The position numbers were made by a program, and so were the translations under genes. From assembly GCA_905235685.1 (NCBI GenBank), contig CAJOMO010000010.1:247-64246 (forward strand): a stretch of 64,000 nucleotides of DNA, read 5' to 3'. This document shows positions 1 through 64,000 of the stretch, piece after piece. The DNA is from an uncultured Selenomonadaceae bacterium (GTDB lineage Bacteria; Bacillota; Negativicutes; Selenomonadales; Selenomonadaceae). Position 1 is the first letter of the stretch, and the number at the start of each line of letters is the position of its first letter. The notes below the pieces were generated by a model. The model was not told the origin of the DNA. It saw nothing but the letters and a program-made list of their open reading frames with translations, and made no database searches.

Positions 1-951
1 GCGCGGCTCAAAACTTTCCATTCCCATTTGCTTGAAACCGTCATAAATCAATTTGCGCCGCCGGTCGTATTCGGCAACCATTTTCTTCATATACTTTTCG
101 CCGTGCCGCAAAGCCTCAATCGCCGCAACCTGCGCAGTTATCGGCGCGCAAAGCATTGTGTATTGGTGAATTTTCGTCATAGCGCCAATAAAATCTGCGT
201 TGCTCAAAGCATAACCAATTCGCCAGCCCGTCATTGCATAAGCTTTGCTGAAACCGTTCAAAAGTATCGTGCGGTCGCGCATATTCGGCAGCGCGGCAAA
301 ACATTCATGGACGCCGTTATACGTCAAATCGCCGTAAATTTCGTCGCTGATAACAATCAAATCGTGCTTTTCGGCGAAATCGGCAATTTTCAACAAATCG
401 CCACGCTCCATAATCGCGCCGGTCGGATTATTCGGATAGCCAATCAGCAAAACTTTCGTTTTCGGCGTAATGTACGGCTCAAGCTCCTCCGGCGTTATGC
501 GAAATTCATTTTCGATTTTTGCGGGAACTGAAACCGGAACGCCGCCCGCCAAAACCGTGCAAGCTTGATAAGAAACATAGCACGGCTCGGGAATTAAAAC
601 TTCGTCGCCCGCGTTTATGACTGCGCGAATGGCTAAATCCATCGCCTCGCTGACGCCAACCGTAACCAAAACTTCCTTGTTGCTGTCGTAAGTTAAATTG
701 TGGCGGCGTTTAAAATGATTGGCGATTTCTGCGCGAAGTTCCGGCATACCGCGATTGGCAGTGTAGCTTGTATAGCCGCGCTCTAAACCGTAAACGCAAC
801 TTTCGCGAATAGTCCACGGCGTTACAAAATCCGGCTCGCCCACGCCCAACGAAATGACGTCCTGCATTTGCGCCGCAATGTCGAAAAATTTTCTGATACC
901 GCTGGGCGCGATGGATTGAACAGAATTTGAAAGTTTCTCGCTCCAATTCAC
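1..951 (-). CDS. PLP-dependent class I/II aminotransferase (AlaT/AspC-like); 3' end runs off the window
   Basis: Minus-strand frame is open from GTG (951) to position 1; it is absent from the ORF track because no stop lies in the window. My translation: VNWSEKLSNSVQSIAPSGIRKFFDIAAQMQDVISLGVGEPDF...YPNNPTGA...LLNGFSKAYAMTGWRIGYA (fold-type-I aminotransferase motifs including the SKAY Lys region). GTGA start/stop overlap with the upstream Lrp gene, as in the Bacillus alaR-alaT arrangement. Confidence 0.85.
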   Translation of the reverse strand, partial: MNWSEKLSNSVQSIAPSGIRKFFDIAAQMQDVISLGVGEPDFVTPWTIRESCVYGLERGYTSYTANRGMPELRAEIANHFKRRHNLTYDSNKEVLVTVGVSEAMDLAIRAVINAGDEVLIPEPCYVSYQACTVLAGGVPVSVPAKIENEFRITPEELEPYITPKTKVLLIGYPNNPTGAIMERGDLLKIADFAEKHDLIVISDEIYGDLTYNGVHECFAALPNMRDRTILLNGFSKAYAMTGWRIGYALSNADFIGAMTKIHQYTMLCAPITAQVAAIEALRHGEKYMKKMVAEYDRRRKLIYDGFKQMGMESFEPR

Positions 952-1427
952 GGCGAAACCACCAGCCTTCTGTCTTGTTCTTCGTCGTCAACAATCACGC
1001 CGTCTTTCTTGTAAGCCTTGAGCATAAAATGACTGCGCGTCTGCGTTACGCCTTCAATCGTCGACAGGCGCGTTGCCACGAAATTTGCCACGTCTTTGAG
1101 CGATTTGCCTTCAATGATAACGAGCAAATCAAAATTGCCGCTCATAAGATAAACCGTCCGCACTTCGTCAAAGCGGTAAATTCGTTCGGCAATGGCGTCG
1201 AATCCAACTTCGCGCTGCGGCGTCAAATTTATTTCAATCACGGCGGTAACTGTATCGTCGCCGAAACGTTCCCAATTTATGAGCGCGCCATACGACAGAA
1301 TAATTTTTTCGCGTTCGAGGCGGGAAATTTCCTTTTCGATTTCGTATTCGGATTTTTGCAACATGGACGCCAATTCGCTGACTGTTACCCGCGAATTGTG
1401 TTCAAGGATTTCAAGCAGTTCTCTCAT
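948..1427 (-). CDS. Lrp/AsnC-family transcriptional regulator
   Basis: 159 aa. N-terminal wHTH (LLEILEHNSRVTVSELASMLQKSE) and C-terminal AsnC-type ligand domain (VTAVIEINL...VYLMSGNFDLLVIIEG). SD GGAGGAAATT lies directly upstream of the ATG. Confidence 0.9.
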   Translation of the reverse strand: MRELLEILEHNSRVTVSELASMLQKSEYEIEKEISRLEREKIILSYGALINWERFGDDTVTAVIEINLTPQREVGFDAIAERIYRFDEVRTVYLMSGNFDLLVIIEGKSLKDVANFVATRLSTIEGVTQTRSHFMLKAYKKDGVIVDDEEQDRRLVVSP

Positions 1428-1548
1428 AATTTCCTCCGGTTATAAAAATTTTTTCAGCAAAGTATAACACAGGCGCAGTCAAAAGTCGAATTACAGAATT
1501 GTTAAAATTTCTGCGGCGTGTTAGAATAGCGGCGGGAGGGAATTTTTT

Positions 1549-2682
1549 ATGCGAATTATTCACACGGCTGATTGGCATTTGGGCAAGACTTTGAAAAATC
1601 AATCGCTCATTGAAGATCAGAAATATATTTTGGACGAATTTTTGAAACTGCTTGACGCCGAGAAAATTGACGCGGTGATAATTGCCGGCGATATTTACGA
1701 CAGGGTCATTCCGCCGACTGACGCGGTTAACCTGTTCGACGAAATTATTTCAAAGATTATCGAGCGCAAAATTCCGGTGCTCAGCATTTCCGGTAACCAC
1801 GACAGCGCCGAACGTTTGAATTTTGGCAGCAAACTTTTCGCGCAGTCGAATTTTTTCATTACCACAAAGCCGGTTGAAAATCCCGCGCCCGTGATTTTGT
1901 CTGATAAATTTGGTGAAGTTTATTTTTCGCTGATACCTTTTTTTGAGCCGATTGAAATTGCTCACATTTTCGCGCAGAACGAAATTGACGCGAATACTGC
2001 GGCTAAAATTTACATTACCGAGGCGCGCAAAAAAATTCCCGCCGGTTCAAGGAGCATTGCAGTTGCTCACCTTTTCGCGACGGGCGGCTTGACTTCCGAA
2101 TCCGAAAGAAAATTCGTGGGCGCTGTTGAAAATGTCGACGCCGCAAATTTCGCCGGTTACAATTACACCGCGCTTGGACATTTGCACAAACCGCAGACCA
2201 TGAAAAAAACCGGTTACGTTGTGCGGTACAGCGGCTCGCTGCTGAAATATTCTTTCGACGAAACTAATTACAGCAAGGGCGTGACGCTGATTGAGATTGA
2301 CGACGCGGGCAAAACTTCATTTGAACATATCGATTTGAAACCGCGGCGCGACGTGCGGATTGTCGAAGGAACTGTCGCCGAGCTTATGAAATCTGCGCGA
2401 AGTGCGGATTATATTCACGCCAATATCACGGATAAAAATCACGTGCTTTATGCGATGGAAAAATTGCGGGACAGCGCTTTTCCAAATATTTTGAGCGTGC
2501 AGTTCGTGAATTTGAAACGCGAAATTGAAAATCCTGCGCGAGCGATTGACAATGCGGAAAATATTTCAGTGCTTGAATATTTCGCTGATTTTTATAAATT
2601 TGAAACGGGCGAAGATTTGACGGGCGAATATCGGCAGACTATGGAAAAATTTTTGTCCAAACTGGAAAGTGAGCAGCCATGA
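1549..2682 (+). CDS. sbcD: Exonuclease SbcCD nuclease subunit SbcD (Mre11-like)
   Basis: 377 aa. Calcineurin-like phosphoesterase motifs: MRIIHTADWHLGK, AGDIYD, SGNHD, ALGHLH. Confidence 0.9.
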   Translation: MRIIHTADWHLGKTLKNQSLIEDQKYILDEFLKLLDAEKIDAVIIAGDIYDRVIPPTDAVNLFDEIISKIIERKIPVLSISGNHDSAERLNFGSKLFAQSNFFITTKPVENPAPVILSDKFGEVYFSLIPFFEPIEIAHIFAQNEIDANTAAKIYITEARKKIPAGSRSIAVAHLFATGGLTSESERKFVGAVENVDAANFAGYNYTALGHLHKPQTMKKTGYVVRYSGSLLKYSFDETNYSKGVTLIEIDDAGKTSFEHIDLKPRRDVRIVEGTVAELMKSARSADYIHANITDKNHVLYAMEKLRDSAFPNILSVQFVNLKREIENPARAIDNAENISVLEYFADFYKFETGEDLTGEYRQTMEKFLSKLESEQP

Positions 2683-3926
2683 AAAAATTTTTAGCAACAA
2701 TGTTGATGTTAATTTTACCGGCAACGGCAAACGCAATGACTTTGAACGAGGCGGTACGAATCGCGCTTGAAAATAACCCGAGCCTGCAACGTACCGGACG
2801 CGCAATTGACCTTGCGGAAGAATCGCTGAAAGTTGCAAAGGCGAGCAAGGGGCTCTCAGTCGATTTAAGCGGCTCTGCAAGCGCGGCTAAGTCCGAAGGC
2901 TCATCGACGTCTGAAAGCCTGTCTACGCGGCTCAGGGGCGCTTTAACGCTGTATTCCGGCAAGAAATTGGAAAATCAAATTCAATCGGCGGAATTGGAAA
3001 TCGACGTTGCGAAATTGGATTTTTTACAGGCGCAGGACGATTTGATTTACCAGGTGGCAACGGCTTACATAAACGCGCTGGAAAATTTGGCAACAACCCA
3101 GGTTGATTTGAAAACTGAAGAAAATCTTGCCGAACACGAAAAAAATATCGCCGCCCTGTATGACGCCGGCTCGAAAGCGCGAATTGATTTACTGCGCGCG
3201 CAAGTCGAAACAAGCAACGCCCAACAAGATACCGCCAAATCTCACGCGGCTTATGAAGTCAGCTTAGCGAATTTGGCAACGCTCCTTTCGATTGACACGC
3301 GGACGAATCTTACAGTTGAGCCGGTGCAAACTTCGTTGGAATTGGGCGACGTAGAGAATTTTATGGTTATGGCGGCGGAAAATCGCGCAGATTTGCGGGC
3401 GGATTCTTTGAAAATCGACCAGGGCGAATTGGATATTGAAATGGCGCGCGCGGGCAATCGTCCGACGATTTCTGCGGAAGTTGGCGCGGGGCTCGGCGGG
3501 CAATCCAGCCGCTGGGATTTTCGATACGATCTTTCGGGCGGCGTCAGCGCGTCGTGGAATATTTTTGACGGCGGCATTACCAAATCTGAAATTTTGCAGG
3601 CGGAAATTGCGCTGGAACGGCTTTATCTTGACGTGCAAAATAATATCAATTCCGTCAATGAGGAAGTTGTTACGGCGTATAAAAATTTGAGAATCGCGTT
3701 AATGCGGCTGCGTACGACCGAGCGCGCTGTCCAATTGGCTGAAGAGGAACGTTACATTGCCACTGAAAAATATCGCGCAGGCGAAGGGATTTTGCTTGAC
3801 ATTCTCGACGCCGAAGTTTCATTGGCCACGGCGCGCAAAAATCACGTCAGCGCAACTTATGACGTGGCGCGTTACAGAATCGATTTAGCTCACGCGGTCG
3901 GCGATACCACGCTTGCGTTCGAATAA
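2679..3926 (+). CDS. TolC-family outer-membrane efflux protein
   Basis: 415 aa. Signal peptide MKKFLATMLMLILPATANA followed by the typical TolC start LNEAVRIALENNPSLQ. Two coiled-coil repeats. The ATG overlaps the sbcD stop (ATGA). Confidence 0.85.
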   Translation: MKKFLATMLMLILPATANAMTLNEAVRIALENNPSLQRTGRAIDLAEESLKVAKASKGLSVDLSGSASAAKSEGSSTSESLSTRLRGALTLYSGKKLENQIQSAELEIDVAKLDFLQAQDDLIYQVATAYINALENLATTQVDLKTEENLAEHEKNIAALYDAGSKARIDLLRAQVETSNAQQDTAKSHAAYEVSLANLATLLSIDTRTNLTVEPVQTSLELGDVENFMVMAAENRADLRADSLKIDQGELDIEMARAGNRPTISAEVGAGLGGQSSRWDFRYDLSGGVSASWNIFDGGITKSEILQAEIALERLYLDVQNNINSVNEEVVTAYKNLRIALMRLRTTERAVQLAEEERYIATEKYRAGEGILLDILDAEVSLATARKNHVSATYDVARYRIDLAHAVGDTTLAFE

Positions 3927-3938
3927 GGGGGATTTTTT

Positions 3939-5081
3939 TTGAAATGGAAAATTGGGCTGATTGCCGCGCTCATTATCGGCGCGCTGATTGGCTATAAATT
4001 TTACACTGACAAAATCGAAGAAGAGGCTTATCAAACATACGATACGGCGAAAGTCATTCGCATGGATTTGACAAAAACCGTTTCGGCGACGGGAACTGTG
4101 CAACCGCGCGAGAGTGTCGAAGTTTCCAGCAAAATCACTGCGCGAATCAAAGAGGTACTTGTCGAAGAAAATCAGCAGGTACGCGCCGGTCAAATCGTGG
4201 CGATTTTGGACGGCAAAGATTATGAGGCAAGGCGCGATCAAGCAAAATTCGCTTTGACAAATACTTTACAAAAATTGGAACGGACGCGGCGGCTTTACAA
4301 TATCGGCGCAAAATCCCGCGAGGAACTTGAAGACGCGCAATATAATTACGACCGCGCCAAATCCGAACTTGAACTTGCCGAAGACGATGTTAATCAAACA
4401 GTCATAACCGCGCCAATGGACGGAATTGTTGTGGGCGAGCCGCTTACCGCCGGAACTATGGCTGTTCAAGGCAACAGCAACCCGACGGTTATTTTGCGCA
4501 TTGCCGATTTGAGCGAAAAACTTGTCAAGGCGAAAGTGGACGAAACCGATATTGGCAGCGTCAGAGTTGGCGAAAATGCACTGTTTACCGTTGACGCTTA
4601 TCCGGACGAAAAATTTTTAGCCATTGTCAACAAAATTTCGCAGACCGATACAAATAATTCGTGGGACGTCAGCAGTTCGTCTTCGAGTTCGTCAAGTTCT
4701 TCAAATTCGGTTATCTATTATTACGTGACGTTTAATGCGCCCGACCCGAAAAATTTACTTTTACCGGCAATGACTGCGCGATTGGATATCACGGTTGGCA
4801 GAGTCGAAAATGCGCTGTGCGTGCCGATCGAGGCGATTAAAACCGACGGCAAAGGCTCATATGTAGAAAAAATTACCAAAGACGCGAAAAATCATGACGT
4901 GGCAGAAAAAGTTTACGTGACGATTGGCTTGTACGGCGAAGAATTTGTTGAAGTTACAACCAATGAGCTGGATGTTGGCGACGACGTTTCAATTACGTAT
5001 CAAGCGGCGGAGAAAAAATCTACCACGAATCAAAGCGGCGGCGGAAGACGCGGCGGTATGGGCGGACCTCCACCAATGTAA
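3939..5081 (+). CDS. HlyD/MacA-type membrane-fusion (periplasmic adaptor) protein
   Basis: 380 aa. TTG start 8 nt after GGGGGA. N-terminal TM helix, lipoyl-like hairpin motifs (VSSKITARIKEVLVEENQQVRAGQIVAILD ... ITAPMDGIVV) and a coiled coil. Unusual 11-Ser run and Gly-rich tail GGGRRGGMGGPPPM. Confidence 0.85.
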   Translation: MKWKIGLIAALIIGALIGYKFYTDKIEEEAYQTYDTAKVIRMDLTKTVSATGTVQPRESVEVSSKITARIKEVLVEENQQVRAGQIVAILDGKDYEARRDQAKFALTNTLQKLERTRRLYNIGAKSREELEDAQYNYDRAKSELELAEDDVNQTVITAPMDGIVVGEPLTAGTMAVQGNSNPTVILRIADLSEKLVKAKVDETDIGSVRVGENALFTVDAYPDEKFLAIVNKISQTDTNNSWDVSSSSSSSSSSSNSVIYYYVTFNAPDPKNLLLPAMTARLDITVGRVENALCVPIEAIKTDGKGSYVEKITKDAKNHDVAEKVYVTIGLYGEEFVEVTTNELDVGDDVSITYQAAEKKSTTNQSGGGRRGGMGGPPPM

Positions 5082-5149
5082 AATTAAAAGCCGCAAAATT
5101 CGTTTGAACTTCGCGACCAGGATTTAGTTTTCGTTAAAGATTATTTTTC
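5081..5149. repeat. 69-nt direct repeat, copy 1 (contains an imperfect hairpin)
   Basis: aaattaaaagccgcaaaattcgtttgaacttcgcgaccaggatttagttttcgttaaagattatttttc. Matches 5231-5299 with 4 mismatches by my count. Confidence 0.85.
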
Positions 5150-5230
5150 TGATAAATGCACGGCGAATAACAAAGCCGCTCGAATTCCGTTCAAAGTTAG
5201 GAAATACGCTGAAGAAATCAAGGAATCTCA

Positions 5231-5299
5231 AAATTAAAAGCCGCAAAATTCATTTGAACTTCGCGGTCAGGATGTAGTTTTCGTTAAAGATTATTTTTC
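5231..5299. repeat. 69-nt direct repeat, copy 2; overlaps the DJ-1 stop and probably acts as its terminator
   Basis: Same 69-mer as 5081-5149. On the minus strand the hairpin ccgcgaagttcaaatgaattttgcgg is followed by CTTTTAATTTT. Confidence 0.8.
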
Positions 5300-5854
5300 G
5301 GCTAAAAGTTTATCGTAGAGCATAGATTTTTTTATCGGCTCAGAATCTCCGCCGAGTACGTCAATGATTTTGTACGCGAAAGGCAAACAGGTGGCGGCGG
5401 CGCGGCTGGTGATTAAATTTCCGTCCTGCACAACAAGTTTATCTTCAACGTAATTTGCATCGCTGAACATTTCGGTAAAATTCGCGCCAGGGTACGAAGT
5501 CAAAGTTCTGCCCACGCTGACACCGGCGGCTTTTAAAACCATCGGCGCGGCGCAAATCGCGGCCACAAATTTATTCTTGCTCATAAAGTCGCGGACGATT
5601 TTCAAAACGCGTTCGTCCTTTGAAAGAGTCGTCGAACCGGGTTGACCGCCAGGCAGAATCACCATATCATAATCCGCCAAATCGTTATCGCCCAAAATTT
5701 TATCCGCCTTAACGGTGATTTTCCGGCTGCTGGTAACAAATTCATCTGCCAGCGAATAAGAATCCACTTCGATACCTGCGCGACGAATTATATCCATTGT
5801 GAAGAGCGCCTCGCCCTCCTCAAATCCATTCGCCAAAAAAATTGCAACTTTCAT
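5291..5854 (-). CDS. DJ-1/PfpI (ThiJ) family protein
   Basis: 187 aa. Type-1 glutamine-amidotransferase-like fold with the nucleophile-elbow motif AAICAAP. GGAGG SD upstream. Confidence 0.9.
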   Translation of the reverse strand: MKVAIFLANGFEEGEALFTMDIIRRAGIEVDSYSLADEFVTSSRKITVKADKILGDNDLADYDMVILPGGQPGSTTLSKDERVLKIVRDFMSKNKFVAAICAAPMVLKAAGVSVGRTLTSYPGANFTEMFSDANYVEDKLVVQDGNLITSRAAATCLPFAYKIIDVLGGDSEPIKKSMLYDKLLAEK

Positions 5855-5869
5855 AAATCAAACCTCCAA

Positions 5870-5910
5870 TAAAAAAATCCTGCGGCAATTATACTACAGG
5901 ATTTTTTTTG
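5870..5910 (-). terminator. Rho-independent terminator after the autotransporter gene
   Basis: Stem atcctg ... caggat flanked by an A7 run and a T8 run, located between the autotransporter stop (5954) and the DJ-1 SD. Confidence 0.6.
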
Positions 5911-5953
5911 TTGAAAGGGGCAAATCACAATCATTGAAAAAGATTCGGCTCAA

Positions 5954-7999
5954 TTAAAATTCGCTCTTGTATTTTGCCGCAAATGTCACGCCTTTTTGAT
6001 GACCAACCCAGCCAATTATTGAAGTGTCAAGCATTGTGTGAGAAGTATTTGAAGTATTTCTGCGCCAGCCTAATTCGATTAAGCCGCTGGTTCCCTTGAG
6101 GTCGGCTTTGTTGGTGGACATGCCCATATATTCGCCGCGAGTTTCGCCGGTAAATTCTTGAACCCAAGCCAGCCCCGAATACCAAATATTATCGCGGTAT
6201 TCACGAGTTAAGCGCGTGCCAATACGCATCCTGCCGCTACTTACCGAGCTGAATTTGTAATCTTCGCCGGTCGACAGCCGCGTTGTAAAGCCGTTTACTT
6301 TGTTCAAAGAATAAATTCCGTAAACATCAAGCTTGCTCGAACCGCCAATTGTATTTTTCCAACCGACGCGCACATGTCCGGCGTAACAAGGCATCGAAGC
6401 AGAATAATCGGCGTGCGTTGGGGTGCTGTGTACCAAGAAATTATCGCTCGAAAAACTCGTGTGGATTCGCCCTGCGCGAAAACTGCCTTCGTAATACATA
6501 CCCTTACTGTTGACAAGCCGCCCAATCATTCCCGCCGTGAAATAACGCGAATTTCCCGCGCCGTCAGTATTTTTCGCGCCGTCGCTCGTCTGATACGTCA
6601 AATGACTTTCGTAATAATCTTGCCCGTAATCGGTGATTGGTCCGAAAATAAAATAGCCGTGGCGATTATCCAATTTCCGAGCTACGCCAAAATCGAGTCC
6701 GCCGTTTTTGCTTTTAAGTTTTTGCCCGTCCGCGGTTTTAACTTTAAAGACACTGCCGCCCAATCCGACGAACGGGCTAAATTCTGTGGTCGGCATGCTG
6801 TTAACATCTTCGGGCGGCAACCACTCATAAATCCGTTCAGTGCCGCTGTCCAAAAGCCCTGCGCTGTCAATTGCGCCGCTGGTAAGAATATCTGTTTGCT
6901 TATTCAGTTCGTTTGAAACAAGCTCGCCGAGGGTTGCAATGTAAGAATTGCCATCTTCGCTCAAACCAAGATTAGCGATATTATAATCAACCGAGATACC
7001 TTTAGCGAGCGTTCCGTCATTGATTAAATCAGCGGAGCTGCCGGAATCGCCAAGCGTGATACCATTTCCATTGTGCAGCAAAATAATTTGTTGTCCGGCT
7101 GTAATATTTGCCGCACCGCTTGCCGCCAAATCCATATTTAAATTTGTTTGACTTAAATCTGTTTGTCCGTCAGTCAAGGTCAACGCCACATCGCCGTTAG
7201 CGGGATTAAAATCACTCGGCAGATAAAAATTTAAATTTGCAAAGCCGTGAATTTGTTTTGCCGTGATTCCGGAGGTGTAAATATTCAGCACATTGCCGGA
7301 AACAGAAATTCCCCTTCCGGCGTACAAAGTTGCATCACTCAAATCCGGTTTGCCATAAATATTGATAACGTTATTGGCGGCGGTGTTATTTTCAGCCCAG
7401 CCTCCGTGAATGCTGCCGGAAATTGTTCCGCCATTTATCGTTACAATATTATTTTCAGCTCTTCCCCAATTAGTTCGGGCGCCGGAAATGTTATCAGTGA
7501 TTGTTCCGGAATTAATTACCACTTGATTATTTTGAACCACAACACCGGAGCCAAGTTCACTGTTGCCAGCATATGACATCCCGCCAATCACGGTTTTTAT
7601 ATTACCGCCGTTAACCGTCACGACGTTATATTGAACGTTTCCGCCGTGAGAATCGCCGCCATAAATGATATTGATATCTCCGCCGTAAATGTTCACCCTA
7701 TTTCCTATGGAAATGCCCTTGTATGTGTAGCCGCCTCTTATGATATCGGTAATTGTACCTCCAAAAAAATTAACGGTATTATTCGAGGAGTCAGCTAAGG
7801 AAAATGAATTCCAAGGTCCGCCTCCGCCAAAAATCCGCTCAAAAGTTCCACTGTAACTTTTTGGAAAATCCTCATTGATTTGGTAAGAATCATTTGTTAC
7901 TATGACAGTATTTTGAGAGGAATTTTCGGGTACTAATTCTTCTGCGTTCGAGGTGTTTGTAATTCCGATTAAAACCACACTCAAGGAACAATGCGCCAA
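5954..7999 (-). CDS. Autotransporter (type Va) with beta-helical passenger and C-terminal beta-barrel
   Basis: 681 aa. Passenger full of degenerate N-x-V-x-I-x-GG rungs (VNIYGGDINIIYGGDSHGGNVQYNVVTVNGGNIKTVIGG...). C-terminal alternating-hydrophobic barrel ends ...VTFAAKYKSEF (terminal Phe). The annotated TTG start lacks the positively charged signal n-region; the in-frame upstream peptide LSKKKIGKIL is probably part of the protein (see finding). Confidence 0.8.
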   Translation of the reverse strand: MAHCSLSVVLIGITNTSNAEELVPENSSQNTVIVTNDSYQINEDFPKSYSGTFERIFGGGGPWNSFSLADSSNNTVNFFGGTITDIIRGGYTYKGISIGNRVNIYGGDINIIYGGDSHGGNVQYNVVTVNGGNIKTVIGGMSYAGNSELGSGVVVQNNQVVINSGTITDNISGARTNWGRAENNIVTINGGTISGSIHGGWAENNTAANNVINIYGKPDLSDATLYAGRGISVSGNVLNIYTSGITAKQIHGFANLNFYLPSDFNPANGDVALTLTDGQTDLSQTNLNMDLAASGAANITAGQQIILLHNGNGITLGDSGSSADLINDGTLAKGISVDYNIANLGLSEDGNSYIATLGELVSNELNKQTDILTSGAIDSAGLLDSGTERIYEWLPPEDVNSMPTTEFSPFVGLGGSVFKVKTADGQKLKSKNGGLDFGVARKLDNRHGYFIFGPITDYGQDYYESHLTYQTSDGAKNTDGAGNSRYFTAGMIGRLVNSKGMYYEGSFRAGRIHTSFSSDNFLVHSTPTHADYSASMPCYAGHVRVGWKNTIGGSSKLDVYGIYSLNKVNGFTTRLSTGEDYKFSSVSSGRMRIGTRLTREYRDNIWYSGLAWVQEFTGETRGEYMGMSTNKADLKGTSGLIELGWRRNTSNTSHTMLDTSIIGWVGHQKGVTFAAKYKSEF

Positions 8000-8050
8000 A
8001 ATTTTACCAATTTTTTTCTTGCTGAGATATACTGTAAAGCCTCCTAAAAT

Positions 8051-8956
8051 TTAACGGACAAAAACGACGGCGCAATTTTCCAGCATATGGGATTTTTCAT
8101 TCGCCAAAAGAATTTTATCCGCGTCTTCCACCGAAATAACCACGTTAACTTTGTTGGCGGAAGTCTCGGCGTCGTTGACTTTAACGGCTTTAACAATCAG
8201 CGGATTTGTGCCGGCGCGTTCCGTGGCAATTTCGTCGTCCACAGAATAGCTGTAGCTCACCATTCCGCTCTCGACAATTTTATCGGGGTCAAGATTTTCA
8301 ACGCCGTAAATCGCGCGCCCGTTCGTATCGAAAATCACGGGCGAAAAAGTTGGTTGAAGTCCCAAACCGGACGCGTCAACCACAACGCCGCTGTAATTTT
8401 CACTTTGGATTTGGCGAATTTCAGCGGGCTTGATTGTGGGTTTGTCGACAGTTTCAAAGGGCGTTCTATTTTCCGGCGAAATTTCCGGAACTATGGCGGA
8501 GGCAATGCTGCCCGTGCCGTAAATCGGGACGCGTATTTTTACGTAATAGCCGCCGTCGTCCGTTGGATATTCTTCGACAATTTGAGCGCCGCGGATTATT
8601 CCGGAAATTTTTCTGTGAACAACATCGCTCTCAATTTGAAGATCTCGCATTGTGGTATCGGAGTCGATTTGCATTCCTTGAACAGTGCCGAGTAAATTTC
8701 TCTGCGCCGCCATAATTGCCGCTTCACGCGCCATTGCCATTCCGCGCGGATCTTTCAAACTTATTCCGACGGCTGTAATGTCAGATTCAGAGCCTCTGTT
8801 CCAATTAACCTCGCCTTTGACTTTGACGTTAACATTGACTTCAGTGCCCGCCGCAATCGCCGGATTTTCAAAAATATTTCCGCCGAAAATAACCGCGCTG
8901 CCGACTGCCACCGCCGCAATGATTTTTTTGAATTTAAAACTTTCCATAATCTTCAC
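8051..8956 (-). CDS. Exported LPP20-like domain protein
   Basis: 301 aa. Signal peptide ...AAVAVGSAVIFGGNIFENPAIAA. LPP20-type motif ITAVGISL...AMAREAAIMAAQRNLLGTVQGMQIDSDT. The start could be GTG 8956 or ATG 8947. Confidence 0.55.
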   Translation of the reverse strand: MKIMESFKFKKIIAAVAVGSAVIFGGNIFENPAIAAGTEVNVNVKVKGEVNWNRGSESDITAVGISLKDPRGMAMAREAAIMAAQRNLLGTVQGMQIDSDTTMRDLQIESDVVHRKISGIIRGAQIVEEYPTDDGGYYVKIRVPIYGTGSIASAIVPEISPENRTPFETVDKPTIKPAEIRQIQSENYSGVVVDASGLGLQPTFSPVIFDTNGRAIYGVENLDPDKIVESGMVSYSYSVDDEIATERAGTNPLIVKAVKVNDAETSANKVNVVISVEDADKILLANEKSHMLENCAVVFVR

Positions 8957-8959
8957 CCG

Positions 8960-9757
8960 TTATCTGGCTCTGTACAGCGACATAGCCACATTCCATTGAT
9001 AGCCGCGGCTGGTTGTTTTTACTAAATCGTCATAAGAATAATTTTGCAGTCTTATCGAATTAGCGCCGTCAGCATTGGCGTCAAGCCACTGCACACCGTT
9101 ATCGGTGCGGCTAACGAATATAGCCGAATGAGCGCCGCCACTGCCGCGTTTGATTTGTATGAAATCGCCAGGCTGAGCTTGTGCAAATAAATTTCTAAAA
9201 GCCTCTCTGGCTTGGTCGCGATTATTTGTCTGCGAAACTTCCGCAACTTGATACACTCGCGCAGGAGTATTATTCAGCCGCCAATTGTAGTAATTTGAAG
9301 AGGTGCTGCCGCTACCGATGTAGCCGGTATCGTACAGGATATTGAAAATGTACGCGGCAAATTCTTTGCACTGAATGGCACTGGAATTGAGATATTTCTC
9401 CGCATTGCCACTGCGCGAATAGCCGTTAGTCCACGTTCTGCCATTCCAACGATTTATGAGCTCCTGCAATTTGGAGTTTCCATCATTAGAGCCGTTGAAA
9501 ATATCTTTGGAAACCCAACGACGTTTTGGACCGGAAGGCGTCGGATAGGTAACTTCAAAGGCGCGGCTGGTTTCCTGGTGAACAGTTACCAAATCGCCGC
9601 GGTCAACTCGTTCATTGCCCGTTCGATTTGTTAAAGCCTCGTCGCGATACGCAGGAACTGTATTGTCCGCGTAACGCTGATAATCCGCCATCGCTGTTAC
9701 GGCAAAAATCATAGTGAAGACGAACGCCATTGCGGCTAAAATTTTTCTCTTCAACAT
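8960..9757 (-). CDS. Secreted cell-wall hydrolase: SH3b-like N-domain + CHAP-like Cys/His amidase/peptidase domain
   Basis: 265 aa. The N-terminal ~90 aa are nearly identical to the next gene (signal peptide + SH3b-like GDLVTVHQETSRAFEVTYPTPSGPKRRWVSK). The C-domain has a Q-C nucleophile (AIQCKEFAAY) and GGAHSAIFV...DANADG, paralogous to the 10572-11180 product. Confidence 0.7.
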   Translation of the reverse strand: MLKRKILAAMAFVFTMIFAVTAMADYQRYADNTVPAYRDEALTNRTGNERVDRGDLVTVHQETSRAFEVTYPTPSGPKRRWVSKDIFNGSNDGNSKLQELINRWNGRTWTNGYSRSGNAEKYLNSSAIQCKEFAAYIFNILYDTGYIGSGSTSSNYYNWRLNNTPARVYQVAEVSQTNNRDQAREAFRNLFAQAQPGDFIQIKRGSGGAHSAIFVSRTDNGVQWLDANADGANSIRLQNYSYDDLVKTTSRGYQWNVAMSLYRAR

Positions 9758-9847
9758 TTGAAATCAATCCTCCTCGATTAATAAAAATCAAATTTGAAAA
9801 GGGTTTACGCCATAGGCATCACCTCCGAATTTAAATAAACGAAAGTC

Positions 9848-10555
9848 TTACAATATGCGTTCCAAATAAGGATACGGATTGCTGTTGTCAAGTGTTGGGT
9901 CGTTTACACTTTTGGCAGCAGCTCTGCGTTGTCCGTCACGTACCTCAAGATGAATGTGCGAAGAAGATGCGCCAACGCTACCTTGAGTACCAATTACAGT
10001 GCCTCTGCTGACGGTTTGCCCTTCCTGAACACGAATAGAGCCCATGTGCAAATACACTACAGTTTTGTTATTGGCGGAATCGTAAATTGCAACGGTGTTG
10101 ATTCTGTCGCCGCCGGCTTTGGTCACGACACCGGAAGCTATCGCGTGTATTTCAGCGCCGTTTGACAAAACCATATCGATACCCTCGTGGCGTCCAGGTG
10201 TATTTACATAGCTGTCAAAATCACAAGAAATTCTTCCGCCCGAACGTCCAAAAACAGCGTTGAGCAACTTTTGACGAACGTCATTTGAATCGTTGAAAAT
10301 GCTCTTAGAAACCCAACGACGTTTTGGACCGGAGGGCGTCGGATAGGTAACTTCATAGGCGCGGCTGGTTTCCTGGTGAACAGTTACCAAATCGCCGCGG
10401 TCAACTCGCTCATTGCCCGTGCGATTCGTCAAAGCCTCGTCGCGATACGCAGGAACTGTATTGTCCGCGTAACGCTGATAATCCGCCATTGCCGTTACCG
10501 CGAAAATCAGCGTGAAAACGAACGCCATTGCGGCTAAAATTTTTCTCTTCAACAT
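9848..10555 (-). CDS. Secreted M23 (LytM-type) metalloendopeptidase with SH3b-like N-domain
   Basis: 235 aa. HxxxD motif (GRHEGIDM) and HxH motif (SSHIHLEV). N-terminal module shared with 8960-9757. Confidence 0.85.
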   Translation of the reverse strand: MLKRKILAAMAFVFTLIFAVTAMADYQRYADNTVPAYRDEALTNRTGNERVDRGDLVTVHQETSRAYEVTYPTPSGPKRRWVSKSIFNDSNDVRQKLLNAVFGRSGGRISCDFDSYVNTPGRHEGIDMVLSNGAEIHAIASGVVTKAGGDRINTVAIYDSANNKTVVYLHMGSIRVQEGQTVSRGTVIGTQGSVGASSSHIHLEVRDGQRRAAAKSVNDPTLDNSNPYPYLERIL

Positions 10556-10571
10556 TTAAAAAACCCCCTCA

Positions 10572-11180
10572 TCAATTTGGATAATTAATCGGCTCGTATA
10601 CCGTGAAACCTTTGTTTCTGTCGGCTAATTGCGCCCAAGTATAATTATTTACTTGAATGGTATTTCTACCGTCCGCGTTTGCCTCGTAGAAAGTACAACC
10701 GCTGCCGTCATTTGCCGCGTAAAAGAAAATCGCCGTGTGAGGTTTTGGAGCATTACCTTTACTGTTTAATTTGTAACGCCGCCCCATTTGAACAATCGCG
10801 CCTGGCTTCACATTCCAGAATAAATTTTTTACAGCTTCAGCGTCATTCGAACTAAAATCAAAAAGCTGTCCAACAACACGTGAGCCACTATAATTCTCTA
10901 CGCCGTAATTGTTATTGGTGTAGCCGGAAATAGTGAGCCCGAAAAGCCGCTGATAAACTTTGTTGGCAAAACCACGACATTCACCACTACCGTTATAGCG
11001 CGTGCCTTCAATAAAGCCGTCAGTCTTCTTAGCAAGGTTTAGAATGTTGACAGTGTTTCTGATGCTCGCGCCCTCGGGAATGTGCATACTTACAGCTTCT
11101 GCTCGATTAATGCCGCTAAAAATAACGGCAACTGCCAATACAACCGTGAAAACAATAAATTTTTTGGCTTTGTCGAACAT
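10572..11180 (-). CDS. Secreted CHAP-like Cys/His cell-wall hydrolase
   Basis: 202 aa. Signal peptide ...SGINRAEA. GECRGFANKVYQ (Cys), KPHTAIFF (His), EANADGRNTIQVNNY. Aligns with the C-domain of 8960-9757. Confidence 0.65.
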   Translation of the reverse strand: MFDKAKKFIVFTVVLAVAVIFSGINRAEAVSMHIPEGASIRNTVNILNLAKKTDGFIEGTRYNGSGECRGFANKVYQRLFGLTISGYTNNNYGVENYSGSRVVGQLFDFSSNDAEAVKNLFWNVKPGAIVQMGRRYKLNSKGNAPKPHTAIFFYAANDGSGCTFYEANADGRNTIQVNNYTWAQLADRNKGFTVYEPINYPN

Positions 11181-11254
11181 TTTAAAATCCTCCCTTCAAA
11201 TATAAATCAAACTTCCTCAAAAAATACAATCATAGGCACCACCTCCTTAAAGAT

Positions 11255-11878
11255 TCATTTCTTCGTCGGCGGCTCATTGAAAAAATCAGCAACGATTTTA
11301 TCGACCGCGTCGCGTGAAGCCTTTGAAACAGAATTTCTAACGCAAATGGTAGGGACTTCTTTGCCGCCAATGCTCATCTTCAAACCCTTAGTATTTGCCT
11401 TGAGTTCAGAGGTTTTGGACACGCCTTCGCCCTGAGCGTAAATAATATCTTCGCCGGCTTTAACGTCCATTACTCGAACAATCATAGAACATTTTACAGA
11501 GCGAATATGCCCGCCGTTGCCCGCAATTTCAAAAGTCAAATCTTGACTGTTGACGCCGCTCATATTGCCGTAAATCAGATAATCGACTTTGATAATTTCG
11601 GCAATTCTGCGGGCGACGCTAAGCGGAATCAGCCCCGTTGTCAGTAATTTTTCTTCAGAAATTTCGTTGGCGTTTTCCCAATCGATTAAATCAAATCTTC
11701 CCGTGTCAAATAACGCCTTCATAAGAAATTCGGAGGCTATCAATCCAGCATTGCTAGGCTGCGAACCATAAACGCCCAAATCCATTACCGCCACGCGCGG
11801 CTTGTTATTTTCCGCCGCCTCACAAATATTCGCGAAAATCGCCAAACAAAAAATCATCGCGCAGATACGTTTCATCAT
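11255..11878 (-). CDS. Exported CsgG/LpoB-fold protein (paralog 3)
   Basis: 207 aa. KPRVAVMDLGVYG...LMKALFDTGRFDLIDWE...VDYLIYGNMSG...CSMIVRVMDVKAGEDI fits the CsgG-family pattern. Signal peptide without a canonical lipobox. Confidence 0.6.
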   Translation of the reverse strand: MMKRICAMIFCLAIFANICEAAENNKPRVAVMDLGVYGSQPSNAGLIASEFLMKALFDTGRFDLIDWENANEISEEKLLTTGLIPLSVARRIAEIIKVDYLIYGNMSGVNSQDLTFEIAGNGGHIRSVKCSMIVRVMDVKAGEDIIYAQGEGVSKTSELKANTKGLKMSIGGKEVPTICVRNSVSKASRDAVDKIVADFFNEPPTKK

Positions 11879-11887
11879 TTTCAGCCC

Positions 11888-12751
11888 TCATTTCAAAAAA
11901 AGTTTATTAGCGTCCATATCGGCAATCATTGCCTTGACAATTTTATCAGCCGCATCATTCAGCGCCTTTGTGTACAACGAATCGGACAGTTTTTCATGCC
12001 CAAATTTGATTGACGCAATTTCAAGGAATTTACTTTGCCCTTTGCCGACAACGCGCTTGCTCCAAACAACTTCGCCAGTCGACGCCTTAATCACGCGAAC
12101 GTCGCATTGAACACCGATACCTTTAATCGTCACGCTGACTTCGCCCATTTCACCAAGAAATTTCAACGCGCTCAAAGATTTTCCAAACAAATTTGACGCT
12201 TGGGAACTCGCCACTTTAGCAACATTACTTATTGCGCCGGAGACAAATTCTAAATCTTCGCTGAGCCAGCTGCCCGTGCCCAAATTTATAATTGTGCCTT
12301 GAATCAGATATTCGGCGTTGCCATGGATTTTGCCGATTTCCGCGGTAATTTCCGGCGTGATATATTGCCCGACCTGCGCGGTGACTATCGACTGCGCTTT
12401 TTTTTCGTTGAAACCGTCGCCTTCGAAAAATTTATTGTAATCGCCGCTGTTTATCGCCGAATCAAATCGCGTCAGCTCGTCAACTTTTTCGTCGTACAAC
12501 CTCGCCTCCAAATTCGCGTCAACAATGTCTTTGGTTGGAAATCTGAAACGATCTTTTGCGGCGTACATCCTAAGCGCAACCATCTCCGAGATTTTTCCCG
12601 CGGTATTCAGTTGGTCGTAGCGCGTGTCGTCGGTGAATTTTAAGAATACGCAGGTAGGCTTTTCTCGCGCAGTCGTCGTTGCAGGAATTAACCAAATCAC
12701 CGCGAAAGTCAAAATCAACAGCGCTTTAATGTTTCTTGCGTTTAGTTTCAT
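11888..12751 (-). CDS. Exported CsgG/LpoB-fold protein (paralog 2)
   Basis: Start moved to ATG 12751 (GGAGGG SD 8 nt upstream). KPTCVFLKFTDDT...AEYLIQGTIINLG...VQCDVRVIKASTGEVVWS. Overlaps the upstream gene's 3' end by 26 nt. Confidence 0.55.
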   Translation of the reverse strand: MKLNARNIKALLILTFAVIWLIPATTTAREKPTCVFLKFTDDTRYDQLNTAGKISEMVALRMYAAKDRFRFPTKDIVDANLEARLYDEKVDELTRFDSAINSGDYNKFFEGDGFNEKKAQSIVTAQVGQYITPEITAEIGKIHGNAEYLIQGTIINLGTGSWLSEDLEFVSGAISNVAKVASSQASNLFGKSLSALKFLGEMGEVSVTIKGIGVQCDVRVIKASTGEVVWSKRVVGKGQSKFLEIASIKFGHEKLSDSLYTKALNDAADKIVKAMIADMDANKLFLK

Positions 12752-13505
12752 CCTTAACACCCTCCGGCAATTTCAACAGAGATTTATCCGGCGTCGAAGA
12801 AAATTCCTGGATTTTGATAATGCATTTGCGCCCGTCGATTTTCCCGCTGCTGTCTTTGTGATAAGAGGCGGCGGCGATTTTCACCAAATTATTTCCGGAA
12901 AAATAATATCGCACAACTTCAGTCTCGCCGTTATCGTCCGAGCGATAATCTTCGTAAAAAAGCCCGTTGGCAAGTTTGCCCTGCGCGATAAATCGATAAC
13001 CGGAACTTTGGGCGCTCTTTTCGCTGTTGGGCAAAATGGCATTCAGCAAGCGGGACATATCGGCGTCGCCGTAACTTTTGCCCTCGATAATTTCAGCCAG
13101 ATAATTTTTCTCATTGGCAGCAACACGATTTTTCCGCGTACCAAAATATTCCCAGCGATTTTTTTTCTTGTACTTGCTAAAAACAAAATCCTCGCCGTCC
13201 TTCGAAAACCGACAAAGTTTAAAATCTTCGTCGCCAATTTCTTCGTAGCGAGTTTGCCCGTCAGCCACAACCACTCCGCTTTGAGGTTTGTAGGTCAAGT
13301 AATCATTTTCTGCGGAGGCTAAGCCGCTTTTGCCGTAAAGTTCAACTCTATCGCGGTTGGTAACGCGCGGCGGGGGCGTCAAATTTTCGTAGCGGATGGT
13401 ATAGGAATTTCGCAACAAGATTTCGCGGTAAAGGTCAATTTTCGCCGCCGAAACTTCCGCCGTAGATAAAAAAATCAGCAGGACGGCGATTAAAAATTTC
13501 TTCAT
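12726..13505 (-). CDS. Exported protein of unknown function (paralog of 13502-14317; LolA-like beta fold suspected)
   Basis: 259 aa. Signal peptide MKKFLIAVLLIFLSTAEVSA. Shares YREILLRNSYTIRYEN / YRRIFRSGNFYVEFRDK and a C-terminal ...I(K/Q)..S..P...(L/F)K(L/I).. pattern with its neighbour. ATGA overlap with the upstream gene. Confidence 0.6.
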   Translation of the reverse strand: MKKFLIAVLLIFLSTAEVSAAKIDLYREILLRNSYTIRYENLTPPPRVTNRDRVELYGKSGLASAENDYLTYKPQSGVVVADGQTRYEEIGDEDFKLCRFSKDGEDFVFSKYKKKNRWEYFGTRKNRVAANEKNYLAEIIEGKSYGDADMSRLLNAILPNSEKSAQSSGYRFIAQGKLANGLFYEDYRSDDNGETEVVRYYFSGNNLVKIAAASYHKDSSGKIDGRKCIIKIQEFSSTPDKSLLKLPEGVKDETKRKKH

Positions 13506-14317
13506 AACGTTTCAGCCTCCATTGTGCCGATTTTTACCGGTATCTCCAAAAGGTCGTTTATGTCGCCCATGCCTGCTGCGTAAAGCTCAGTATTTTTTTC
13601 GATTTTAAAAGTGTCCGCGGGAATTTCGGATTGGATTTTCTGCACCTTCAAAACGTTCAGCGGATAAGTTTTTCCGCCCCGCACAAGGTAACTTTCTGCG
13701 CGAAAAAGTTTGCCGTCCTTGTAAAACATTTCGTAAACCAAAGAGGCAGTGTCGCCGCCCGCCAAATTTTTTATCTCGCAGACGTAACGGTCGCAGTCAT
13801 AATCTCTGCCGTCAACTTTTTTCTTAGTGGATTCTTGAAAAACCGGCGCGTCAATCGCGGGCGTTTTCCAGCGAAAAGTATCTTCCCAATAGAAAACCGC
13901 CAATTCGTCCGGCAGCGCCAATCTCTGCGAAATTGTGTTCCAGCCGTCGCGCGGATTTAAATTTTCGTGGTTGATTTTATCGGCTTCGCAAACCAGCGCC
14001 TTTTTCTTTTCGAGGAATTGATAAAATTTTCCGTCGCGATAAAGGACTTCGGGATTTTTATCTTCGCCAACAAAAATTGCGCCCAAAGGATTAAACCAGG
14101 CGATTGAACCGCTCTCGGCGTCGTAGCGCATTCTTTCGACGCGCATGCCATTTTTACCGGCTAAAATCCGCGTACCCCATTTGTCGCGAAATTCAACATA
14201 AAAATTGCCGGAGCGGAAAATTCGCCGATATTCAGCAGCCGCCGCCTGTTCAGCACTAACCACATTAAAATTAAACATACCGAACAGCAACGCCAGCATT
14301 AAAATTTTCGCAGTCAT
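13502..14317 (-). CDS. Exported protein of unknown function (paralog of 12726-13505)
   Basis: 271 aa. Signal peptide MTAKILMLALLFGMFNFNVVSA. Beta-rich composition. See the paralog above. Confidence 0.6.
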   Translation of the reverse strand: MTAKILMLALLFGMFNFNVVSAEQAAAAEYRRIFRSGNFYVEFRDKWGTRILAGKNGMRVERMRYDAESGSIAWFNPLGAIFVGEDKNPEVLYRDGKFYQFLEKKKALVCEADKINHENLNPRDGWNTISQRLALPDELAVFYWEDTFRWKTPAIDAPVFQESTKKKVDGRDYDCDRYVCEIKNLAGGDTASLVYEMFYKDGKLFRAESYLVRGGKTYPLNVLKVQKIQSEIPADTFKIEKNTELYAAGMGDINDLLEIPVKIGTMEAETL

Positions 14318-14320
14318 AGC

Positions 14321-15022
14321 TTAAACCTTCCTCTGCTTGGTCGAGCCGTCGAGCAGCGCTTCAATTTCCTTGACGGCGTCAATCACGGCTTTGTATAGCG
14401 CATTTCGCACCTGAATTTGATTTACTTCACTACTGCCAATAGAAATTTTGTACATATCCGGCGTTTCATAAAATTTTGGGTTTATATCTAATTCGGCAGA
14501 GCCGCGCGAAGATTCGCCCCAGCCTTCAGCCATCAGCACCATTTCACCGGTTTCAATGTTGACAAAACGCACAGAAATAGTTGCGGTAACGGTTTGTTTA
14601 TTGACACCGGCAATTTTTGCCATATTCACCGGCGTGTTTTTGGAGCTGATATTTGTAACGTTGCCTTTAACGATGTATTGTACGTTTTTAATTTTGCCGA
14701 CCATAGCTCGCGCTTCGTCGCTCGTCAGACCGCTATTTTGAAGTTTGATTTCGTTTAACGCGTCTTGAAAATCTTCACGGTCAAACATTCCGAATCTGCC
14801 GGTGTGCCAAAGACGCAGTAACAAAAAATCTGATACAATCGCGGCGTCCCTTAACGCAACTTTATTACTGATTTCGTTTGGTATCGAAGATTTGTCTTTA
14901 AATGGCAAAACTGAAACATTCGGCGAGTGTTTCAAGCCCTCTTCGATTATCGGCTCTGCCAGCGCGGAACTTACTCCGATAAGAAAAAACGCCGCTAAAC
15001 TTAACAAAAAAATTTTTCGCAT
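14321..15022 (-). CDS. Exported CsgG/LpoB-fold protein (paralog 1)
   Basis: 233 aa. Signal peptide ...IGVSSALA. NVSVLPFKDKS...LLLRLWHTGRFGMFDREDFQDALNEIKLQNSG...VQYIVKGNVTNI...ISVRFVNIETGEMV. Confidence 0.6.
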   Translation of the reverse strand: MRKIFLLSLAAFFLIGVSSALAEPIIEEGLKHSPNVSVLPFKDKSSIPNEISNKVALRDAAIVSDFLLLRLWHTGRFGMFDREDFQDALNEIKLQNSGLTSDEARAMVGKIKNVQYIVKGNVTNISSKNTPVNMAKIAGVNKQTVTATISVRFVNIETGEMVLMAEGWGESSRGSAELDINPKFYETPDMYKISIGSSEVNQIQVRNALYKAVIDAVKEIEALLDGSTKQRKV

Positions 15023-15038
15023 TGTAATTTCGCCCCCG

Positions 15039-16112
15039 TCATTCGATGTTCAATTTGCAACTGTTAGCGCTCATATTTTCAATAGAAATTTTAAGTTTCG
15101 TACGAGCCTTCAGCGCCGTAAAAATTGCGTGCGGTTTCTGCGCAGAATCCACAGTCAGCACCGCCTCATTACCGGTTATTTCGCGAATGTAAACGCCGTT
15201 AACCATGCCGAGCTCCCGAATTTCTTCAATGCACCGGTTAAGATTTTCCTCGTTATTCGCGCTGATTGTAAAGGTAAGCCCTTGCACAGGTTGAGAGCTG
15301 AACTTTTTAAAAGTGTCGGCAAGTTTTTCGGCGGCTTGAGCGGAAACCTGCGCGACGGCGAATTGAGTACCTTGTTTGTCATCGCCGTGAAGAATATTTG
15401 TCATAACAGAAAAAGTACCGATCTTTTCGCCGGTGTCATTTTTCAGCACAGTTAAATTCAAATTCACTTGAACATTTTTCAAGCCGGTATCCACGTCGGC
15501 GGAATTTGGCTGCTTATTGCTGAAATCTGGCACGTGAACTTCTTCGGCAAGGCTGTTATATTTGCCAACGACAAGATAATCGGCGTTCGTGTTGGAAATT
15601 TTCCCACCGTCGCCAACTTCGGCTTCCACAACGTGATTGAAACCCAGGCTCAAAAGTTTGTCGGACAAAGCGCCTTCAGCAAAAACGTCGCGCACATTTG
15701 TTTGATTATCTGAAATGTTGAAAACCACCACGGCAATTCGAGGATCGTTCAGCTGCAAAATCATCGTCAGCTCGTCAATGAGTTTACCGTTCGGGCTGGT
15801 ATCGACGTCAATTCGCGCCTGCACTTTGTAGACGGAAGAATCAATCTTGCCTTCGCTCAAAATTTTTATTCCCTTGACGAAACCTTGAGATTTTTTGTAA
15901 ACTTCGTCCAACTGAATCTTCAAATCTTCCATGAGCGTCCTGGAGTCAATGTAAACCCCAACGACTTGTTCCACGGCAATTTGAGCGGCGTTGCGAATGG
16001 CTGAATCCCTGTCGAGCCCCATTCCAACAACCGTCACTTCCTGCGCTGAAACTTTTCCAAAAAATATTGTCAAAATCAGCGCCGTCATCAGAAAAAATTT
16101 TTTCAAGACCAT
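15039..16112 (-). CDS. Exported three-domain LPP20/FlgT-like protein
   Basis: 357 aa. Signal peptide ...IFFGKVSA. N-domain VTVVGMGLDRDSAIRNAAQIAVEQVVGVYIDS (LPP20/FlgT_N-like). Middle domain DPRIAVVVFNISDN (TolB-N/CsgG-like). Extra C-domain. First gene of the operon. Confidence 0.5.
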   Translation of the reverse strand: MVLKKFFLMTALILTIFFGKVSAQEVTVVGMGLDRDSAIRNAAQIAVEQVVGVYIDSRTLMEDLKIQLDEVYKKSQGFVKGIKILSEGKIDSSVYKVQARIDVDTSPNGKLIDELTMILQLNDPRIAVVVFNISDNQTNVRDVFAEGALSDKLLSLGFNHVVEAEVGDGGKISNTNADYLVVGKYNSLAEEVHVPDFSNKQPNSADVDTGLKNVQVNLNLTVLKNDTGEKIGTFSVMTNILHGDDKQGTQFAVAQVSAQAAEKLADTFKKFSSQPVQGLTFTISANNEENLNRCIEEIRELGMVNGVYIREITGNEAVLTVDSAQKPHAIFTALKARTKLKISIENMSANSCKLNIE

Positions 16113-16191
16113 TTCACCCCCTTAAACAACTTAACTACGGATAAAGCTACCCTCCTTTCACTAAAACTAAAGTTAAGAAACTTTGTGGCGA

Positions 16192-16220
16192 ATTATACCG
16201 CGCTTTTACTGATTTTACAA
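16192..16220 (-). promoter_or_regulatory. Sigma-70-type promoter of the envelope operon
   Basis: Minus strand reads TTGTAA - 17 nt - TATAAT, about 75 nt upstream of ATG 16112. Confidence 0.55.
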
Positions 16221-16311
16221 GGCGCAATGCGAATTTAATGTTGCTTTAACCTTTCGCGCAGATTTTCATATTTGTGTTATAATTTCCGAAAAATTTTTAA
16301 GGACTGATTTT

Positions 16312-16983
16312 ATGAAGGCTGAAACCAAAGACAGGCTCACCGCCGAAATTGCAACCACAGATTTTTTTGACAAACTGCCCGCCGAAATTCGCGGCTGTGC
16401 TTTGACGAAAATTTTTGCGGCGGACGGCGATAAATTTATTTATTTCACCTGCGCGAACGAAACGGCTCACCGCGCTTTGATTGTTTATTTCCACGAAGAA
16501 ACCGCCGAATATAAAATTCGCGTAAAAATCGGCTTGACGGAATTTTGCTTGACAAATTTTTTCACGCGAAACTTTCAGCGCTTCATTGAAAATCTCGACG
16601 CGAAACTTGACGCCACCATTCAAAAACTCAACGCGCCCGTCGATACCAAAACCGATTTGTTTATCGGCAGTCAAAATCTCGGCGATTGGACTTTCGCGAA
16701 AAATCTGCCCAAAAATCTTGACGGTTTCGAACTTTTCATCGCGCCCGATAAGCCCGTGAAAATCACCAACGGCTCGTACATTATTTTGAATTACAGCGAT
16801 TTTGCGAATCAGAGCGACTTCACGATTTTTTACAATTTTTACACCGGCGGTTACAGCGGCGAATCGCGCATTAAACTCGTGCCGTACGTAAGCTACACTT
16901 TTGACGCGAAAAATTTAGCCGAATTGGAAATTAAATTGCAAAAAAATTTATCCGGCGAAATTCAACGTATCAGAAATTTTTAA
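16312..16983 (+). CDS. Hypothetical cytoplasmic protein
   Basis: 223-aa ORF with no recognisable motifs. Preceded by an extended -10 (TGTTATAAT, 16275-16283). Confidence 0.6.
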   Translation: MKAETKDRLTAEIATTDFFDKLPAEIRGCALTKIFAADGDKFIYFTCANETAHRALIVYFHEETAEYKIRVKIGLTEFCLTNFFTRNFQRFIENLDAKLDATIQKLNAPVDTKTDLFIGSQNLGDWTFAKNLPKNLDGFELFIAPDKPVKITNGSYIILNYSDFANQSDFTIFYNFYTGGYSGESRIKLVPYVSYTFDAKNLAELEIKLQKNLSGEIQRIRNF

Positions 16984-17056
16984 AATAAATCGGCAGGAAC
17001 TTTCAACAGCAACGCGAATTTTTTTCTAAATATTAAGCGTGTAGGGGGAGATTCTG

Positions 17057-18850
17057 TTGGAAAAATCTCAGTCTTCAATGAAGACGCAATTTATGCTAAT
17101 GATGGTAATTGCGTCGCTGGTTACAATGTTTGTCGTGGGTACGGTCTTCACTTTCGATATCATAAGTAACAATGAACAGGAAATTAAAGCGTTTCGCGAA
17201 ATGCTGACAAATGACGTGCAACGCGAATTGAAAAATCAAACTAAAACCGCGATAAGCGCCATTCAAGAAGTTTACAGGCATCAACAATCCGGACTTTTGA
17301 CAGAAGCAGCCGCAAGAAAAGCCGCCGCTGATTTGGTGCGTGATATGCGCTACGAAGGCGACGGCGGTTATTTCTGGATTGATACCTACGAAGGCATTAA
17401 CGTAGTTTTATTGGGCAGAGACAGCGAAGGCAAATCTCGTATTGATTTAACAGATCCGACCGGTAAACAATTTATTCGCGAAATGATTGAAAACGGCAGG
17501 AAACCCGACGGCGGCTTTACCGATTTAATGTTCGCTAAGCCGAATGAAACTGAACTTTTGCCGAAAATAAATTATACTGCCGCATTTGAGCCGTATCAGT
17601 GGGTTATCGGTACGGGCGTTTGGGTTGATTATATCGATAATCGCGTTGCCGAAATGAAGGCGCGCTCAGACGAAAATTTGAAGAGCATCGTTATGAAAAT
17701 GACGATTGTCAGCGTGATTTTGGAAGCCGTGATTATTTTTGCCGCGAATGCCTTTGCAAATTATCTGATTGTGCCGATTCGCAATTTGACTTCAGCTTTG
17801 GGAATTTTGGGGCAAGGCGATTTTCGCATGACTAATCAACCGGAAGAAAACGACGTTACCCGCACGGACGAATTAGGCGTTATGGCACGTGCCGTTTCGC
17901 AGCTGCGCGAAAATGTCCGAAGTATGATTAACAAAGTCATAACGTCCGCCGAACAGGTTGCCGCGGCGTCGGAGCAATTGACAGCCAGCGCCGACCAATC
18001 GACGACTGCGATTAATCAAGTTGCCGAATCGATTGTAAATGTTGCGGGCGCGTGCACCGAGCAATTCACCGAAGTTGAAAACGCCACCGCTAAAGCCGGC
18101 GAACTGAAAACTCATATGAGCGTTTTTGCTGATACTTTGCACGATTCTTCGCGCGAAATTGGCGAAACCAGCACCGCCGCCGAAAAGGGCGTTTCTGCCG
18201 TCAAAAATGCGATTGACCAAATGTCGACGATTGAGACTTCCGTTAATTCTTCCGCTGAAGTTATCGCGCAGCTCGGCGAAGAATCCGAAAAAATCGGCAA
18301 GATTGTTGACGCTATCGTTGCCATTGCCGATCAGACGAATCTTTTGGCGCTCAATGCGGCGATTGAGGCGGCAAGAGCCGGTGAACACGGGCGCGGCTTT
18401 GCTGTCGTTGCTGATGAAGTTCGTAAATTAGCAGAGCAATCTCAAAGTTCCGCTAAAGAAATTTCCACGCTGATTGGCTCTATTCAAGAAAAATCTCAAG
18501 ATGCGGTTAAGTCCATGCAGCAGGGCGTATCTAATGTTAAAACCGGCGCGGACGCTGTGGACGAGGCGGGCAAAACTTTTGGCGAGATTATGAAGAAAGT
18601 TACCGCCGTTTCAACCAGTTCAGATAAAATGGACGGGCTGGTTGTCGAATTGGCGAAGAGTACCGATGTCATAATCCATTCGGTTGACCGCATTAACGAA
18701 AAGAGCCGCGAAGTTGCGAAAGAATCTGAAACGGTTTCGGCGTCGGGCGAAGAACAATCCGCCACCATGCACGAAATTGCCGACGCGAGCCGTTCACTTG
18801 CCGTTATGGCTCAGCAAATGCAGGACGTCATTTCGAAATTCAAAATCTAA
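17057..18850 (+). CDS. Methyl-accepting chemotaxis protein (sCache_2 sensor + HAMP + MA domain)
   Basis: 597 aa. TTG start after GGGGGAG. Two TM segments flank a Cache-like region ([11 protein letters not shown]...[14 protein letters not shown]). Conserved MCP signalling hairpin [40 protein letters not shown]. Confidence 0.9.
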
Positions 18851-18869
18851 GCGCAATTTCATATTGGCA

Positions 18870-18912
18870 AAAAAAATTTCCCGCAGCCGAAATTTGGTCA
18901 CGGGATTTTTTA
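18870..18912. terminator. Bidirectional terminator between convergent genes
   Basis: A-run, stem tcccg...cggga, T-run (aaaaaaaatttcccgcagccgaaatttggtcacgggatttttta). Confidence 0.5.
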
Positions 18913-18932
18913 TTTGTGGGAAAAATTATAAA

Positions 18933-19499
18933 TTATCTGTAGCCGTTCAATTTTTTGGGAGCGTAAATTTTAATCGCGCCCCAGCTGATTGACGCCTCTA
19001 AGCCTTTTTTGGTAAGCATATAAGCTTTGACGCCGCGCGCCGTAAGTTTTTCGCTGCCGCTGCCGCTCGGTTTGTTATTGCCGGAAGCCACCGCAACCGT
19101 CGTGAATGAGGATTTCGTTTTGCCGGTCATAAATCTGTCCCAGGCGTCTTCGTCTTCGAAAGTCAACAGCAAATCGTATTCAATGCAACCGAAAAGTCCG
19201 AGCCCGAGTCCGAGAATGTCAATTTCGTTTTGTTTGAGGTAAACTTTTTCGCCGGTTTCGTTGTTAATGGCAACACCGCGCCCGCGTCCGAAGAAAAATA
19301 CGCGCGAACTGCTCAAAGTTGCGTAACCATAGGCGCTTTGAGCCTCACTGATAAGGTTGGGTTTTTTGTCGTAAAAACGATCCATAGCTTGAGCGTGCAC
19401 TTCGTCAATTCGGGCGCGCTCTTCGTTGACTGTGCGGGCAAAAGCCGTTGACGCTATCATCATACAAAACAGCGCCACTAACACTGAAAATTTTTTCAC
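18933..19499 (-). CDS. Exported SYLF (Ysc84/DUF500)-like domain protein
   Basis: Start moved to GTG 19499 (GGAGG 8 nt upstream), giving signal peptide VKKFSVLVALFCMMIASTAFA. Gly-rich beta motifs FFFGRGRGVAINN, LGLGLGLFG. Confidence 0.5.
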   Translation of the reverse strand: MKKFSVLVALFCMMIASTAFARTVNEERARIDEVHAQAMDRFYDKKPNLISEAQSAYGYATLSSSRVFFFGRGRGVAINNETGEKVYLKQNEIDILGLGLGLFGCIEYDLLLTFEDEDAWDRFMTGKTKSSFTTVAVASGNNKPSGSGSEKLTARGVKAYMLTKKGLEASISWGAIKIYAPKKLNGYR

Positions 19500-19512
19500 A
19501 AGGACAACCTCC

Positions 19513-20004
19513 CTAAAGTGTAATAAATTGTGGAACAATATCAGCAAAATTCCCGTCCGGCATACGAAAACCGCCAGGAATTGTACCTAACTCCGTGAAA
19601 CCCAGTCGCTTGTACAAATGGCGCGCGTGAATATTCGTGGCAACCACCGCGTTGAATTGCAAAATCTTGAATCCAATTTCCCGCGCCTTGTCAATGCAAT
19701 GTTTAACAATCAATTCGCCGATATGACGCCCGCGCAAATCCGCACGCACGGCGTAACTTGCATTTGAAATGTGCCCGCAGCGCCCTACATTATTTGGGTG
19801 AAGAATGTACAGCGCCAAAATTTCGCCGGTGTCTTCGTCGACAGCTAAGCCGGTGAAGGACTGCGATTTAAAAAATTCGTCGCCGGTAATTTCGTTAAGT
19901 TCCTCTTCCTGCGGAAAAGCAACGCCTGCGCGAACAATTTCATTCCAAATGTCGATTGCGGGTTTAATATTTTCCGGCGAATACGGCTTGACGATAATTG
20001 ACAT
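19513..20004 (-). CDS. GNAT-family N-acetyltransferase
   Basis: Start at ATG 20004 (GGAGA 8 nt upstream). Acetyl-CoA motif RADLRGRHIGELIV and ...ARHLYKRLGF. Confidence 0.85.
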   Translation of the reverse strand: MSIIVKPYSPENIKPAIDIWNEIVRAGVAFPQEEELNEITGDEFFKSQSFTGLAVDEDTGEILALYILHPNNVGRCGHISNASYAVRADLRGRHIGELIVKHCIDKAREIGFKILQFNAVVATNIHARHLYKRLGFTELGTIPGGFRMPDGNFADIVPQFITL

Positions 20005-20019
20005 AAAAATTTTCTCCAA

Positions 20020-21684
20020 TCAGAACAGCCCGCTGATAACGCCTTCGGGGGTAATGTCGATATTTTCAGCGGCAGGAACTTTCGGCAAACCAGGCATCGT
20101 CAAAATATCGCCCAAAATCACTACAAGGAAACCCGCCGCGGAAATTCTGACTTCCTGCACGTGGATTTTGAATTTTTCGGGACGCCCCAATTTTTTCGCG
20201 TTGTCCGTCAAAGAGTATTGCGTCTTCGCCATACAAATCGGCAAATTCCCGAATCCGAGCCGCTCGGTGTCTTTAATCTGATTGAGCGCCTTAGGCGTGT
20301 ATTTGACTTTTTCAGCGCCGTAAATTTTCGTGGCGATAGTTTGAATTTTTTCTTTGACGCCGACGTCGAGCGGATAAGTGAATTTCAAATCAACCGGCTC
20401 ATTGAACGCGGCTTCAACCGCCTTAGCAAGTTCGATACCGCCAACGCTGCCTTCGGCGTGAACATTTGAGCGCGCAAATCTAACCTTTTTCTTCGCGCAG
20501 AGGTCGGCGATAACTTGAACTTCTTCCGGCGTATCCTGCGGGAAATTGTTGACGGCAACCACAACCGGCACGCCAAAACTTTGCATATTCTCGATATGTT
20601 TTTCAAGATTGGCAACGCCCCTTTGGACGGCTTTAACATTCGGCTCGCTCAGATCTTCTTTCTTAACGCCGCCGTGAAATTTCATCGCCTTAACCGACGC
20701 CACAATCACAACCGCGCTGGGCTTAATCCCGCCGAGTCTGCACTTGATATTGATAAATTTTTCCGCGCCCAAATCAGCGCCGAATCCGGCTTCAGTCACA
20801 ACAACGTCCGAAAGTTTCAGCGCGTATTTCGTGGCCATCAAGGAATTGCAGCCGTGAGCTATATTCGCGAAAGGTCCGCCATGAATTAGGCAAGGCACGC
20901 CCTCCAACGTCTGAACTAAATTAGGTTTAATCGCGTCCTTCAACAACAAAGCCAGTGCGCCCGTAACTTTCAAATCGTTTGAGAAAATTGGCTCATTGTC
21001 ATAGCTGAACGCCACCAACATTTTGCCGAGCCGCTCTTTCAAATCGCCGAGACTTGTCGACATACAAAGAATCGCCATAATTTCCGACGCAACGCTGATA
21101 TCAAATTGCGTTTCGAGCGGAATTCCATTTTTCATACCGCCCAATCCGATTACAACATTTCTCAAAAATCTGTCGTTGAGGTCAAGAACTCTGCGCCAAA
21201 AAATTCTGGTTGGTTTAATTTTCAATTCGTTGCCGTGAAAAATATGGTTGTCGATAATCGCGGCAAGCAAATTATGAGCGGTAGTAACGGCGTGAATATC
21301 GCCCGTGAAGTGCAGGTTTATATCTTCCATCGGCACAACTTGAGCGTAACCGCCGCCGGCAGCGCCGCCCTTCATTCCGAAACAAGGGCCAAGCGAAGGC
21401 TCGCGCAGAGTTAAACAAACATTTCTGCCCATGCGGTCGAAGGCGTCAGCAAGTCCAATTGCAGTGGTAGTTTTGCCTTCACCGGCGGGCGTTGGATTCG
21501 TCGCCGTTACCAAAACCAATTTGCCGTCCGGTTTGCCTTTGACGCGCTCCCAAACATCGCTTGAAATTTTCGCCTTGTAATTTCCGTACAGTTCCAAATC
21601 GCTCGCGCCTAAGCCGAGTTTTTTGGCAACCGTCGCAATTTTTTTCATCTTGGCCTTTTGCGCAATTTCCATATCACTCAACAT
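20020..21684 (-). CDS. fhs: Formate--tetrahydrofolate ligase
   Basis: 554 aa. Full-length match by eye to the FTHFS family (TPAGEGKTTTAIGL, GGAAGGGYAQV, PCLIHGGPFANIAHG). Confidence 0.95.
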   Translation of the reverse strand: MLSDMEIAQKAKMKKIATVAKKLGLGASDLELYGNYKAKISSDVWERVKGKPDGKLVLVTATNPTPAGEGKTTTAIGLADAFDRMGRNVCLTLREPSLGPCFGMKGGAAGGGYAQVVPMEDINLHFTGDIHAVTTAHNLLAAIIDNHIFHGNELKIKPTRIFWRRVLDLNDRFLRNVVIGLGGMKNGIPLETQFDISVASEIMAILCMSTSLGDLKERLGKMLVAFSYDNEPIFSNDLKVTGALALLLKDAIKPNLVQTLEGVPCLIHGGPFANIAHGCNSLMATKYALKLSDVVVTEAGFGADLGAEKFINIKCRLGGIKPSAVVIVASVKAMKFHGGVKKEDLSEPNVKAVQRGVANLEKHIENMQSFGVPVVVAVNNFPQDTPEEVQVIADLCAKKKVRFARSNVHAEGSVGGIELAKAVEAAFNEPVDLKFTYPLDVGVKEKIQTIATKIYGAEKVKYTPKALNQIKDTERLGFGNLPICMAKTQYSLTDNAKKLGRPEKFKIHVQEVRISAAGFLVVILGDILTMPGLPKVPAAENIDITPEGVISGLF

Positions 21685-21839
21685 TCAAATTCGCCTCCGC
21701 ATAAATTTTTTTGGCTTAATTTTAATTGAAGAATTGAATATTGGCAAGGAGTTTAGCAATAATTTTTTAGTTTACATTTTTTAGGGGCTGTTGTAAAATT
21801 GAGCGTATTTTAAAAATTTGCGGCAAAGGAGTCAGTGAT

Positions 21840-22880
21840 ATGCCGGAATGGACATTAGCATTAGTCGCAGCAATGGGCGTAGTACTCATTTCGACGCCGG
21901 CGGTAATAGCATTGGCGAAAAAAACGGGCGCAGTCGACAAACCGGACGCGCGCAAAGTTCATAAAAAACCTGTCCCGCGAATAGGCGGCGCGGCAATTTT
22001 CCTGGGCTTTATGAGCGCAATAATTTTAACGGCGATAATGGCAAAATTCCAAGGCGAAATGCTGTTTGAAGTTATCGGGCTAATCGTTTCGGGAACTTTG
22101 ATGTTTTTGGTTGGAATTGTCGACGACTATAAAAATTTACCGGCGAAAGTCAAACTTTTGGGGCAAATCGTGGCGGCGGCGGTACTTGTGCTGGCGTTCG
22201 ACGTGCGAATAGATTTTATCACAGATCCTTTCGGCGACTACATTTATCTGGAATGGTTCGCAGTGCCGGCAACGCTTTTCTGGCTGGTTGGAATAACAAA
22301 CACGGTGAATTTAATCGACGGGCTCGACGGCTTAGCGGCGGGCGTGTCGTTAATCGCGGCGGGAACAATTTTTTTAGTGGCAATGGAGCAAAATTTTTTC
22401 CTAATCACGATACTAACGGCGGCATTGGCGGGCGCGGCGTTCGGATTTTTATTTTACAATACGAATCCTGCGCGAATATTTATGGGCGACTCCGGAAGTT
22501 TATTTTTGGGATTTATGCTGGCGGGAATTTCGGTAATAGGCGCGACGAAAAGCACAACGACGATAGCCTTGATAGTGCCGATATTGGCGCTGGGCTTGCC
22601 AATTCTGGATACGACCTTTGCAATAGTGCGGAGATACCGCGGCGGGCAGCCGATTTTCAAACCGGACAAAGGACATTTGCACCACAGACTTTTGAACTTA
22701 GGATTTTCGCAACGGCAGGCAGTTTTTCTGATGTATTTATTCAGCGCGATATTGGGCTTGAGTGCGATAGTTTTAACCGAAGTCAGCGGCAAATTTGCAA
22801 TTCTTATTTTGGGGCTAATGTTGGTGTCGATTTTCTACGGCGCAAAAAAATTGGGCGTCCTGCGCCTGGCGAACAGATGA
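21840..22880 (+). CDS. Polyprenyl-phosphate N-acetylhexosamine-1-phosphate transferase (WecA/TagO, MraY family)
   Basis: 346 aa polytopic protein. Motifs IVDDYKNLP, NLIDGLDGLAAG, FMGDSGSLFLGF. Confidence 0.85.
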   Translation: MPEWTLALVAAMGVVLISTPAVIALAKKTGAVDKPDARKVHKKPVPRIGGAAIFLGFMSAIILTAIMAKFQGEMLFEVIGLIVSGTLMFLVGIVDDYKNLPAKVKLLGQIVAAAVLVLAFDVRIDFITDPFGDYIYLEWFAVPATLFWLVGITNTVNLIDGLDGLAAGVSLIAAGTIFLVAMEQNFFLITILTAALAGAAFGFLFYNTNPARIFMGDSGSLFLGFMLAGISVIGATKSTTTIALIVPILALGLPILDTTFAIVRRYRGGQPIFKPDKGHLHHRLLNLGFSQRQAVFLMYLFSAILGLSAIVLTEVSGKFAILILGLMLVSIFYGAKKLGVLRLANR

Positions 22881-22891
22881 TTAAAAAATTT

Positions 22892-22926
22892 AACCGCTTA
22901 ACAGTCTTTGCGGTTTATTTTTTTGT
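22892..22926 (+). terminator. Rho-independent terminator after the wecA-like gene
   Basis: aaccgc-ttaacagtcttt-gcggtt followed by tattttttt. Confidence 0.6.
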
Positions 22927-23062
22927 TCAAATTAAAAAAACTTTTTTCTGAAATTTTCGGCAGGATTTTTACAAGGCGCGTAGAAATTGTTTTTTAAAAT
23001 GAAGTAATATCAGCGTTGTAGTACGTTGAAGGGTATTCTTAGCCAAGAGGAGGTTTTTTTTC

Positions 23063-24196
23063 ATGAGAAAAACAGAATGCCTGGGAATGATTCTCGCCGG
23101 TGGTCAGGGCAGCCGTCTTAAAGCTTTGACAAAGACTGTTGCAAAGCCCGCAGTTCCGTTCGGCGGCAAATACCGCATTATTGATTTTCCGCTCTCAAAT
23201 TGCGTCAACTCCGGAATTACCAAAGTTGGAATTGCAACTCAGTACAAACCGTTCGAACTTCACAGCTACCTCGGCGCCGGCACTTCCTGGGATCTCGATC
23301 GCACCGGCGGCGGCTTGTTCGTGCTCCCGCCGTATGCACGCGAAAAAGGCGGCGATTGGTATCGCGGCACGGCTGACGCGGTTTATCAAAATCTGAACTT
23401 TATCGATTTGGTTGACCCCGACTATGTTTTAATTCTTTCCGGCGACCATATTTACACGATGAATTACGCTTGGATGCTTGAATCCCACAAAAATAACAAC
23501 GCTGACGTTACAATCGGCGTTTTCGAAGTTCCGTGGGAAGAAGCGCCGCGTTTCGGTATTATGGCAACCGATAAGGAAACCGGACGCATTGTCGAGTTCC
23601 AGGAAAAGCCGAAAGAACCTAAATCCAATTTGGCGTCCATGGGTATTTACATTTTCAGCAAACCTTTCCTCAAAAAATATCTCGAAGAAGACGGCGTTAA
23701 CGAAAATTCCAGTCACGACTTCGGCAACGATTTAATTCCGAAAATGTTAAACGACGGCGCGCGCCTTTTCTCCTACGCGTTTGACGGCTATTGGAAAGAT
23801 GTCGGAACGATTGAATCTTTGTGGCTTGCAAATATGGATTTGCTCCAGGATACGCCGCCTTTTGAACTCAATGGCGATTGGAAAATTTATTCGTCGAATC
23901 CTTCAATGCCGCCTCATTACGTAGGACCGGAAGGCTCGGTTAAGAGATCTATGATTAGCGAAGGCGCAAAGGTTCTCGGTCAAGTTGAACATTCGGTAAT
24001 TTTCCCCGGCGCAAGTATCGGCAAGGGCGCTAAGGTTTTCAATTCGGTTATTTTCCCCGGCGTTACAATCGAAGACGGCGCTTATGTCAATTACGCCATT
24101 CTCGCGCAGGACGTCACCGTTAAATTCAACGCCAAAGTCGAAGGCAAGGAAAACGAAATCTTCGTCGTGGCTGAAAACGAAATCGTCACCGCTTAA
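23063..24196 (+). CDS. glgC: Glucose-1-phosphate adenylyltransferase catalytic subunit
   Basis: 377 aa. [27 protein letters not shown] and a C-terminal left-handed beta-helix. Confidence 0.95.
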
Positions 24197-24247
24197 TCGA
24201 TTTTCAATCTGAATAAATTCGTTCCCTTAATCAGGAGGTGCTCTGCA

Positions 24248-25357
24248 TTGAAAACAGTAGTAGGGATTATAAATCTTCAAGAAAGTAATGAACTTTTGAG
24301 AGAGCTCGCGGCAACTCGTGCGGTAGAGGCTCTGCCGTTCGCGGGACGTTATCGCGTCGTCGACTTCTCTTTGTCAAATATGATTAATTCCGGTATCAAT
24401 TCGGTCGGCTTGATGTTGCCGGATTATTCTCGCGCAGTACTCGATCATATCCGCTCCGGTAAAGATTGGGATTTGGCACGCCGCCGCGAAGGCTTAACCT
24501 ATTTGCCCGCCGCACTGCCCGGCTCGGACGCCCGCAAAGGCGATTTGAAAGATATTTACGCCAATCTCGATTTCGCCGAACTCAGCGATAAAAAATATGT
24601 CCTCTTCGTCAACGGCAGCTACGTTTACAATATCGACTTCCAGAAAATGCTCGACTTCCACAAAAAGAGCGGCGCCGATATTACCATGCTTTACAAAACT
24701 GTTGACAACGATAAGCCTGGTCGCACGGTCGTTATCGAAACCAGCACAAACGGTATCGTAACCGATTTGGCGGAAGTCAAAGACGTTCGCAAAGGTCAAA
24801 AGGCTGTCCTCAGCGCTTACCTTATGCCCGTTCCTACATTCGCCTATATCGTTCGTTCAACTTATGAGCGCGGCGGTCAAGACTTCCTCGTCGACGGAAT
24901 TATGCGCCACGCCACCGAACAGAAAATCAGCGCGTACGAACACAAAGGCTACGTCGCACGTATCAATTCTACGGAAGCTTATTACAAAGCTAACCGCGAT
25001 TGCCTCAATCCGGAAATTTGGACTGAACTTTTCATGAACAAGGAACGCCCGATTTTCACCAAAGTTAAAGATGAAGTTCCCGTTCAATACAAAGAAACTG
25101 CTGAAGTCAAAAATTCGCTCGTTGCTAACGGCTGCATAATCCAGGGCAGAGTCGAAAACAGCATAATTTTCCGCGGCGTCAAAGTCGGCAAAGGCGCTGT
25201 CGTCAAAGATTGTATTTTAATGCAGCGCTGCGATGTTGCGGAAGGCGCGCGCGTCGAAAATGTTATCTGCGACAAAAATGTTATGATTACCAAAAATCGC
25301 TGGCTTAAGGGCGTTGAGAGTTTCCCGTACATTGTCACCAAAAACGCTAGAATTTAA
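24248..25357 (+). CDS. glgD: Glucose-1-phosphate adenylyltransferase regulatory subunit GlgD
   Basis: 369 aa. TTG start 9 nt after AGGAGG. GlgC paralog lacking the GGxGxRL loop (PFAGRYRVVDFSLSN). Firmicute-type glgC-glgD pair. Confidence 0.85.
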   Translation: MKTVVGIINLQESNELLRELAATRAVEALPFAGRYRVVDFSLSNMINSGINSVGLMLPDYSRAVLDHIRSGKDWDLARRREGLTYLPAALPGSDARKGDLKDIYANLDFAELSDKKYVLFVNGSYVYNIDFQKMLDFHKKSGADITMLYKTVDNDKPGRTVVIETSTNGIVTDLAEVKDVRKGQKAVLSAYLMPVPTFAYIVRSTYERGGQDFLVDGIMRHATEQKISAYEHKGYVARINSTEAYYKANRDCLNPEIWTELFMNKERPIFTKVKDEVPVQYKETAEVKNSLVANGCIIQGRVENSIIFRGVKVGKGAVVKDCILMQRCDVAEGARVENVICDKNVMITKNRWLKGVESFPYIVTKNARI

Positions 25358-25557
25358 GTTGGCAATTTGACAGGCTCGGTTAAAGATTTTGGCTGAGTAA
25401 ATTTGATACAAATGGAGGCGGCGGATTTTTAGCGTCGAGATATAAATTGACTCGGCTTTGGAAATTCGCCCTTTCTGTGTTGTTAAAAAATCGCTCGCAT
25501 CTTTCTCTACCTCAACGTATGCGGCGAATGACTAAATTTCTAAAGGAGGGTTCTTGC

Positions 25558-28023
25558 TTGGCGAAAGATACTGACAAAAAAGCCGCAGTCAGCAAGGAAT
25601 ATGAGAAACTCAAGGAGAATCTTAAAAACAGGTTTATCAGTTCCGCGCATATTATGTTTGGACGCGACCTTAATGAATTGCCAATGAGCGATATTTACAA
25701 AACTGTCGCGGCTGTGGCTAAGCAAATTATTTCCGAAAACTGGATTAAAACCAACAAAGCTTATATGGATCGTCAAGTGAAACAGGTTTATTATTTCTCG
25801 ATTGAGTTTTTGATGGGGCGGCTTTTAAAGTCGAACTTGATTAATTTGGGTATCGACGAGGCTTTCCGCGAAGTCATGGAAGATTTAGATCTCAATCTTG
25901 ACGACGCTATCGAAGAAGAACCGGACGCCGGTTTGGGCAATGGTGGCTTAGGGCGTCTTGCCGCGTGTTTTATCGACTCAATGGCGGCTCACCGTTTGCC
26001 TGGTCACGGCTGCAGTATTCGCTATCAGTACGGGCTTTTCGAACAGAAAATTATTCAAGGTCAACAAGTCGAAATTCCGGATAATTGGCTGCGCGACGGC
26101 TTTGCCTGGGAATATCGCAAGCCCGATAAAGCTATCAACGTTAAATTCAACGGCAACGCTTACATGAAAGAACAGCCCGACGGTTCGCTGAAACTCGTCC
26201 ACGAAAATGCTATGATTGTTATGGCTGTTCCCTATGACGTGCCGATTGTTGGCTATCATAATAAAACTGTCAACACGCTCAGACTTTGGAATGCCGAAGT
26301 CAACCGCGATTTTTCCGATTATGGAATGTTGACGCATGAACAAATGCGCGCCAAAAATGATTATCGAAATTTCGTCGAAAGTATCACGCAATATTTGTAC
26401 CCCGACGATAGCTCGAACGAAGGTAAGCGTATGCGCCTTATTCAAGAATATTTCTTAGTTTCGGCGGGCGTCCAAAGTATTGTGCGTCATTTCGTGCGCT
26501 CCGGTTTCAATATTCGCGAATTTGACAAAAAAGTTGCGATTCACATTAACGATACACATCCGGCGTTGTGCGTGGCTGAAATTATGCGCCTTCTCGTCGA
26601 CGAATACGAACTTGAATGGAATGAAGCCTGGGTTATCACCAGAAATACTATGGCTTATACCAATCATACAATTATGCCCGAGGCTTTGGAGCGTTGGCCG
26701 GTCGATATGTTCAAAGCGCTGTTGCCGCGAATTTATATGATTATTGACGAAATTAACCGCCGCCACGTCGAATATGTCAAGGCGCGTTATCCTGGCAATG
26801 TTGACAAACTGCGCGCAATGTCGATTATCGAAAACGGCGAAGTGCATATGGCGCGTCTGGCGATTGTCGGCTCTCATTCGGTTAACGGCGTCGCCCGCAT
26901 TCACTCCGATATTTTGAAGTCCACAACTTTGCATGACTTTTACGAATATTGGCCCAGAATGTTTAACAACAAGACAAATGGAATTACGCACCGCCGCTGG
27001 TTGATGGGCGCGAATCCGGAATTGGCAAATCTTATCGACAGGACGATTGGCAGCCGCATTTGGCACAGACACCCTGAGCAGCTTGATTTATTCAATGAGG
27101 CTGTTGACGACCGGCGCGTTTTGGCGGAACTCGAAGAAATTAAACATTTGCGTAAAGTTTCTCTTGCTGAATACGTCGAAAAGCACAACAATATTAAAGT
27201 TGACCCGAATACAATTTTTGATATTCAAGTTAAGCGTATTCATTCGTACAAACGCCAGCTGATGAATATTCTCCATATTATGTGGCAGTACGACAAACTT
27301 AAAAATGACCCCAGCTACAATCCGCCCGCGACAACTTATTTCTTCGGCGGAAAAGCCGCGCCTGGTTATTACATTGCCAAAGAAACTATCAGACTGATTT
27401 TGGCGGTTGCGAGCAAGATTAACAATGACGCGTCAATTAACGGCAAGCTGAAGGTTGTTTTCATTGAGAATTTCGGCGTGTCGATTGGCGAAATTGTTTA
27501 TCCGGCGGCTGACGTTTCGGAGCAAATTTCTACCGCGTCCAAAGAGGCGTCCGGTACGGGCAATATGAAATTTATGATGAATGGCGCAATTACGCTCGGA
27601 ACGCTCGACGGCGCTAACGTTGAGATTCGCGAAGCTGTCGGCGACGATAACATTGTAATTTTCGGTTTGAAGGCGGGCGAAGTTCTGCGTTTTTATGAAA
27701 CCGGCGAATATTCCGCCTGGAACGAATACAATAACAATCCGAATGTCAAACTGGTTGTGAACAGGCTGACGGACGGCACTTATGGCAATTTCCAATCCCT
27801 GCGCGATTATCTGATTCAAGGTAACGACGAATTTTTCATTTTGAAAGATTTCAACGCATATATCGACGCACACAGCGAAATTTACGCGCGCTACAATGAC
27901 CGCTGGGGCTGGCTTAAATCTGCGGCGATTAACATTGCAAATTCTGCGCGATTCTCTTCCGACAGAACGATTGACGAATACGCAGACGAAATTTGGGGCA
28001 TTGTGCCTTGCAAAATTCAGTAA
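25558..28023 (+). CDS. glgP: Glycogen/maltodextrin phosphorylase
   Basis: Start moved to TTG 25558 (AAGGAGG 8 nt upstream); the track's 25447 start adds an implausible leader. Motifs LGNGGLGRLAAC and EASGTGNMKFMMNGA (PLP Lys). Confidence 0.93.
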   Translation: MAKDTDKKAAVSKEYEKLKENLKNRFISSAHIMFGRDLNELPMSDIYKTVAAVAKQIISENWIKTNKAYMDRQVKQVYYFSIEFLMGRLLKSNLINLGIDEAFREVMEDLDLNLDDAIEEEPDAGLGNGGLGRLAACFIDSMAAHRLPGHGCSIRYQYGLFEQKIIQGQQVEIPDNWLRDGFAWEYRKPDKAINVKFNGNAYMKEQPDGSLKLVHENAMIVMAVPYDVPIVGYHNKTVNTLRLWNAEVNRDFSDYGMLTHEQMRAKNDYRNFVESITQYLYPDDSSNEGKRMRLIQEYFLVSAGVQSIVRHFVRSGFNIREFDKKVAIHINDTHPALCVAEIMRLLVDEYELEWNEAWVITRNTMAYTNHTIMPEALERWPVDMFKALLPRIYMIIDEINRRHVEYVKARYPGNVDKLRAMSIIENGEVHMARLAIVGSHSVNGVARIHSDILKSTTLHDFYEYWPRMFNNKTNGITHRRWLMGANPELANLIDRTIGSRIWHRHPEQLDLFNEAVDDRRVLAELEEIKHLRKVSLAEYVEKHNNIKVDPNTIFDIQVKRIHSYKRQLMNILHIMWQYDKLKNDPSYNPPATTYFFGGKAAPGYYIAKETIRLILAVASKINNDASINGKLKVVFIENFGVSIGEIVYPAADVSEQISTASKEASGTGNMKFMMNGAITLGTLDGANVEIREAVGDDNIVIFGLKAGEVLRFYETGEYSAWNEYNNNPNVKLVVNRLTDGTYGNFQSLRDYLIQGNDEFFILKDFNAYIDAHSEIYARYNDRWGWLKSAAINIANSARFSSDRTIDEYADEIWGIVPCKIQ

Positions 28024-28062
28024 TAAATTAGTGTAAACCTATTTCAAAGGAGGCGTAAACTT

Positions 28063-29994
28063 GTGAAAACTTCCGATCTTGGCGAGTATGATTTGTATTT
28101 ATTTCATCAAGGAACAAATTTTCACGCATATGAAATGCTCGGAGCGCACTTTGTGGAGCGCGAGGGCAAAAAAGGCGTGCGTTTCGCTGTTTGGGCGAAA
28201 AATGCAAAATCGGTAAGCGTGGTTGGCGATTTCAATAATTGGGATACGCGCGTCCACAAAATGATTCGTCTTAGCGACGGCGAAACTTGGGAAATTTTTA
28301 TCGAAGGACTCAAGCAGGGCGATACTTACAAATACGCGATTGAGCCGCAGTGGGGCGGACCGCACATTTTGAAAGCTGACCCGTACGGCTTTTTCTGCGA
28401 AAAGAAACCTCATACCGCTTCGCGCCTTTATGATATGTCAAATTACAAGTGGGGCGACCAGGAATGGATGGAGGCTAAGCAAAAAGAATCTTCCTATTCC
28501 CGCCCGATGTTGATTTACGAAGTGCACGCGGGTTCCTGGCAGCGCAAAGGACGCGGCAACAGCGACGTTGACGATGTTTATCTCAGTTATCGCGAATTGG
28601 CAGACAGACTTGTCAGCTACGCGAAAAAATTAAACTACACGCATATTGAATTTATGCCGCTCACCGAACACCCGTTTGACGGCTCTTGGGGCTATCAGAC
28701 AACCGGATATTACGCCGCTACCAGCCGCTACGGTGAGCCGGACGATTTCCGCTATCTCATTGACACGGCGCACAAAAACGGTATCGGAATTATCATGGAC
28801 TGGGTGCCTGGTCACTTCTGCAAAAATAATGAAGGTCTGCGCGAATTTGACGGCACGAATCTTTATGAATCCGATAATCCGCAGTTGGCGAATAACAAGG
28901 GCTGGGGCACGATTAATTTTGACTACGGCAGAACTGAAGTTCACAGCTTCCTCATTTCCAACGCAATTTTCTGGTTCGACGAATACCACATTGACGGCTT
29001 GAGAATTGACGGCGTCGCCAATATGCTTTATCTGAATTTCGGGCGCGAAGAGGGCGAATGGACGCCGAATAAATATGGCGATACCGGCAACCTTGAGGCG
29101 ATTGATTTTATTAAAAAACTCAACGAAACTGTTTTCAAATATCACCCTAACGCCTTAATGATGGCGGAAGAATCCACAGATTGGCCGCTTATTTCCAAAC
29201 CGGTTTATATGGGCGGGCTCGGTTTCAATTACAAGTGGAATATGGGCTGGATGAACGATATGCTTAAGTACGTCAGCCTCGACCCGATTTATCGCAAGTG
29301 GAATCACGACAAAGTTACTTTCTCGTTTATGTACGCCTTCAGCGAAAACTTTATTCTGCCGCTTTCACACGACGAAGTTGTTCACGGCAAATGCTCCTTG
29401 ATTGAGAAAATGCCTGGCGATTATTGGCAGAAATTTGCGGGCTTGCGCGGTTTCTTCGGTTACTGGATTGCTCACCCTGGCAAAAAACTTTTGTTCATGG
29501 GCGGCGAATACGGACAATTTATCGAGTGGAACGAAAACGACAGCCTCGATTGGCACTTGGTCGAACAGTACGAAAAGCATACTCAAATGCAAAATTATTC
29601 TAAGGCGCTGAATAAATTCTACTGCGATAATCCGGCTTTCTGGCAGGTTGACTTCGATTGGAACGGCTTCCAGTGGATTGACTGCAACGACAACGAAAAC
29701 AGCATCGTTTCATTTATCCGCAAGGCGAAAGACGCGGACGATTATATCATTGCGGTTTGCAATTTCACGCCGGAAGTTCGCGTCGGTTACAGAATCGGTG
29801 TGCCGGATAAGGGCGCTTATGTCGAAGTTTTCAATTCAGATCTTGAAGAATTTGGCGGCAGCGGCGTTAAAAATGAAGGCGACCTTTTGACGCAGGATGT
29901 AGCGTGGCACAATCGCGACCAGTCCATTGAAATCAGAGTCCCGCCGCTTGCTACGATTTATCTCAAATTGAAAAAAACTGATGAGCCTGCCTAA
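28063..29994 (+). CDS. glgB: 1,4-alpha-glucan branching enzyme
   Basis: 643 aa. GTG start after AAAGGAGG. GH13 motifs DWVPGHF, GLRIDGVANM, MMAEEST, LSHDEV. Confidence 0.95.
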   Translation: MKTSDLGEYDLYLFHQGTNFHAYEMLGAHFVEREGKKGVRFAVWAKNAKSVSVVGDFNNWDTRVHKMIRLSDGETWEIFIEGLKQGDTYKYAIEPQWGGPHILKADPYGFFCEKKPHTASRLYDMSNYKWGDQEWMEAKQKESSYSRPMLIYEVHAGSWQRKGRGNSDVDDVYLSYRELADRLVSYAKKLNYTHIEFMPLTEHPFDGSWGYQTTGYYAATSRYGEPDDFRYLIDTAHKNGIGIIMDWVPGHFCKNNEGLREFDGTNLYESDNPQLANNKGWGTINFDYGRTEVHSFLISNAIFWFDEYHIDGLRIDGVANMLYLNFGREEGEWTPNKYGDTGNLEAIDFIKKLNETVFKYHPNALMMAEESTDWPLISKPVYMGGLGFNYKWNMGWMNDMLKYVSLDPIYRKWNHDKVTFSFMYAFSENFILPLSHDEVVHGKCSLIEKMPGDYWQKFAGLRGFFGYWIAHPGKKLLFMGGEYGQFIEWNENDSLDWHLVEQYEKHTQMQNYSKALNKFYCDNPAFWQVDFDWNGFQWIDCNDNENSIVSFIRKAKDADDYIIAVCNFTPEVRVGYRIGVPDKGAYVEVFNSDLEEFGGSGVKNEGDLLTQDVAWHNRDQSIEIRVPPLATIYLKLKKTDEPA

Positions 29995-30172
29995 TTCCAC
30001 AGAAAATAAATTAAAACGCAAACGCGGGCGTCCCCGATTGACTGAAGAGCAAAAAGCCGCCTCGCGCGCTAAACGTGAAGCCGGCAAAACACGCAAATTT
30101 TCAGTTGGCGAAGAGCCTAATCGCCGTTCGCCCGCTAATTGATTGTCGAATTACACAATGGAGGGGTAATTT

Positions 30173-31621
30173 ATGAAAGTTCTTTATGTAGCCTCGGAAG
30201 CGAATCCTTTTGTAAAAACCGGCGGATTGGCTGACGTTGCGGGCTCACTTCCCAAAGCTCTCAAAAAGCAGGGCGTTGACGTTCGCGTTATCATTCCCAA
30301 ATTCAGCAAAATCAAGGAAGAATACCGCAATGCTATGGAACACGTTTACGACGGGCAAATTCCGGTTTCGTGGCGCAGTAAATATGTCGGTATCGACAAG
30401 TACGAAGTTGACGGCGTAACTTTCTATTTTGTTGACAACGAAGAATATTTTTATCGCGATGGACTTTACGGCTATGACGACGACGCGGAAAGATTTTCGT
30501 TTTTCGCGCGCGCGATTTTGAACTGCCTGCCCGCGCTTGATTTCTTCCCCGATGTTATCAATGCAAACGATTGGCACGCCGGACTTGTTCCCGTGCTGCT
30601 TAAACTTGAACACATGGGCGACGAACGCTATGCAAATATCAAGACGCTGTACACGATTCACAATCTGAAGTATCAAGGCATTTTCCCAAAAGATGTTATG
30701 GGCGATGTGCTCGGGCTTGACTGGAAATATTTCAACAACGGCGATTTGGAATTTTACGATGCTGTTAACTTCATGAAGGGCGGCATTATTTACGCGGATC
30801 ACGTTTCCACCGTCAGCAAGACTTACGCGCAAGAAATTCAGTACGAATATTTTGGCGAACACCTTGACGGCTTGCTCCGCGCGCGCAAAGATGATTTGTC
30901 CGGTATCGTCAACGGCATTGACTATGACGTTTACAATCCGGCTACCGATAAAAATTTGTTCGTGCAGTATGACAATTCAAATTCCTTCAACGCGTATGAA
31001 CGCAAGGGCGATAACAAAGTTAAGCTTCAAGAAATTCTCGGACTTCCGCAAGACAGGAAAATTCCGGTAGTTTCAATGGTTACGCGTCTCGTTGCCGCAA
31101 AGGGGCTTGATTTGGTCGTCAGAATGATGGATGAACTTTTGCAGCATGAGAATTTCCAATTTGTATTGCTCGGCACGGGCGACAAAGTTTATGAGGATTG
31201 GTTTAAAGGTTTGGCGTGGCGTTTCCCGCAAAAAGTTTCGTCGAACATTTATTTCTCAAACGAACTCGCGCAGAGAATTTACGGCGCGTCTGATATTTTC
31301 TTGATGCCGTCGAATTATGAGCCGTGCGGAATTGGACAACTTATCGCAATGCGTTACGGCGCAGCTCCGGTTGTTCGCGAAACCGGCGGCTTGAAAGATA
31401 CCGTTCACCAGTACGACAAATACGAAGGCAAAGGCAACGGCTTTGTATTCTCGAATTATAACGCGCATGAAATGATGTATGCTCTCAAACGCGCGCTTAG
31501 CACCTATGGCAACTTCGAGATTTGGCTGAATATCGTTTCAAATGCAATGAACAGCGACTACAGCTGGACAGAATCTGCCCGCGAATACAAAGATCTTTAT
31601 GCTAAATTGATGGCGAAGTAA
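30173..31621 (+). CDS. glgA: Glycogen synthase (ADP-glucose type, GT5)
   Basis: 482 aa. MKVLYVASEANPFVKTGGLADV (KTGGL motif) and PSNYEPCGIGQL. Confidence 0.95.
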   Translation: MKVLYVASEANPFVKTGGLADVAGSLPKALKKQGVDVRVIIPKFSKIKEEYRNAMEHVYDGQIPVSWRSKYVGIDKYEVDGVTFYFVDNEEYFYRDGLYGYDDDAERFSFFARAILNCLPALDFFPDVINANDWHAGLVPVLLKLEHMGDERYANIKTLYTIHNLKYQGIFPKDVMGDVLGLDWKYFNNGDLEFYDAVNFMKGGIIYADHVSTVSKTYAQEIQYEYFGEHLDGLLRARKDDLSGIVNGIDYDVYNPATDKNLFVQYDNSNSFNAYERKGDNKVKLQEILGLPQDRKIPVVSMVTRLVAAKGLDLVVRMMDELLQHENFQFVLLGTGDKVYEDWFKGLAWRFPQKVSSNIYFSNELAQRIYGASDIFLMPSNYEPCGIGQLIAMRYGAAPVVRETGGLKDTVHQYDKYEGKGNGFVFSNYNAHEMMYALKRALSTYGNFEIWLNIVSNAMNSDYSWTESAREYKDLYAKLMAK

Positions 31622-31700
31622 TTTAGGGAATAGGGAAAAGTGGTTAGGGGCTAGTGGTTTGAATCACTATTCCCTTGCCCCTTTACACTGTACCCTAGCA
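31622..31700. repeat. G-word/C-word intergenic repeat element, copy A
   Basis: tagggaataggg-aaaagtggtta-ggggctagtg-gtttgaat-cactattccc-ttgcccct-ttacactgtaccctagc. Shares the words TAGGGAATAGGG, GGCTAGTG, CCCTTGCCCCT and TTACACT..CCCTAGC with 36537-36612. Confidence 0.75.
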
Positions 31701-31706
31701 ACCGGT

Positions 31707-31741
31707 CCGGCGAGCGGCTTTTTCTCGTCGGGCTTTTTTTC
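31707..31741 (+). terminator. Rho-independent terminator of the glg operon
   Basis: ccggcgag-cggcttttt-ctcgtcgg (8 bp, one G-U) followed by gcttttttt. Confidence 0.7.
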
Positions 31742-31758
31742 TTTGCAGAGGTGATTTT

Positions 31759-33047
31759 ATGACGGTCGATAAAAATTTGTTCCTGTACGATTTGGCTGTC
31801 GTGGCGATTATGAAAAATGAAGCGCCGTATGTCAAAGAATGGCTCGATTATCATTTGCTGGCGGGCGTCAATCATTTTTACATTTACCGAAAGCCCCGAT
31901 AATCTCAAGGAAATTCTTCAGCCGTACATTGAGCGCGGGCTTGTGACTTATACTTTTTACCCTGGCAAGTGCAGGCAAATGGAGGCGTATATTTCGGCTG
32001 TCAATCAGTACAAATTTTTCTGTCGGTATATGGCGTTTATCGACGGCGACGAATTTATTTTTCCGCAGGGCAATAAAAATGTAGTTGAAGTTGTTGACGA
32101 AATTTTATCCGACAAACCGCAGGCGGCGGCGTTGGGAATTAATTGGCGTTGTTTCGGCTCGAATTTTCAAGAAACCGCCGATTACAGCCGCGGCGTCCTC
32201 GAAAGATTTACTCGGCGCGCTCCAAATGATTGGCTCGGCGAAGATTATGTTCCGGAAAAAAATAATATCGCCGGCAACGCTCACATTAAAAAAATCGCCA
32301 ATCCGCGCAGGATTAGGTTTTTCGTGAATCCGCATTTCGCCGTGTTGTTTGAAAATCACTTTTCAATTAACGAAAACGGCAAACCTATTTCAAATTACGC
32401 TAATTATCCTGTGACTGCCGAAAAAATTGTTGTCCATCACTACATGACCAAATCGCGCGAAGAATATGCAAGAAAAGTTCAGCGCGGCAACGCTGATCTT
32501 TTGGTTAATCAATACGCAATGGAAAAATTTGCTTCGGAAGACCGCAATGAAATTTTCGACGACAGCATTTTAAAATACCGTGCCGCCCGCCAAATTGCAA
32601 AGGGGGGGGGTATTTGATTTTCAAATTAATTATAACAAAATTTATAATGCGTTGCTGGCGAATTTGGCGCCGACCTTTGCAAAGAATGTTCCGCCGGAGT
32701 CTGTTACCGGCAAGCTGGAAACTTTTTTGACATGCCGGAAATTGGCTGAATACCTGCGCGAAAATATTTTAGACGAAACAGCCGGAAATTTTTTTGAAGA
32801 GGCGGCGCTAAATGCGATTTACAAAACTTTACACACGCAAGTTGCCATTTCAGATTTGAGATTATTTTTCAGCGAGTTGCCGAATTTTTTGGTTTTGAAT
32901 TATCCGGTTGTTGAAAATCTGCGCGAGTTAGCTATAAATTTGATTCAGCAGGTTATGAGCGTTTACCGCCTTCAAAATGCCTGGCGTGAATTTACCAAAT
33001 TGGAATATCTGATGAACATGTTGAAAATTTTTGACACTCACAAATGA
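31759..33047 (+). pseudogene. GT2/GT92-like glycosyltransferase broken into three frames (two frameshifts, one in a G9 tract)
   Basis: Piece 1 (31759-31902, SD AGAGGTGA): MTVDKNLFLYDLAVVAIMKNEAPYVKEWLDYHLLAGVNHFYIY then a stop. Piece 2 (+1 frame) continues ESPDNLKEILQPYIERGLVTYTFYPGK...FIDGDEFIF... to 32617. Piece 3 (32611-33047) continues in the third frame straight after the G9 tract. Confidence 0.8.
32602..32610 (+). repeat. Homopolymeric G9 tract at the piece 2 / piece 3 junction of the glycosyltransferase
   Basis: caaattgcaaa-GGGGGGGGG-tatttga. With G8 the reading frame runs ...AKGGVFDFQINYNKIYNALL..., fusing the two ORFs. Confidence 0.9.
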
Positions 33048-33059
33048 GGAGCTGATTTT

Positions 33060-36000
33060 ATGGATAATACGAATGTTGAGCACAATTCGCAAAACATTTA
33101 TTACCGCTCGATAGTGGGCGCGGCGGAGGCGGGCAGTCACATTCGGCTCGGTATCCGCATTAAAACCAAAGAAATTGTCCGGCAGGTTTTACTGCATACG
33201 TGGGCGGACGGCGCGGGCGAAAAATGGTCGAATCTTACCACGCGCGATAAAAATAATTCCGAAGAAAAATTTTATTCAATCGAAGTTGCCATGCCCGAAA
33301 AAGGCGGGCTTGTCTGGTATTATTTTATAATCGTCACGGCGGACAAAACTTATTATTACGGCAACAATCCGGAGCAACTCGGCGGCGTCGGTCAACTTTA
33401 TCAAGATTACGCGCCGCCCGCATTTCAAATCACCGTTTACCAAAAAGGCGCGAAAACTCCCGATTGGTTTAAGCACGCGGTTATGTATCAGATTTTCCCC
33501 GACAGATTTTACCGCGCGGGTAATGAGATTGTCGAAAAGCGCGGCGCAGTTTATCACGCCAGTTGGAAAGATGAGCCCTGCTATTACAAAGACGTCGACA
33601 CGAACGAAATTGTTGCTTACGATTTTTACGGCGGCAATATTCGCGGCGTCGAGAGCAAATTGGATTATCTGAAGGAGCTCGGCGTTTCGGTGATTTATTT
33701 CAATCCGGTTTTCGAATCCGAGAGCAACCACCATTACGATACCGGCGATTATCACAAAATTGACCCGATTTTGGGAACGAACGAAGATTTTAAACATTTG
33801 ATTGACACGGCGGCGGCTAAGGGTATCAGCATAATTATCGACGGCGTTTTCAGCCACACCGGCAGCAACAGCATTTACTTTAACCGGAATGGGCAGTATA
33901 ATTCGTTGGGCGCGTATCAGTCGAAGGATTCGCCGTATTTTGCCTGGTACAGTTTTAAAAATTTCCCGAATGACTATGAAAGTTGGTGGAATTTCCCGAC
34001 TCTGCCGAATGTTCGCGAAGTTACGCCGTCGTATATGGATTTTATAATTCGCAGTAACGACAGCGTTTTGCACCACTGGATGCGCGAAGGAATTTCGGGC
34101 TGGCGTCTCGATGTCATTGACGAATTGCCCGCGGAATTTTCACAGATGTTTTTCGCCGAATTGAAGAAATTAAATCCGGACGCGGTTATGATTGGCGAAG
34201 TTTGGGAAGACGCCTCAAATAAAATTGCTTACGGCGTGCAGCGTCAATATCTTTGCGGCTACGAAATGGATTCGGCGATGAATTATCCTTGGCGCGCTCA
34301 TTTGTTCGATTTTATTTTGGGAAAAATTGACGGCGAAATTTGCATGAAACGAATGGAAAGCCTGCGCGAAAATTACCCGAAAGAAAATTTCTACGTGATG
34401 ATGAATTTAATTGCGAGCCACGATATTATGAGACCGGTGACGATTTTTGGCGAAGCGCCATACTATGACAAAATGCCGGCGGTTGAACAAACGAAATTCC
34501 GGCTTGACGCGGAACATGAGAAACTCGGTAAAGCGCGCTTGAAAATGGCGGCGCTGTGGCAAATGACGTATCCAGGCGTGCCGTGCGTTTATTACGGAGA
34601 TGAAATTGGAATGCAGGGTTTCAAAGATCCGACGAACCGCAGACCGTACGATTGGGACGGCGGCGATAAAGATTTGCTTGACACGTACAAAAAATTTATC
34701 GCGATTCGCAATGAAAATTTGGTTTTGCAGACGGGCGAATTTCTGCCGTTGCCTTCGCGCGGCGATGTGGTTGCTTACGCGCGCGTTATTCGCAATGGAC
34801 GCGATGTCTTTGACCAGGAAGCGCAAAATGATTCGTTTTTGGTGGCGTTCAATCGTTCGACGGACGCGGCGCAGGAAGTTTCCTTTGACGTCAGCGATTT
34901 TGCAAGCGGCGTTTTTGTTGACGCGTTCGACAGCGAAAATCTGAGTCGCCATTATCCGGTGACGCGCGGGCGGGTCAATTTCAAACTCCAGCCGTTGGAA
35001 GGAATTTTACTTCACCACGTACCGCTCAAGAAAAATTACGACCGTCGCGCAGGAATTTTGCTGCACCCGACCAGTTTGCCGTCGAAATACGGTATCGGCG
35101 ATATGGGCAAAGAGGCGTTTGACTTTATCGATTATCTGAAGGCGGCGGGGCAAACGATTTGGCAGATTTTGCCGCTGAATCCTGTTGGTTTCGGTTATTC
35201 GCCGTATCAGTCGCCGTCTGCCTTTGGCGGCAACCCGATGATTATTTCGCTCGACGATTTGATTTCAAGGGGGTTTCTGCGCGAGGGTGATATAAATGTA
35301 CCAAAGACCTCTTCAAAGGCGGCTACAGTCGAATTTGAGCGCGTTATAAGCCTAAAAAATGCGGCGCTTAGAATTGCGTATGATAATTTCAAGGCGAAAT
35401 TGGAAACCGACGCTGAGCTGAAGGCTGACTTTGAAAAATTCCGTGCGGCGGAAAATTATTGGCTGGAAGATTACGCGCTTTTCGCGGCGATTAAAAAGCA
35501 AAATCACGACGCCTATTGGATTGAGTGGGACGAAGACATTAAGCAGCGCGACGAAAAAACTTTAGCGGCACTGCGCGAGAAACTTGCGGACGAAATTATG
35601 TACGTGGAATTTGAGCAGTACATTTTTGATTCGCAATGGCAGAAACTTCATGCTTATGCCCGTGAGCGCGGTATCGAAATTCTCGGTGATATGCCAATTT
35701 TCGTATCGGCAGACAGCGCGGACGTTTGGGCGAATAAGAAGTTGTTCCAGCTCACTGAGGAAGGGCGCCCCGAAAAAGTTGCCGGAGTTCCGCCCGATTA
35801 TTTCAGCCCTACCGGTCAACTTTGGGGCAACCCGCAGTACGATTGGAACGAAATGAAGGCTGAAGATTATGCCTGGTGGAAATTGCGTTTCAAGAAACTT
35901 TATGAGCTGGTTGACATTATCCGAATTGATCATTTCCGCGGCTTTGAGGCTTATTGGTCGGTGGACGGCGACGCTGAAAATGCGATTAATGGCGAATGGA

Positions 36001-36539
36001 TTAAAGGACCTGGCAAGCCGTTCTTCGACGTTATCAAAAAAGAATTTGGCGACGGCGCAAAGATTGTTGCGGAAGATTTGGGCTTTATCACGGACGAAGT
36101 TGAACAACTGCGGCAAGATTGCGGTTTCCCCGGTATGAAGATTCTGCAGTTCGAGCTGCACTTCAATGAAGACGGGCGAATTGGTTTTGTTGCGCCGGAA
36201 AACAGCCTTGCCTATACCGGCACGCACGATAACAACACGACGGTTGGCTGGTTTATGGAAGATGTTGATAATTTGAGCAAGCCGACGATAGCGGCGCTGT
36301 TGGGTGCTGACGCGCGCCGCCCCGACGATGTTTGCCAAAAACTGATTGAATTTGCCTACGCGTCGGATTCGCGCTTTGCGATTATTCCAATGCAGGACGT
36401 GTTGAAACTTGACAGTCGCAGTAGAATGAATACGCCTGGCACGGTCGGCACGAACTGGGGCTGGCGCTTGAAGTCGGATTATCAGCTTGACGCCGACGCG
36501 GGCAGATTGAAGGCTCTTTGCAATAAGTATTTGAGATAG
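33060..36539 (+). CDS. Fusion protein: GH13 alpha-glucosidase/neopullulanase-like domain + GH77 4-alpha-glucanotransferase (MalQ) domain
   Basis: 1159 aa. GH13 regions DGVFSHTG, GWRLDVIDE, IGEVWED, LIASHDIMR (aa ~150-650). From aa ~655: RRAGILLHPTSLPSKYGIGD, WGNPQYDW, IIRIDHFRGF, VAEDLG, YTGTHDNNT (MalQ motifs). Confidence 0.85.
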   Translation: MDNTNVEHNSQNIYYRSIVGAAEAGSHIRLGIRIKTKEIVRQVLLHTWADGAGEKWSNLTTRDKNNSEEKFYSIEVAMPEKGGLVWYYFIIVTADKTYYYGNNPEQLGGVGQLYQDYAPPAFQITVYQKGAKTPDWFKHAVMYQIFPDRFYRAGNEIVEKRGAVYHASWKDEPCYYKDVDTNEIVAYDFYGGNIRGVESKLDYLKELGVSVIYFNPVFESESNHHYDTGDYHKIDPILGTNEDFKHLIDTAAAKGISIIIDGVFSHTGSNSIYFNRNGQYNSLGAYQSKDSPYFAWYSFKNFPNDYESWWNFPTLPNVREVTPSYMDFIIRSNDSVLHHWMREGISGWRLDVIDELPAEFSQMFFAELKKLNPDAVMIGEVWEDASNKIAYGVQRQYLCGYEMDSAMNYPWRAHLFDFILGKIDGEICMKRMESLRENYPKENFYVMMNLIASHDIMRPVTIFGEAPYYDKMPAVEQTKFRLDAEHEKLGKARLKMAALWQMTYPGVPCVYYGDEIGMQGFKDPTNRRPYDWDGGDKDLLDTYKKFIAIRNENLVLQTGEFLPLPSRGDVVAYARVIRNGRDVFDQEAQNDSFLVAFNRSTDAAQEVSFDVSDFASGVFVDAFDSENLSRHYPVTRGRVNFKLQPLEGILLHHVPLKKNYDRRAGILLHPTSLPSKYGIGDMGKEAFDFIDYLKAAGQTIWQILPLNPVGFGYSPYQSPSAFGGNPMIISLDDLISRGFLREGDINVPKTSSKAATVEFERVISLKNAALRIAYDNFKAKLETDAELKADFEKFRAAENYWLEDYALFAAIKKQNHDAYWIEWDEDIKQRDEKTLAALREKLADEIMYVEFEQYIFDSQWQKLHAYARERGIEILGDMPIFVSADSADVWANKKLFQLTEEGRPEKVAGVPPDYFSPTGQLWGNPQYDWNEMKAEDYAWWKLRFKKLYELVDIIRIDHFRGFEAYWSVDGDAENAINGEWIKGPGKPFFDVIKKEFGDGAKIVAEDLGFITDEVEQLRQDCGFPGMKILQFELHFNEDGRIGFVAPENSLAYTGTHDNNTTVGWFMEDVDNLSKPTIAALLGADARRPDDVCQKLIEFAYASDSRFAIIPMQDVLKLDSRSRMNTPGTVGTNWGWRLKSDYQLDADAGRLKALCNKYLR

Positions 36540-36612
36540 GGAATAGGGGCTAGTGTAAAGGGAAGAGTGATTTTTACACTAATCCCTAGCCCCTTGCCCC
36601 TAACCCCTAAGG
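36537..36612. repeat. G-word/C-word intergenic repeat element, copy B (long imperfect hairpin; G4/i-motif tract)
   Basis: tagggaataggggctagtgtaaagggaagagtgatttttacactaatccctagccccttgcccctaacccctaagg. Arms AGGGGCTAG/CTAGCCCCT and TGTAAA/TTTACA pair. 36584-36607 reads C3-TAG-C4-TTG-C4-TAA-C4. Confidence 0.8.
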
Positions 36613-36626
36613 AAGGAGTGCGAGCG

Positions 36627-37325
36627 GTGGCGGTAGATTATACATTCGTGGTTGAAAAGCCGTGTCCGGTGTGTATGAAGGAAACGCGAGTTACAAAGAC
36701 GCGGTCGCGGCTGGTTGTCGAAAAGCGCGACGAAGATTTATGCGTGCATTACAAAGATTTCAACCCGTACTATTACAAGATTTGGGTTTGCGAACATTGC
36801 GGCTTCGCGGGCGACGAAAAAGCTTTCACCACGAATATGCCCAATAAACATCGCGAAATACTTTGGAATTTTCTTCAAGAGAAAGATTTAGATATCGAAT
36901 TTGAAGAAAAGCGCACATTTGCCGACGCCGTCGCCTCTTATGAGCTGGCACTGATTTTCCTGGATATGATTGGCGCGCCGAGTTCCAAAAAGGCGATTTA
37001 CAATTTAAATCTGGCGTGGGTGTTTCGTTCGGTTGGTGAAGAATACGCCGATATGGAGCGCGAATTTATGTTGAAGGCGGCGGAGCATTACAATGAATCG
37101 CTATCGAAGGAGCGCTATCCAATTGACGGCTTGACTGATACGGCGGTTGTATACCTTATCGGCGCGATTTATTATCGGTTGAAGGATTTTGAAAAATGCA
37201 CGCAGTACCTTTCGCGAATAATCGGCGATCAGAAAGTTCGTACGAGTGAGCCAAAAGTTTATGACAAGGCGCGCGATTTGTGGGGCGACGTCGCCAGCAA
37301 AGATAAAGTTTCGCACAAAAAATAA
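36627..37325 (+). CDS. DUF2225-like zinc-ribbon / helical-repeat protein
   Basis: Start moved to GTG 36627 (AAGGAAGGAG upstream); the track's first 20 aa are a translation of the repeat element. CPVC ... VCEHCGF double CxxC with DEDLCVHYKDFNPYYYKIW between them. Confidence 0.65.
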   Translation: MAVDYTFVVEKPCPVCMKETRVTKTRSRLVVEKRDEDLCVHYKDFNPYYYKIWVCEHCGFAGDEKAFTTNMPNKHREILWNFLQEKDLDIEFEEKRTFADAVASYELALIFLDMIGAPSSKKAIYNLNLAWVFRSVGEEYADMEREFMLKAAEHYNESLSKERYPIDGLTDTAVVYLIGAIYYRLKDFEKCTQYLSRIIGDQKVRTSEPKVYDKARDLWGDVASKDKVSHKK

Positions 37326-37344
37326 ATTGACTGGGGGAATATTT

Positions 37345-38937
37345 TTGAGGAAGGCGTTAAAAATTTTGGGCGTGGCAATGAGTTTGTTGGGAATATTCAG
37401 CGTGACGCCCGACGCCGAAGCAAAAGTTAAACGCACGCAAGAAAAAATTTTATACATACCGCACGACAACCGCCCGATAGTCGACGAACAAACCATAGCG
37501 GTTGTTGAGCGCGCGGGGTACAAAGTTATCGTGCCGCCGCCGGAACTTTTGGGCAGCCGTGACGATTTGGGAAATCCCGATAGGCTTTGGGCGTGGATCG
37601 ATATGAATATGAAAAACAGCGTGCGTGCGGTAGTCATTTCGTCGGATTCAATGCTTTATGGCAGTTTAATTTCTTCGCGCAAGCACAATTACGATAAGCA
37701 GCTGATTTTGGAACGCGCGGAACTTTTTCGTGAATTTCGCAAGAAACATAAAAATTTGCCGATTTACGTTTTCGGCTCGATAATGAGGACGCCGCGCTCG
37801 GGCGACGCCTCCGGCTACGAGGAGCCCGATTATTACCAAAATTACGGCGCGAATATTTTTCGTTATACCGCGCTGAAAGATAAGCTTGATTTGGAAGGCT
37901 TGACGCCGCGCGAAACTAAGGAGATTAATTTTCTGCAAAAGTTGATACCTGCGCGAGCGATTGACGATTGGATGAACCGGCGCGATAAAAATTTTGCGGC
38001 GAATGAAAAATTAATCGATATGGCTAACGAAAATATTTTTGACTGTTTACTTTTGGGGCGGGACGATAACGCGCCCTATTCGCAGACGCATATGGAAGGG
38101 CGGCATTTGGCGAAGTACGGCGAAAATCTTGACAAGAGCAAATATCAAACCATTGCCGGCATTGACGAAATCGGGCTGATGCTTTTAACGCGTGCCATTA
38201 ACGACTACACCGACGATAAGCCGAAAATTTTTGTTATGTACAATCGAGGCGCGGGCGGCAAGACGATTCCGGCGTATTCCGACGAGCCGATTGACGATTC
38301 GATTAACGCTGAATTTTTCGCCACGGGCGCTGTTCGCATTTTTGACGAAAATCGCGCAGATTTTATTTTGGCGGTAAATACCAATCCGAACGGCGAAACT
38401 TACGAGGCGAATTTTCCGATTAACAACACCAATAAACGCGACGGAACTGATTATTTCGTCGGCAGTCTTCAAAATTACCTCAAGAGCGGCAAGAGAATTG
38501 CGCTGGCGGACGTTGCCTTTGCAAATGGCGCGGATAATGCGCTTATGGAGCAATTAAAAAACCACGGCTTGCTTTTCAAACTTCAAGCTTATGCGGGCTG
38601 GAATACGCCGACCAATTCGACAGGATTTGTTTTAAGTACGGGAATTTTGGCGGAGAAAATGACCGATAAGGCTAAGCGCGAATTGTTGACGATGCGATAT
38701 CTTGACGATTGGGCGTACCAGGCGAATGTTCGAACGCGAATTGCCGAGCAACTTTCCTGGATTGAGGGCGACGGTTTCTACGGCGTACTTAACGAAAAAC
38801 GTAATGACGCCGCCGATTGGAGCGGACAAATGCTTACCAACTTTGCGCGGAAAAATATTCCGGACTTCGGATTATCCAAAAATGTTAAGGTTGAATTTCC
38901 GTGGAATAGAATGTTTGAATCGCGAATTACTTTTTAA
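37345..38937 (+). CDS. Secreted protein of unknown function (possibly DUF4127 family)
   Basis: Start moved to TTG 37345 (GGGGGA 7 nt upstream), giving signal peptide LRKALKILGVAMSLLGIFSVTPDAEA. The family name is from memory of the IPHDNRP-type N-terminus and has low certainty. Confidence 0.45.
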   Translation: MRKALKILGVAMSLLGIFSVTPDAEAKVKRTQEKILYIPHDNRPIVDEQTIAVVERAGYKVIVPPPELLGSRDDLGNPDRLWAWIDMNMKNSVRAVVISSDSMLYGSLISSRKHNYDKQLILERAELFREFRKKHKNLPIYVFGSIMRTPRSGDASGYEEPDYYQNYGANIFRYTALKDKLDLEGLTPRETKEINFLQKLIPARAIDDWMNRRDKNFAANEKLIDMANENIFDCLLLGRDDNAPYSQTHMEGRHLAKYGENLDKSKYQTIAGIDEIGLMLLTRAINDYTDDKPKIFVMYNRGAGGKTIPAYSDEPIDDSINAEFFATGAVRIFDENRADFILAVNTNPNGETYEANFPINNTNKRDGTDYFVGSLQNYLKSGKRIALADVAFANGADNALMEQLKNHGLLFKLQAYAGWNTPTNSTGFVLSTGILAEKMTDKAKRELLTMRYLDDWAYQANVRTRIAEQLSWIEGDGFYGVLNEKRNDAADWSGQMLTNFARKNIPDFGLSKNVKVEFPWNRMFESRITF

Positions 38938-38984
38938 AATAAAAAAAACCTCGAACACGCATTGTGAACGAGGCGTTTTTTTTA
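38938..38984. terminator. Bidirectional terminator between convergent genes
   Basis: A8 - cctcgaacacg..tgtgaacgagg - T8. Confidence 0.65.
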
Positions 38985-38998
38985 GAACTTGCAAGCAC

Positions 38999-39190
38999 TC
39001 AAATAGCACGATTAACTTTTCCGGAGCGAAGGCAACGCGTGCAAACATTGACACGTTTAATTTCGCCGTCTATAATTGCACGGACGCGTTGAATATTCGG
39101 CTTCCATTTGCGTTTAGTCTTTAAGTGCGAATGGCTCACGTTCATTCCGGACATCGTACCTTTATGGCAAATCTCGCAATAAGCGGACAT
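38999..39190 (-). CDS. rpmB: 50S ribosomal protein L28
   Basis: 63 aa. MSAYCEICHKGTMSGMNVSHSHLKTKRKWKPNIQRVRAIIDG...RVCTRCLRSGKV. Confidence 0.95.
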   Translation of the reverse strand: MSAYCEICHKGTMSGMNVSHSHLKTKRKWKPNIQRVRAIIDGEIKRVNVCTRCLRSGKVNRAI

Positions 39191-39222
39191 GAAAATTCAC
39201 TCCCTTCAAAAGTAACAGGCGA

Positions 39223-39251
39223 ATTATAACACAGGAATTTAATCAGTGCAA
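39223..39251 (-). promoter_or_regulatory. rpmB promoter
   Basis: Minus strand reads TTGCAC - 17 nt - (TGT)TATAAT, about 30 nt upstream of the GGGAG SD. Confidence 0.6.
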
Positions 39252-39273
39252 ATTTTTTTTAATGATAATGTCA

Positions 39274-39296
39274 GCATTTCTTTCTTTTCGGAAAGA
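39274..39296. repeat. 23-nt dispersed hairpin repeat, copy 1
   Basis: gcatttctttcttttcggaaaga is identical to 44390-44412. Here it extends to an 11-bp stem tttctttcttt/aaagaaagaaa. Confidence 0.85.
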
Positions 39297-39445
39297 AAGA
39301 AACGCTTGCGCGGTTTGCGTAGCAAAGCGTGCTCTTTAGTGCAAAGAAAGAAAACTTACCCGCTGTAGTCACATCACGTGACTAGCGCGGGCGCGCGTCC
39401 GTGCGCGCCTCTTCAACGTTTGAGTTTATTCTGGGGGAATTTATT

Positions 39446-42103
39446 TTGAGACCGATTAGTTTGAAAATGGTGGCGTTTGAACCTTATGCGCAAACTGTCA
39501 ATTTGGATTTTGAAAAAGGTTTGGGCGGCGAAAATTTTTTTCTGATACACGGCGCAACCGGCGCGGGTAAAACGTCTATTCTCGACGCCATTTGTTATGC
39601 GCTCTATGACGACAGTTCAGGCGGCGGGCGCGACGGCAAAATGATGCGCTCTAATCAAGCTCCGCCCAACCTCGCCACCGAAGTTCAATTTGAATTTGCA
39701 CTCGGCGATAACGTTTACAAAATCCGCCGCAATCCCGAATGCAAAATGCCACGCGGTATCGCCGATAAAAAACCCGAGGCTGAACTTTATCGCAACGGTA
39801 AATTAATTTCGCGCTCCGCCCGCGACGTCACGCAAGAAATTAAAAAAATTATCGGATTCGGCGTCGAACAATTCCGACAGGTGATTCTGCTCCCGCAGGG
39901 CAATTTCCAAAAATTTCTTGTGTCCAAATCCAAAGACCGCGGCGATATCCTCAACGCCATTTTTAACGCTAATCTTTACGCAAATATTGAAACCGAATTG
40001 AAAAATAAATCTGCCGCCGCCAAAACTATTCTTGAAGACCTCGATAAACAGCATCAAAATTATCTGGAGAATGCGCGCGAAATTGGCAAAGTCCAATCCG
40101 ACAAAGATATCCTCGCGCTTATTGAAACTGTCATTGCCAATTTGCAGACTTCAAAAAATAAATGCGCTGAATCGAAAATTCTTGCCGATAAAGCGGTTGC
40201 GGCGTGGACTGCGGGCGAAATTCTCACCAAACAATTTGAAAACCTCGCCGCCGCCAATTCCTCTTTGCAAAATGCTCAAGCCGTCCTAAAAAAAATTACC
40301 GCGGATTTAGCCACCGCGCAGATTGAATACGAAAAACGGCAAGCGGAAGAATCTAAGCGGCGCGAATTGGAAAATAAAATCGCCGAATTGCAAAAAATTT
40401 CCGCGGCGCTGGCTGAATTGCGCCAAAAACAAAATGAATTGGCGCTTGCGAAGGAGGCTCAGCACGCAGCGCAAAATGAATTGCGAACGCTTGAAACTAA
40501 GCGGCAAAATTACGAAAGTCGATTGGCTGATTTAAAGCGGCAAATGGTTAGCTTGCAGGGCGCGGACGTAGATTTAAAGAGCGCCGAGCAAACCTTGAAG
40601 GACGCGCGGGAACGTGAGGCTTGCTTGCGTGAAATTGAACGGCTGACGCGCGAATTGCATGACGCCGAGGGGCGTTTGGAAACCGCGAATAAAAATTATG
40701 ACGCCGCGCAACGCGAACTTAAGCGCCTGCAATTTGTTCAGAAAATGTGTACCGCCGCGAAATTGGCTGAAAGTCTTGTTGACGGCGAGCCCTGTCCGGT
40801 TTGCGGCGCACTTCAGCATCCTAACCCAACTGTCACTGACGAAATTATTCCGAACGACGAAGAAATCGCTCAAGCCGAAAAAATTTTAGAGCGCCGCGAA
40901 AAGGAATGCAAATTGACAAATCAATCTGTGACGAATATTGGCGGTAGAATTGAGGCGCAAAAAATTTTGTTGCAGAAATTGGCGAATGCGTTGGCGCTAA
41001 ATCAGGCGCAAGAAATTTTCAGCGCCGCCACTGAAAAAGCCGACGAATTGAAAGATTGTCAGGCGCGGTTACAAAGCGGCGAAAATTTCACCAATCAAGT
41101 TGTGCAAAAAATTGAGCCTGCGCGAAATAATTATGACGCAAAAACGCGCGAGGCTGAAAAATTGCGCGGAATTGTCGAAGAAAAAAAGCGCCAAATTCCG
41201 GAAATTTATTTGACACAACCTAACAAAATTGCCGACGATTTAAATGTTATCGAACGCGAAAAGCAAAAACTTGACGCCGCCTGGAAGTTCGCCGAGGAAA
41301 AATTTCACCGCCTTCAAAATCAAAAATCCAAATGCGAAGGCGAAGTTCAATCCGCGGAAAATGCTTGCAATGACGCCGCCGCCAAAGTTGCCGGTAAATC
41401 CCGCCCCAATATTGACGCGCTGAAAAATCAAAAAACCGTCGCGCAGAATTCGCATAACGCGGCGATTGCCGAAATGACGACGCTTGAAAATAATTTGCAA
41501 CGCCTTCAAGATATTTCTAAAAAAATCGGAGCATTGGACGCGAAAATTCAATTGGCTAAGCAAAATTACCAGATTTGGCAAAGATTATCTGACGCGGCGA
41601 CCGGCAAAAATTCAAAGGTTTCTTTCCAGCGGTATTATCTCAACGCGATTTTCAAGGACGTAATTTTTGAGGCGAATGAGCGGCTTATCAAAATGAGCGG
41701 CGAACGTTATCAATTTTTGGACAAGGAGCGCGTTACGGATCGTCGAACGAGCGGCGGATTAGATTTGGAAATTTTTGATGCTTACGCGGGCACTGCGCGA
41801 GATGTCAAAACTTTGTCGGGCGGCGAATCTTTTTTGGCGTCGCTGTCTTTGGCGTTGGGGTTGGCGGCGGTTGTCAAAAATACTTCGGGCGGTATCAAAC
41901 TTGACACGATTTTTATTGATGAAGGTTTCGGCTCATTGGACAGCGAAACTTTGGACGTGGCTATGAATGCGCTGATTGATTTGCAAAGTGGCGGGCGGCT
42001 TGTCGGTATCATTTCTCACGTTGACGAGCTGAAAAGCAGAATCCCCGTGCGATTGGAAGTAACCAAAACTAAATCCGGCAGCACCGCAAAATTCGTTCGC
42101 TAA
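39446..42103 (+). CDS. sbcC: Exonuclease SbcCD ATPase subunit SbcC (Rad50-like)
   Basis: Start moved to TTG 39446 (GGGGGA 7 nt upstream; LRPISLKMVAFEPY). Walker A GATGAGKTS, long coiled coil with zinc hook CPVCG, signature LSGGESF, Walker B IFIDEGFGSLD. Confidence 0.9.
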   Translation: MRPISLKMVAFEPYAQTVNLDFEKGLGGENFFLIHGATGAGKTSILDAICYALYDDSSGGGRDGKMMRSNQAPPNLATEVQFEFALGDNVYKIRRNPECKMPRGIADKKPEAELYRNGKLISRSARDVTQEIKKIIGFGVEQFRQVILLPQGNFQKFLVSKSKDRGDILNAIFNANLYANIETELKNKSAAAKTILEDLDKQHQNYLENAREIGKVQSDKDILALIETVIANLQTSKNKCAESKILADKAVAAWTAGEILTKQFENLAAANSSLQNAQAVLKKITADLATAQIEYEKRQAEESKRRELENKIAELQKISAALAELRQKQNELALAKEAQHAAQNELRTLETKRQNYESRLADLKRQMVSLQGADVDLKSAEQTLKDAREREACLREIERLTRELHDAEGRLETANKNYDAAQRELKRLQFVQKMCTAAKLAESLVDGEPCPVCGALQHPNPTVTDEIIPNDEEIAQAEKILERREKECKLTNQSVTNIGGRIEAQKILLQKLANALALNQAQEIFSAATEKADELKDCQARLQSGENFTNQVVQKIEPARNNYDAKTREAEKLRGIVEEKKRQIPEIYLTQPNKIADDLNVIEREKQKLDAAWKFAEEKFHRLQNQKSKCEGEVQSAENACNDAAAKVAGKSRPNIDALKNQKTVAQNSHNAAIAEMTTLENNLQRLQDISKKIGALDAKIQLAKQNYQIWQRLSDAATGKNSKVSFQRYYLNAIFKDVIFEANERLIKMSGERYQFLDKERVTDRRTSGGLDLEIFDAYAGTARDVKTLSGGESFLASLSLALGLAAVVKNTSGGIKLDTIFIDEGFGSLDSETLDVAMNALIDLQSGGRLVGIISHVDELKSRIPVRLEVTKTKSGSTAKFVR

Positions 42104-42111
42104 AAGATTTT

Positions 42112-42145
42112 ATCTCCGGCTCAAATGCGGCTGGAGATTTTTTAT
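42112..42145 (+). terminator. Rho-independent terminator after sbcC
   Basis: atctccggc-loop-gctggagat followed by ttttttat. Confidence 0.65.
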
Positions 42146-42163
42146 TTCCGCAAAAAAAAGTTA

Positions 42164-42192
42164 TTGATAATTTTTTTCAAAGTTGCTATAAT
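42164..42192 (+). promoter_or_regulatory. feoAB promoter
   Basis: TTGATA - 17 nt - TATAAT, about 45 nt upstream of the feoA ATG. Confidence 0.6.
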
Positions 42193-42238
42193 TCTCAAAT
42201 GAAACTGATTAATAATTAGATTGTGCAGGAGTGATAAC

Positions 42239-42463
42239 ATGACGCTCAAAGATACAAATCCTGGAATGATAGTTCGGATTGATGAAGTTGGCGAATCGGC
42301 GTTGAAACAGCGTTTAATGACGATGGGGTTAATTCCCGGCACGCGCGTTGAGATTTTACATTCCGCGCCGCTCGGCGACCCCATTGCGCTTAGGCTTCGC
42401 TCATACAATTTGGCGCTCCGCAGGGACGACGCCGCTACCATTCAAGTTACGCAAATCAAGTGA
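42239..42463 (+). CDS. feoA: Ferrous iron transport protein A
   Basis: 74 aa from ATG 42239 (SD CAGGAG). SH3-like FeoA pattern: RLMTMGLIPGTRVEIL...GDPIALRLRSYNLALRRDDA. Confidence 0.9.
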   Translation: MTLKDTNPGMIVRIDEVGESALKQRLMTMGLIPGTRVEILHSAPLGDPIALRLRSYNLALRRDDAATIQVTQIK

Positions 42464-42478
42464 AGAGGTGATTAGACT

Positions 42479-44380
42479 ATGGCTGCAATTTCTGTAGCAT
42501 TGACCGGCAACCCGAATACCGGTAAATCGACGATTTTTAATGAGCTGACCGGCGCGCGGCAAAAAATTGGCAATTGGCCTGGCGTTACGGTTGATAAAAA
42601 AGTTGGACTTATCGAATACAACGGCAGAAAAATTTCCGTGGTGGATTTGCCAGGCACTTATTCGATTAACGCCCGTTCGCAGGAAGAGCAAGTTGTCAGC
42701 GATTATTTTTCCGAAAACAAGCCGGATATCGTCGTTGATATCGTTGACGCGTCGAATATTGCGCGAAATTTGTTTTTGACTGTTCAACTTTTGGAGCATG
42801 GCATTCCGCTGATTATCAATCTGAATATGATGGACGAGGCGGAGCGGCACGGTATCAAAATTGACGATTCGAAGCTTGAGAAAATTTTTGGTATGCCGGT
42901 TACAAACACGGTCGGGCGCAGTAACAAGAGCGTTAAAGTTTTGCTGGACGTTTTTACAAATACGCGAATGTCGAATTATCACCCCAGCCAACAGCTTGAA
43001 GAGCACATTAACCGGATTCACCAAATCCAAAACAGCGGCTTGAGCAAAGAAAAAATTGACGAAGAAATTATCACGGCGCGGTATGATTTTATCGACAAAG
43101 TAATGGCGGAAGCGGTGACGTTGAGCGCGGCGAGTCCGTCGCTTTCAGAAAAGCTTGACGCGATTTTTACAAATGGAATATCGGCGCTGGTAATAATGTT
43201 GGTAGCGTTTTACCTGCTGTTTCAGATAGCGTTTGAATGGGTCGGGCAGCCGTTAGCTGATATGCTCGGAGAATTTTTTGAAGACACGGTTGCCCCCGCG
43301 GCAATGGAGGCAATGGCAGCGGCGGGCGTTGCAGATTGGATGCAGTCATTGGTTGGCGACGGAATAATCGTGGGAGTCGGCGCAGTTTTAAGTTTCGTAC
43401 CGCTGATTTTCACGCTGTTTTTCGTGCTTAGCTTTTTGGACGGAACAGGTTATATGGCGCGCGTGGCGTTTGTAATGGATCCGATAATGCGGCGCGTAGG
43501 ATTGACGGGCAAAGGAATAATGCCGCTTATAATGGGTTATGGCTGCGGCGTTCCGGCGATAATGGGCGCGCGGGCTCTTGACACTAACAAAGACAGAATG
43601 ATTTCCATTTTAATCACGCCGTTTTTAACTTGCAGCGCGAAAGTTCCGATTATCGCGTTATTTGCGGTAATGTTTTTCCCCGACAATGCGGCTAATATCG
43701 TTTTCGCGATGTACATAATCGGATTGGCGACGGCAATATTGATGGCGAAAGTTTTGGGTCATACTGTATTCAAGGGGCAAGAATCGACGTTTCTTTTGGA
43801 ATTGCCGCCGTATCGTATGCCGGATATGAAAACGGTATTGTTGGAAACTTGGGACAAAGGCAAAGGCTACATTATTAAAGCCGGAACGATAATTTTTGCA
43901 ATGACGGTTCTTATTTGGTTTTTGAGCAATTTCAATTCGGACGGAATGACTGAAGAAACAGATCAAAGTTACCTTGCGTCGATAGGCGGCGCGGCGGCAA
44001 CGCTTTTTGCTCCACAAGGTTTTAATACTTGGGAAGCGGGCGCGGCAGTCGTTACCGGATTGGCGGCTAAAGAGTCGGTTGTTTCAACAATCGGCGTTTT
44101 GTACGGCGCGGACGAAGATTCGGTTGATACGGACGACGCTGACGGAACGGCAGATGTTTTAATGAAAACCGGAATGGCTACGGCGTTTACCCCTCTTGCG
44201 GCGCTGGCGTTTATGGTCTTCACACAACTTTATTCTCCGTGCGTAACGGCGCTCGGCACAATCAAAAAAGAAACTCAAAGCTGGAAATGGATGGGCTTTG
44301 CCTTCCTGTACACATGCGCGGTTGCGTGGGTGGCGTCAATGCTGGTTTATCAAATCGGCAGTTTGTTAGGTTTTCAATAA
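42479..44380 (+). CDS. feoB: Ferrous iron transporter FeoB (G-domain + permease)
   Basis: 633 aa. GNPNTGKST and DLPGTYS G-motifs followed by a polytopic membrane domain. Confidence 0.95.
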   Translation: MAAISVALTGNPNTGKSTIFNELTGARQKIGNWPGVTVDKKVGLIEYNGRKISVVDLPGTYSINARSQEEQVVSDYFSENKPDIVVDIVDASNIARNLFLTVQLLEHGIPLIINLNMMDEAERHGIKIDDSKLEKIFGMPVTNTVGRSNKSVKVLLDVFTNTRMSNYHPSQQLEEHINRIHQIQNSGLSKEKIDEEIITARYDFIDKVMAEAVTLSAASPSLSEKLDAIFTNGISALVIMLVAFYLLFQIAFEWVGQPLADMLGEFFEDTVAPAAMEAMAAAGVADWMQSLVGDGIIVGVGAVLSFVPLIFTLFFVLSFLDGTGYMARVAFVMDPIMRRVGLTGKGIMPLIMGYGCGVPAIMGARALDTNKDRMISILITPFLTCSAKVPIIALFAVMFFPDNAANIVFAMYIIGLATAILMAKVLGHTVFKGQESTFLLELPPYRMPDMKTVLLETWDKGKGYIIKAGTIIFAMTVLIWFLSNFNSDGMTEETDQSYLASIGGAAATLFAPQGFNTWEAGAAVVTGLAAKESVVSTIGVLYGADEDSVDTDDADGTADVLMKTGMATAFTPLAALAFMVFTQLYSPCVTALGTIKKETQSWKWMGFAFLYTCAVAWVASMLVYQIGSLLGFQ

Positions 44381-44389
44381 TTTATATCG

Positions 44390-44412
44390 GCATTTCTTTC
44401 TTTTCGGAAAGA
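44390..44412. repeat. 23-nt dispersed hairpin repeat, copy 2
   Basis: gcatttctttcttttcggaaaga is identical to 39274-39296. It sits between the feoB stop and the next SD. Confidence 0.85.
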
Positions 44413-44430
44413 TTTGCGGAGGTGATGGCT

Positions 44431-44838
44431 ATGGCAACTTATGTAGTCGGCGCAATTATCGCCGTGGCTTTGATTAATGGGCTCAGGGTTATTTACAACA
44501 GTTTTTTCAGAGGCGAGGCGGCTTGCTGCGACAGCGGCGGCTGCAGTGGTTGTTCGGGCTGTTCCATAAAAAATGCTATGGCGAATAGTTACAGGGCGCG
44601 CGTCAACAAAATTGAACAGTGCGAAATTCACCGCACAATCGACGTTGACGGTATGACGTGCGAGCATTGCGTGGCTAATGTCGTTCGGGCGCTTGAAAAA
44701 GTTGACGGCGTGAAAATTGCCGCGGCAAGTTTGGAAAAACAGGCGGCTCTTGCGGGGCTTACTAAAAATGTTCCCGACGAAATTCTGCGCGACGCCATTA
44801 ACAAAGCCGGCTATCACGCAGGCGCTGTTACGATTTAA
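44431..44838 (+). CDS. FeoB-associated Cys-rich membrane peptide fused to a heavy-metal-associated (HMA) domain
   Basis: 135 aa from ATG 44431 (GGAGG 8 nt upstream). TM helix MATYVVGAIIAVALINGL, then CCDSGGCSGCSGCS, then an HMA fold with GMTCEHCVANVVRALEKVDGV. Confidence 0.75.
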   Translation: MATYVVGAIIAVALINGLRVIYNSFFRGEAACCDSGGCSGCSGCSIKNAMANSYRARVNKIEQCEIHRTIDVDGMTCEHCVANVVRALEKVDGVKIAAASLEKQAALAGLTKNVPDEILRDAINKAGYHAGAVTI

Positions 44839-44857
44839 AAAAATTTCGGGCAACTTA

Positions 44858-44895
44858 AAATCTCCCACTGCGATTTTGCAACGGGAGATTTTTTA
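44858..44895. terminator. Bidirectional terminator between convergent genes
   Basis: aaaatctccc-actgcgattttgcaac-gggagatttttt. Confidence 0.65.
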
Positions 44896-44926
44896 TTTAT
44901 ATGTCTATGTAACACGTACCTTGCGA

Positions 44927-46312
44927 TTATTGGCGTCTGTAAGCGCTGATTTGCGTATAATGTTTCTTGAAAAATTCTTCGGCGACTTGCGGGAAAAGTG
45001 CGTAGCTCAAAACGTCTTCGTCAGTCGGATTCAAAAAGCCCTTGCCAATTAATTCATCTTTGAACTGCGCGAAAGTTTCAGCCTTAGCATCTTCGACGGA
45101 GCAATCTTCAATGATCTGTTCAGCGGGAATGCCGAGCGTATTAATGATAAAATCTCTGTCGACGGGAACGGGCGTCCTGCCAAATTTGCCGCGTACCAAA
45201 TCTTTAAATTCGTTGGGAACCATTTTATAACGCTGCCCCGTCATAACGTTGAAAGTTGCCATAGTGCCGACGATTTGACTGGAAGGCGTAACCAGCGGCG
45301 GATAACCGGCGTCTGCACGAACTTTCGGCATTTCGTCAAGCAAATCTTGATATTTATCTTCCATGCCTGCCTCTTTGAGCTGATTAGCGAGATTAGACAG
45401 CATACCGCCAGGAATTTGGAAGTCCAGCACGTTGACGTTGACGTCGAAATAGCCCTTCAAGCCAAATTCTTTGATAAGTTCGGCTTTGACGGCTAAGAAA
45501 TGTTTAGCAATGGGCGTCATAGCCTGCCTGTCCAATCCGGTATCGCGCTCCGTACCCTTCAGCATAGCAACGATAGTTTCAGTGCAGGGCTGTGAAGTAT
45601 CGCAGGAAAACGGCGACAGCGCGCAGTCAACAATATCAACGCCGGCTTCGATAGCCTTCAAATAAGTTGCGTGACCAAATCCGCTCGTGCAATGAGTATG
45701 CAATTCCACCGGAATATCCAGCGCAGCCTTCAACTTTTTCACCAAATCGTCAGCGGCGTATGGCGCGAGCAAACCCGACATATCTTTGATACAAACCGAA
45801 TGACAGCCCATCTCTTGAAGTTCCTTCGCCAGCTCAACGAATTTTTCATTGGTATGGACGGGGCTAATCGTGTAAACCAGACAGCCTTGAACTTCGGGCT
45901 TTTCGGGGCATTCAAGCGCCGCTTTAATCGCCACGCGCAAATTTCTAACGTCATTGAGCGCGTCAAAAATTCTGAACACGCCGATACCGTGAGCCGCCGC
46001 GTGCTGTACAAATTTTTCAACCACGTCATTTGAATAGTGATTGTAGCCCAAAAGATTTTGCCCGCGCAACAGCATTTGAATCGGCGTTTTCAATCTGGCT
46101 TTGAGTTTGTCGAGGCGTTCCCAGGGGTCTTCGTCCAAAAATCTCAAGCAGGTGTCGAACGTTGCGCCGCCCCATGCTTCCAACGCTTTGTAACCAATGC
46201 TGTCTAACGCCGCAAGCATCGGCTCCATTTGGCGATAGCGCATTCTCGTTGCGCACAGCGATTGATGCCCGTCGCGCAGGACTGTTTCCATTATCTGTAA
46301 CGGTTTTGCCAT
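44927..46312 (-). CDS. Carboxyltransferase subunit (oxaloacetate decarboxylase alpha / transcarboxylase 5S-like) without a biotin-carrier domain
   Basis: Start moved to ATG 46312 (GAAGGAGA upstream): MAKPLQIMETVLRDGHQSL..., HTHCTSG. The C-terminus lacks an AMKM biotinyl motif. Confidence 0.85.
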   Translation of the reverse strand: MAKPLQIMETVLRDGHQSLCATRMRYRQMEPMLAALDSIGYKALEAWGGATFDTCLRFLDEDPWERLDKLKARLKTPIQMLLRGQNLLGYNHYSNDVVEKFVQHAAAHGIGVFRIFDALNDVRNLRVAIKAALECPEKPEVQGCLVYTISPVHTNEKFVELAKELQEMGCHSVCIKDMSGLLAPYAADDLVKKLKAALDIPVELHTHCTSGFGHATYLKAIEAGVDIVDCALSPFSCDTSQPCTETIVAMLKGTERDTGLDRQAMTPIAKHFLAVKAELIKEFGLKGYFDVNVNVLDFQIPGGMLSNLANQLKEAGMEDKYQDLLDEMPKVRADAGYPPLVTPSSQIVGTMATFNVMTGQRYKMVPNEFKDLVRGKFGRTPVPVDRDFIINTLGIPAEQIIEDCSVEDAKAETFAQFKDELIGKGFLNPTDEDVLSYALFPQVAEEFFKKHYTQISAYRRQ

Positions 46313-46679
46313 CGGTACACTCTCCTTCAAAAATTCTACGATTGTATTTTCAGAAATTGTGAACCACCGACGACTAAAGTCGCGGGCTTCTAGGAAACCG
46401 AAGTCTCCATTTAAGAAGTTTGGCAAATGCCCTTATTCTTACCGGCGTGTCCACGTCGCCTCTACACGATAAGACCTGAGTCTACACGCTTACTTAAAAC
46501 ATTTTTGTTAAAGCGGAAGTCTAACCGTTTTTTAAATTTTAACAAAAGTTAACGATTAAGTCAATTCGCAATTATTACTCAACAAATAAGAATTACCGCC
46601 CGCAATGTCAATCTGCGCGCAGGAATAATTTTAACCGCCGCCGAATTATATTTTTCAAAAAAAATTTGGAGGAATAGCT

Positions 46680-47597
46680 TTGCCAATTAAAATACCGAAC
46701 AATTTACCCGCCACAAACATTTTGGAAGGCGAAAATATTTTCGTAATGGACGCGGACAGAGCCTACAAGCAAGACATTCGCCCGCTGAAAATTTTAATCC
46801 TAAATCTTATGCCGATAAAATCCGTAACCGAGACGCAACTTTTGCGCGTTTTGGGAAATACGCCGCTGCAGGTTGAAGTCGATTTCATTTACACCGAAAC
46901 CTACATTCCCACGCACACGTCCAAAGATTATCTCACGGAATTTTACGGTACTTTCAAAGACGTTGCCCATAAAAAATACGACGGCTTGATTATCACGGGC
47001 GCGCCGGTTGAGCTTATGGATTTTGAGGAAGTTGCTTATTGGTCGGAGCTTGTGAAGATTATGGAATGGAGCAAGACGCATGTTTGGTCGACGTTTCATA
47101 TTTGTTGGGGCGCGCAGGCGGGGCTGTACTATCATTACGGCGTGCCGAAATACATTATGGACGAAAAAATTTCCGGCGTTTACAAGCACAAACTTTGCGT
47201 GCAGTACGAAAAACTTTTCCGCGGCTTCGACGACGAATTTTTTGTGCCGCATTCCCGAAATACCGAAGAGCACATTGCCGACATTGAAAAAGTTCCGGAA
47301 CTTAAAATTTTATCGGTGTCCGACGAGGTTGGGGTTTATGTTGTGGCGAATTTGGCGCGGCGGCAATTTTTTATCACCGGTCACGCCGAATACGATCCTT
47401 ACACGCTCAAAAATGAATACGAGCGAGATTTGCGGGCGGGGCTCAATCCCAAAATTCCGCAGAATTATTTTCCGGAAGATAATCCTGCGCGAGAGCCGGT
47501 TGTCAAATGGCGGAGCGTGGCGCATTTGCTTTTCGCCAATTGGCTGAATTATTATGTTTATCAAGAAACCCCGTACGAAATTAATTCTATTGGCTGA
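46680..47597 (+). CDS. metA: Homoserine O-acyltransferase (MetA family)
   Basis: 305 aa. TTG start after [19 protein letters not shown]..., [24 protein letters not shown] (catalytic Cys). Confidence 0.9.
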
Positions 47598-47607
47598 GGC
47601 GATAACG

Positions 47608-48210
47608 ATGAAAAAATTTTTTATGGCGCTGTTAATGGCGCTGCTGATTTTACCGGCGGCTGGAACTTTCGCCGCAAATACCGTTCAAGTTCCCGAAGAT
47701 ATTTTCAAATGGGTTCAATCCACGCCGCGCGGCAATTACTATTTCAACCAAAAAATTATCGGCTACTACATTAACAAAGATGATACGCTCGATTTGAATA
47801 TTTTGGTCGTGCCGACTATTTGCACTTACGACGAAATTCAGATTCAAGACGTCGTACAAAAGCGGCGCTGGCATAAAAAATCTGTCACCGGCTACAACAA
47901 TTTGATTGGGCGCGCGGATTATATTCAGTTCGATTTTAAAAATAATACCGTGCAGATAGTTCGTCGCGCAGATTTGGATCACACTTTCACCGAACTGGAC
48001 GCCGATACTTCCGGCAGACCGATTAAACTTTCCGAGCTGTCGAATAAATCTGTTGCCTGCAAATTTTACCGCCAAATTCTGATTTGGGCGCGCAAAAATA
48101 ATGATTTGATTATCCGGCGGTCGCGTGGTAAATTGACTGCGCGGGACGCCAAACTCAATCCCGAAGATATGCCGATTTTTAAAATTGATTTACCTGGTAC
48201 TGACGAATAG
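47608..48210 (+). CDS. Secreted hypothetical protein
   Basis: 200 aa from ATG 47608. Signal peptide MKKFFMALLMALLILPAAGTFA. No recognisable domain. Confidence 0.6.
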   Translation: MKKFFMALLMALLILPAAGTFAANTVQVPEDIFKWVQSTPRGNYYFNQKIIGYYINKDDTLDLNILVVPTICTYDEIQIQDVVQKRRWHKKSVTGYNNLIGRADYIQFDFKNNTVQIVRRADLDHTFTELDADTSGRPIKLSELSNKSVACKFYRQILIWARKNNDLIIRRSRGKLTARDAKLNPEDMPIFKIDLPGTDE

Positions 48211-48222
48211 GAGGCTGATTTT

Positions 48223-49887
48223 ATGAGTGAATTTGAAGACTCGGCAATTTTGCGTGCAATAAAACATCAGCGCTGGTACTTTTTCCAAAACAAGCCGAAA
48301 ATTATTTTTGACCGCGACACCGGCTTGATTTGGGCTGACTTGAAATATTTTCACTACGGCGAAGGCAGCGGCTATTCTGAAGATGAGGCAAAGTCTGTAC
48401 TCCGAGATTCGCAAAATTGGGGCGGCTACAACGGCTGGAAAATTCCCACCGCAGCTGAATTTTGGCAGATGATTGAAGATAAAACTTTTCCCTACCATTA
48501 TCAGAGCAATTCAAATTGGCGTATCAAAAATCGATACCGCTGGTTTGCCAGGGATAATCGCGACCGCATTGGCTACATAAATTTGGACTACAGCGGAGAA
48601 AATTTTTACAGAATTTACGGTTATACTGCGTGTTATCTTATTCTCTGCAGCGACGCGCTGTTTTCCGGCAGTTACGATTCAAATAATCCGCAATCCACGC
48701 TGGATTTGTTTGTCCGAAATAATTTGATACCGATTTTTGTTGACAGAAATTTTGACACGGACGAAAAAATTACACAGCTTTACAAACAGATTTACATTGA
48801 TAAAGTCGAAGTTTCAAAGCCGAAATTGACGGCAAAATTGGATTATAAACCGCTGCTGAAAAATTATGATTTGTCGGCAATCGCGCAGTCGCCGATTCAA
48901 TATTACATGGCGGTACAAAATTTGACGGATTCTTTGCTTGACATTTTGCAGGAATACGAGGCGGCGCAGGACGAAACGATCGGCGAGTTTTCGCAAATGG
49001 CGCTGAAATTGAACGCGCGATACATAGAAAATCCGCAATTGACGCCGGAAGAAAATTCGCTGCTCAAGGAACGTCAAAAATTTTTGGCGGCGCGGCTGGA
49101 ATTGGGCTTAGACGACGTGAAGGCGCAAATTTTATCGGTGAAGGCGCAGGCGGATTATTTAGAGGCGCGCATAGACAAAATCAATCACGAGCCGAACTCC
49201 ATAATCGAATTGGCGATAGTCGAAGAAACGCCGCGGGCAAGTTTCGCGTTTTTGGTAGAGAATTTGGCGCACATAATTTCGGGCGCTCAACGCAAGGTAG
49301 ATTTTTTCGTGCAGCATAAAAATTTCGTGGCGGCTGTCATTAACGCCCATGAATCCTGGAACGACGACTACAGATCTTTCAAAACAAATCTGCGCGAACA
49401 GCTTAAAAATATTTGCGCGGCGGACGGTATTGACGAAGAAATTTACAGCGAATGGTACGAAGATTGGCGCGGGAAACGTTTTCTGATTGAGCAGAAATTT
49501 TTGCCGCTGATTGAATTTGCGTTGAAGGGCAATTTAATTTCCGCGGGCGAAGAAAATTCCGCGGCGATTCAAGCGCTGAATGCGTTGCAGACTTACAAAA
49601 ATAACGTGGCGAATTTTTATCTGAACGAGCGCAAGAATATTTACCAAAAATTTGTTTTTCAAGTTGGCGGCGATTTGCAAGAGAAATTTGAAACCGAGAG
49701 CGAACTTTACAAGCTTACTGAAAAATTGCAACGCGCCCTTCAAGAAATAATTTTTTCGCGCGAAAAAACCGAAGAGCGAATCTTCCTGCTACATTGGGCG
49801 GAATCGCTGATAGACGTTCCGATTGACGAAATTACAAATTTTATCCAGGAGCGCGAATCGGCGCAATTTCACGGTGTACCTCGCTGA
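48223..49887 (+). CDS. Cytoplasmic protein with N-terminal DUF1566-like domain and a long helical C-terminal region
   Basis: 554 aa. DRDTGLIWADL ... GGYNGWKIPTAAEFWQMI resembles the DUF1566 (Lcl C-terminal) signature. No signal peptide. The remaining ~400 aa are helical and of unknown function. Confidence 0.5.
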   Translation: MSEFEDSAILRAIKHQRWYFFQNKPKIIFDRDTGLIWADLKYFHYGEGSGYSEDEAKSVLRDSQNWGGYNGWKIPTAAEFWQMIEDKTFPYHYQSNSNWRIKNRYRWFARDNRDRIGYINLDYSGENFYRIYGYTACYLILCSDALFSGSYDSNNPQSTLDLFVRNNLIPIFVDRNFDTDEKITQLYKQIYIDKVEVSKPKLTAKLDYKPLLKNYDLSAIAQSPIQYYMAVQNLTDSLLDILQEYEAAQDETIGEFSQMALKLNARYIENPQLTPEENSLLKERQKFLAARLELGLDDVKAQILSVKAQADYLEARIDKINHEPNSIIELAIVEETPRASFAFLVENLAHIISGAQRKVDFFVQHKNFVAAVINAHESWNDDYRSFKTNLREQLKNICAADGIDEEIYSEWYEDWRGKRFLIEQKFLPLIEFALKGNLISAGEENSAAIQALNALQTYKNNVANFYLNERKNIYQKFVFQVGGDLQEKFETESELYKLTEKLQRALQEIIFSREKTEERIFLLHWAESLIDVPIDEITNFIQERESAQFHGVPR

Positions 49888-49924
49888 CAGCAAAGCCTAC
49901 AGCGACGTACGCGTAACCGAAAAA

Positions 49925-52324
49925 TTATCTTACCTCTTCGCCGAGCTTTGATTTGAGCGCCGATTTATGCGCGTACATTTCAGCGTCGGCTTTTTTTGCG
50001 ACTGATTCAAAATCCATTCCAGGCTCATAAATTCCCAAACCACGCGCAACCGAAACCGTGAGCGTATCGCCGGCGACGGTGAAGGTTTCTTCAGTTACTT
50101 TTTTGTCGAAAAGCTCAAGCAACTCAAGCCTTCGCTCGTAGTCTTGATTTTCCAAAACCGTCGCAAATTCGTCACCACCAACGCGGTAAACCGAACTGTT
50201 CGCGAAAACTTGACTGATAACTTTGGCGGCGCGGCGAATCAATTCGTTGCCGGCGTCGTGTCCGTACTTGTCATTAACTTTTTTCAAAAAATTGGCGTCG
50301 AATATGATAACGCCGTACTTCAAGCTTGAGTGTGCCTTCATTTTTTCGTTAAGCTCAGCTTTTTTGCCAATATAAGCCGCCGGATTCAAAAGTCCGGTCA
50401 ATTTATCGCGGTAAACGTAAACCTCAAGTTTCGCCGCCATTTCGCGGATACTTCGCACCAAAATTCCCAATTCGTTGCCGGATTCGTAGGAAATTTTAAC
50501 GTTCAAATCTCCCGACGCAATGCGCCTTGCCGCCTCCGTCATTCCCGCCAACGGGCGTATGGCTCTTGAGGCAAGGTCAATACTTCCAATCGAAATGAGC
50601 ATTGCCACAATAACAATCGCCGCAATTAAATGCATTATAATTTTGTTCCGATCGTCATAAACGCGGCTCAAAGGCGTGGCAATTCCGAGCCACATTCCAT
50701 TGGCAAGATAAATCTCAATTTCTTGAAATTCGGGATTCGGCTCAAAAGGCGCGCCCTGCGGTTGGTCTCTGTGGTAAAGCACAAGGTTATTTCGATTCAT
50801 AATGTAAACGTAGCCGTAGTCATAAATCGACATCCGCCGCAATTCCTGGATAATGAAATTGAAATCGATATCCATACCAACGACGCCGATAAATTTTCCT
50901 TCCAAAAACAGCGGCGCCACATAGGAAATGACATAGAAATTTGTCACGGCGTCAACATAAGGCTCAATCCACGTGGCAGTTCTGCTTTTTTTGGGAATAT
51001 AATACCAGCCGACATTTGGGATATCGTCGGGGGCATAGGGCGCAAGGTCAATAGGCTCGCGTTCCACGAAGGTCGAAAGAGCGCCTTCCCAGCGTGCGTC
51101 CTCGCGTTGCATGGAAAAGCCGCCTTGAGTGCCTTCAATTTCCGGTATCAAGCGCAGATAATATGAAATACTGCCATCTATTCCCACAGCCATAAAACTA
51201 AAATCATTTTTCATTTCGTCGAGATAATTTTTTCGATAGGCAGCGTCGTTTGCCAGGCGGTCGTAACTTTCGATAAAATTCGTGGCTTGAAGTTGCATAC
51301 CATGTACCGCTTGCCGGACGCAGAAAAAAGTCCTGTACAATCTTTCGCGGCAAATGACGCTCATTGCGTGCAAAGATTCGTCCGTGTGAGCTTTGACAAG
51401 ATTACCAATTGCAATGGAACTGCCGCCGCCCAATACCGCCGCGGAAAAAAATACCGTTTGCGTCACCAAAAAAACCACTTCCAACATTATTGAGCGGCGA
51501 TAGCGCAACATCAAATACAGAATCAGCACGAGGTACAAATCAATTATCGTCAAACATTCCGCAACAAAGCGCAGCCACGTTCCGCCGTTATCCATTCCGT
51601 AAATTTGATATTTATCTATGTACGCCACGCCCAGCGGAAAAAGTATGTAAAAGCCCAGCGCGATAATCCAGGCTCTCTTATTTTCTTTAACCGGCTGTTC
51701 GTCTTGTGCGGAGGAAGTTTCCTCAAATTTCTTATCTGAATTGTACCAGGTGTAGCCTCTGCTCACGAGCAGGAAAAACCAGGCGAGGTCTAAAAAAATT
51801 GCTATGAAAAAGTCGTTCACGAAACAGGCGAAAATATACGCGGGGAATTTTACAGACTTGCTGAATCCGAGCCAATTTGCAACCGTGTCTAAATCCGCCG
51901 CGGTAGCCGTCACTGCGCGAAATGCTGTGGTTACGGCGAAGGTGATTAGCATTACCATTAAAAATTTTCGGAGCATGTAGTCCCTGTGCGACGGCATATT
52001 TTTTTCCGAATCAGTGTACCATTTTTGCCAAAGGAAATGCGGCAGGTAACCGGCTAAAAATATCCAAAATCCGCGCAAAAAGCACGGCAATAAATTTTCA
52101 AAGTCGGTATTTGCGGAAAAAAAATTTTGAAATTCCGGAAACGCCAATACTCCTCCGAAATATACGCCCAGCGCCGCCGAAGGTCCCCACATTAGCCCCA
52201 ACACCGGCGGCAGAAATACAGCAACGCCGAAAATTTTTTGAGGAATTATAAGTATTGAGCCCGCGTATGTTGCAACAAGCCAATATAAAAATGCTGACAG
52301 GCAAAAATGATATAGATTTTTCAT
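49925..52324 (-). CDS. Membrane diguanylate cyclase: polytopic N-domain + Cache-like sensor + HAMP + GGDEF
   Basis: 799 aa. About 8 hydrophobic segments, then a Cache-like region (WIEPYVDAVTNFYVISYVAPLF..GKFIGVVGMDIDF), HAMP (AIRPLAGMTEAARRIASGDL) and GGDEF (VYRVGGDEFA). Confidence 0.85.
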   Translation of the reverse strand: MKNLYHFCLSAFLYWLVATYAGSILIIPQKIFGVAVFLPPVLGLMWGPSAALGVYFGGVLAFPEFQNFFSANTDFENLLPCFLRGFWIFLAGYLPHFLWQKWYTDSEKNMPSHRDYMLRKFLMVMLITFAVTTAFRAVTATAADLDTVANWLGFSKSVKFPAYIFACFVNDFFIAIFLDLAWFFLLVSRGYTWYNSDKKFEETSSAQDEQPVKENKRAWIIALGFYILFPLGVAYIDKYQIYGMDNGGTWLRFVAECLTIIDLYLVLILYLMLRYRRSIMLEVVFLVTQTVFFSAAVLGGGSSIAIGNLVKAHTDESLHAMSVICRERLYRTFFCVRQAVHGMQLQATNFIESYDRLANDAAYRKNYLDEMKNDFSFMAVGIDGSISYYLRLIPEIEGTQGGFSMQREDARWEGALSTFVEREPIDLAPYAPDDIPNVGWYYIPKKSRTATWIEPYVDAVTNFYVISYVAPLFLEGKFIGVVGMDIDFNFIIQELRRMSIYDYGYVYIMNRNNLVLYHRDQPQGAPFEPNPEFQEIEIYLANGMWLGIATPLSRVYDDRNKIIMHLIAAIVIVAMLISIGSIDLASRAIRPLAGMTEAARRIASGDLNVKISYESGNELGILVRSIREMAAKLEVYVYRDKLTGLLNPAAYIGKKAELNEKMKAHSSLKYGVIIFDANFLKKVNDKYGHDAGNELIRRAAKVISQVFANSSVYRVGGDEFATVLENQDYERRLELLELFDKKVTEETFTVAGDTLTVSVARGLGIYEPGMDFESVAKKADAEMYAHKSALKSKLGEEVR

Positions 52325-53376
52325 TTGTCCTCAGCTCCGCTATAATTTTTTTCCATATCGATCCTAAAAGCCTCGCACGCTTCAGCGCCGTATTTTTCCT
52401 TGAGCTTTTCGCGCAGAGGGCGCACCCGCTCTTTGAAGGTCTCCAATTCTTCCGGCGTCAAGTCGATAATTTCAAGCCCCTCTGCGGCAAATTGCACGCG
52501 AATTTTCTTTTCTTCCTGTTCAAGATAGTCACGACTCCATTCGCACGCCTCGCGTATTTTTTCTCGGAGCAAATTTTGCGTTTTAGGCTCAAGACTTTCA
52601 AAAGTTTTTCGATTGATAACAAACAGATAATTTTCGTAAAGATAACTCCAGACAGTCATATATTTCTGAATTTCATTGAGCCGACCGGAGCGCATTAGGA
52701 AAAATCCATTTTCCTGCCCTTCGATAACGCCTTGCCGAATTGCGATATTTAGTTCGCTCCAGCCCAAAGGAACGGGCGTGGCGCCGAGAGCCGCAAAAAA
52801 TAGCCGGTAAACTTCACCGCCCAATACGCGAATCCTCAAATCTTTTAAATCTTCAATTTTACGAATAGGATTGCGATTGCTGGTAAGTTGGCGCATGGCG
52901 TTATGCGTCGAGCCGAGGTACACTAAGCCGTAATCGGACAAAACTTTAGCGTAATAATCGCCGCCGGTTTCGTCAATGACGCGCCGCGCCTCTTGATAAC
53001 TGGAAAACGACCAGGGGATTGTCGCCACTTCCAGACGCGGATCTAAAAGTGACATTGTGCCCGTAACATACGCGCCCAAATCCACCGCGCCCTCCGTTAA
53101 AGCGCGCACCGCCTCATTTGTGTTGCCGCCGGTAAGTTCGTCGTTCGGATAAAATTCTATGTGCACATTTCCGCCGGAAGCCTCCGATACCAATTCTGCA
53201 AAACGTTTCGCAGTCAAAGATTCAATTCCAATTTCCGTACCGCTTGCCGTCATTACCAATCGCACTTTTTGATAGTTATCGTATCTTTGGGGCAATTCAG
53301 CCTGCTTGCCGCAACCGCTTAAAATTGGTATCATCGTCAATGCGAAAAAAACAATCGCCAGATAATGTTGGAGCAT
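52321..53376 (-). CDS. TRAP-type (DctP family) solute-binding lipoprotein, orphan
   Basis: 351 aa. Lipobox ILSGC. DctP pattern FAELVSEASGGNVHIEFYPNDEL.G...EAVRALTEGAVDL. The stop overlaps the cyclase ATG (ATGA). No DctQ/DctM genes nearby. Confidence 0.8.
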   Translation of the reverse strand: MLQHYLAIVFFALTMIPILSGCGKQAELPQRYDNYQKVRLVMTASGTEIGIESLTAKRFAELVSEASGGNVHIEFYPNDELTGGNTNEAVRALTEGAVDLGAYVTGTMSLLDPRLEVATIPWSFSSYQEARRVIDETGGDYYAKVLSDYGLVYLGSTHNAMRQLTSNRNPIRKIEDLKDLRIRVLGGEVYRLFFAALGATPVPLGWSELNIAIRQGVIEGQENGFFLMRSGRLNEIQKYMTVWSYLYENYLFVINRKTFESLEPKTQNLLREKIREACEWSRDYLEQEEKKIRVQFAAEGLEIIDLTPEELETFKERVRPLREKLKEKYGAEACEAFRIDMEKNYSGAEDK

Positions 53377-53460
53377 AAAAAATCCGCCCTCACATTGTAT
53401 ACAAAATTTATCTGTGTCATATATTCCTTGTCGATTAAAATTTTCCTTTACGGTCGGGAA

Positions 53461-54591
53461 TTATTTTTTCAGCGTGAATTTGTCTAAAATTTTGCCGTCG
53501 ACACTTTGACACGTCAGAGATAAATTTTCTGCGCGAATCTTCAAATCGATGTAAGAATTTGGCTCACCGGTATAATTTTGGTCGCCCGCGCGCCCGCACA
53601 AAATGTAAAAAGTTTTGTTAATGCGCCCGCGGTTTCTGTAAGTGTGCAAATGCCCCGTGAAAACCAAATCGATTGACAATTCTTCGAACAGCGGCAGAAA
53701 ATAATCTTTCGCCTCGTCGACAAAATCTGTGAGCTGGCGGTTGTAAATGGCTTTGTGCATAAAAACTATTCGCCACGGACGATTTGAATTTGCCACGGCG
53801 CGCTTAAACCAATATTCTTGAATGCCCGGCAAACTGCCCTTAATTTTCTCAAGCTCCATGAATTGCGTATTCAGCACAAAAAAATTCGCCGCGCCATAAT
53901 CGAACGCATAAAAATAACCGCCGAAATCTTTAATGCCATTCGGCGGCAATTTAAAATTGTTCAGATAGGCAGTCGGCGCGCAGTCCATCCAATTTGTGTC
54001 GTAACATTCATGGTTGCCGATAACCGGCGCTAAAATCCTTTCGCGCAGGAGTTCAGCCGCGGAATTGTACCACGCCCGCCATTGAGAAAAATCTTGCCCC
54101 GTGTCAACCAAATCGCCGTTCACTAAAAAAAGTTCGGCGTCCGGAAAATTTTTCGCCGCAACTTCCGCCGTATTTTTCCAAACAGCATAATCTAAACATT
54201 GACTGTCGCTGAAAATAAGCATTTCAAATTCGCCATTGCCCGCCGTTCGTAAATTCTGCCACGCCGTCGCGCAGTCGCCCGCCACAATCCGAAATTTATA
54301 CAAACTCGCCGGTTTCAAATTTTCCAACGTGCAACTGTAAATAAACTCCGGCGCAAAAAAATTGGCGGCAACTTCAGCAAAATTCGCCGCGTCCTCGCCA
54401 ATCAAAAAATATTCCAGCCGCACATTTTGCAATTCGCCGTCCGCGTTAAACATAACCGTTCGAGAACTGCGCGAATCCTTTGTTATGATTTGGCGCAAAA
54501 ATTTTATCGGCAAGGACTTTGAAATTTCTTGCGGCTGATGCGGCGGAGCGGGCGAAATTTTTAATCGGCGAAAAAAATTTAATATATTCAC
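53461..54591 (-). CDS. Calcineurin-like metallophosphoesterase (purple-acid-phosphatase-like N-domain)
   Basis: 376 aa. Motifs FSDSQ, NGDLVDTG, GNHE, FMHKA, TGHLH. Confidence 0.8.
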   Translation of the reverse strand: MNILNFFRRLKISPAPPHQPQEISKSLPIKFLRQIITKDSRSSRTVMFNADGELQNVRLEYFLIGEDAANFAEVAANFFAPEFIYSCTLENLKPASLYKFRIVAGDCATAWQNLRTAGNGEFEMLIFSDSQCLDYAVWKNTAEVAAKNFPDAELFLVNGDLVDTGQDFSQWRAWYNSAAELLRERILAPVIGNHECYDTNWMDCAPTAYLNNFKLPPNGIKDFGGYFYAFDYGAANFFVLNTQFMELEKIKGSLPGIQEYWFKRAVANSNRPWRIVFMHKAIYNRQLTDFVDEAKDYFLPLFEELSIDLVFTGHLHTYRNRGRINKTFYILCGRAGDQNYTGEPNSYIDLKIRAENLSLTCQSVDGKILDKFTLKK

Positions 54592-55259
54592 CGGACGTGC
54601 CTCCTTTCGTACCAGAGCGCGCCAATAATCAATGCAATGGCAAAAATTATCACGACGATTATTCGCGTAAAATCTTCTTGATGCGTGATTGTGTCGTGCC
54701 CGATAATCGCCTCAATTCCTGTCGAGGGAAATTTGCCGATAAACGATGCCACAAAATAATCGCGCAGGCTTAACGAACTGAGCGCGCCCACCGCATTTAA
54801 AACGCCGCTCGGCATATACGGCACCATTCGGGCGATTAACATAACCGCGAAACCTTTTTTTGAGCTGTACTTGTCGATTGAGCGCAACAGGCGGCTTTTT
54901 TTGATTAATTGCTTTGCCGTGTCTCTGAAGAAAAATCTTAGCAGCAAAAAGCTGACGGTTACGCCGACAGTTTCAGCGGCGACGGACAAAACTATTCCCC
55001 AGAAAATCCCGAATATCAGCGTGTTTGCGGTGGAAAAAATTATCGCGGGCGGGAAACCTATTGCGTTGACAAAGAGCGTCAGCAGGAAACTGAACACGAC
55101 CGCCATTGAGCCGTAGCCTTTTATGTACTCCGCCGTTTCCGAAATATCGCCGTGCGAGAGCAATTCAAAGACTTCCGGCAAAAATTCCGGCGCGATTATG
55201 TGAATCACCAAAAACATTAGCAAAATTAAAAGTGCGGCTACAATTTTGACCGTGTTCAA
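54588..55259 (-). CDS. TVP38/TMEM64 (DedA-related) membrane protein
   Basis: Start moved to TTG 55259 (GGAGG 7 nt upstream). Typical core IGFPPAIIFSTANTLIFGIFWGIVLSVAAETVGVTVSFLLLRFFFR. Confidence 0.75.
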   Translation of the reverse strand: MNTVKIVAALLILLMFLVIHIIAPEFLPEVFELLSHGDISETAEYIKGYGSMAVVFSFLLTLFVNAIGFPPAIIFSTANTLIFGIFWGIVLSVAAETVGVTVSFLLLRFFFRDTAKQLIKKSRLLRSIDKYSSKKGFAVMLIARMVPYMPSGVLNAVGALSSLSLRDYFVASFIGKFPSTGIEAIIGHDTITHQEDFTRIIVVIIFAIALIIGALWYERRHVR

Positions 55260-55275
55260 TTCAAAACCTCCAAAT

Positions 55276-55947
55276 TTATTTATCGTTTGTCCAATCGGTA
55301 ATCGGGCTGGGGTGTTTAATCGTATCCCAGTTAACCGAAACGGGGCGCGTGCAATATCGGCAGCGTTCAAACGGCGTCAGCAAATGTGCCTTGAGTTTTT
55401 CGGTAGTCAAACCTTCGGCGTACAAATCGAGCGCGCCGTCTTCCGGCAAATTTTTACCGTAATAGGCGTTAAAATATTTCGTGGTGAAGGGCAGGAAACA
55501 CGCCGCGATTTTCCCTTCGTAAAGATTGTGGCAATGCGCTTGAAAACATTGCAAAAAAATTTCGCGCGGCTTGTCGTGGCGGTGAATTGTCTGCTTTATG
55601 GTAAATTCCTCATTCAGCGGGCTTATTCCAAAACGCACCTGCTTTTTTTCCAACAGGCGTTGAATTTCCGGCATTTTACTTTTCAGCGGCGAATAAAATG
55701 AAATCCAAATAAACGCGTTATTTTGGCGCAAAGTTTCAAAAAAATCGTCGGGCATTTTCGGCAAGAGAATCGCATTTGTTACAACCCAAATAATTGCCTG
55801 CGGATAAAGTTTGCGGCTGAGTTTCACGTATTCGTTAATTTCCGGATTGAGCAGAGGTTCGCCGCCCAAAATTCTTATCACGCCGATATCGTCAATAAAT
55901 TTGTGCAGCTGATTAAAATCTTGCGCGAACTTTTCAAGATACGGCAA
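55276..55947 (-). CDS. Radical-SAM-like protein lacking the CxxxCxxC cluster motif (possible pseudogene)
   Basis: Keeps GGEPLLNP, VTNAILL and C-terminal Cys motifs (CFQAHCHN, CRYC), but no CxxxCxxC is present. A strong SD+ATG at 56085 is in the same frame, separated only by a TGA at 55999-56001. Confidence 0.5.
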   Translation of the reverse strand: MPYLEKFAQDFNQLHKFIDDIGVIRILGGEPLLNPEINEYVKLSRKLYPQAIIWVVTNAILLPKMPDDFFETLRQNNAFIWISFYSPLKSKMPEIQRLLEKKQVRFGISPLNEEFTIKQTIHRHDKPREIFLQCFQAHCHNLYEGKIAACFLPFTTKYFNAYYGKNLPEDGALDLYAEGLTTEKLKAHLLTPFERCRYCTRPVSVNWDTIKHPSPITDWTNDK

Positions 55948-56099
55948 ATATTTCGCGACAAAATACGGCTCAGCAAAATTAAAGACGTTGATATTTTGTC
56001 AAGGCGCGCTCATTGATATTTGGGGTATTACCTTGCCCCCATTGGCATGTGAAGGTTGCTCCGTTCCCAAAATCGCCACATTCATAAAAAGCCCTCCAA

Positions 56100-56741
56100 T
56101 TATTTCACAGCCCAATTATAACTATCCTGCACGCGGCGGCAAATTTCGGCGAAATCTACCGAGCCGTCAAGGCGAATCGTCATCCAGCTTTTTTTGTTCA
56201 TGTGCCAGCCAGGAAAATATTTCGCGCCGTCAGCCAAATTCACAGCGTCGCCGCGCAGATTTACCACGTCAACAATTTTATCGCTGTCAAGTTTCAATTT
56301 CCGTTCGGGAATATTCATCAAGACGCCGTACCATTTCTGAGTATCTTGACGCCGCCAAATCGCCGTGCTCGGTAAATTTTCCCACAGAAATTCTAATTCG
56401 CCGCCAAAATTTTCACGCACATAATCAATCAGTCGCTTAGTCATTTCGCCGCAAAAAATATTACTGTCACAGCAATTCGCAACGAAATTTTCAATCGCGG
56501 CGTCATATTCTGCGCGAACAGCGCCGACGTAACTGCCCGCCGAATTTTCAACCAAATGCAAAATGTATTCTTCGCCGGAAAAATTATCCGTGACTGCGGT
56601 AAAAATCTTGCCGTCCTGCGCGACCGTGATTTTCAGCGTGAATTGATTATCGCAAATATTTTTTTCATAGCGCCCGTCAACGAAGCCGAAATTTTTCAGC
56701 TTGCCGAAATTGACGGCTCTATTTTTAAGTTTCAGCTCCAT
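56100..56741 (-). CDS. MmcQ/YjbR-family protein with an extra N-terminal domain
   Basis: 213 aa. C-terminus GKYFPGWHMNKKSWMTIRLDGSVDFAEICRRVQDSY is the YjbR signature. Confidence 0.7.
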   Translation of the reverse strand: MELKLKNRAVNFGKLKNFGFVDGRYEKNICDNQFTLKITVAQDGKIFTAVTDNFSGEEYILHLVENSAGSYVGAVRAEYDAAIENFVANCCDSNIFCGEMTKRLIDYVRENFGGELEFLWENLPSTAIWRRQDTQKWYGVLMNIPERKLKLDSDKIVDVVNLRGDAVNLADGAKYFPGWHMNKKSWMTIRLDGSVDFAEICRRVQDSYNWAVK

Positions 56742-57496
56742 TAGAAACTGCCGCCGCCTCCGCCACCGGAGCTTCCGCCGTGTCCGCCGCCGCCCGAACT
56801 TCCACGAGCCGCCGCGCCATTTCCGGAAGATTTTGGTCTGCGCACAACATTTGTAAACAGGTAAATATCGCGATTTGTCAAAAGTTTAACGGTTTCGCGT
56901 TTCAGATAATCCATCGCCGCCTTTTCCGGACGAACATTGCTCATGCCGCTGATAAGCCGCCCGCGAACGACGCCGCCGAAAATAAGTCCGCCAATAACAG
57001 CCGCCACAGCCGCAACAGGATTAAAGCCTCCGTCATAAGCAACGCCATTTTGTTCGTAATAATTCAGCGAAGAATCAACCGCGCCCAGAAATTTATTGCA
57101 CGCGCCGAAATAATCGCCGCTGCTCAAATTGCTGACGAAAACTTTGCCAATACCGGAGACGTTTGGAATGCGCGCGTCCATTTTTGAATCAGTCGAAATG
57201 TACCAGTTGCGCTCGTCCATTACCACCAGCAAAAGAATATCGCCATTTGCCCCGTCGCGCAGATTTTGTTCACGCAAAGTTCGGGCGGCAGTCGAAATTT
57301 CGCGGTTGCCAATCGTCCTCAAAAAATATATGTCAATTCGGATACCGTATTTTCGCTCAAGGCTTGAAATTTCCTGGTTCAAAATTTGAATCTCGGCGTC
57401 GCTAAAAAGATTGGCTTCATCGACAACCGGCGAGGCGAAACTTACAGAATTAATCAGCAGCGTAAAAATAAAAATCGCGCAGAATTTTTTAATCAC
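56741..57496 (-). CDS. TPM-domain (UPF0603, YdjH-like) membrane protein
   Basis: 251 aa. Signal peptide, TPM start PVVDEANLFSDAEIQILNQEISSLERKYGIRIDIYFL, C-terminal TM helix and Gly-rich tail GGGGHGGSSGGGGGGSF. Confidence 0.8.
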   Translation of the reverse strand: MIKKFCAIFIFTLLINSVSFASPVVDEANLFSDAEIQILNQEISSLERKYGIRIDIYFLRTIGNREISTAARTLREQNLRDGANGDILLLVVMDERNWYISTDSKMDARIPNVSGIGKVFVSNLSSGDYFGACNKFLGAVDSSLNYYEQNGVAYDGGFNPVAAVAAVIGGLIFGGVVRGRLISGMSNVRPEKAAMDYLKRETVKLLTNRDIYLFTNVVRRPKSSGNGAAARGSSGGGGHGGSSGGGGGGSF

Positions 57497-57508
57497 AATG
57501 TCACCGCC

Positions 57509-58609
57509 TCATAAAAACGCACTAGCGATAAAATAAAACACGGGCATTGAAACAATCGCCGCAACCGCCGAATATTTAAACGCCTTGCCGCTGTCGTACG
57601 GAAGAGAGCCGACAACTTTGCCGGTCTGCCCATTCATCATAAAAGTATAGGGCTTGTCTTGATAGCGCGTCGTCAAAATCCAAACCGGCACGAGCGCATA
57701 AATGACTTTGCCCACGTCCTTGACAATGGCGGCTTTGGTCATTTCGACTTGGTGAAAATTTTGCACGGAACTTTGGAGCACGGCAAGCGCGCTGTTTTTG
57801 ACGCGTTCGTCGGCGCGAGCAGCGCAACTTTCCGCGGTCACATCGTATTTATCGGCAAGATAGCCCGTCAGATAGGCGGTACTAAACGGTACAAGCTCCG
57901 AATAATTGAAAGGCTCGATACTTTCCATATAGGTATCGTCCATTTTTTTGCTGCCGTCGGCGGGAATTTTTTCAAAACTCATTTTCGCCACGCGCTGACA
58001 GTTATAAACCTGCGTCTCCGTCACAAACATACTGCCGGAATCGTAGCGTTTAATTCTTGAGGCTTTAAATTCGGCCTGCGCGGTGATTGAAGAATCGAAC
58101 AGCCAAAAAGGCACGTACATCGGCTGAATCGCCTCAACGCGGTTATTGGCGGTGAAATTATCGGGCAAAAGCCGGTGTCCTTCGTAAAATTTTTTGAGCG
58201 CGGCAACAGCATCAGCCTTATTTTTTTTGAAAGGAATGACATAATCGGGCTTGAGTTTGCCGTCAAAGCGCTTAGGAATCATCGTGGGGTTGCCGCAGTA
58301 AACGCACTCGGTCGCCATGGTATTTTCGTCGCAAACCAATTCAGCGCCGCAGCTCGAACAAGTAAGCGCCTTCAAAGTCGAAATTTCAGCGGGCAACCAA
58401 TTTTCACCGGCGCCCGCAATGTCCCATTTCGACTGCTGAGCCTCTTCAGCCTTCGCCGCCAATTCGTTTTGCGCGTGAAACATTTCTTCGATAGCGGCAA
58501 CTTCAAATTCAGTTCCGCAGTATTCGCAGGTAACGGTTTTTTTTCCGGCAATGTAACTTAGCGGCGCACCGCAATTCGGGCATTTATAACTAACTGACGT
58601 ATCAGCCAT
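57509..58609 (-). CDS. N-terminal double zinc-ribbon, C-terminally membrane-anchored protein (YdjG-like)
   Basis: 366 aa. YKCPNCGAPL...VTCEYCGTEF and CSSCGAEL...CVYCGNP ribbons. C-terminal TM AVAAIVSMPVFYFIASAFL. Confidence 0.65.
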   Translation of the reverse strand: MADTSVSYKCPNCGAPLSYIAGKKTVTCEYCGTEFEVAAIEEMFHAQNELAAKAEEAQQSKWDIAGAGENWLPAEISTLKALTCSSCGAELVCDENTMATECVYCGNPTMIPKRFDGKLKPDYVIPFKKNKADAVAALKKFYEGHRLLPDNFTANNRVEAIQPMYVPFWLFDSSITAQAEFKASRIKRYDSGSMFVTETQVYNCQRVAKMSFEKIPADGSKKMDDTYMESIEPFNYSELVPFSTAYLTGYLADKYDVTAESCAARADERVKNSALAVLQSSVQNFHQVEMTKAAIVKDVGKVIYALVPVWILTTRYQDKPYTFMMNGQTGKVVGSLPYDSGKAFKYSAVAAIVSMPVFYFIASAFL

Positions 58610-58645
58610 ATAAAAATACCTCCGATAAATTTTCTTACTTCAAAA

Positions 58646-60493
58646 TCAAAAACGGGGGGGGGTACTATAATTTTCGCGCAGAAATTTAAGCGTAGTTTTC
58701 GGAACGAGTTTTTTAATTTTGTCGAAGTCGCCGATTTTCAAAGCCTCACGAACGGATTTAGCGCTGATAACTTCCCCGCCAATTTCGCGGCGCGGTATTT
58801 CGCAAAAATCAATTCCGTAGCGCGGCAAAATATTTCTCATATTGTCGTTGTATTGGCGCGTCACGGTATCTTCGGGCTCTTCGCCGACAAAGCGAATGTT
58901 AATCCCAAGCGTCGGCGCAATTTCGCGGGCGAATATTTCAACGTCTTCTGAAGAATCCACCGCCACGTCTTGAAGTTCAGCCTTATTGAAGTAGCCGGAA
59001 AAAGTTTGCTGCGAAATGATAAATTTGCCGCTGGGAATGACTTCGACGTTAGAAAATTTCTTGACGCCGGCTTCAACCAATTTAAATCGGTCGGCGAAGG
59101 CAAATTCGCTCTTGTCTTCCTCGACAACGAAAATGTACAGCTTTTTAACTTTTTTGGAAGCATATTCAATCAGATATTCATGTCCGAGCGTGAAGGGGTT
59201 GCAATTCATGACGATAGCGCCGATTGGAAGGCGTTTCGCGCGCAATTTCTGTTTGTATTCAGCCAAATCTTTATTTTCGCCGAGATTGATACTGCCGGAA
59301 GAAAATTCTTTAGGGACGCCGTAACGATGGGGCGCGGGCGGCGGCGCTGGATAATTGAAATTCACGCCCTGGAAGAAATTATTTTTCGTGAGGAAGTCGA
59401 AAAATTTTTCTGCCAAAACTTTGTAGCCGAGTTCATTGACGTGCGCGGCGTCGACAAAGACTTCGCCGTAATTGTGCGGACGAATAAACGTGCGGCTGAC
59501 GTCGAACGACGGAATAATTTTTGACATATGATTATCGAAAAACACGAAAACTATATCGCCCGCGCTGAATGGCAAAGTCTCAAGGTTGTAAAGAATATCT
59601 TGGTAGCGGTAGGTAAAAAACTGCGAAACATTTTCCACGCGATATTGAAGGTGATTTTTATTCAACATAGCCTGCAGGTAACTGGGAATAGTTTTGTCGA
59701 AAGGCGCGCCCGTGCCGAAATGCGAACAGCCGCCCATAAAATAAATTCGATTTTTGAAAGTATCGGGCTGATTTGCAACGCGCCGTCTGCCGTTAATTAC
59801 CTGCACGAGCGGCTTGTCGCTGTCTTCAAGTATCGTCGAGCCGTCTGGATTAACTTTCGCCTGTGTCAAATTTAAAATATCGCGCAGTTGCTGATTTGTG
59901 TAACCGAGAAAATCATAGGGCGTCTTTAAAACTTTATCCGGATTTTGATTTAATTCTTCGGTGATTGTGGCGAGGCGTTTTCTGTTTGCAATGATTTGCT
60001 TTTCCCAATCGGTATTGTAGGCGTTCTGCGCGAGGATTGTAAAATTGGTAAGGAAAAGTTTAACTTGCGGATGGCGCTGAAGGAAATTGAGCAGCGGAAT
60101 TTCAACGTAGGTGTGAAGAATAAATTGATTCGTCAAATCCGGCAAATAAATAACCGCGTCGAGATTTGCATTCAAGCGGCGCGCGGACAGGAAAAAAATT
60201 TTGTCATAATCGGCGAGGTTGAGCTCGGCAAATTTTTCAATTTTCATTGCGTCAAAAAGCGTGCCGGGGCTCAATTCAATTTTGCGATTATCGCCGTTGA
60301 TAACGCTGAAAGTTGGCTTGACGGATTTATTGAAGTCGAATTGTACGTAAATATCCCAAAGAAATTGCCACTGATTAGCCTCGATAACAACGAACAGCGG
60401 CTTTTTGATATTGTTGTCGGCGCAAAATTGCGGCATTGTGTAGCCCGCCGTAAAACAATCGCGCAGGTAAATAAAAAGTTGTTCGTCAGTCAT
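58646..60493 (-). CDS. Two-domain enzyme: unknown N-domain (SGNH-like?) + citrate-lyase-ligase (CitC)-like adenylyltransferase domain
   Basis: 615 aa. C-terminal third AIVMNCNPFTLGHEYLIEYASKKVKKLYIFVVEEDKSEFAFADRFKLV...IISQQTFSGYF matches the CitC nucleotidyltransferase core. The N-domain is unassigned (IYFMGGCSHFGTGAP). Confidence 0.65.
   Translation of the reverse strand: MTDEQLFIYLRDCFTAGYTMPQFCADNNIKKPLFVVIEANQWQFLWDIYVQFDFNKSVKPTFSVINGDNRKIELSPGTLFDAMKIEKFAELNLADYDKIFFLSARRLNANLDAVIYLPDLTNQFILHTYVEIPLLNFLQRHPQVKLFLTNFTILAQNAYNTDWEKQIIANRKRLATITEELNQNPDKVLKTPYDFLGYTNQQLRDILNLTQAKVNPDGSTILEDSDKPLVQVINGRRRVANQPDTFKNRIYFMGGCSHFGTGAPFDKTIPSYLQAMLNKNHLQYRVENVSQFFTYRYQDILYNLETLPFSAGDIVFVFFDNHMSKIIPSFDVSRTFIRPHNYGEVFVDAAHVNELGYKVLAEKFFDFLTKNNFFQGVNFNYPAPPPAPHRYGVPKEFSSGSINLGENKDLAEYKQKLRAKRLPIGAIVMNCNPFTLGHEYLIEYASKKVKKLYIFVVEEDKSEFAFADRFKLVEAGVKKFSNVEVIPSGKFIISQQTFSGYFNKAELQDVAVDSSEDVEIFAREIAPTLGINIRFVGEEPEDTVTRQYNDNMRNILPRYGIDFCEIPRREIGGEVISAKSVREALKIGDFDKIKKLVPKTTLKFLRENYSTPPRF
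58654..58662 (-). repeat. Homopolymeric C9 (G9 on the + strand) tract inside the last 6 codons of the 615-aa gene
   Basis: Minus strand: agt acc ccc ccc cgt ttt tga (STPPRF*). Confidence 0.9.
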
Positions 60494-60496
60494 AGT

Positions 60497-61930
60497 TTAA
60501 CCTCTGGGTCTGCCGCACTCCGCGCAAAATCTCCTGCCTTTGTTGACAGTGCCGCAATCGGGGCAAGTCCATTCGTTTGACGCGGGCTGGTTTTTGGGCG
60601 CGCCGCAGTCAGCGCAGAATTTACCGGTATTTCCGCTCTTGCCGCATTTTAAACAAGTCCAGCCGGTTTCAGCTGAAGGTTTAGGTTTTCCGCACTCGGC
60701 GCAGAATTTACCGGTATTTCCGCTGTGACCGCAATTTTCGCACGTCCAACCGGTTTCAGTAGGAGCAACTTTCGGCTTACCGCAATTCGCGCAGAATTTA
60801 CCGGTGTTGCCGGTGTGTCCGCAACTTTCGCATTTCCAACCGGTTTCTTGCGGCGGTGGAGGCGGCGCTTGTTGAGGCTGTTGTTGTTGAAATTGTTGCT
60901 GCTGCATTTGTTGTTGCTGAGAAAGTGCGAAAAGATTATTGGCGTTAATTCCGCCCGCACCTTGAGCCAAATTCATACCCATAAAGCCGATAGCCGCGCC
61001 CGCAGAATTATTTGCCGCGTCCTTCATGGCTTGAGCCTGCGCGCCCGTCAAATGAGCCGCCGCCATTGCCGGATTTCTCAAAGCGCCCGTGCGTTGCATT
61101 TCTTTAATCATGGCAACGTCTTCTTCGTTGGCGCTGACATTTGACACGCCGAAAGATACCACTTGCAAGCCGCGCAATTCGCCCCATTTTTTACTGAGAA
61201 CTTGATTAAGCGCGTCGGCAATTTCCGTCGTGTGTCCAGGCAGCGCACTATAGCGAATACCCATTTCAGAAATTTTCGCGAAGGCAGGCTGCAGCGCCGT
61301 CATCAATTCGGACTTGAGCTGTCTGTCAATTTCTTCGCGGCTGAAAGTATCGCGCACGTTGCCGCAAACATTCGTGTAAAAAAGCACAGGATTGACAATG
61401 CGGTAACTGTACGAGCCGAAACATTTGATAGAAATGTCAATATCCAATCCAATGTTGTTATCGACGACGCGAAACGGAATGGGCGTAGGCGTGCCGTATT
61501 TGTTGCCGGTAATTTCTTTGGTGTTGAAATAATAAATGCGCTGATCTTTGCCGGTATCGCCGCCATATTGGAAACGTTGCCCGATTTGGAAGAAAATTTC
61601 TTGAATGTTAACCGCCAAATTTCCGCCCGAAAAAAGCGAAGGCTCGGTATTTCTGTCGTACTTGTATTCGCCAGGCTCAGCGATATAATCAACAACTTTG
61701 CCGTTTTCCACAACCATCATGCATTGCCCGTTATTGACAGCAACCGTCGAGCCCTGCGTAATGATATTGTCGTCGCCGGCGTTGGAACTGCCGCGCTTAG
61801 TGCGTTTGTGCCCCTTCGCCACCAAAATATCCGAGCTCAAACTGTCGCAGTAAAAATATTCCTTCCACTGATCGCCGAGTACGCTACCCGCCGCCTCAAG
61901 CGCCGCTTTTATAAAACCCATAATTTTCAT
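60497..61930 (-). CDS. SPFH/band-7-like protein of the YdjI type with poly-Q/Pro linker and four C-terminal zinc ribbons
   Basis: 477 aa. The N-terminal ~320 aa resemble the YdjI / 'virion core protein' SPFH family (GDQWKEYFYCDSL..., ITQGSTVAVNNGQCMMVVENGKVV). The C-terminus is described under the repeat feature. Confidence 0.75.
   Translation of the reverse strand: MKIMGFIKAALEAAGSVLGDQWKEYFYCDSLSSDILVAKGHKRTKRGSSNAGDDNIITQGSTVAVNNGQCMMVVENGKVVDYIAEPGEYKYDRNTEPSLFSGGNLAVNIQEIFFQIGQRFQYGGDTGKDQRIYYFNTKEITGNKYGTPTPIPFRVVDNNIGLDIDISIKCFGSYSYRIVNPVLFYTNVCGNVRDTFSREEIDRQLKSELMTALQPAFAKISEMGIRYSALPGHTTEIADALNQVLSKKWGELRGLQVVSFGVSNVSANEEDVAMIKEMQRTGALRNPAMAAAHLTGAQAQAMKDAANNSAGAAIGFMGMNLAQGAGGINANNLFALSQQQQMQQQQFQQQQPQQAPPPPPQETGWKCESCGHTGNTGKFCANCGKPKVAPTETGWTCENCGHSGNTGKFCAECGKPKPSAETGWTCLKCGKSGNTGKFCADCGAPKNQPASNEWTCPDCGTVNKGRRFCAECGRPRG
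60500..60847 (-). repeat. Four tandem zinc-ribbon coding repeats (about 87-93 nt each)
   Basis: ETGWKCESCGHTGNTGKFCANCGKPK / ETGWTCENCGHSGNTGKFCAECGKPK / ETGWTCLKCGKSGNTGKFCADCGAPK / NEWTCPDCGTVNKGRRFCAECGRPRG. Confidence 0.85.
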
Positions 61931-62094
61931 CTCCCAAAATTTGATACTGATTAATTCTTGACGCCGCCTAACTTTCCTGCCCTACAAATACAAATTCGCC
62001 AGCATTTTATAACAGCGCCTGTCTTTGTACGGATTTGTCAGGCTGAAAGTGGCAACGGCTTTTTCCGCAATGAAAAATTCGCCGCACGGTTGAT

Positions 62095-62631
62095 TTATAA
62101 ATTTCTCGCGCAGGGCATATCGCCGACGCTGAAATTTTCGTACCGCACGCCGTTATAATTAAAATCTGCGCGAAATTTTATCTGCCCGTCAAGCAGATTA
62201 GTTTTCACGGAAATATTTTCAATCGGCAAAATCATCAGCGATTTGCGCCGCTTAACCAAATTTAAATTCGACGGCTCAATCCTGCGCGAAGTATCGTAAA
62301 AAATAAAATCGGTGCTGTCGAAGCCACAAAATTTTTCAAAATCCGCCAAAGTCCAGCGCCCAAATTTTTGCCAGGTATCGGCGGCGAAAAAATAATTCTC
62401 CGGCTGAATCTCATTTTCAACGCGCGTATCCTCAAAATCAATCTGCACAATGTCAAGAATCTGCGCCTCGGTGTTATCGGCGTAAGTCAAAGCGGCGACG
62501 GGTACAGCGTCTTGAGTTTCCTCATTACGCGAAATTGGACGAATCCATTTATTTGTGGCAAGTTCAATTCCCGCCACGCAATAATCGCTGTATTTCGCGC
62601 TTTTTGCCAAAATCACGATTAATTTTTTCAC
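62095..62631 (-). CDS. Hypothetical protein (178 aa), unknown family
   Basis: GTG start. VKKLIVILAKSAKYSDYCVAGIELATNKWIRPIS... No motif I can assign. Confidence 0.6.
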   Translation of the reverse strand: MKKLIVILAKSAKYSDYCVAGIELATNKWIRPISRNEETQDAVPVAALTYADNTEAQILDIVQIDFEDTRVENEIQPENYFFAADTWQKFGRWTLADFEKFCGFDSTDFIFYDTSRRIEPSNLNLVKRRKSLMILPIENISVKTNLLDGQIKFRADFNYNGVRYENFSVGDMPCARNL

Positions 62632-62688
62632 AGGTGAACAATCTCCATTTTCAAAACTTTAGCGAACTGTTCAGCCACCAATCGACGA
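62629..62688 (-). repeat. 60-nt duplicate of the DUF488 gene 3' end, abutting the 178-aa gene start
   Basis: Matches 62753-62812 with 2 mismatches. Encodes RRLVAEQFAKVLKMEIVHL* and keeps a GTGA stop/start overlap with the 178-aa gene. Confidence 0.85.
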
Positions 62689-62751
62689 CAAGAAAGTTTT
62701 TTTTTACAGAAAATATTTTTGTTGAATAGAATTTTTGTAAGCGGATATTTC

Positions 62752-63219
62752 TCACAGGTGAACAATCTCCATTTTCAAAACTTCAGCAAACTGTTCAGCC
62801 ACCAATCGACGATGACAATTCACGGGGCTAACTTCCGAACACAGCAGGCAATATCTAACTTCCGGCGAATCCGAATAATTTTGCAAAATGTACGGCACAA
62901 TTCGCCGTTCCCTCATAGTTCGATTGAATTGCTCCTCGTATTCTTCCCAAGTGATTGAATTGCCATGGTAAAGCTTGAAAAGATTTTCCGGCGGCGCGAA
63001 TTTCAAATCGTGGCGATATTCAATGCCGGCGATTCTACGCAGGAAAAATTTTAAATCGGGAATTTTGGCGAAACCGGCAAGGTGACTGCTGTTGAAAAGT
63101 CGAACGTCAACAATTTCAGTGACGCGGTGCAGTTCGAGCAGCTCAAAAAAACTTTCGGCGCTTTTTTTCGTAAAACCGATCGTAAAAATTTTGGCGGGCT
63201 CAACAATTTTTTTCGCCAT
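62752..63219 (-). CDS. DUF488-family protein
   Basis: 155 aa. IFTIGFTKKSAESFFELL, VDVRLFNSS, LLCSEVSPVNCHRRLVAE (conserved C..CHR end). Confidence 0.75.
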   Translation of the reverse strand: MAKKIVEPAKIFTIGFTKKSAESFFELLELHRVTEIVDVRLFNSSHLAGFAKIPDLKFFLRRIAGIEYRHDLKFAPPENLFKLYHGNSITWEEYEEQFNRTMRERRIVPYILQNYSDSPEVRYCLLCSEVSPVNCHRRLVAEQFAEVLKMEIVHL

Positions 63220-63396
63220 ACAAACACCTCGCGCAGTTTTTCCAATTTTACTACGATAAATCCAGCGGCGTCAAATTTCAGCAAAAGTTCATTGAAAATT
63301 TTCTGCCAATTTGAAAGGATATTTTTCCGCAAGGTAGAATAGAAAACTAAACATCAGAAAGCCATTTGCATTTTTAGGATAGGAGCGTGTTCAGAT

Positions 63397-64000
63397 ATGG
63401 CAATTAATACTTCGGGCTTCGGTTCATATGACATTCGCGGAATTTACCCCGACAGCGTGAATCAAGAGCTGGCGTATCGCGTGGGCAGGGTTTTTCCCGA
63501 AATTTTCGACGCCAAAAAAGTTGCCATTGGACACGATATCCGGCTCACCGGTCCAACGCTCAGCGATTCACTTGCACGTGGGCTCACCGAGGCTGGCTGC
63601 GATGTTTACGACATTGGACAGTGCGGCACGGAAATGATTTACTTTGCCACCGGTCATAAATTTTTCGACGGCGGAATTATGGTTACCGCTTCGCACAATC
63701 CCAAAGAATATAACGGTATGAAATTTGTTAAGCGCGGCGTCAAGCCCGTTTCGCCGAAAACCGGTCTGCTGGATATCAAAGCCGCCGTTGCGGACGAAAA
63801 CCGCGATTGGTCTTTCAGAAAAGCTACCGGCAACTTTTACAAAATTGACGTCCTGCACGATTATATTCGCTGTCTGCTGAGCTATGTTGACGTGAAAAAT
63901 TTTAAGCCGCTGAAAATCGTCATAAACACCGGCAACGGTTCAGCCGGTCCGATTATCAACGAAATTGAAAAATTTTTGCCCTTCGAGATTGTCAAACTGA
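63397..64000 (+). CDS. Phosphomannomutase/phosphoglucomutase (alpha-D-phosphohexomutase); 3' end runs off the window
   Basis: My translation from ATG 63397: MAINTSGFGSYDIRGIYPDSVNQELAYRVG...GIMVTASHNPKEYNGMKFV (active-site TASHNP). The frame is open to the window end. Confidence 0.9.
   Translation, partial: MAINTSGFGSYDIRGIYPDSVNQELAYRVGRVFPEIFDAKKVAIGHDIRLTGPTLSDSLARGLTEAGCDVYDIGQCGTEMIYFATGHKFFDGGIMVTASHNPKEYNGMKFVKRGVKPVSPKTGLLDIKAAVADENRDWSFRKATGNFYKIDVLHDYIRCLLSYVDVKNFKPLKIVINTGNGSAGPIINEIEKFLPFEIVKL

Follow-up and report, generated by a model that had tools for sequence, protein, structure and literature searches.

A Selenomonadaceae gene cluster for exported proteins that probably builds an outer-envelope assembly serving changeable cell-wall-cutting enzymes

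What might a bacterium build with a run of adjacent genes whose products are all exported? The question is raised by positions 5954-16112 of a 64-kb stretch of DNA (64,000 nucleotides, hereafter the window) from a rumen Selenomonad, a member of the Selenomonadaceae within the Negativicutes and thus, as the first-pass annotation of the sequence had supposed, a diderm Firmicute. That annotation had proposed an uncharacterised periplasmic/outer-membrane scaffold or a secretion/anchoring apparatus, and the folds of the products, the non-flagellar setting of the loci and the co-conservation of the genes all agree with it. The operon probably builds an undescribed outer-envelope assembly that serves a changeable set of cell-wall-cutting enzymes.

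The gene array and its borders

All 11 closely packed, co-oriented ORFs described earlier were recovered (g1-g11, Table 1), and the recomputed junctions agree with those first given: overlaps of 4 nt and of 26-35 nt, the latter set by the start chosen for g5, short gaps of 16, 3, 9, 16 and 3 nt, and three wider ones (74, 90 and at most 51 nt). The overlaps and the 3-16-nt gaps suggest translational coupling. The array had been called all-exported, non-lipidated and free of ATPase, inner-membrane and cytoplasmic genes, and each part of this description holds: each of the products bears, at its N terminus, one hydrophobic, signal-peptide-like segment with no later TM-like window, a Pfam and TM scan of g1-g11 found none of the three excluded kinds of protein, and a canonical lipobox is absent from all eleven products, ANIC in g6 being the sole near-miss. 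Among Negativicutes proteins, 4 of 114 CsgG-like, 4 of 46 g1-like and 0 of 19 g10-like sequences have a lipobox-like motif, and non-lipidation is lineage-wide. The Negativicutes are without LolA and LolB (PMC5007114), which would explain why the core proteins lack lipid anchors.

The promoter site predicted upstream of g1 was found, but it is weak evidence because the 30 sites of such quality hardly exceed the 21.4 +/- 4.2 expected from shuffles. The predicted terminator was not listed by a strict terminator scan, whereas folding of the intergenic RNA (5855-5960) returned a hairpin at the expected place, which could be bidirectional given its A8 and T7 flanks. Beyond the promoter, a divergent gene for a 223-aa protein adjoins g1 in L001, L002, L007 and L048, a synteny of the closest relatives, and its tie to the operon is uncertain. 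A chemoreceptor gene also lies near the operon.

Table 1. Positions of the genes and other features in the window
Feature	Position	Strand	Length	Remarks
g1	15039-16112	-	357 aa	FlgT-like
g2	14321-15022	-	233 aa	exported CsgG-family protein without lipidation signal
g3	13502-14317	-	271 aa	LolA-like fold
g4	12726-13505	-	259 aa	after g3 in all related loci
g5	11888-12760	-	290 aa	divergent from CsgG
g6	11255-11878	-	207 aa	short CsgG/LpoB-like protein
g7	10572-11180	-	202 aa	exported, papain-like (Cys/His) domain; opens the variable block
g8	9848-10555	-	235 aa	SH3-like N1 module and M23 metallopeptidase
g9	8960-9757	-	265 aa	SH3-like N1 module (as in g8) and papain-like domain
g10	8051-8956	-	301 aa	FlgP/LPP20-like domain and Tp0624-like domain
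g11	5954-7999 (to 8032 if the lost ancestral start is counted)	-	681 aa	autotransporter family
Direct repeat, copy 1	9483-9779		297 nt	5' end of g9; 90% identity to 10281-10577
Direct repeat, copy 2	10281-10577		297 nt	5' end of g8
Sigma-70-like promoter candidate	16192-16220	-		TTGTAA-17-TATAAT, 10/12 matches, ~80 nt upstream of g1
Intrinsic-terminator-like hairpin	5870-5908	-		A8-stem-U7 (T7 in DNA); z = -3.4 against shuffles
Divergent cytoplasmic protein	16312-16983	+	223 aa	no Pfam match, no signal peptide
Chemoreceptor gene	17057-18850

Folds of the conserved products and the autotransporter

The three products to which a CsgG fold had been ascribed all exceed the Pfam CsgG cut-off of 20.8 bits: g2 (66.6 bits, 2.5e-18, profile positions 7-202 of 210), whose family profile also matches E. 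coli CsgG structures (2.6e-8); g6 (32.1 bits, 8.8e-8), which matches NCBIfam LpoB (2.5e-4) and has no PDB sequence match; and g5 (23.1 bits, 5.2e-5, C-terminal part only). In alignment with E. coli CsgG, g2 keeps inserts at both hairpin positions, the TM1-equivalent insert being shortened in the window, and g5 and g6 diverge strongly at the hairpins; g5, which also has a helical insert, bears a large one where CsgG has its TM1 hairpin. On this footing a genuine membrane channel is only a candidate.

The FlgT-like three-domain layout and the pair of LPP20-like proteins that had been read from the translations are likewise recovered. In g1 an LPP20/FlgP-like N domain (~23-104) is followed by a CsgG/TolB-N-like M domain (~126-271) and a C domain (~277-356), and the best Foldseek matches of its AF2 model (pLDDT 73) are to FlgT (8z5n_0, 2e-10; 3w1e, 1e-9), then to CsgG, PelC and LptE. 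There is no Pfam match to g1 itself, and PF16548 (FlgT_N) is present in its homologs. Its N domain matches the LPP20 domain of g10 (BLASTP, E 5e-12) and resembles C. jejuni 9hmf_C (0.002). The g10 product joins a FlgP/LPP20-like domain (~57-145; Pfam LPP20 9.1e-6, 26.5 bits against a cut-off of 25.9) to a C-terminal domain homologous to domain 2 of Treponema pallidum Tp0624, and its family profile matches 9hmf_C (6e-19), Vibrio FlgP (8z5n_2, 5e-10) and residues 137-260 of Tp0624 (5jir_B, 4.7e-15).

The proposed LolA-like fold is seen in the AF2 model of g3 (pLDDT 87, pTM 0.80), for which P. gingivalis LolA (8cgm_A, 7.1e-5) and then EPDR1 are the best Foldseek matches, the LolA-type match being modest (TM 0.35-0.45); g3 has no Pfam and no PDB sequence match. 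That g3 and g4 are paralogs, as suggested earlier, is upheld by comparison of their family profiles (hhalign probability 93%, E 2.8e-7, 222 columns) but not by BLASTP, which detects no similarity. The g3 family is lineage-restricted, with 193 matching representative proteins among 1.84 billion, and the g3/g4 family is confined to some Selenomonadales and Acidaminococcales and essentially to this gene-cluster context. In the g11 product the passenger is rich in repeats and the C-terminal beta-domain has F as its last residue. The designation of g11 as an autotransporter stands by homology to PGAP-annotated autotransporters (tblastn, S. ruminantium pSRC1 5e-49, N. vulgaris 1e-42) but not by HMM, since no Pfam, NCBIfam, PDB or autotransporter-HMM match was returned. 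Comparison with L006 places an ancestral GTG start at 8032, which is GTA in the window.

A stable core and a block that turns over

Co-conservation of the genes, on which the earlier reading depended, is extensive: >20 loci, drawn from four Negativicutes lineages (Selenomonadaceae, Anaerovibrio, Schwartzia and Phascolarctobacterium), share the gene order g1-g2-g3-g4-g5-g6, which is strictly kept down to ~30% identity and across families, with g3-g4-g5-g6 as a fixed sub-module. Several genomes have two clusters, the maximum seen, and Mitsuokella has a short variant only. The Phascolarctobacterium cluster also has an autotransporter (PF03797, 2e-25), and g10 and the autotransporter are absent from some otherwise complete loci (L003, L007, L012, L043). 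Modules combining FlgT-like, LPP20 and CsgG proteins outside flagellar loci are found in Halanaerobiales, Elusimicrobia and Alteromonas, and the Myxococcota have only the FlgT-/g10-like pair.

What is new here is that the block between g6 and g10 varies among loci, its hydrolase set turning over fast even among close relatives, in which the core stays stable. In the window, the M23 hydrolase claimed for g8 is clear (Pfam M23, E 6.7e-19), with intact HxxxD and HxH motifs (RHEGID and SHIHLE in the translation). The CHAP-like assignment of g7 and g9 stands only weakly, on sub-threshold HMM matches (NlpC/P60 0.007-0.008 and CHAP 0.03-0.09; 0.008 and 0.086 for g9) and conserved Cys/His residues; g7, whose family alignment has invariant C28, H108 and N128, has no Pfam or PDB match above threshold and is paralogous to the C domain of g9 (E 6e-11). 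The 297-nt repeat shared by g8 and g9 spans the signal peptide and the N1 module. N1 and a related module, N2 (hhalign 89%), are SH3-like, directly follow the signal peptide and, when every ORF of the 83 loci and of the window is considered, are confined to the variable block; a domain search for N1/N2-bearing proteins beyond these loci returned 4 fragments. Across loci the fusion partners of N1 and N2 are M23, papain-like or C39-like, ricin-B, dockerin and RTX modules, of kinds typical of extracellular proteins, although no dockerin, ricin or RTX module is found in the window's own hydrolases. Because the products of this block share an SH3-like N-terminal module on changing partners, they look like clients of the core and not like assembly enzymes. 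Co-encoding of the hydrolases, as first noted, holds, but a role as variable clients suits them better than one as dedicated wall-crossing enzymes.

What the cluster may build

Tentatively, we favour an account in which the cluster encodes a Sec-dependent system of the Negativicutes outer envelope that is conserved, is not flagellar and combines a fixed core with exchangeable clients. The core (FlgT-like g1, CsgG-family g2, g5 and g6, LolA-fold g3 and g4, and g10 with its FlgP/LPP20 and Tp0624-D2-like domains) would be made as soluble exported proteins and, to judge from the homologs, may oligomerise into rings beneath or within the outer membrane, held there by protein-protein contacts or by the CsgG-type beta-hairpins that g2 retains. 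The clients, Sec-exported wall-active enzymes (g7-g9) with the cluster-specific SH3-like module, might then be exported across the outer membrane by the core, or positioned there, with no need of ATP, in the manner of the curli channel and of autotransporters, and the terminal autotransporter would be a co-expressed surface component. Several observations count against this account: the TM1-equivalent insert of the window's g2 is shortened and g5 and g6 depart from CsgG at the hairpins, g10 and the autotransporter are missing from the four loci named above, and the window's hydrolases have no dockerin, ricin or RTX module, so that their SH3-like module could simply bind the cell's own peptidoglycan.

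In a second reading, rather unlikely in our estimation, a ring-forming core places the hydrolases on the cell's own sacculus and nothing is secreted, as in cell curvature, septum splitting or outer membrane-peptidoglycan spacing. Autolysins classically include SH3b modules and enzymes of the M23 or NlpC/P60 type; such parts are present, with the M23 motifs of g8 intact and extracellular-type modules absent, and LpoB, a relative of the g2/g6 fold, regulates peptidoglycan synthases. Most cluster hosts are curved rods; Mitsuokella, with its short variant, is a straight rod. However, the ricin lectin, dockerin and RTX modules of other variable blocks would be unusual in the periplasm, the hydrolases change rapidly among close relatives around a stable core, and the co-conserved autotransporter is left without explanation.

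It is improbable that the products belong to Selenomonad flagella, as an outer disk or H-ring analogue with genes apart from the main flagellar operons, although g1 and g10 have FlgT and FlgP as homologs, a g1 paralog sits among flagellar genes in L034 and the chemoreceptor gene is nearby. The possibility that such clusters are embedded in flagellar loci was checked with 33 E. coli flagellar and chemotaxis proteins as tblastn queries on the 83 loci and the window; the window has no flagellar gene by this search, and of ~46 Negativicutes loci only L034 has a flagellar operon setting, its divergent g1 paralog (36% identical, fused to a C-type-lectin-like domain) lying between a fliO-like gene and fliP in a metagenome-assembled genome (MAG) that has a separate full cluster, L011. 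The occurrence of up to two clusters per genome and the non-flagellar setting of the comparable modules (Alteromonas, Halanaerobacter, Elusimicrobia) also speak against a flagellar disk, as does a full cluster in Phascolarctobacterium, of which P. faecium is described as non-motile (PMC12137122).

We give as little credence to the view that several LpoB/CsgG-like regulators, autolysins and an adhesin, unrelated to one another, stand together by chance or for shared regulation and form no single machine; the dispensability of g10 and g11 and the weak promoter and terminator calls would fit it, but the strict g1-g6 order, the tight junctions, the near-restriction of the g3/g4 family to this context and the recurrence of the FlgT-like, LPP20 and CsgG association in other phyla do not. 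Most doubtful of all is a carrier pathway in which g3 and g4 would carry a lipid, a lipopeptide or an acylated protein as hydrophobic cargo through the periplasm, deliver it to outer-membrane partners of the CsgG type and partly replace the missing Lol pathway, for although g3 is confidently modelled as LolA-like within a fixed sub-module in bacteria without LolA and LolB, the structural match is modest, the operon has no ABC transporter or acyltransferase, and the family is too small and lineage-limited to be a general Lol substitute.

Unlike most of the Negativicutes proteins, the homologs in Elusimicrobia carry lipoboxes. Linked to neither flagella nor curli, the cluster nevertheless has its relatives among flagellar outer-ring proteins, the curli channel and a lipoprotein carrier; assemblies known from these relatives include the Vibrio H-ring, with its FlgT 26-mer and 58-mer FlgP/FlgO rings, the disk of Campylobacter FlgP and the nonamer of CsgG.

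Organization and conservation of the gene array

The 11 genes, numbered from g1 (upstream) to g11 (last), are consecutive open reading frames on one strand (see table), and their junctions are those described in the first-pass annotation, with gaps of 3-16 nt, two overlaps and three wider spacings (74, 90 and up to 51 nt). All 11 products begin with a single N-terminal hydrophobic segment followed by an AxA-like site, and no later transmembrane-like window was found in any of them. Two other claims stand as well, namely that no canonical lipobox can be seen in the translations of g1-g11 and that no ATPase is encoded, so that the operon itself provides no energy source. The predicted terminator is supported by the 99-nt spacer 3' of g11, the RNA of which folds into an A8-stem-U7 hairpin (z = -3.4). 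A promoter-like site, TTGTAA-17-TATAAT, is present where a promoter had been predicted, but it constitutes weak evidence because sites of equal quality occur at close to chance expectation. The idea of a horizontally acquired island was rejected, since the window keeps a uniform GC content of 45-47%, without any compositional hint of recent import. Elsewhere in the window, between an HlyD-family gene and a DJ-1/PfpI gene, lie two nearly identical terminator-like hairpins about 150 nt apart, with the sequence CCGCGAAGTTCAAA(C/T)GAATTTTGCGG, which constitute a small repeated element. A gene running divergently from the operon encodes a cytoplasmic protein of 223 aa that matches no family. Its synteny is kept in the closest relatives (L001, L002, L007 and L048), and in the more distant loci L003, L004 and L005 an XRE/HTH_3 regulator occupies its position.

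Coordinates of features in the window and in related loci from other genomes
Feature	Sequence	Position	Strand
Array g1-g11	window	16112-5954	-
Promoter-like site	window	16220-16192	-
Terminator hairpin	window	about 5870-5908	
GTA at the ancestral g11 start	window	8032-8030	-
Next canonical g11 start (TTG)	window	7999	-
Terminator-like hairpins (two)	window	5089-5118; 5241-5266	-
Gene for 223-aa cytoplasmic protein	window	16312-16983	+
Gene for 963-aa RTX protein	L012	10391-13282	
fliM/fliN	L034	3576-5778	
cheY	L034	7441-7803	
fliO-like ORF	L034	7680-8312	
Gene for 506-aa exported protein	L034	8321-9841	
fliP	L034	9869-10612	
Alteromonas alba cluster	L067	9848-19801	

The closest homologs of the array are in rumen Selenomonadaceae metagenome-assembled genomes (MAGs). 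With one genome scanned per species, 78 loci were obtained, and all of their open reading frames were mapped against the 11 proteins. The neighbourhood conservation that the first-pass annotation had proposed to check is evident, in that more than 20 Negativicutes loci, down to about 30% identity, keep the order g1-g2-g3-g4-g5-g6; they belong to Selenomonadaceae (S. ruminantium S137 among them), Schwartzia, Anaerovibrio and Phascolarctobacterium. Most of the loci that are long enough have g10 downstream, and an autotransporter follows in at least 10 Selenomonadaceae loci; the autotransporter of the Phascolarctobacterium cluster is a clear PF03797 protein. Short variants, consisting of g1 and two CsgG-like genes, also exist, and several MAGs carry two clusters. 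The MAGs with two g1-type loci are those of L007 and L008, L011 and L034, L014 and L040, L026 and L045, and L032 and L033, which combine either two full loci or a full locus and a short variant; such pairs imply that the system has been duplicated and has diversified within genomes. Genes similar to g1 also occur on contigs titled Escherichia coli (L037) and Woesearchaeota archaeon (L055), both of which are probably mis-binned; L037 resembles the Phascolarctobacterium loci, with 33% identity and the same extent. Lipobox-like motifs are nearly absent from the Negativicutes families (4 of 114 CsgG-like, 4 of 46 g1-like and none of 19 g10-like proteins), which fits the reported lack of LolA and LolB in this group, for which no Lol pathway has been reported (PMC5007114).

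Folds of the core proteins

The core comprises g1-g6 and g10. [quoted passage not shown] Its AF2 model (pLDDT 73) consists of three domains, at 23-104, 126-271 and 277-356, and its best Foldseek matches in the PDB, with alignments of about 400 columns, are two structures of FlgT (2e-10 and 1e-9), followed by CsgG, HpaA, PelC and LptE; the three-domain N/M/C layout ascribed to g1 is thereby borne out. The TM score against FlgT is only 0.28, consistent with a differing orientation of the domains. Among the matches listed, nine g1 homologs carry a precomputed PF16548 (FlgT_N) assignment, and a homolog from Myxococcota scores 32.9 bits against the FlgT_N cut-off of 28.8. A g1 profile search of the PDB retrieved only a C. 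jejuni FlgP-like chain, weakly (0.002), and did not match FlgT, so that the link to FlgT rests on the fold and on the Pfam matches of the homologs. The view of g1 and g10 as two LPP20-like proteins also holds, g10 passing the LPP20 (PF02169) threshold marginally (26.5 bits, cut-off 25.9) and its LPP20 domain resembling the N-domain of g1 (5e-12). The g10 family profile matches Vibrio FlgP (8z5n_2) at 5.1e-10 and, at 6e-19, C. jejuni 9hmf_C, which is deposited only as 'Lipoprotein, putative' and which we take to be FlgP. The C-terminal half of g10 (about 170-300) corresponds by family profile to residues 137-260 of Treponema pallidum Tp0624 (4.7e-15).

The three proteins described as having the CsgG fold all exceed the Pfam CsgG threshold (PF03783, cut-off 20.8), with 66.6 bits for g2, 32.1 for g6 and 23.1 for g5, and none of the three has a canonical lipobox. 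In CsgG, inserted beta-hairpins at the TM1 and TM2 sites build a 36-stranded barrel. The g2 family profile matches the E. coli CsgG structures at 2.6e-8, and in a MAFFT alignment with E. coli CsgG the inserts of g2 orthologs at both hairpin sites are similar in length or longer, while the g2 of the window has a short insert at the TM1 site. By alignment, g5 and g6 diverge from E. coli CsgG at the hairpins, g5 having a helical insert and a large insert at the TM1 site and g6 being short; a PDB sequence search with g6 gave nothing usable.

The LolA-like paralogous pair that had been proposed, g3 and g4, holds at the level of the g3 fold and of profiles but not of pairwise sequence similarity, since BLASTP of g3 against g4 finds nothing, whereas hhalign of their profiles relates them at 93% (2.8e-7). 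The g3 model (pLDDT 87, pTM 0.80) has a single Foldseek match at E <= 0.001, the LolA of P. gingivalis (8cgm_A; 7.1e-5, TM 0.35/0.45), and the next two matches are chains of EPDR1, itself a LolA-like protein. Neither g3 nor g4 matches LolA or LolB by sequence in Pfam, NCBIfam or the PDB, and the g3 family counts only 193 representatives in a set of 1.84 billion proteins.

The variable block and the terminal autotransporter

The content of the array between g6 and g10 (g7-g9 in the window) differs from locus to locus. In the window, the M23 hydrolase that had been recognized, g8, scores 68.3 bits against a Pfam cut-off of 28.7 and has both zinc motifs, HxxxD and HxH, as RHEGID and SHIHLE in the translation. 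Of the two proteins described as CHAP-like hydrolases, g7 is a paralog of the C-domain of g9 (6e-11), and a Cys, a His and an Asn of this domain are invariant in an alignment of eight sequences; the family scores are all sub-threshold (NlpC/P60 0.007-0.008, CHAP 0.03-0.09), and no PDB match to this domain was found. The 5' segments of g8 and g9 are 90% identical over 297 nt, which encode the signal peptide together with an SH3-like module. HMMs were built for two such modules, N1 (that of g8 and g9) and N2 (with the motif IVTDKLPLLTYA...), which are related to each other (89% by hhalign). They find about 40 proteins, all of them in the variable block and none elsewhere in the 10-kb flanks or the 64-kb window, and in these proteins the module almost always directly follows the signal peptide. 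Their C-terminal parts are diverse: M23, papain-like or C39-like domains, ricin-B lectins and type I dockerins; the hydrolases of the window itself have neither dockerin nor RTX modules. Used as a database query, the 71-aa N1 module retrieved only four short fragments. The main new result is thus a stable core accompanied by exchangeable exoproteins that share an N-terminal module. It is from this pattern that we read the hydrolases as clients of the core, in place of the earlier view that they are dedicated to opening the wall. A 963-aa protein in the variable block of L012, a Selenomonadaceae cluster, has ten RTX calcium-binding repeats and neither N1 nor N2, and no type I secretion genes were seen near it.

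The description of g11 as an autotransporter stands on homology and fails in every autotransporter HMM. In tblastn, alignments with autotransporters annotated by PGAP cover 82-88% of g11 (S. ruminantium, 5e-49 with 88% coverage; N. vulgaris, 1e-42), and the protein has a repeat-rich passenger, a C-terminal end ...KSEF and, in the orthologs, a signal peptide. Neither g11 nor six orthologs matched PF03797 or TIGR01414 in Pfam or NCBIfam; g11 itself found nothing in Pfam at E <= 10 or in NCBIfam, and the sole HMM match among the orthologs is a Campylobacter 'LOFI repeat'. Searches of the PDB with the single g11 sequence and with a profile gave nothing usable. In the closest relative (L006), g11 starts with GTG, 7 nt after an AGGGGG ribosome-binding site. 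The window reads GTA in place of this ancestral start, and the next canonical start, a TTG, costs the signal peptide its charged n-region, so that g11 may be poorly translated here; alternatively, the GTA base may be a sequencing error. No similar cluster adjoins the S. ruminantium plasmid autotransporter (H1).

Possible functions and relation to known systems

The array is an operon-like, conserved set of Sec-exported proteins with the folds of ring-formers in its core and with no lipid anchors. By analogy with FlgT, FlgP/FlgO and CsgG, the core would oligomerise under or in the outer membrane, where it would export or position the clients. The cluster might then represent a class of outer-membrane system in diderm Firmicutes, not recognised before, that exports or displays proteins independently of ATP, a reading that we consider rather unlikely in its entirety and offer tentatively. 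Rings of the FlgT/FlgP type would surround channels of the CsgG type, which LolA-fold proteins would serve as periplasmic carriers; the assembly would recognise the SH3-like N-terminal module of the clients and move to the cell surface an exchangeable set of wall-degrading enzymes, lectins and calcium-binding (dockerin/RTX) proteins. More speculatively, passage could be driven by dockerin or RTX modules that fold in a calcium-dependent way once they are outside the cell. The rival that survives best, possible though still doubtful, is a periplasmic scaffold with which the cell remodels its own wall; it would accommodate the M23 enzyme, and less readily the lectins and dockerins of variable-block proteins in other loci.

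A flagellar accessory disk, suggested by the FlgT- and FlgP-like folds, ranks low and is improbable on the distribution of the loci. When 33 E. coli flagellar and chemotaxis proteins were compared by tblastn with all loci and the window, no match was found in the window and flagellar genes were found in one locus only, L034, contrary to the outcome that would have refuted the first-pass annotation, in which orthologous clusters would always be embedded in flagellar loci. FlgH, FlgI, the MotX/MotY partners and flagellar neighbours are absent from 45 of 46 loci, and three further loci, with Pfam annotation of their neighbourhoods, likewise have no flagellar genes. The species Phascolarctobacterium faecium has been described as lacking motility (PMC12137122). 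In L034, a gene for a 506-aa exported protein, in which a C-type-lectin-like domain is fused to a g1-like three-domain part (36% identical to g1), lies inside a flagellar export operon, between the fliO-like ORF and fliP; a full cluster, L011, is present separately in the same Selenomonadales MAG. In this lineage, then, the FlgT-like family includes a flagellar member, but the cluster studied here is not a flagellar locus; L034 suggests that the flagella of Negativicutes may possess an FlgT-type ring of their own. That the genes form no common machine would agree with the absence of g10 and g11 from some loci and is hard to reconcile with the constant order of g1-g6, and we give it an equally low likelihood. 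A LolA-type carrier pathway is the least probable. The proteins g3 and g4 resemble LolA/LolB in the best structural match of g3, of which g4 is a remote paralog. They differ from these carriers in lacking sequence membership, in size (mature proteins of about 250 aa, which is larger) and in occurring without exception as a pair beside CsgG-like genes; the host lineage lacks the Lol pathway. LolA and LolB act on acylated proteins together with the ABC transporter LolCDE, and the operon encodes no ABC transporter.

All of the folds concerned are already known. The searchable literature yielded no account of this gene combination, of how it is conserved in Negativicutes or of the architecture of its clients, nor was a paper on such a cluster found in the literature on CsgG, LPP20 or FlgT in Negativicutes, Veillonella or Selenomonas. 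To our knowledge, Lol, Braun's lipoprotein and most of the Bam lipoproteins are missing from diderm Firmicutes, only a few of their secretion routes have received attention, and little is known of how they build and use their outer membrane. A conserved, multi-copy, lipoprotein-free cluster with folds of ring-forming kinds, LolA-like carriers and exchangeable wall-active clients offers concrete genes for such study. Building blocks of flagellar rings of the FlgT, FlgP and CsgG types would have a wider, non-flagellar life, which bears on how high-torque flagellar motors gained extra disks. If the export or display reading is true, the non-flagellar FlgT/LPP20/CsgG modules of other phyla would be the stock from which the outer rings of Vibrio and Campylobacter flagella were recruited.

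Of the known systems, curli secretion (type VIII) resembles the cluster in being Sec-dependent, without an ATPase or an inner-membrane part, and in its CsgG family, of which the cluster has three members above the Pfam threshold, the alignment of the g2 family with E. coli CsgG extending through the region of TM1. It differs in that the CsgG-family proteins of the cluster lack a lipobox and that g5 and g6 diverge at the hairpins. As had been noted of curli substrate genes, no Pfam match to CsgE, CsgF, CsgA, CsgB or an amyloid-repeat substrate was found in the 11 products or the flanking genes. The type Va autotransporters share with g11 the signal peptide, the repeat-rich passenger and the C-terminal F, whereas g11 and its orthologs fall outside every autotransporter HMM. 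Domain 2 of Tp0624, described as a previously uncharacterised fold (PMC5104382), is homologous to the C-terminal domain of g10, but is joined to an OmpA-like domain where that of g10 is joined to a FlgP-like domain.

Clusters of FlgT-like, LPP20 and CsgG proteins also occur in other phyla. In Alteromonas alba (L067) the cluster comprises an FlgT-like protein, a TPR-CsgG fusion, a 934-aa fn3 protein, an LPP20 protein, an SLT lytic transglycosylase, a g10-like protein with LPP20 and the Tp0624-type domain, and a TPR protein, with a GGDEF-EAL gene upstream; this non-flagellar cluster is conserved in Alteromonadaceae (L067; L059-L077). Halanaerobacter (L054) has DUF5723, g1-like and g10-like proteins, a TolB-like propeller lipoprotein and two CsgG-domain proteins; Elusimicrobia (L075) have LPP20, g1-like and CsgG proteins, all with lipoboxes; and Myxococcota and Armatimonadia have pairs of g10-like and g1-like proteins. 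No flagellar genes were found by tblastn in the loci of these five groups, and no description of such clusters was found in the searchable literature. They are only 24-33% identical to the Negativicutes cluster, have different partners (TPR, fn3, TolB-like propeller, PEGA/FecR), and none has a LolA-fold pair or an autotransporter.

In Vibrio, FlgT, FlgP and FlgO form concentric outer-membrane-associated rings (PMC13626733; bioRxiv 10.64898/2025.12.02.691832), FlgT as a 26-mer and FlgP/FlgO as 58-mers, where CsgG is a 9-mer. The N/M/C layout of FlgT in the H-ring is also that of g1, the N-domain of g10 matches by profile the FlgP of the Vibrio ring and the Campylobacter basal disk, and the broad fold group of the ring proteins takes in the CsgG/LpoB-like proteins as well, with weak Pfam matches to FlgT_M and FlgO. 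Whereas FlgP and FlgO are anchored by an N-terminal Cys (Cys18 in V. cholerae FlgP), the proteins of the cluster are non-lipidated, and the cluster, unlike the H-ring and the FlgP disk, occurs also in a non-motile genus and has additional genes for LolA-fold proteins, hydrolases and an autotransporter.

Follow-up and report, generated by a model that had tools for sequence, protein, structure and literature searches.

What does a glycosyltransferase gene that is spread over three reading frames represent: a gene in decay, an assembly fault, or a gene caught in one state of a switch? The question is raised by positions 31759-33047 of the 64,000-nt stretch of Selenomonadaceae DNA that was analysed (the window), where three ORFs follow one another on the plus strand: 31759-31902 (47 aa, ending ...HFYIYRKPR*), 31817-32617 (ending ...QIAKGGGI*, with its homologous part starting with ESPDNL at 31889) and 32580-33047 (155 aa). 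The locus and its neighbours are arranged as follows.

30173..31621, + strand: glgA, glycogen synthase of 482 aa, the upstream neighbour; an ORF with Pfam Glyco_transf_5 and Glycos_transf_1 matches on the identical protein in loci L113 and L118
31704..31740, + strand: terminator-like hairpin between glgA and the GT92 gene, with an 11-bp stem and a 9-nt loop followed by U7, found by RNA folding
31748..31754, + strand: Shine-Dalgarno-like GAGGTGA, 4 nt 5′ of the ATG, read directly from the sequence
31759..31887, + strand: GT92 segment 1, codons 1-43 (MTVDKN...HFYIY), frame 1, matching the N-terminus of full-length homologues
31887..31888, + strand: junction 1, where 5 nt (GATAA) are absent relative to other same-strain assemblies and the frame is shifted
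31889..32601, + strand: GT92 segment 2, the remaining GT-A catalytic domain (ESPDNL...QIAK) with a D-x-D-E-F motif, frame 2, matching PF01697
32602..32610, + strand: G9 homopolymer tract, a candidate slipped-strand switch, from the sequence, from the in-frame G7 at the same spot in L001 and from a family hot spot
32610..33047, + strand: GT92 segment 3 in frame 3, an all-helical C-terminal domain (VFDFQINYNK...FDTHK) of 145 aa and a stop codon, joined directly to the catalytic domain in >100 homologues
33060..36539, + strand: GH13-GH77 fusion gene of 1159 aa, the downstream neighbour, with Pfam Alpha-amylase and Glyco_hydro_77 matches on the identical protein

Judged from sequence comparison, 31759-33047 is one gene for a GT92-family glycosyltransferase of ∼429 aa that is read in three frames. 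In Pfam, the middle segment matched Glyco_transf_92 (PF01697; 55.8 bits, E 6.9e-15, cut-off 23) and the first gave a weak GT-A-like signal, while no family match was returned for the last. The three pieces were then read through as a 429-aa query with an X at junction 1, which retrieved 1296 homologues. Among the best 120, almost every protein has a length of 415-440 aa and covers 98-100% of the read-through, and the alignment runs unbroken over both junctions (family sequence HFYIYDNESPDN). Orthologues are thus not naturally split at these points, and the proposal of an earlier note on this DNA, that the three ORFs form a single glycosyltransferase, agrees with this continuity. The named homologues among the best 120 are GT92 proteins of Selenomonadaceae or Quinella MAGs, and homologues have a precomputed PF01697 match. 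A D97-x-D99-E100 motif is invariant in 114 sequences. Outside the two junctions, the 429 codons contain no further stop or indel, and the read-through shares the invariant residues of its relatives.

Fold prediction and fold searching were run on the closest intact orthologue, P0001 (427 aa, 76% identical), in place of the broken window protein. AlphaFold modelled P0001 with a pLDDT of 94 and a pTM of 0.93. In the model, the GT-A domain (residues 1 to ∼280) packs against the helical domain that follows it (∼290-427), and the two form a single body. The position that corresponds to the G tract lies in a lower-confidence surface loop (residues 281-290), between helices of the two domains. The best fold match was the plant GT92 galactan synthase GalS1 (E 6e-10, TM ∼0.43-0.46), which was also the sole PDB match by sequence. 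GalS1 (PDB 8D3T/8D3Z) resembles the bacterial protein in its PF01697 match above the cut-off, its GT-A fold and its DxD motif. However, the two share only 14% identity and the bacterial protein has a ∼145-aa helical C-terminal domain of its own. Another member of the GT92 family is GALT-1 of C. elegans.

The gene also looks like a translational unit of its own, perhaps supplied by read-through, since glgA is followed by the terminator-like hairpin with its U7 and the ATG is preceded by GAGGTGA. The hairpin folds with -16.9 kcal/mol (z -1.78), and was missed by a consensus terminator scan because its loop is longer than 8 nt.

We placed junction 1 by alignment with the syntenic orthologue L001 and with same-strain assemblies. 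The window reads TAC C GAA where the other assemblies read TAC GAT AAC GAA, giving a 5-nt gap between 31887 and 31888 that takes out the nearly invariant Asp44-Asn45 of YIYDNES. The earlier note had guessed from family members that a few nucleotides were lost around 31888-31890; GATAA is what is missing, and the other assemblies do read YIYDNES. These four assemblies (L113/L114 and L115-L117) match the window with 0-1 mismatches over 1.6-8.9 kb, and GATAA is the sole gap. The broken-form protein (P0015) is recorded from a single contig, that of the window, and its cluster mate P0121 (287 aa) has an intact YIYDNES and the same KGGGI* end. Three of the four assemblies have a contig break here: the contig from upstream stops at nt 126-144 of the gene and the one from downstream begins at window position 31870, so that contig ends and starts fall within about 30 nt of the gap. 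One upstream contig carries a TAT variant typical of related species, and the first ∼130 nt of the GT92 gene are nearly identical between species. The junction 1 region is an obvious graph tangle in the metagenome.

In a MAG, a frameshift that involves no repeat can come from a faulty assembly join. Since the deletion occurs in one assembly only and lies on a join, we consider it likely to be an artefact, created where the assembly bridged the recurrent contig break; that it is a genuine private variant of the sampled population is possible but distinctly less likely. Under either reading, the comparison of assemblies indicates that the deletion is not a fixed lesion of the strain. Two other origins for it were considered. 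Direct-repeat slippage between the local ACGA..ACGA would lose 6 nt and not 5, and a tblastn search of the same genome with the N-terminal and catalytic segments turned up just the one GT92 copy, making intragenomic recombination with a paralogue unlikely.

These findings bear on the suggestion that a permanent lesion has overtaken the switch, that is, that a real, fixed 5-nt deletion and an out-of-frame tract mark a contingency gene on its way out. Both lesions are present in the window sequence, a nearly invariant Asp-Asn pair is lost, and a 5-nt deletion is unlike the errors that homopolymers attract. However, the broken form is confined to the window's own contig, junction 1 is intact in four other assemblies of the strain and the deletion sits exactly on the recurrent contig break. 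In a decaying pseudogene, several lesions would be fixed in all copies of the strain; here, apart from the tract, there is one, absent from four assemblies, and the codons outside the junctions carry no other stop or indel and match the invariant residues of relatives. We therefore regard decay, which the earlier note had favoured, as improbable.

The second break, at the G9 tract, behaves differently. A TGA stop (32615-32617) lies 4 nt 3′ of the tract, so that G9 gives a 267-aa frame, whereas G8 or G11 fuses frames 2 and 3 into an open frame of 410 aa. This bears out the expectation that G8 would join the catalytic part to the helical C-terminal extension. Among loci of relatives (651 kb), 43 G/C runs of at least 7 were found, 42 of them inside GT92 genes. 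In every case the GT92 tracts have G on the coding strand, and they occupy only two positions: aa ∼105-116, just after the DxDEF strand, or aa ∼267-288, in the inter-domain loop. The window G9 falls at the latter hot spot. Tract lengths in these loci range from 7 to 11, with about half of the copies in frame. Each out-of-frame copy yields a frame of roughly 400-475 aa once its tract is altered by a single G, which implies that the tract is the only lesion of those copies. The tracts have remained pure and their flanks have diverged. Between close orthologues, the length differs at the same spot (G9 in the window against an in-frame G7 in L001), and other close pairs show G7 against G9 or G9 against G10 at 86-88% flank identity. 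Whole-genome searches of the genus also returned many GT92 matches that break at query residues ∼280-290 or ∼105.

We surveyed G/C runs across the whole genome, a Quinella-like MAG from the rumen (1.96 Mb in 64 contigs, 46% GC). There were 340 runs of length 5, 40 of length 6, two of length 7, five of length 8, 16 of length 9, four of length 10 and one of length 12. Counts therefore drop about 10-fold per added base up to length 7 and rise thereafter, a bimodal distribution with a peak at 9; extrapolation of the decay predicts 0.34 runs of at least 8 in the whole genome, against the 26 observed. A/T runs in the same genome fall monotonically with length. Most of the 26 tracts are intragenic, with the tract length deciding whether two long open frames are joined, and their present states are a mixture of in-frame and out-of-frame. 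The affected genes include five GT2 glycosyltransferases, the GT92 gene at 31759-33047, Caps_synth, a GT2-pyruvyl transferase fusion and a NAD epimerase. Tracts also occur in two DUF4422 genes, in FkbM-type and other methyltransferases, in genes for a radical-SAM protein and a CitC-like ligase (in the window), and in those for flagellin, an MmeI-type restriction-modification (R-M) enzyme and an OmpR-type regulator. The genome-wide count and the association with surface genes were checks that the earlier note had proposed, and both came out in favour of its view of the tract. Together, the genome-wide excess, the occurrence of tracts in surface-glycan, flagellin and R-M genes and the in- and out-of-frame copies at a shared hot spot support the interpretation of the G9 tract as carrying the features of a contingency (phase-variation) tract.

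The note had also remarked that it did not associate such tracts with Firmicute-type genomes. The host belongs to the Selenomonadaceae; as Negativicutes, these are diderm Firmicutes and have LPS and an outer membrane. In a first sample of 24 same-genus genomes, every one had exact G9 runs, between 1 and 21 of them, and genomes of other families of the class had 0-2. Across the family, 102 of the 121 genomes searched had at least one, representing 33 of 39 genera.

If G9 were a homopolymer miscall, the gene would be intact (G8) and constitutive, with no switch. Homopolymers are error-prone on some platforms, and a single length in all assemblies would also fit a systematic call. Yet the same length came from different assemblers (k141, k87, Logan and scaffold-type names), and the genome holds 26 long tracts with a mode of 9 and mixed frame states. 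The same hot spots recur in dozens of MAGs from independent studies, about half in frame, and random errors would not cluster in two loops of one family, always as coding-strand G. We consider a miscall very unlikely.

The G9 tract in the inter-domain surface loop would thus be a candidate slipped-strand mispairing switch, in which G8 or G11 would yield the full GT92 enzyme and G9, the state in the assembly, would be OFF. At G9, translation would end 4 nt past the tract to give a 287-aa protein that lacks the C-terminal domain and is presumably inactive. A different possibility is that the G9 state is not off and instead produces an enzyme that works with its catalytic domain alone, or two polypeptides that come together again, with the tract toggling specificity or localisation. 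The stop does lie just past a complete GT-A domain, in a surface loop. Furthermore, the fold search also ranks the S-glycosyltransferases SunS and ThuS, GT-A enzymes with helical acceptor-recognition domains, albeit with a poor superposition (rmsd ∼24 Å). Against this, the orthologue model forms one compact globule (by its pTM), no Shine-Dalgarno-like sequence is visible 5′ of the GTG at 32580 and frame 3 has no early ATG. In addition, tracts at the other hot spot, aa ∼105-116, truncate the protein inside the catalytic domain, which fits plain on/off switching. An active G9 state seems highly improbable to us. We judge it probable, with good confidence, that the account as a whole is correct: a GT92 gene whose G9 switch is in the OFF state, with the 5-nt deletion standing outside the biology of the locus.

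The tract is G9 in the window and in the four other same-strain assemblies, which show no within-strain variation and are probably not independent. Look-ups with neighbouring genes missed twice, and elsewhere gave stretches of two of these assemblies (L121 and L122, 10.6 and 4.5 kb) that agree with the genome at every base, tracts included, suggesting that the assemblies come from the same or very similar reads. Uniform G9 in five assemblies is therefore no argument for stability of the tract. A scan of JGI metagenomes with tract-flank patterns returned no match. The same genome encodes MutS and MutL with intact open reading frames, leading us to reject loss of mismatch repair as the cause of tract instability; with both present, switching may be slower than in Campylobacter.

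The position of the gene between glgA and the GH13-GH77 gene had been called odd. In L001, the closest relative, the gene order is glgP-glgB-glgA-GT92 (intact, 427 aa)-GH13/GH77-DUF2225-DUF4127, and at many other same-genus loci GT92 copies are flanked by glgA and/or the GH13-GH77 gene. Where both flanks were fetched, 1 to about 3 GT92 copies lie between them. Going by these gene orders, the position is a conserved, copy-number-variable slot of the genus, and the oddity disappears. The copy number in the slot differs between species (loci L035, L091, L098 and others), and tandem GT92 arrays are present elsewhere in the genus as well, on contigs such as G003:C53, G017:C40 and G023:C1. The related loci all come from rumen MAGs (sheep, goat, deer, reindeer and buffalo) labelled Selenomonadaceae, Selenomonadales or Quinella.

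Although the slot lies in a glycogen cluster, GT92 family members are also found in unrelated neighbourhoods, e.g. L002. Phase-variable transferases in other bacteria have surface structures as their targets. In Campylobacter, they likewise act on surface structures (PMC8437040). By analogy, and because the family is not bound to the glycogen genes, we prefer a surface glycan (LPS, capsule or flagellin) to glycogen as the target of this enzyme. The roughly 26 polyG/polyC tracts together would then vary surface glycans, flagellin and an R-M enzyme from cell to cell.

Two known systems offer comparisons. C. jejuni is not known to have MutS and MutL, and both are present here. Its strain NCTC11168 has 29 polyG/polyC tracts of 7 or more (PMC4965091, PMC8437040), similar in number to the 26 of 8 or more in this genome, and in both the tracts are intragenic with a modal length of about G9. 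Tracts are shared by glycosyltransferase, capsule, flagellar-glycan and methyltransferase genes, and one-base slippage is presumed in our case, where switching is deduced from sequence. The organisms differ: C. jejuni is a pathogen of the Campylobacterota with a GC content of about 30%, in contrast to a rumen commensal of the Selenomonadaceae at 46%. In Neisseria, lgtA/C/D/G are LOS glycosyltransferase genes switched by polyG. As with those genes, G tracts here lie within tandem paralogous glycosyltransferase genes of strain-variable copy number in the presence of mismatch repair (for Neisseria phasomes, see PMC5953494). With MutS and MutL present, the Selenomonadaceae system is nearer to Neisseria than to Campylobacter in this respect. 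The enzymes, however, are GT2, GT8 and GT25 in Neisseria and GT92 here, and the GT92 tracts keep to two fixed loops, one that follows the DxD strand and one in the inter-domain linker, in an array inside a glycogen operon.

In the library searched, we found no paper on polyG phase variation in Selenomonadaceae and none on phase variation by homopolymeric tracts in Selenomonas; a broader search on phase variation returned Campylobacter and Neisseria work only. Phase variation, homopolymers and glycosyltransferases are all absent from the text of the Quinella genome paper (PMC9585023). The evidence therefore supports a known mechanism, polyG contingency, in a lineage for which we found no earlier description. 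More broadly, we lean slightly towards the view that rumen Selenomonadaceae of the Quinella group possess a Campylobacter-style phasome, with about 26 polyG switches despite intact MutS and MutL, and including a GT92 family that amplifies in tandem. Phase variation driven by simple sequence repeats has been studied mostly in a few host-adapted pathogens; if this view is correct, the rumen too has stochastic surface variation, in an abundant uncultured commensal, and it is probably directed against phages, protozoal grazing or host antibody. Quinella cells have been reported with both granular and smooth surfaces, flagella have not been seen on them although the gene set is complete, and the group is linked to low-methane sheep (PMC9585023). 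Such a phasome could explain why both surface types occur and why flagella went unseen. Many of the 'split' glycosyltransferases in such MAGs would then be switch states and not pseudogenes.

Several individual tracts merit description. Outside the window, the G12 (C3:7192-7203) lies in the N-terminal helical domain of one flagellin paralogue and is out of frame, G11 being in frame; the genome has eight Flagellin_N matches, corresponding to about seven genes. At C13:17327-17335, also outside the window, a C9 (a coding-strand G9) links a complete MmeI-type R-M enzyme with a further, partial TRD/C-terminal module, and the fusion is a 1091-aa open frame in its present state. From this arrangement, the tract may confer a phase-variable change of the C-terminus or specificity of the R-M enzyme. 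The window itself contains a second long tract, a plus-strand G9 at 58654-58662 within a minus-strand gene (58646-60493), where it forms a C9 in the last codons. The product is a 615-aa protein with a citrate-lyase-ligase-type C-terminal domain, and with one base fewer the open frame of 616 aa would lengthen to 645 aa.

The sequence context of the tracts was also biased. Read in G orientation, the tracts tended to follow a C and precede a T, with C-Gn-T in 14 of 26. The CGGGGGGGGGT and AGGGGGGGGGT forms dominate in same-genus genomes, whereas an A or C at the end is more frequent in the family's other genera. Outside the intragenic majority, the tracts at C9:3724-3733 and C25:3123-3131, both beyond the window, are positioned just upstream or at the extreme 5′ end of the housekeeping-type genes clpX and uvrA, and four further tracts are intergenic.
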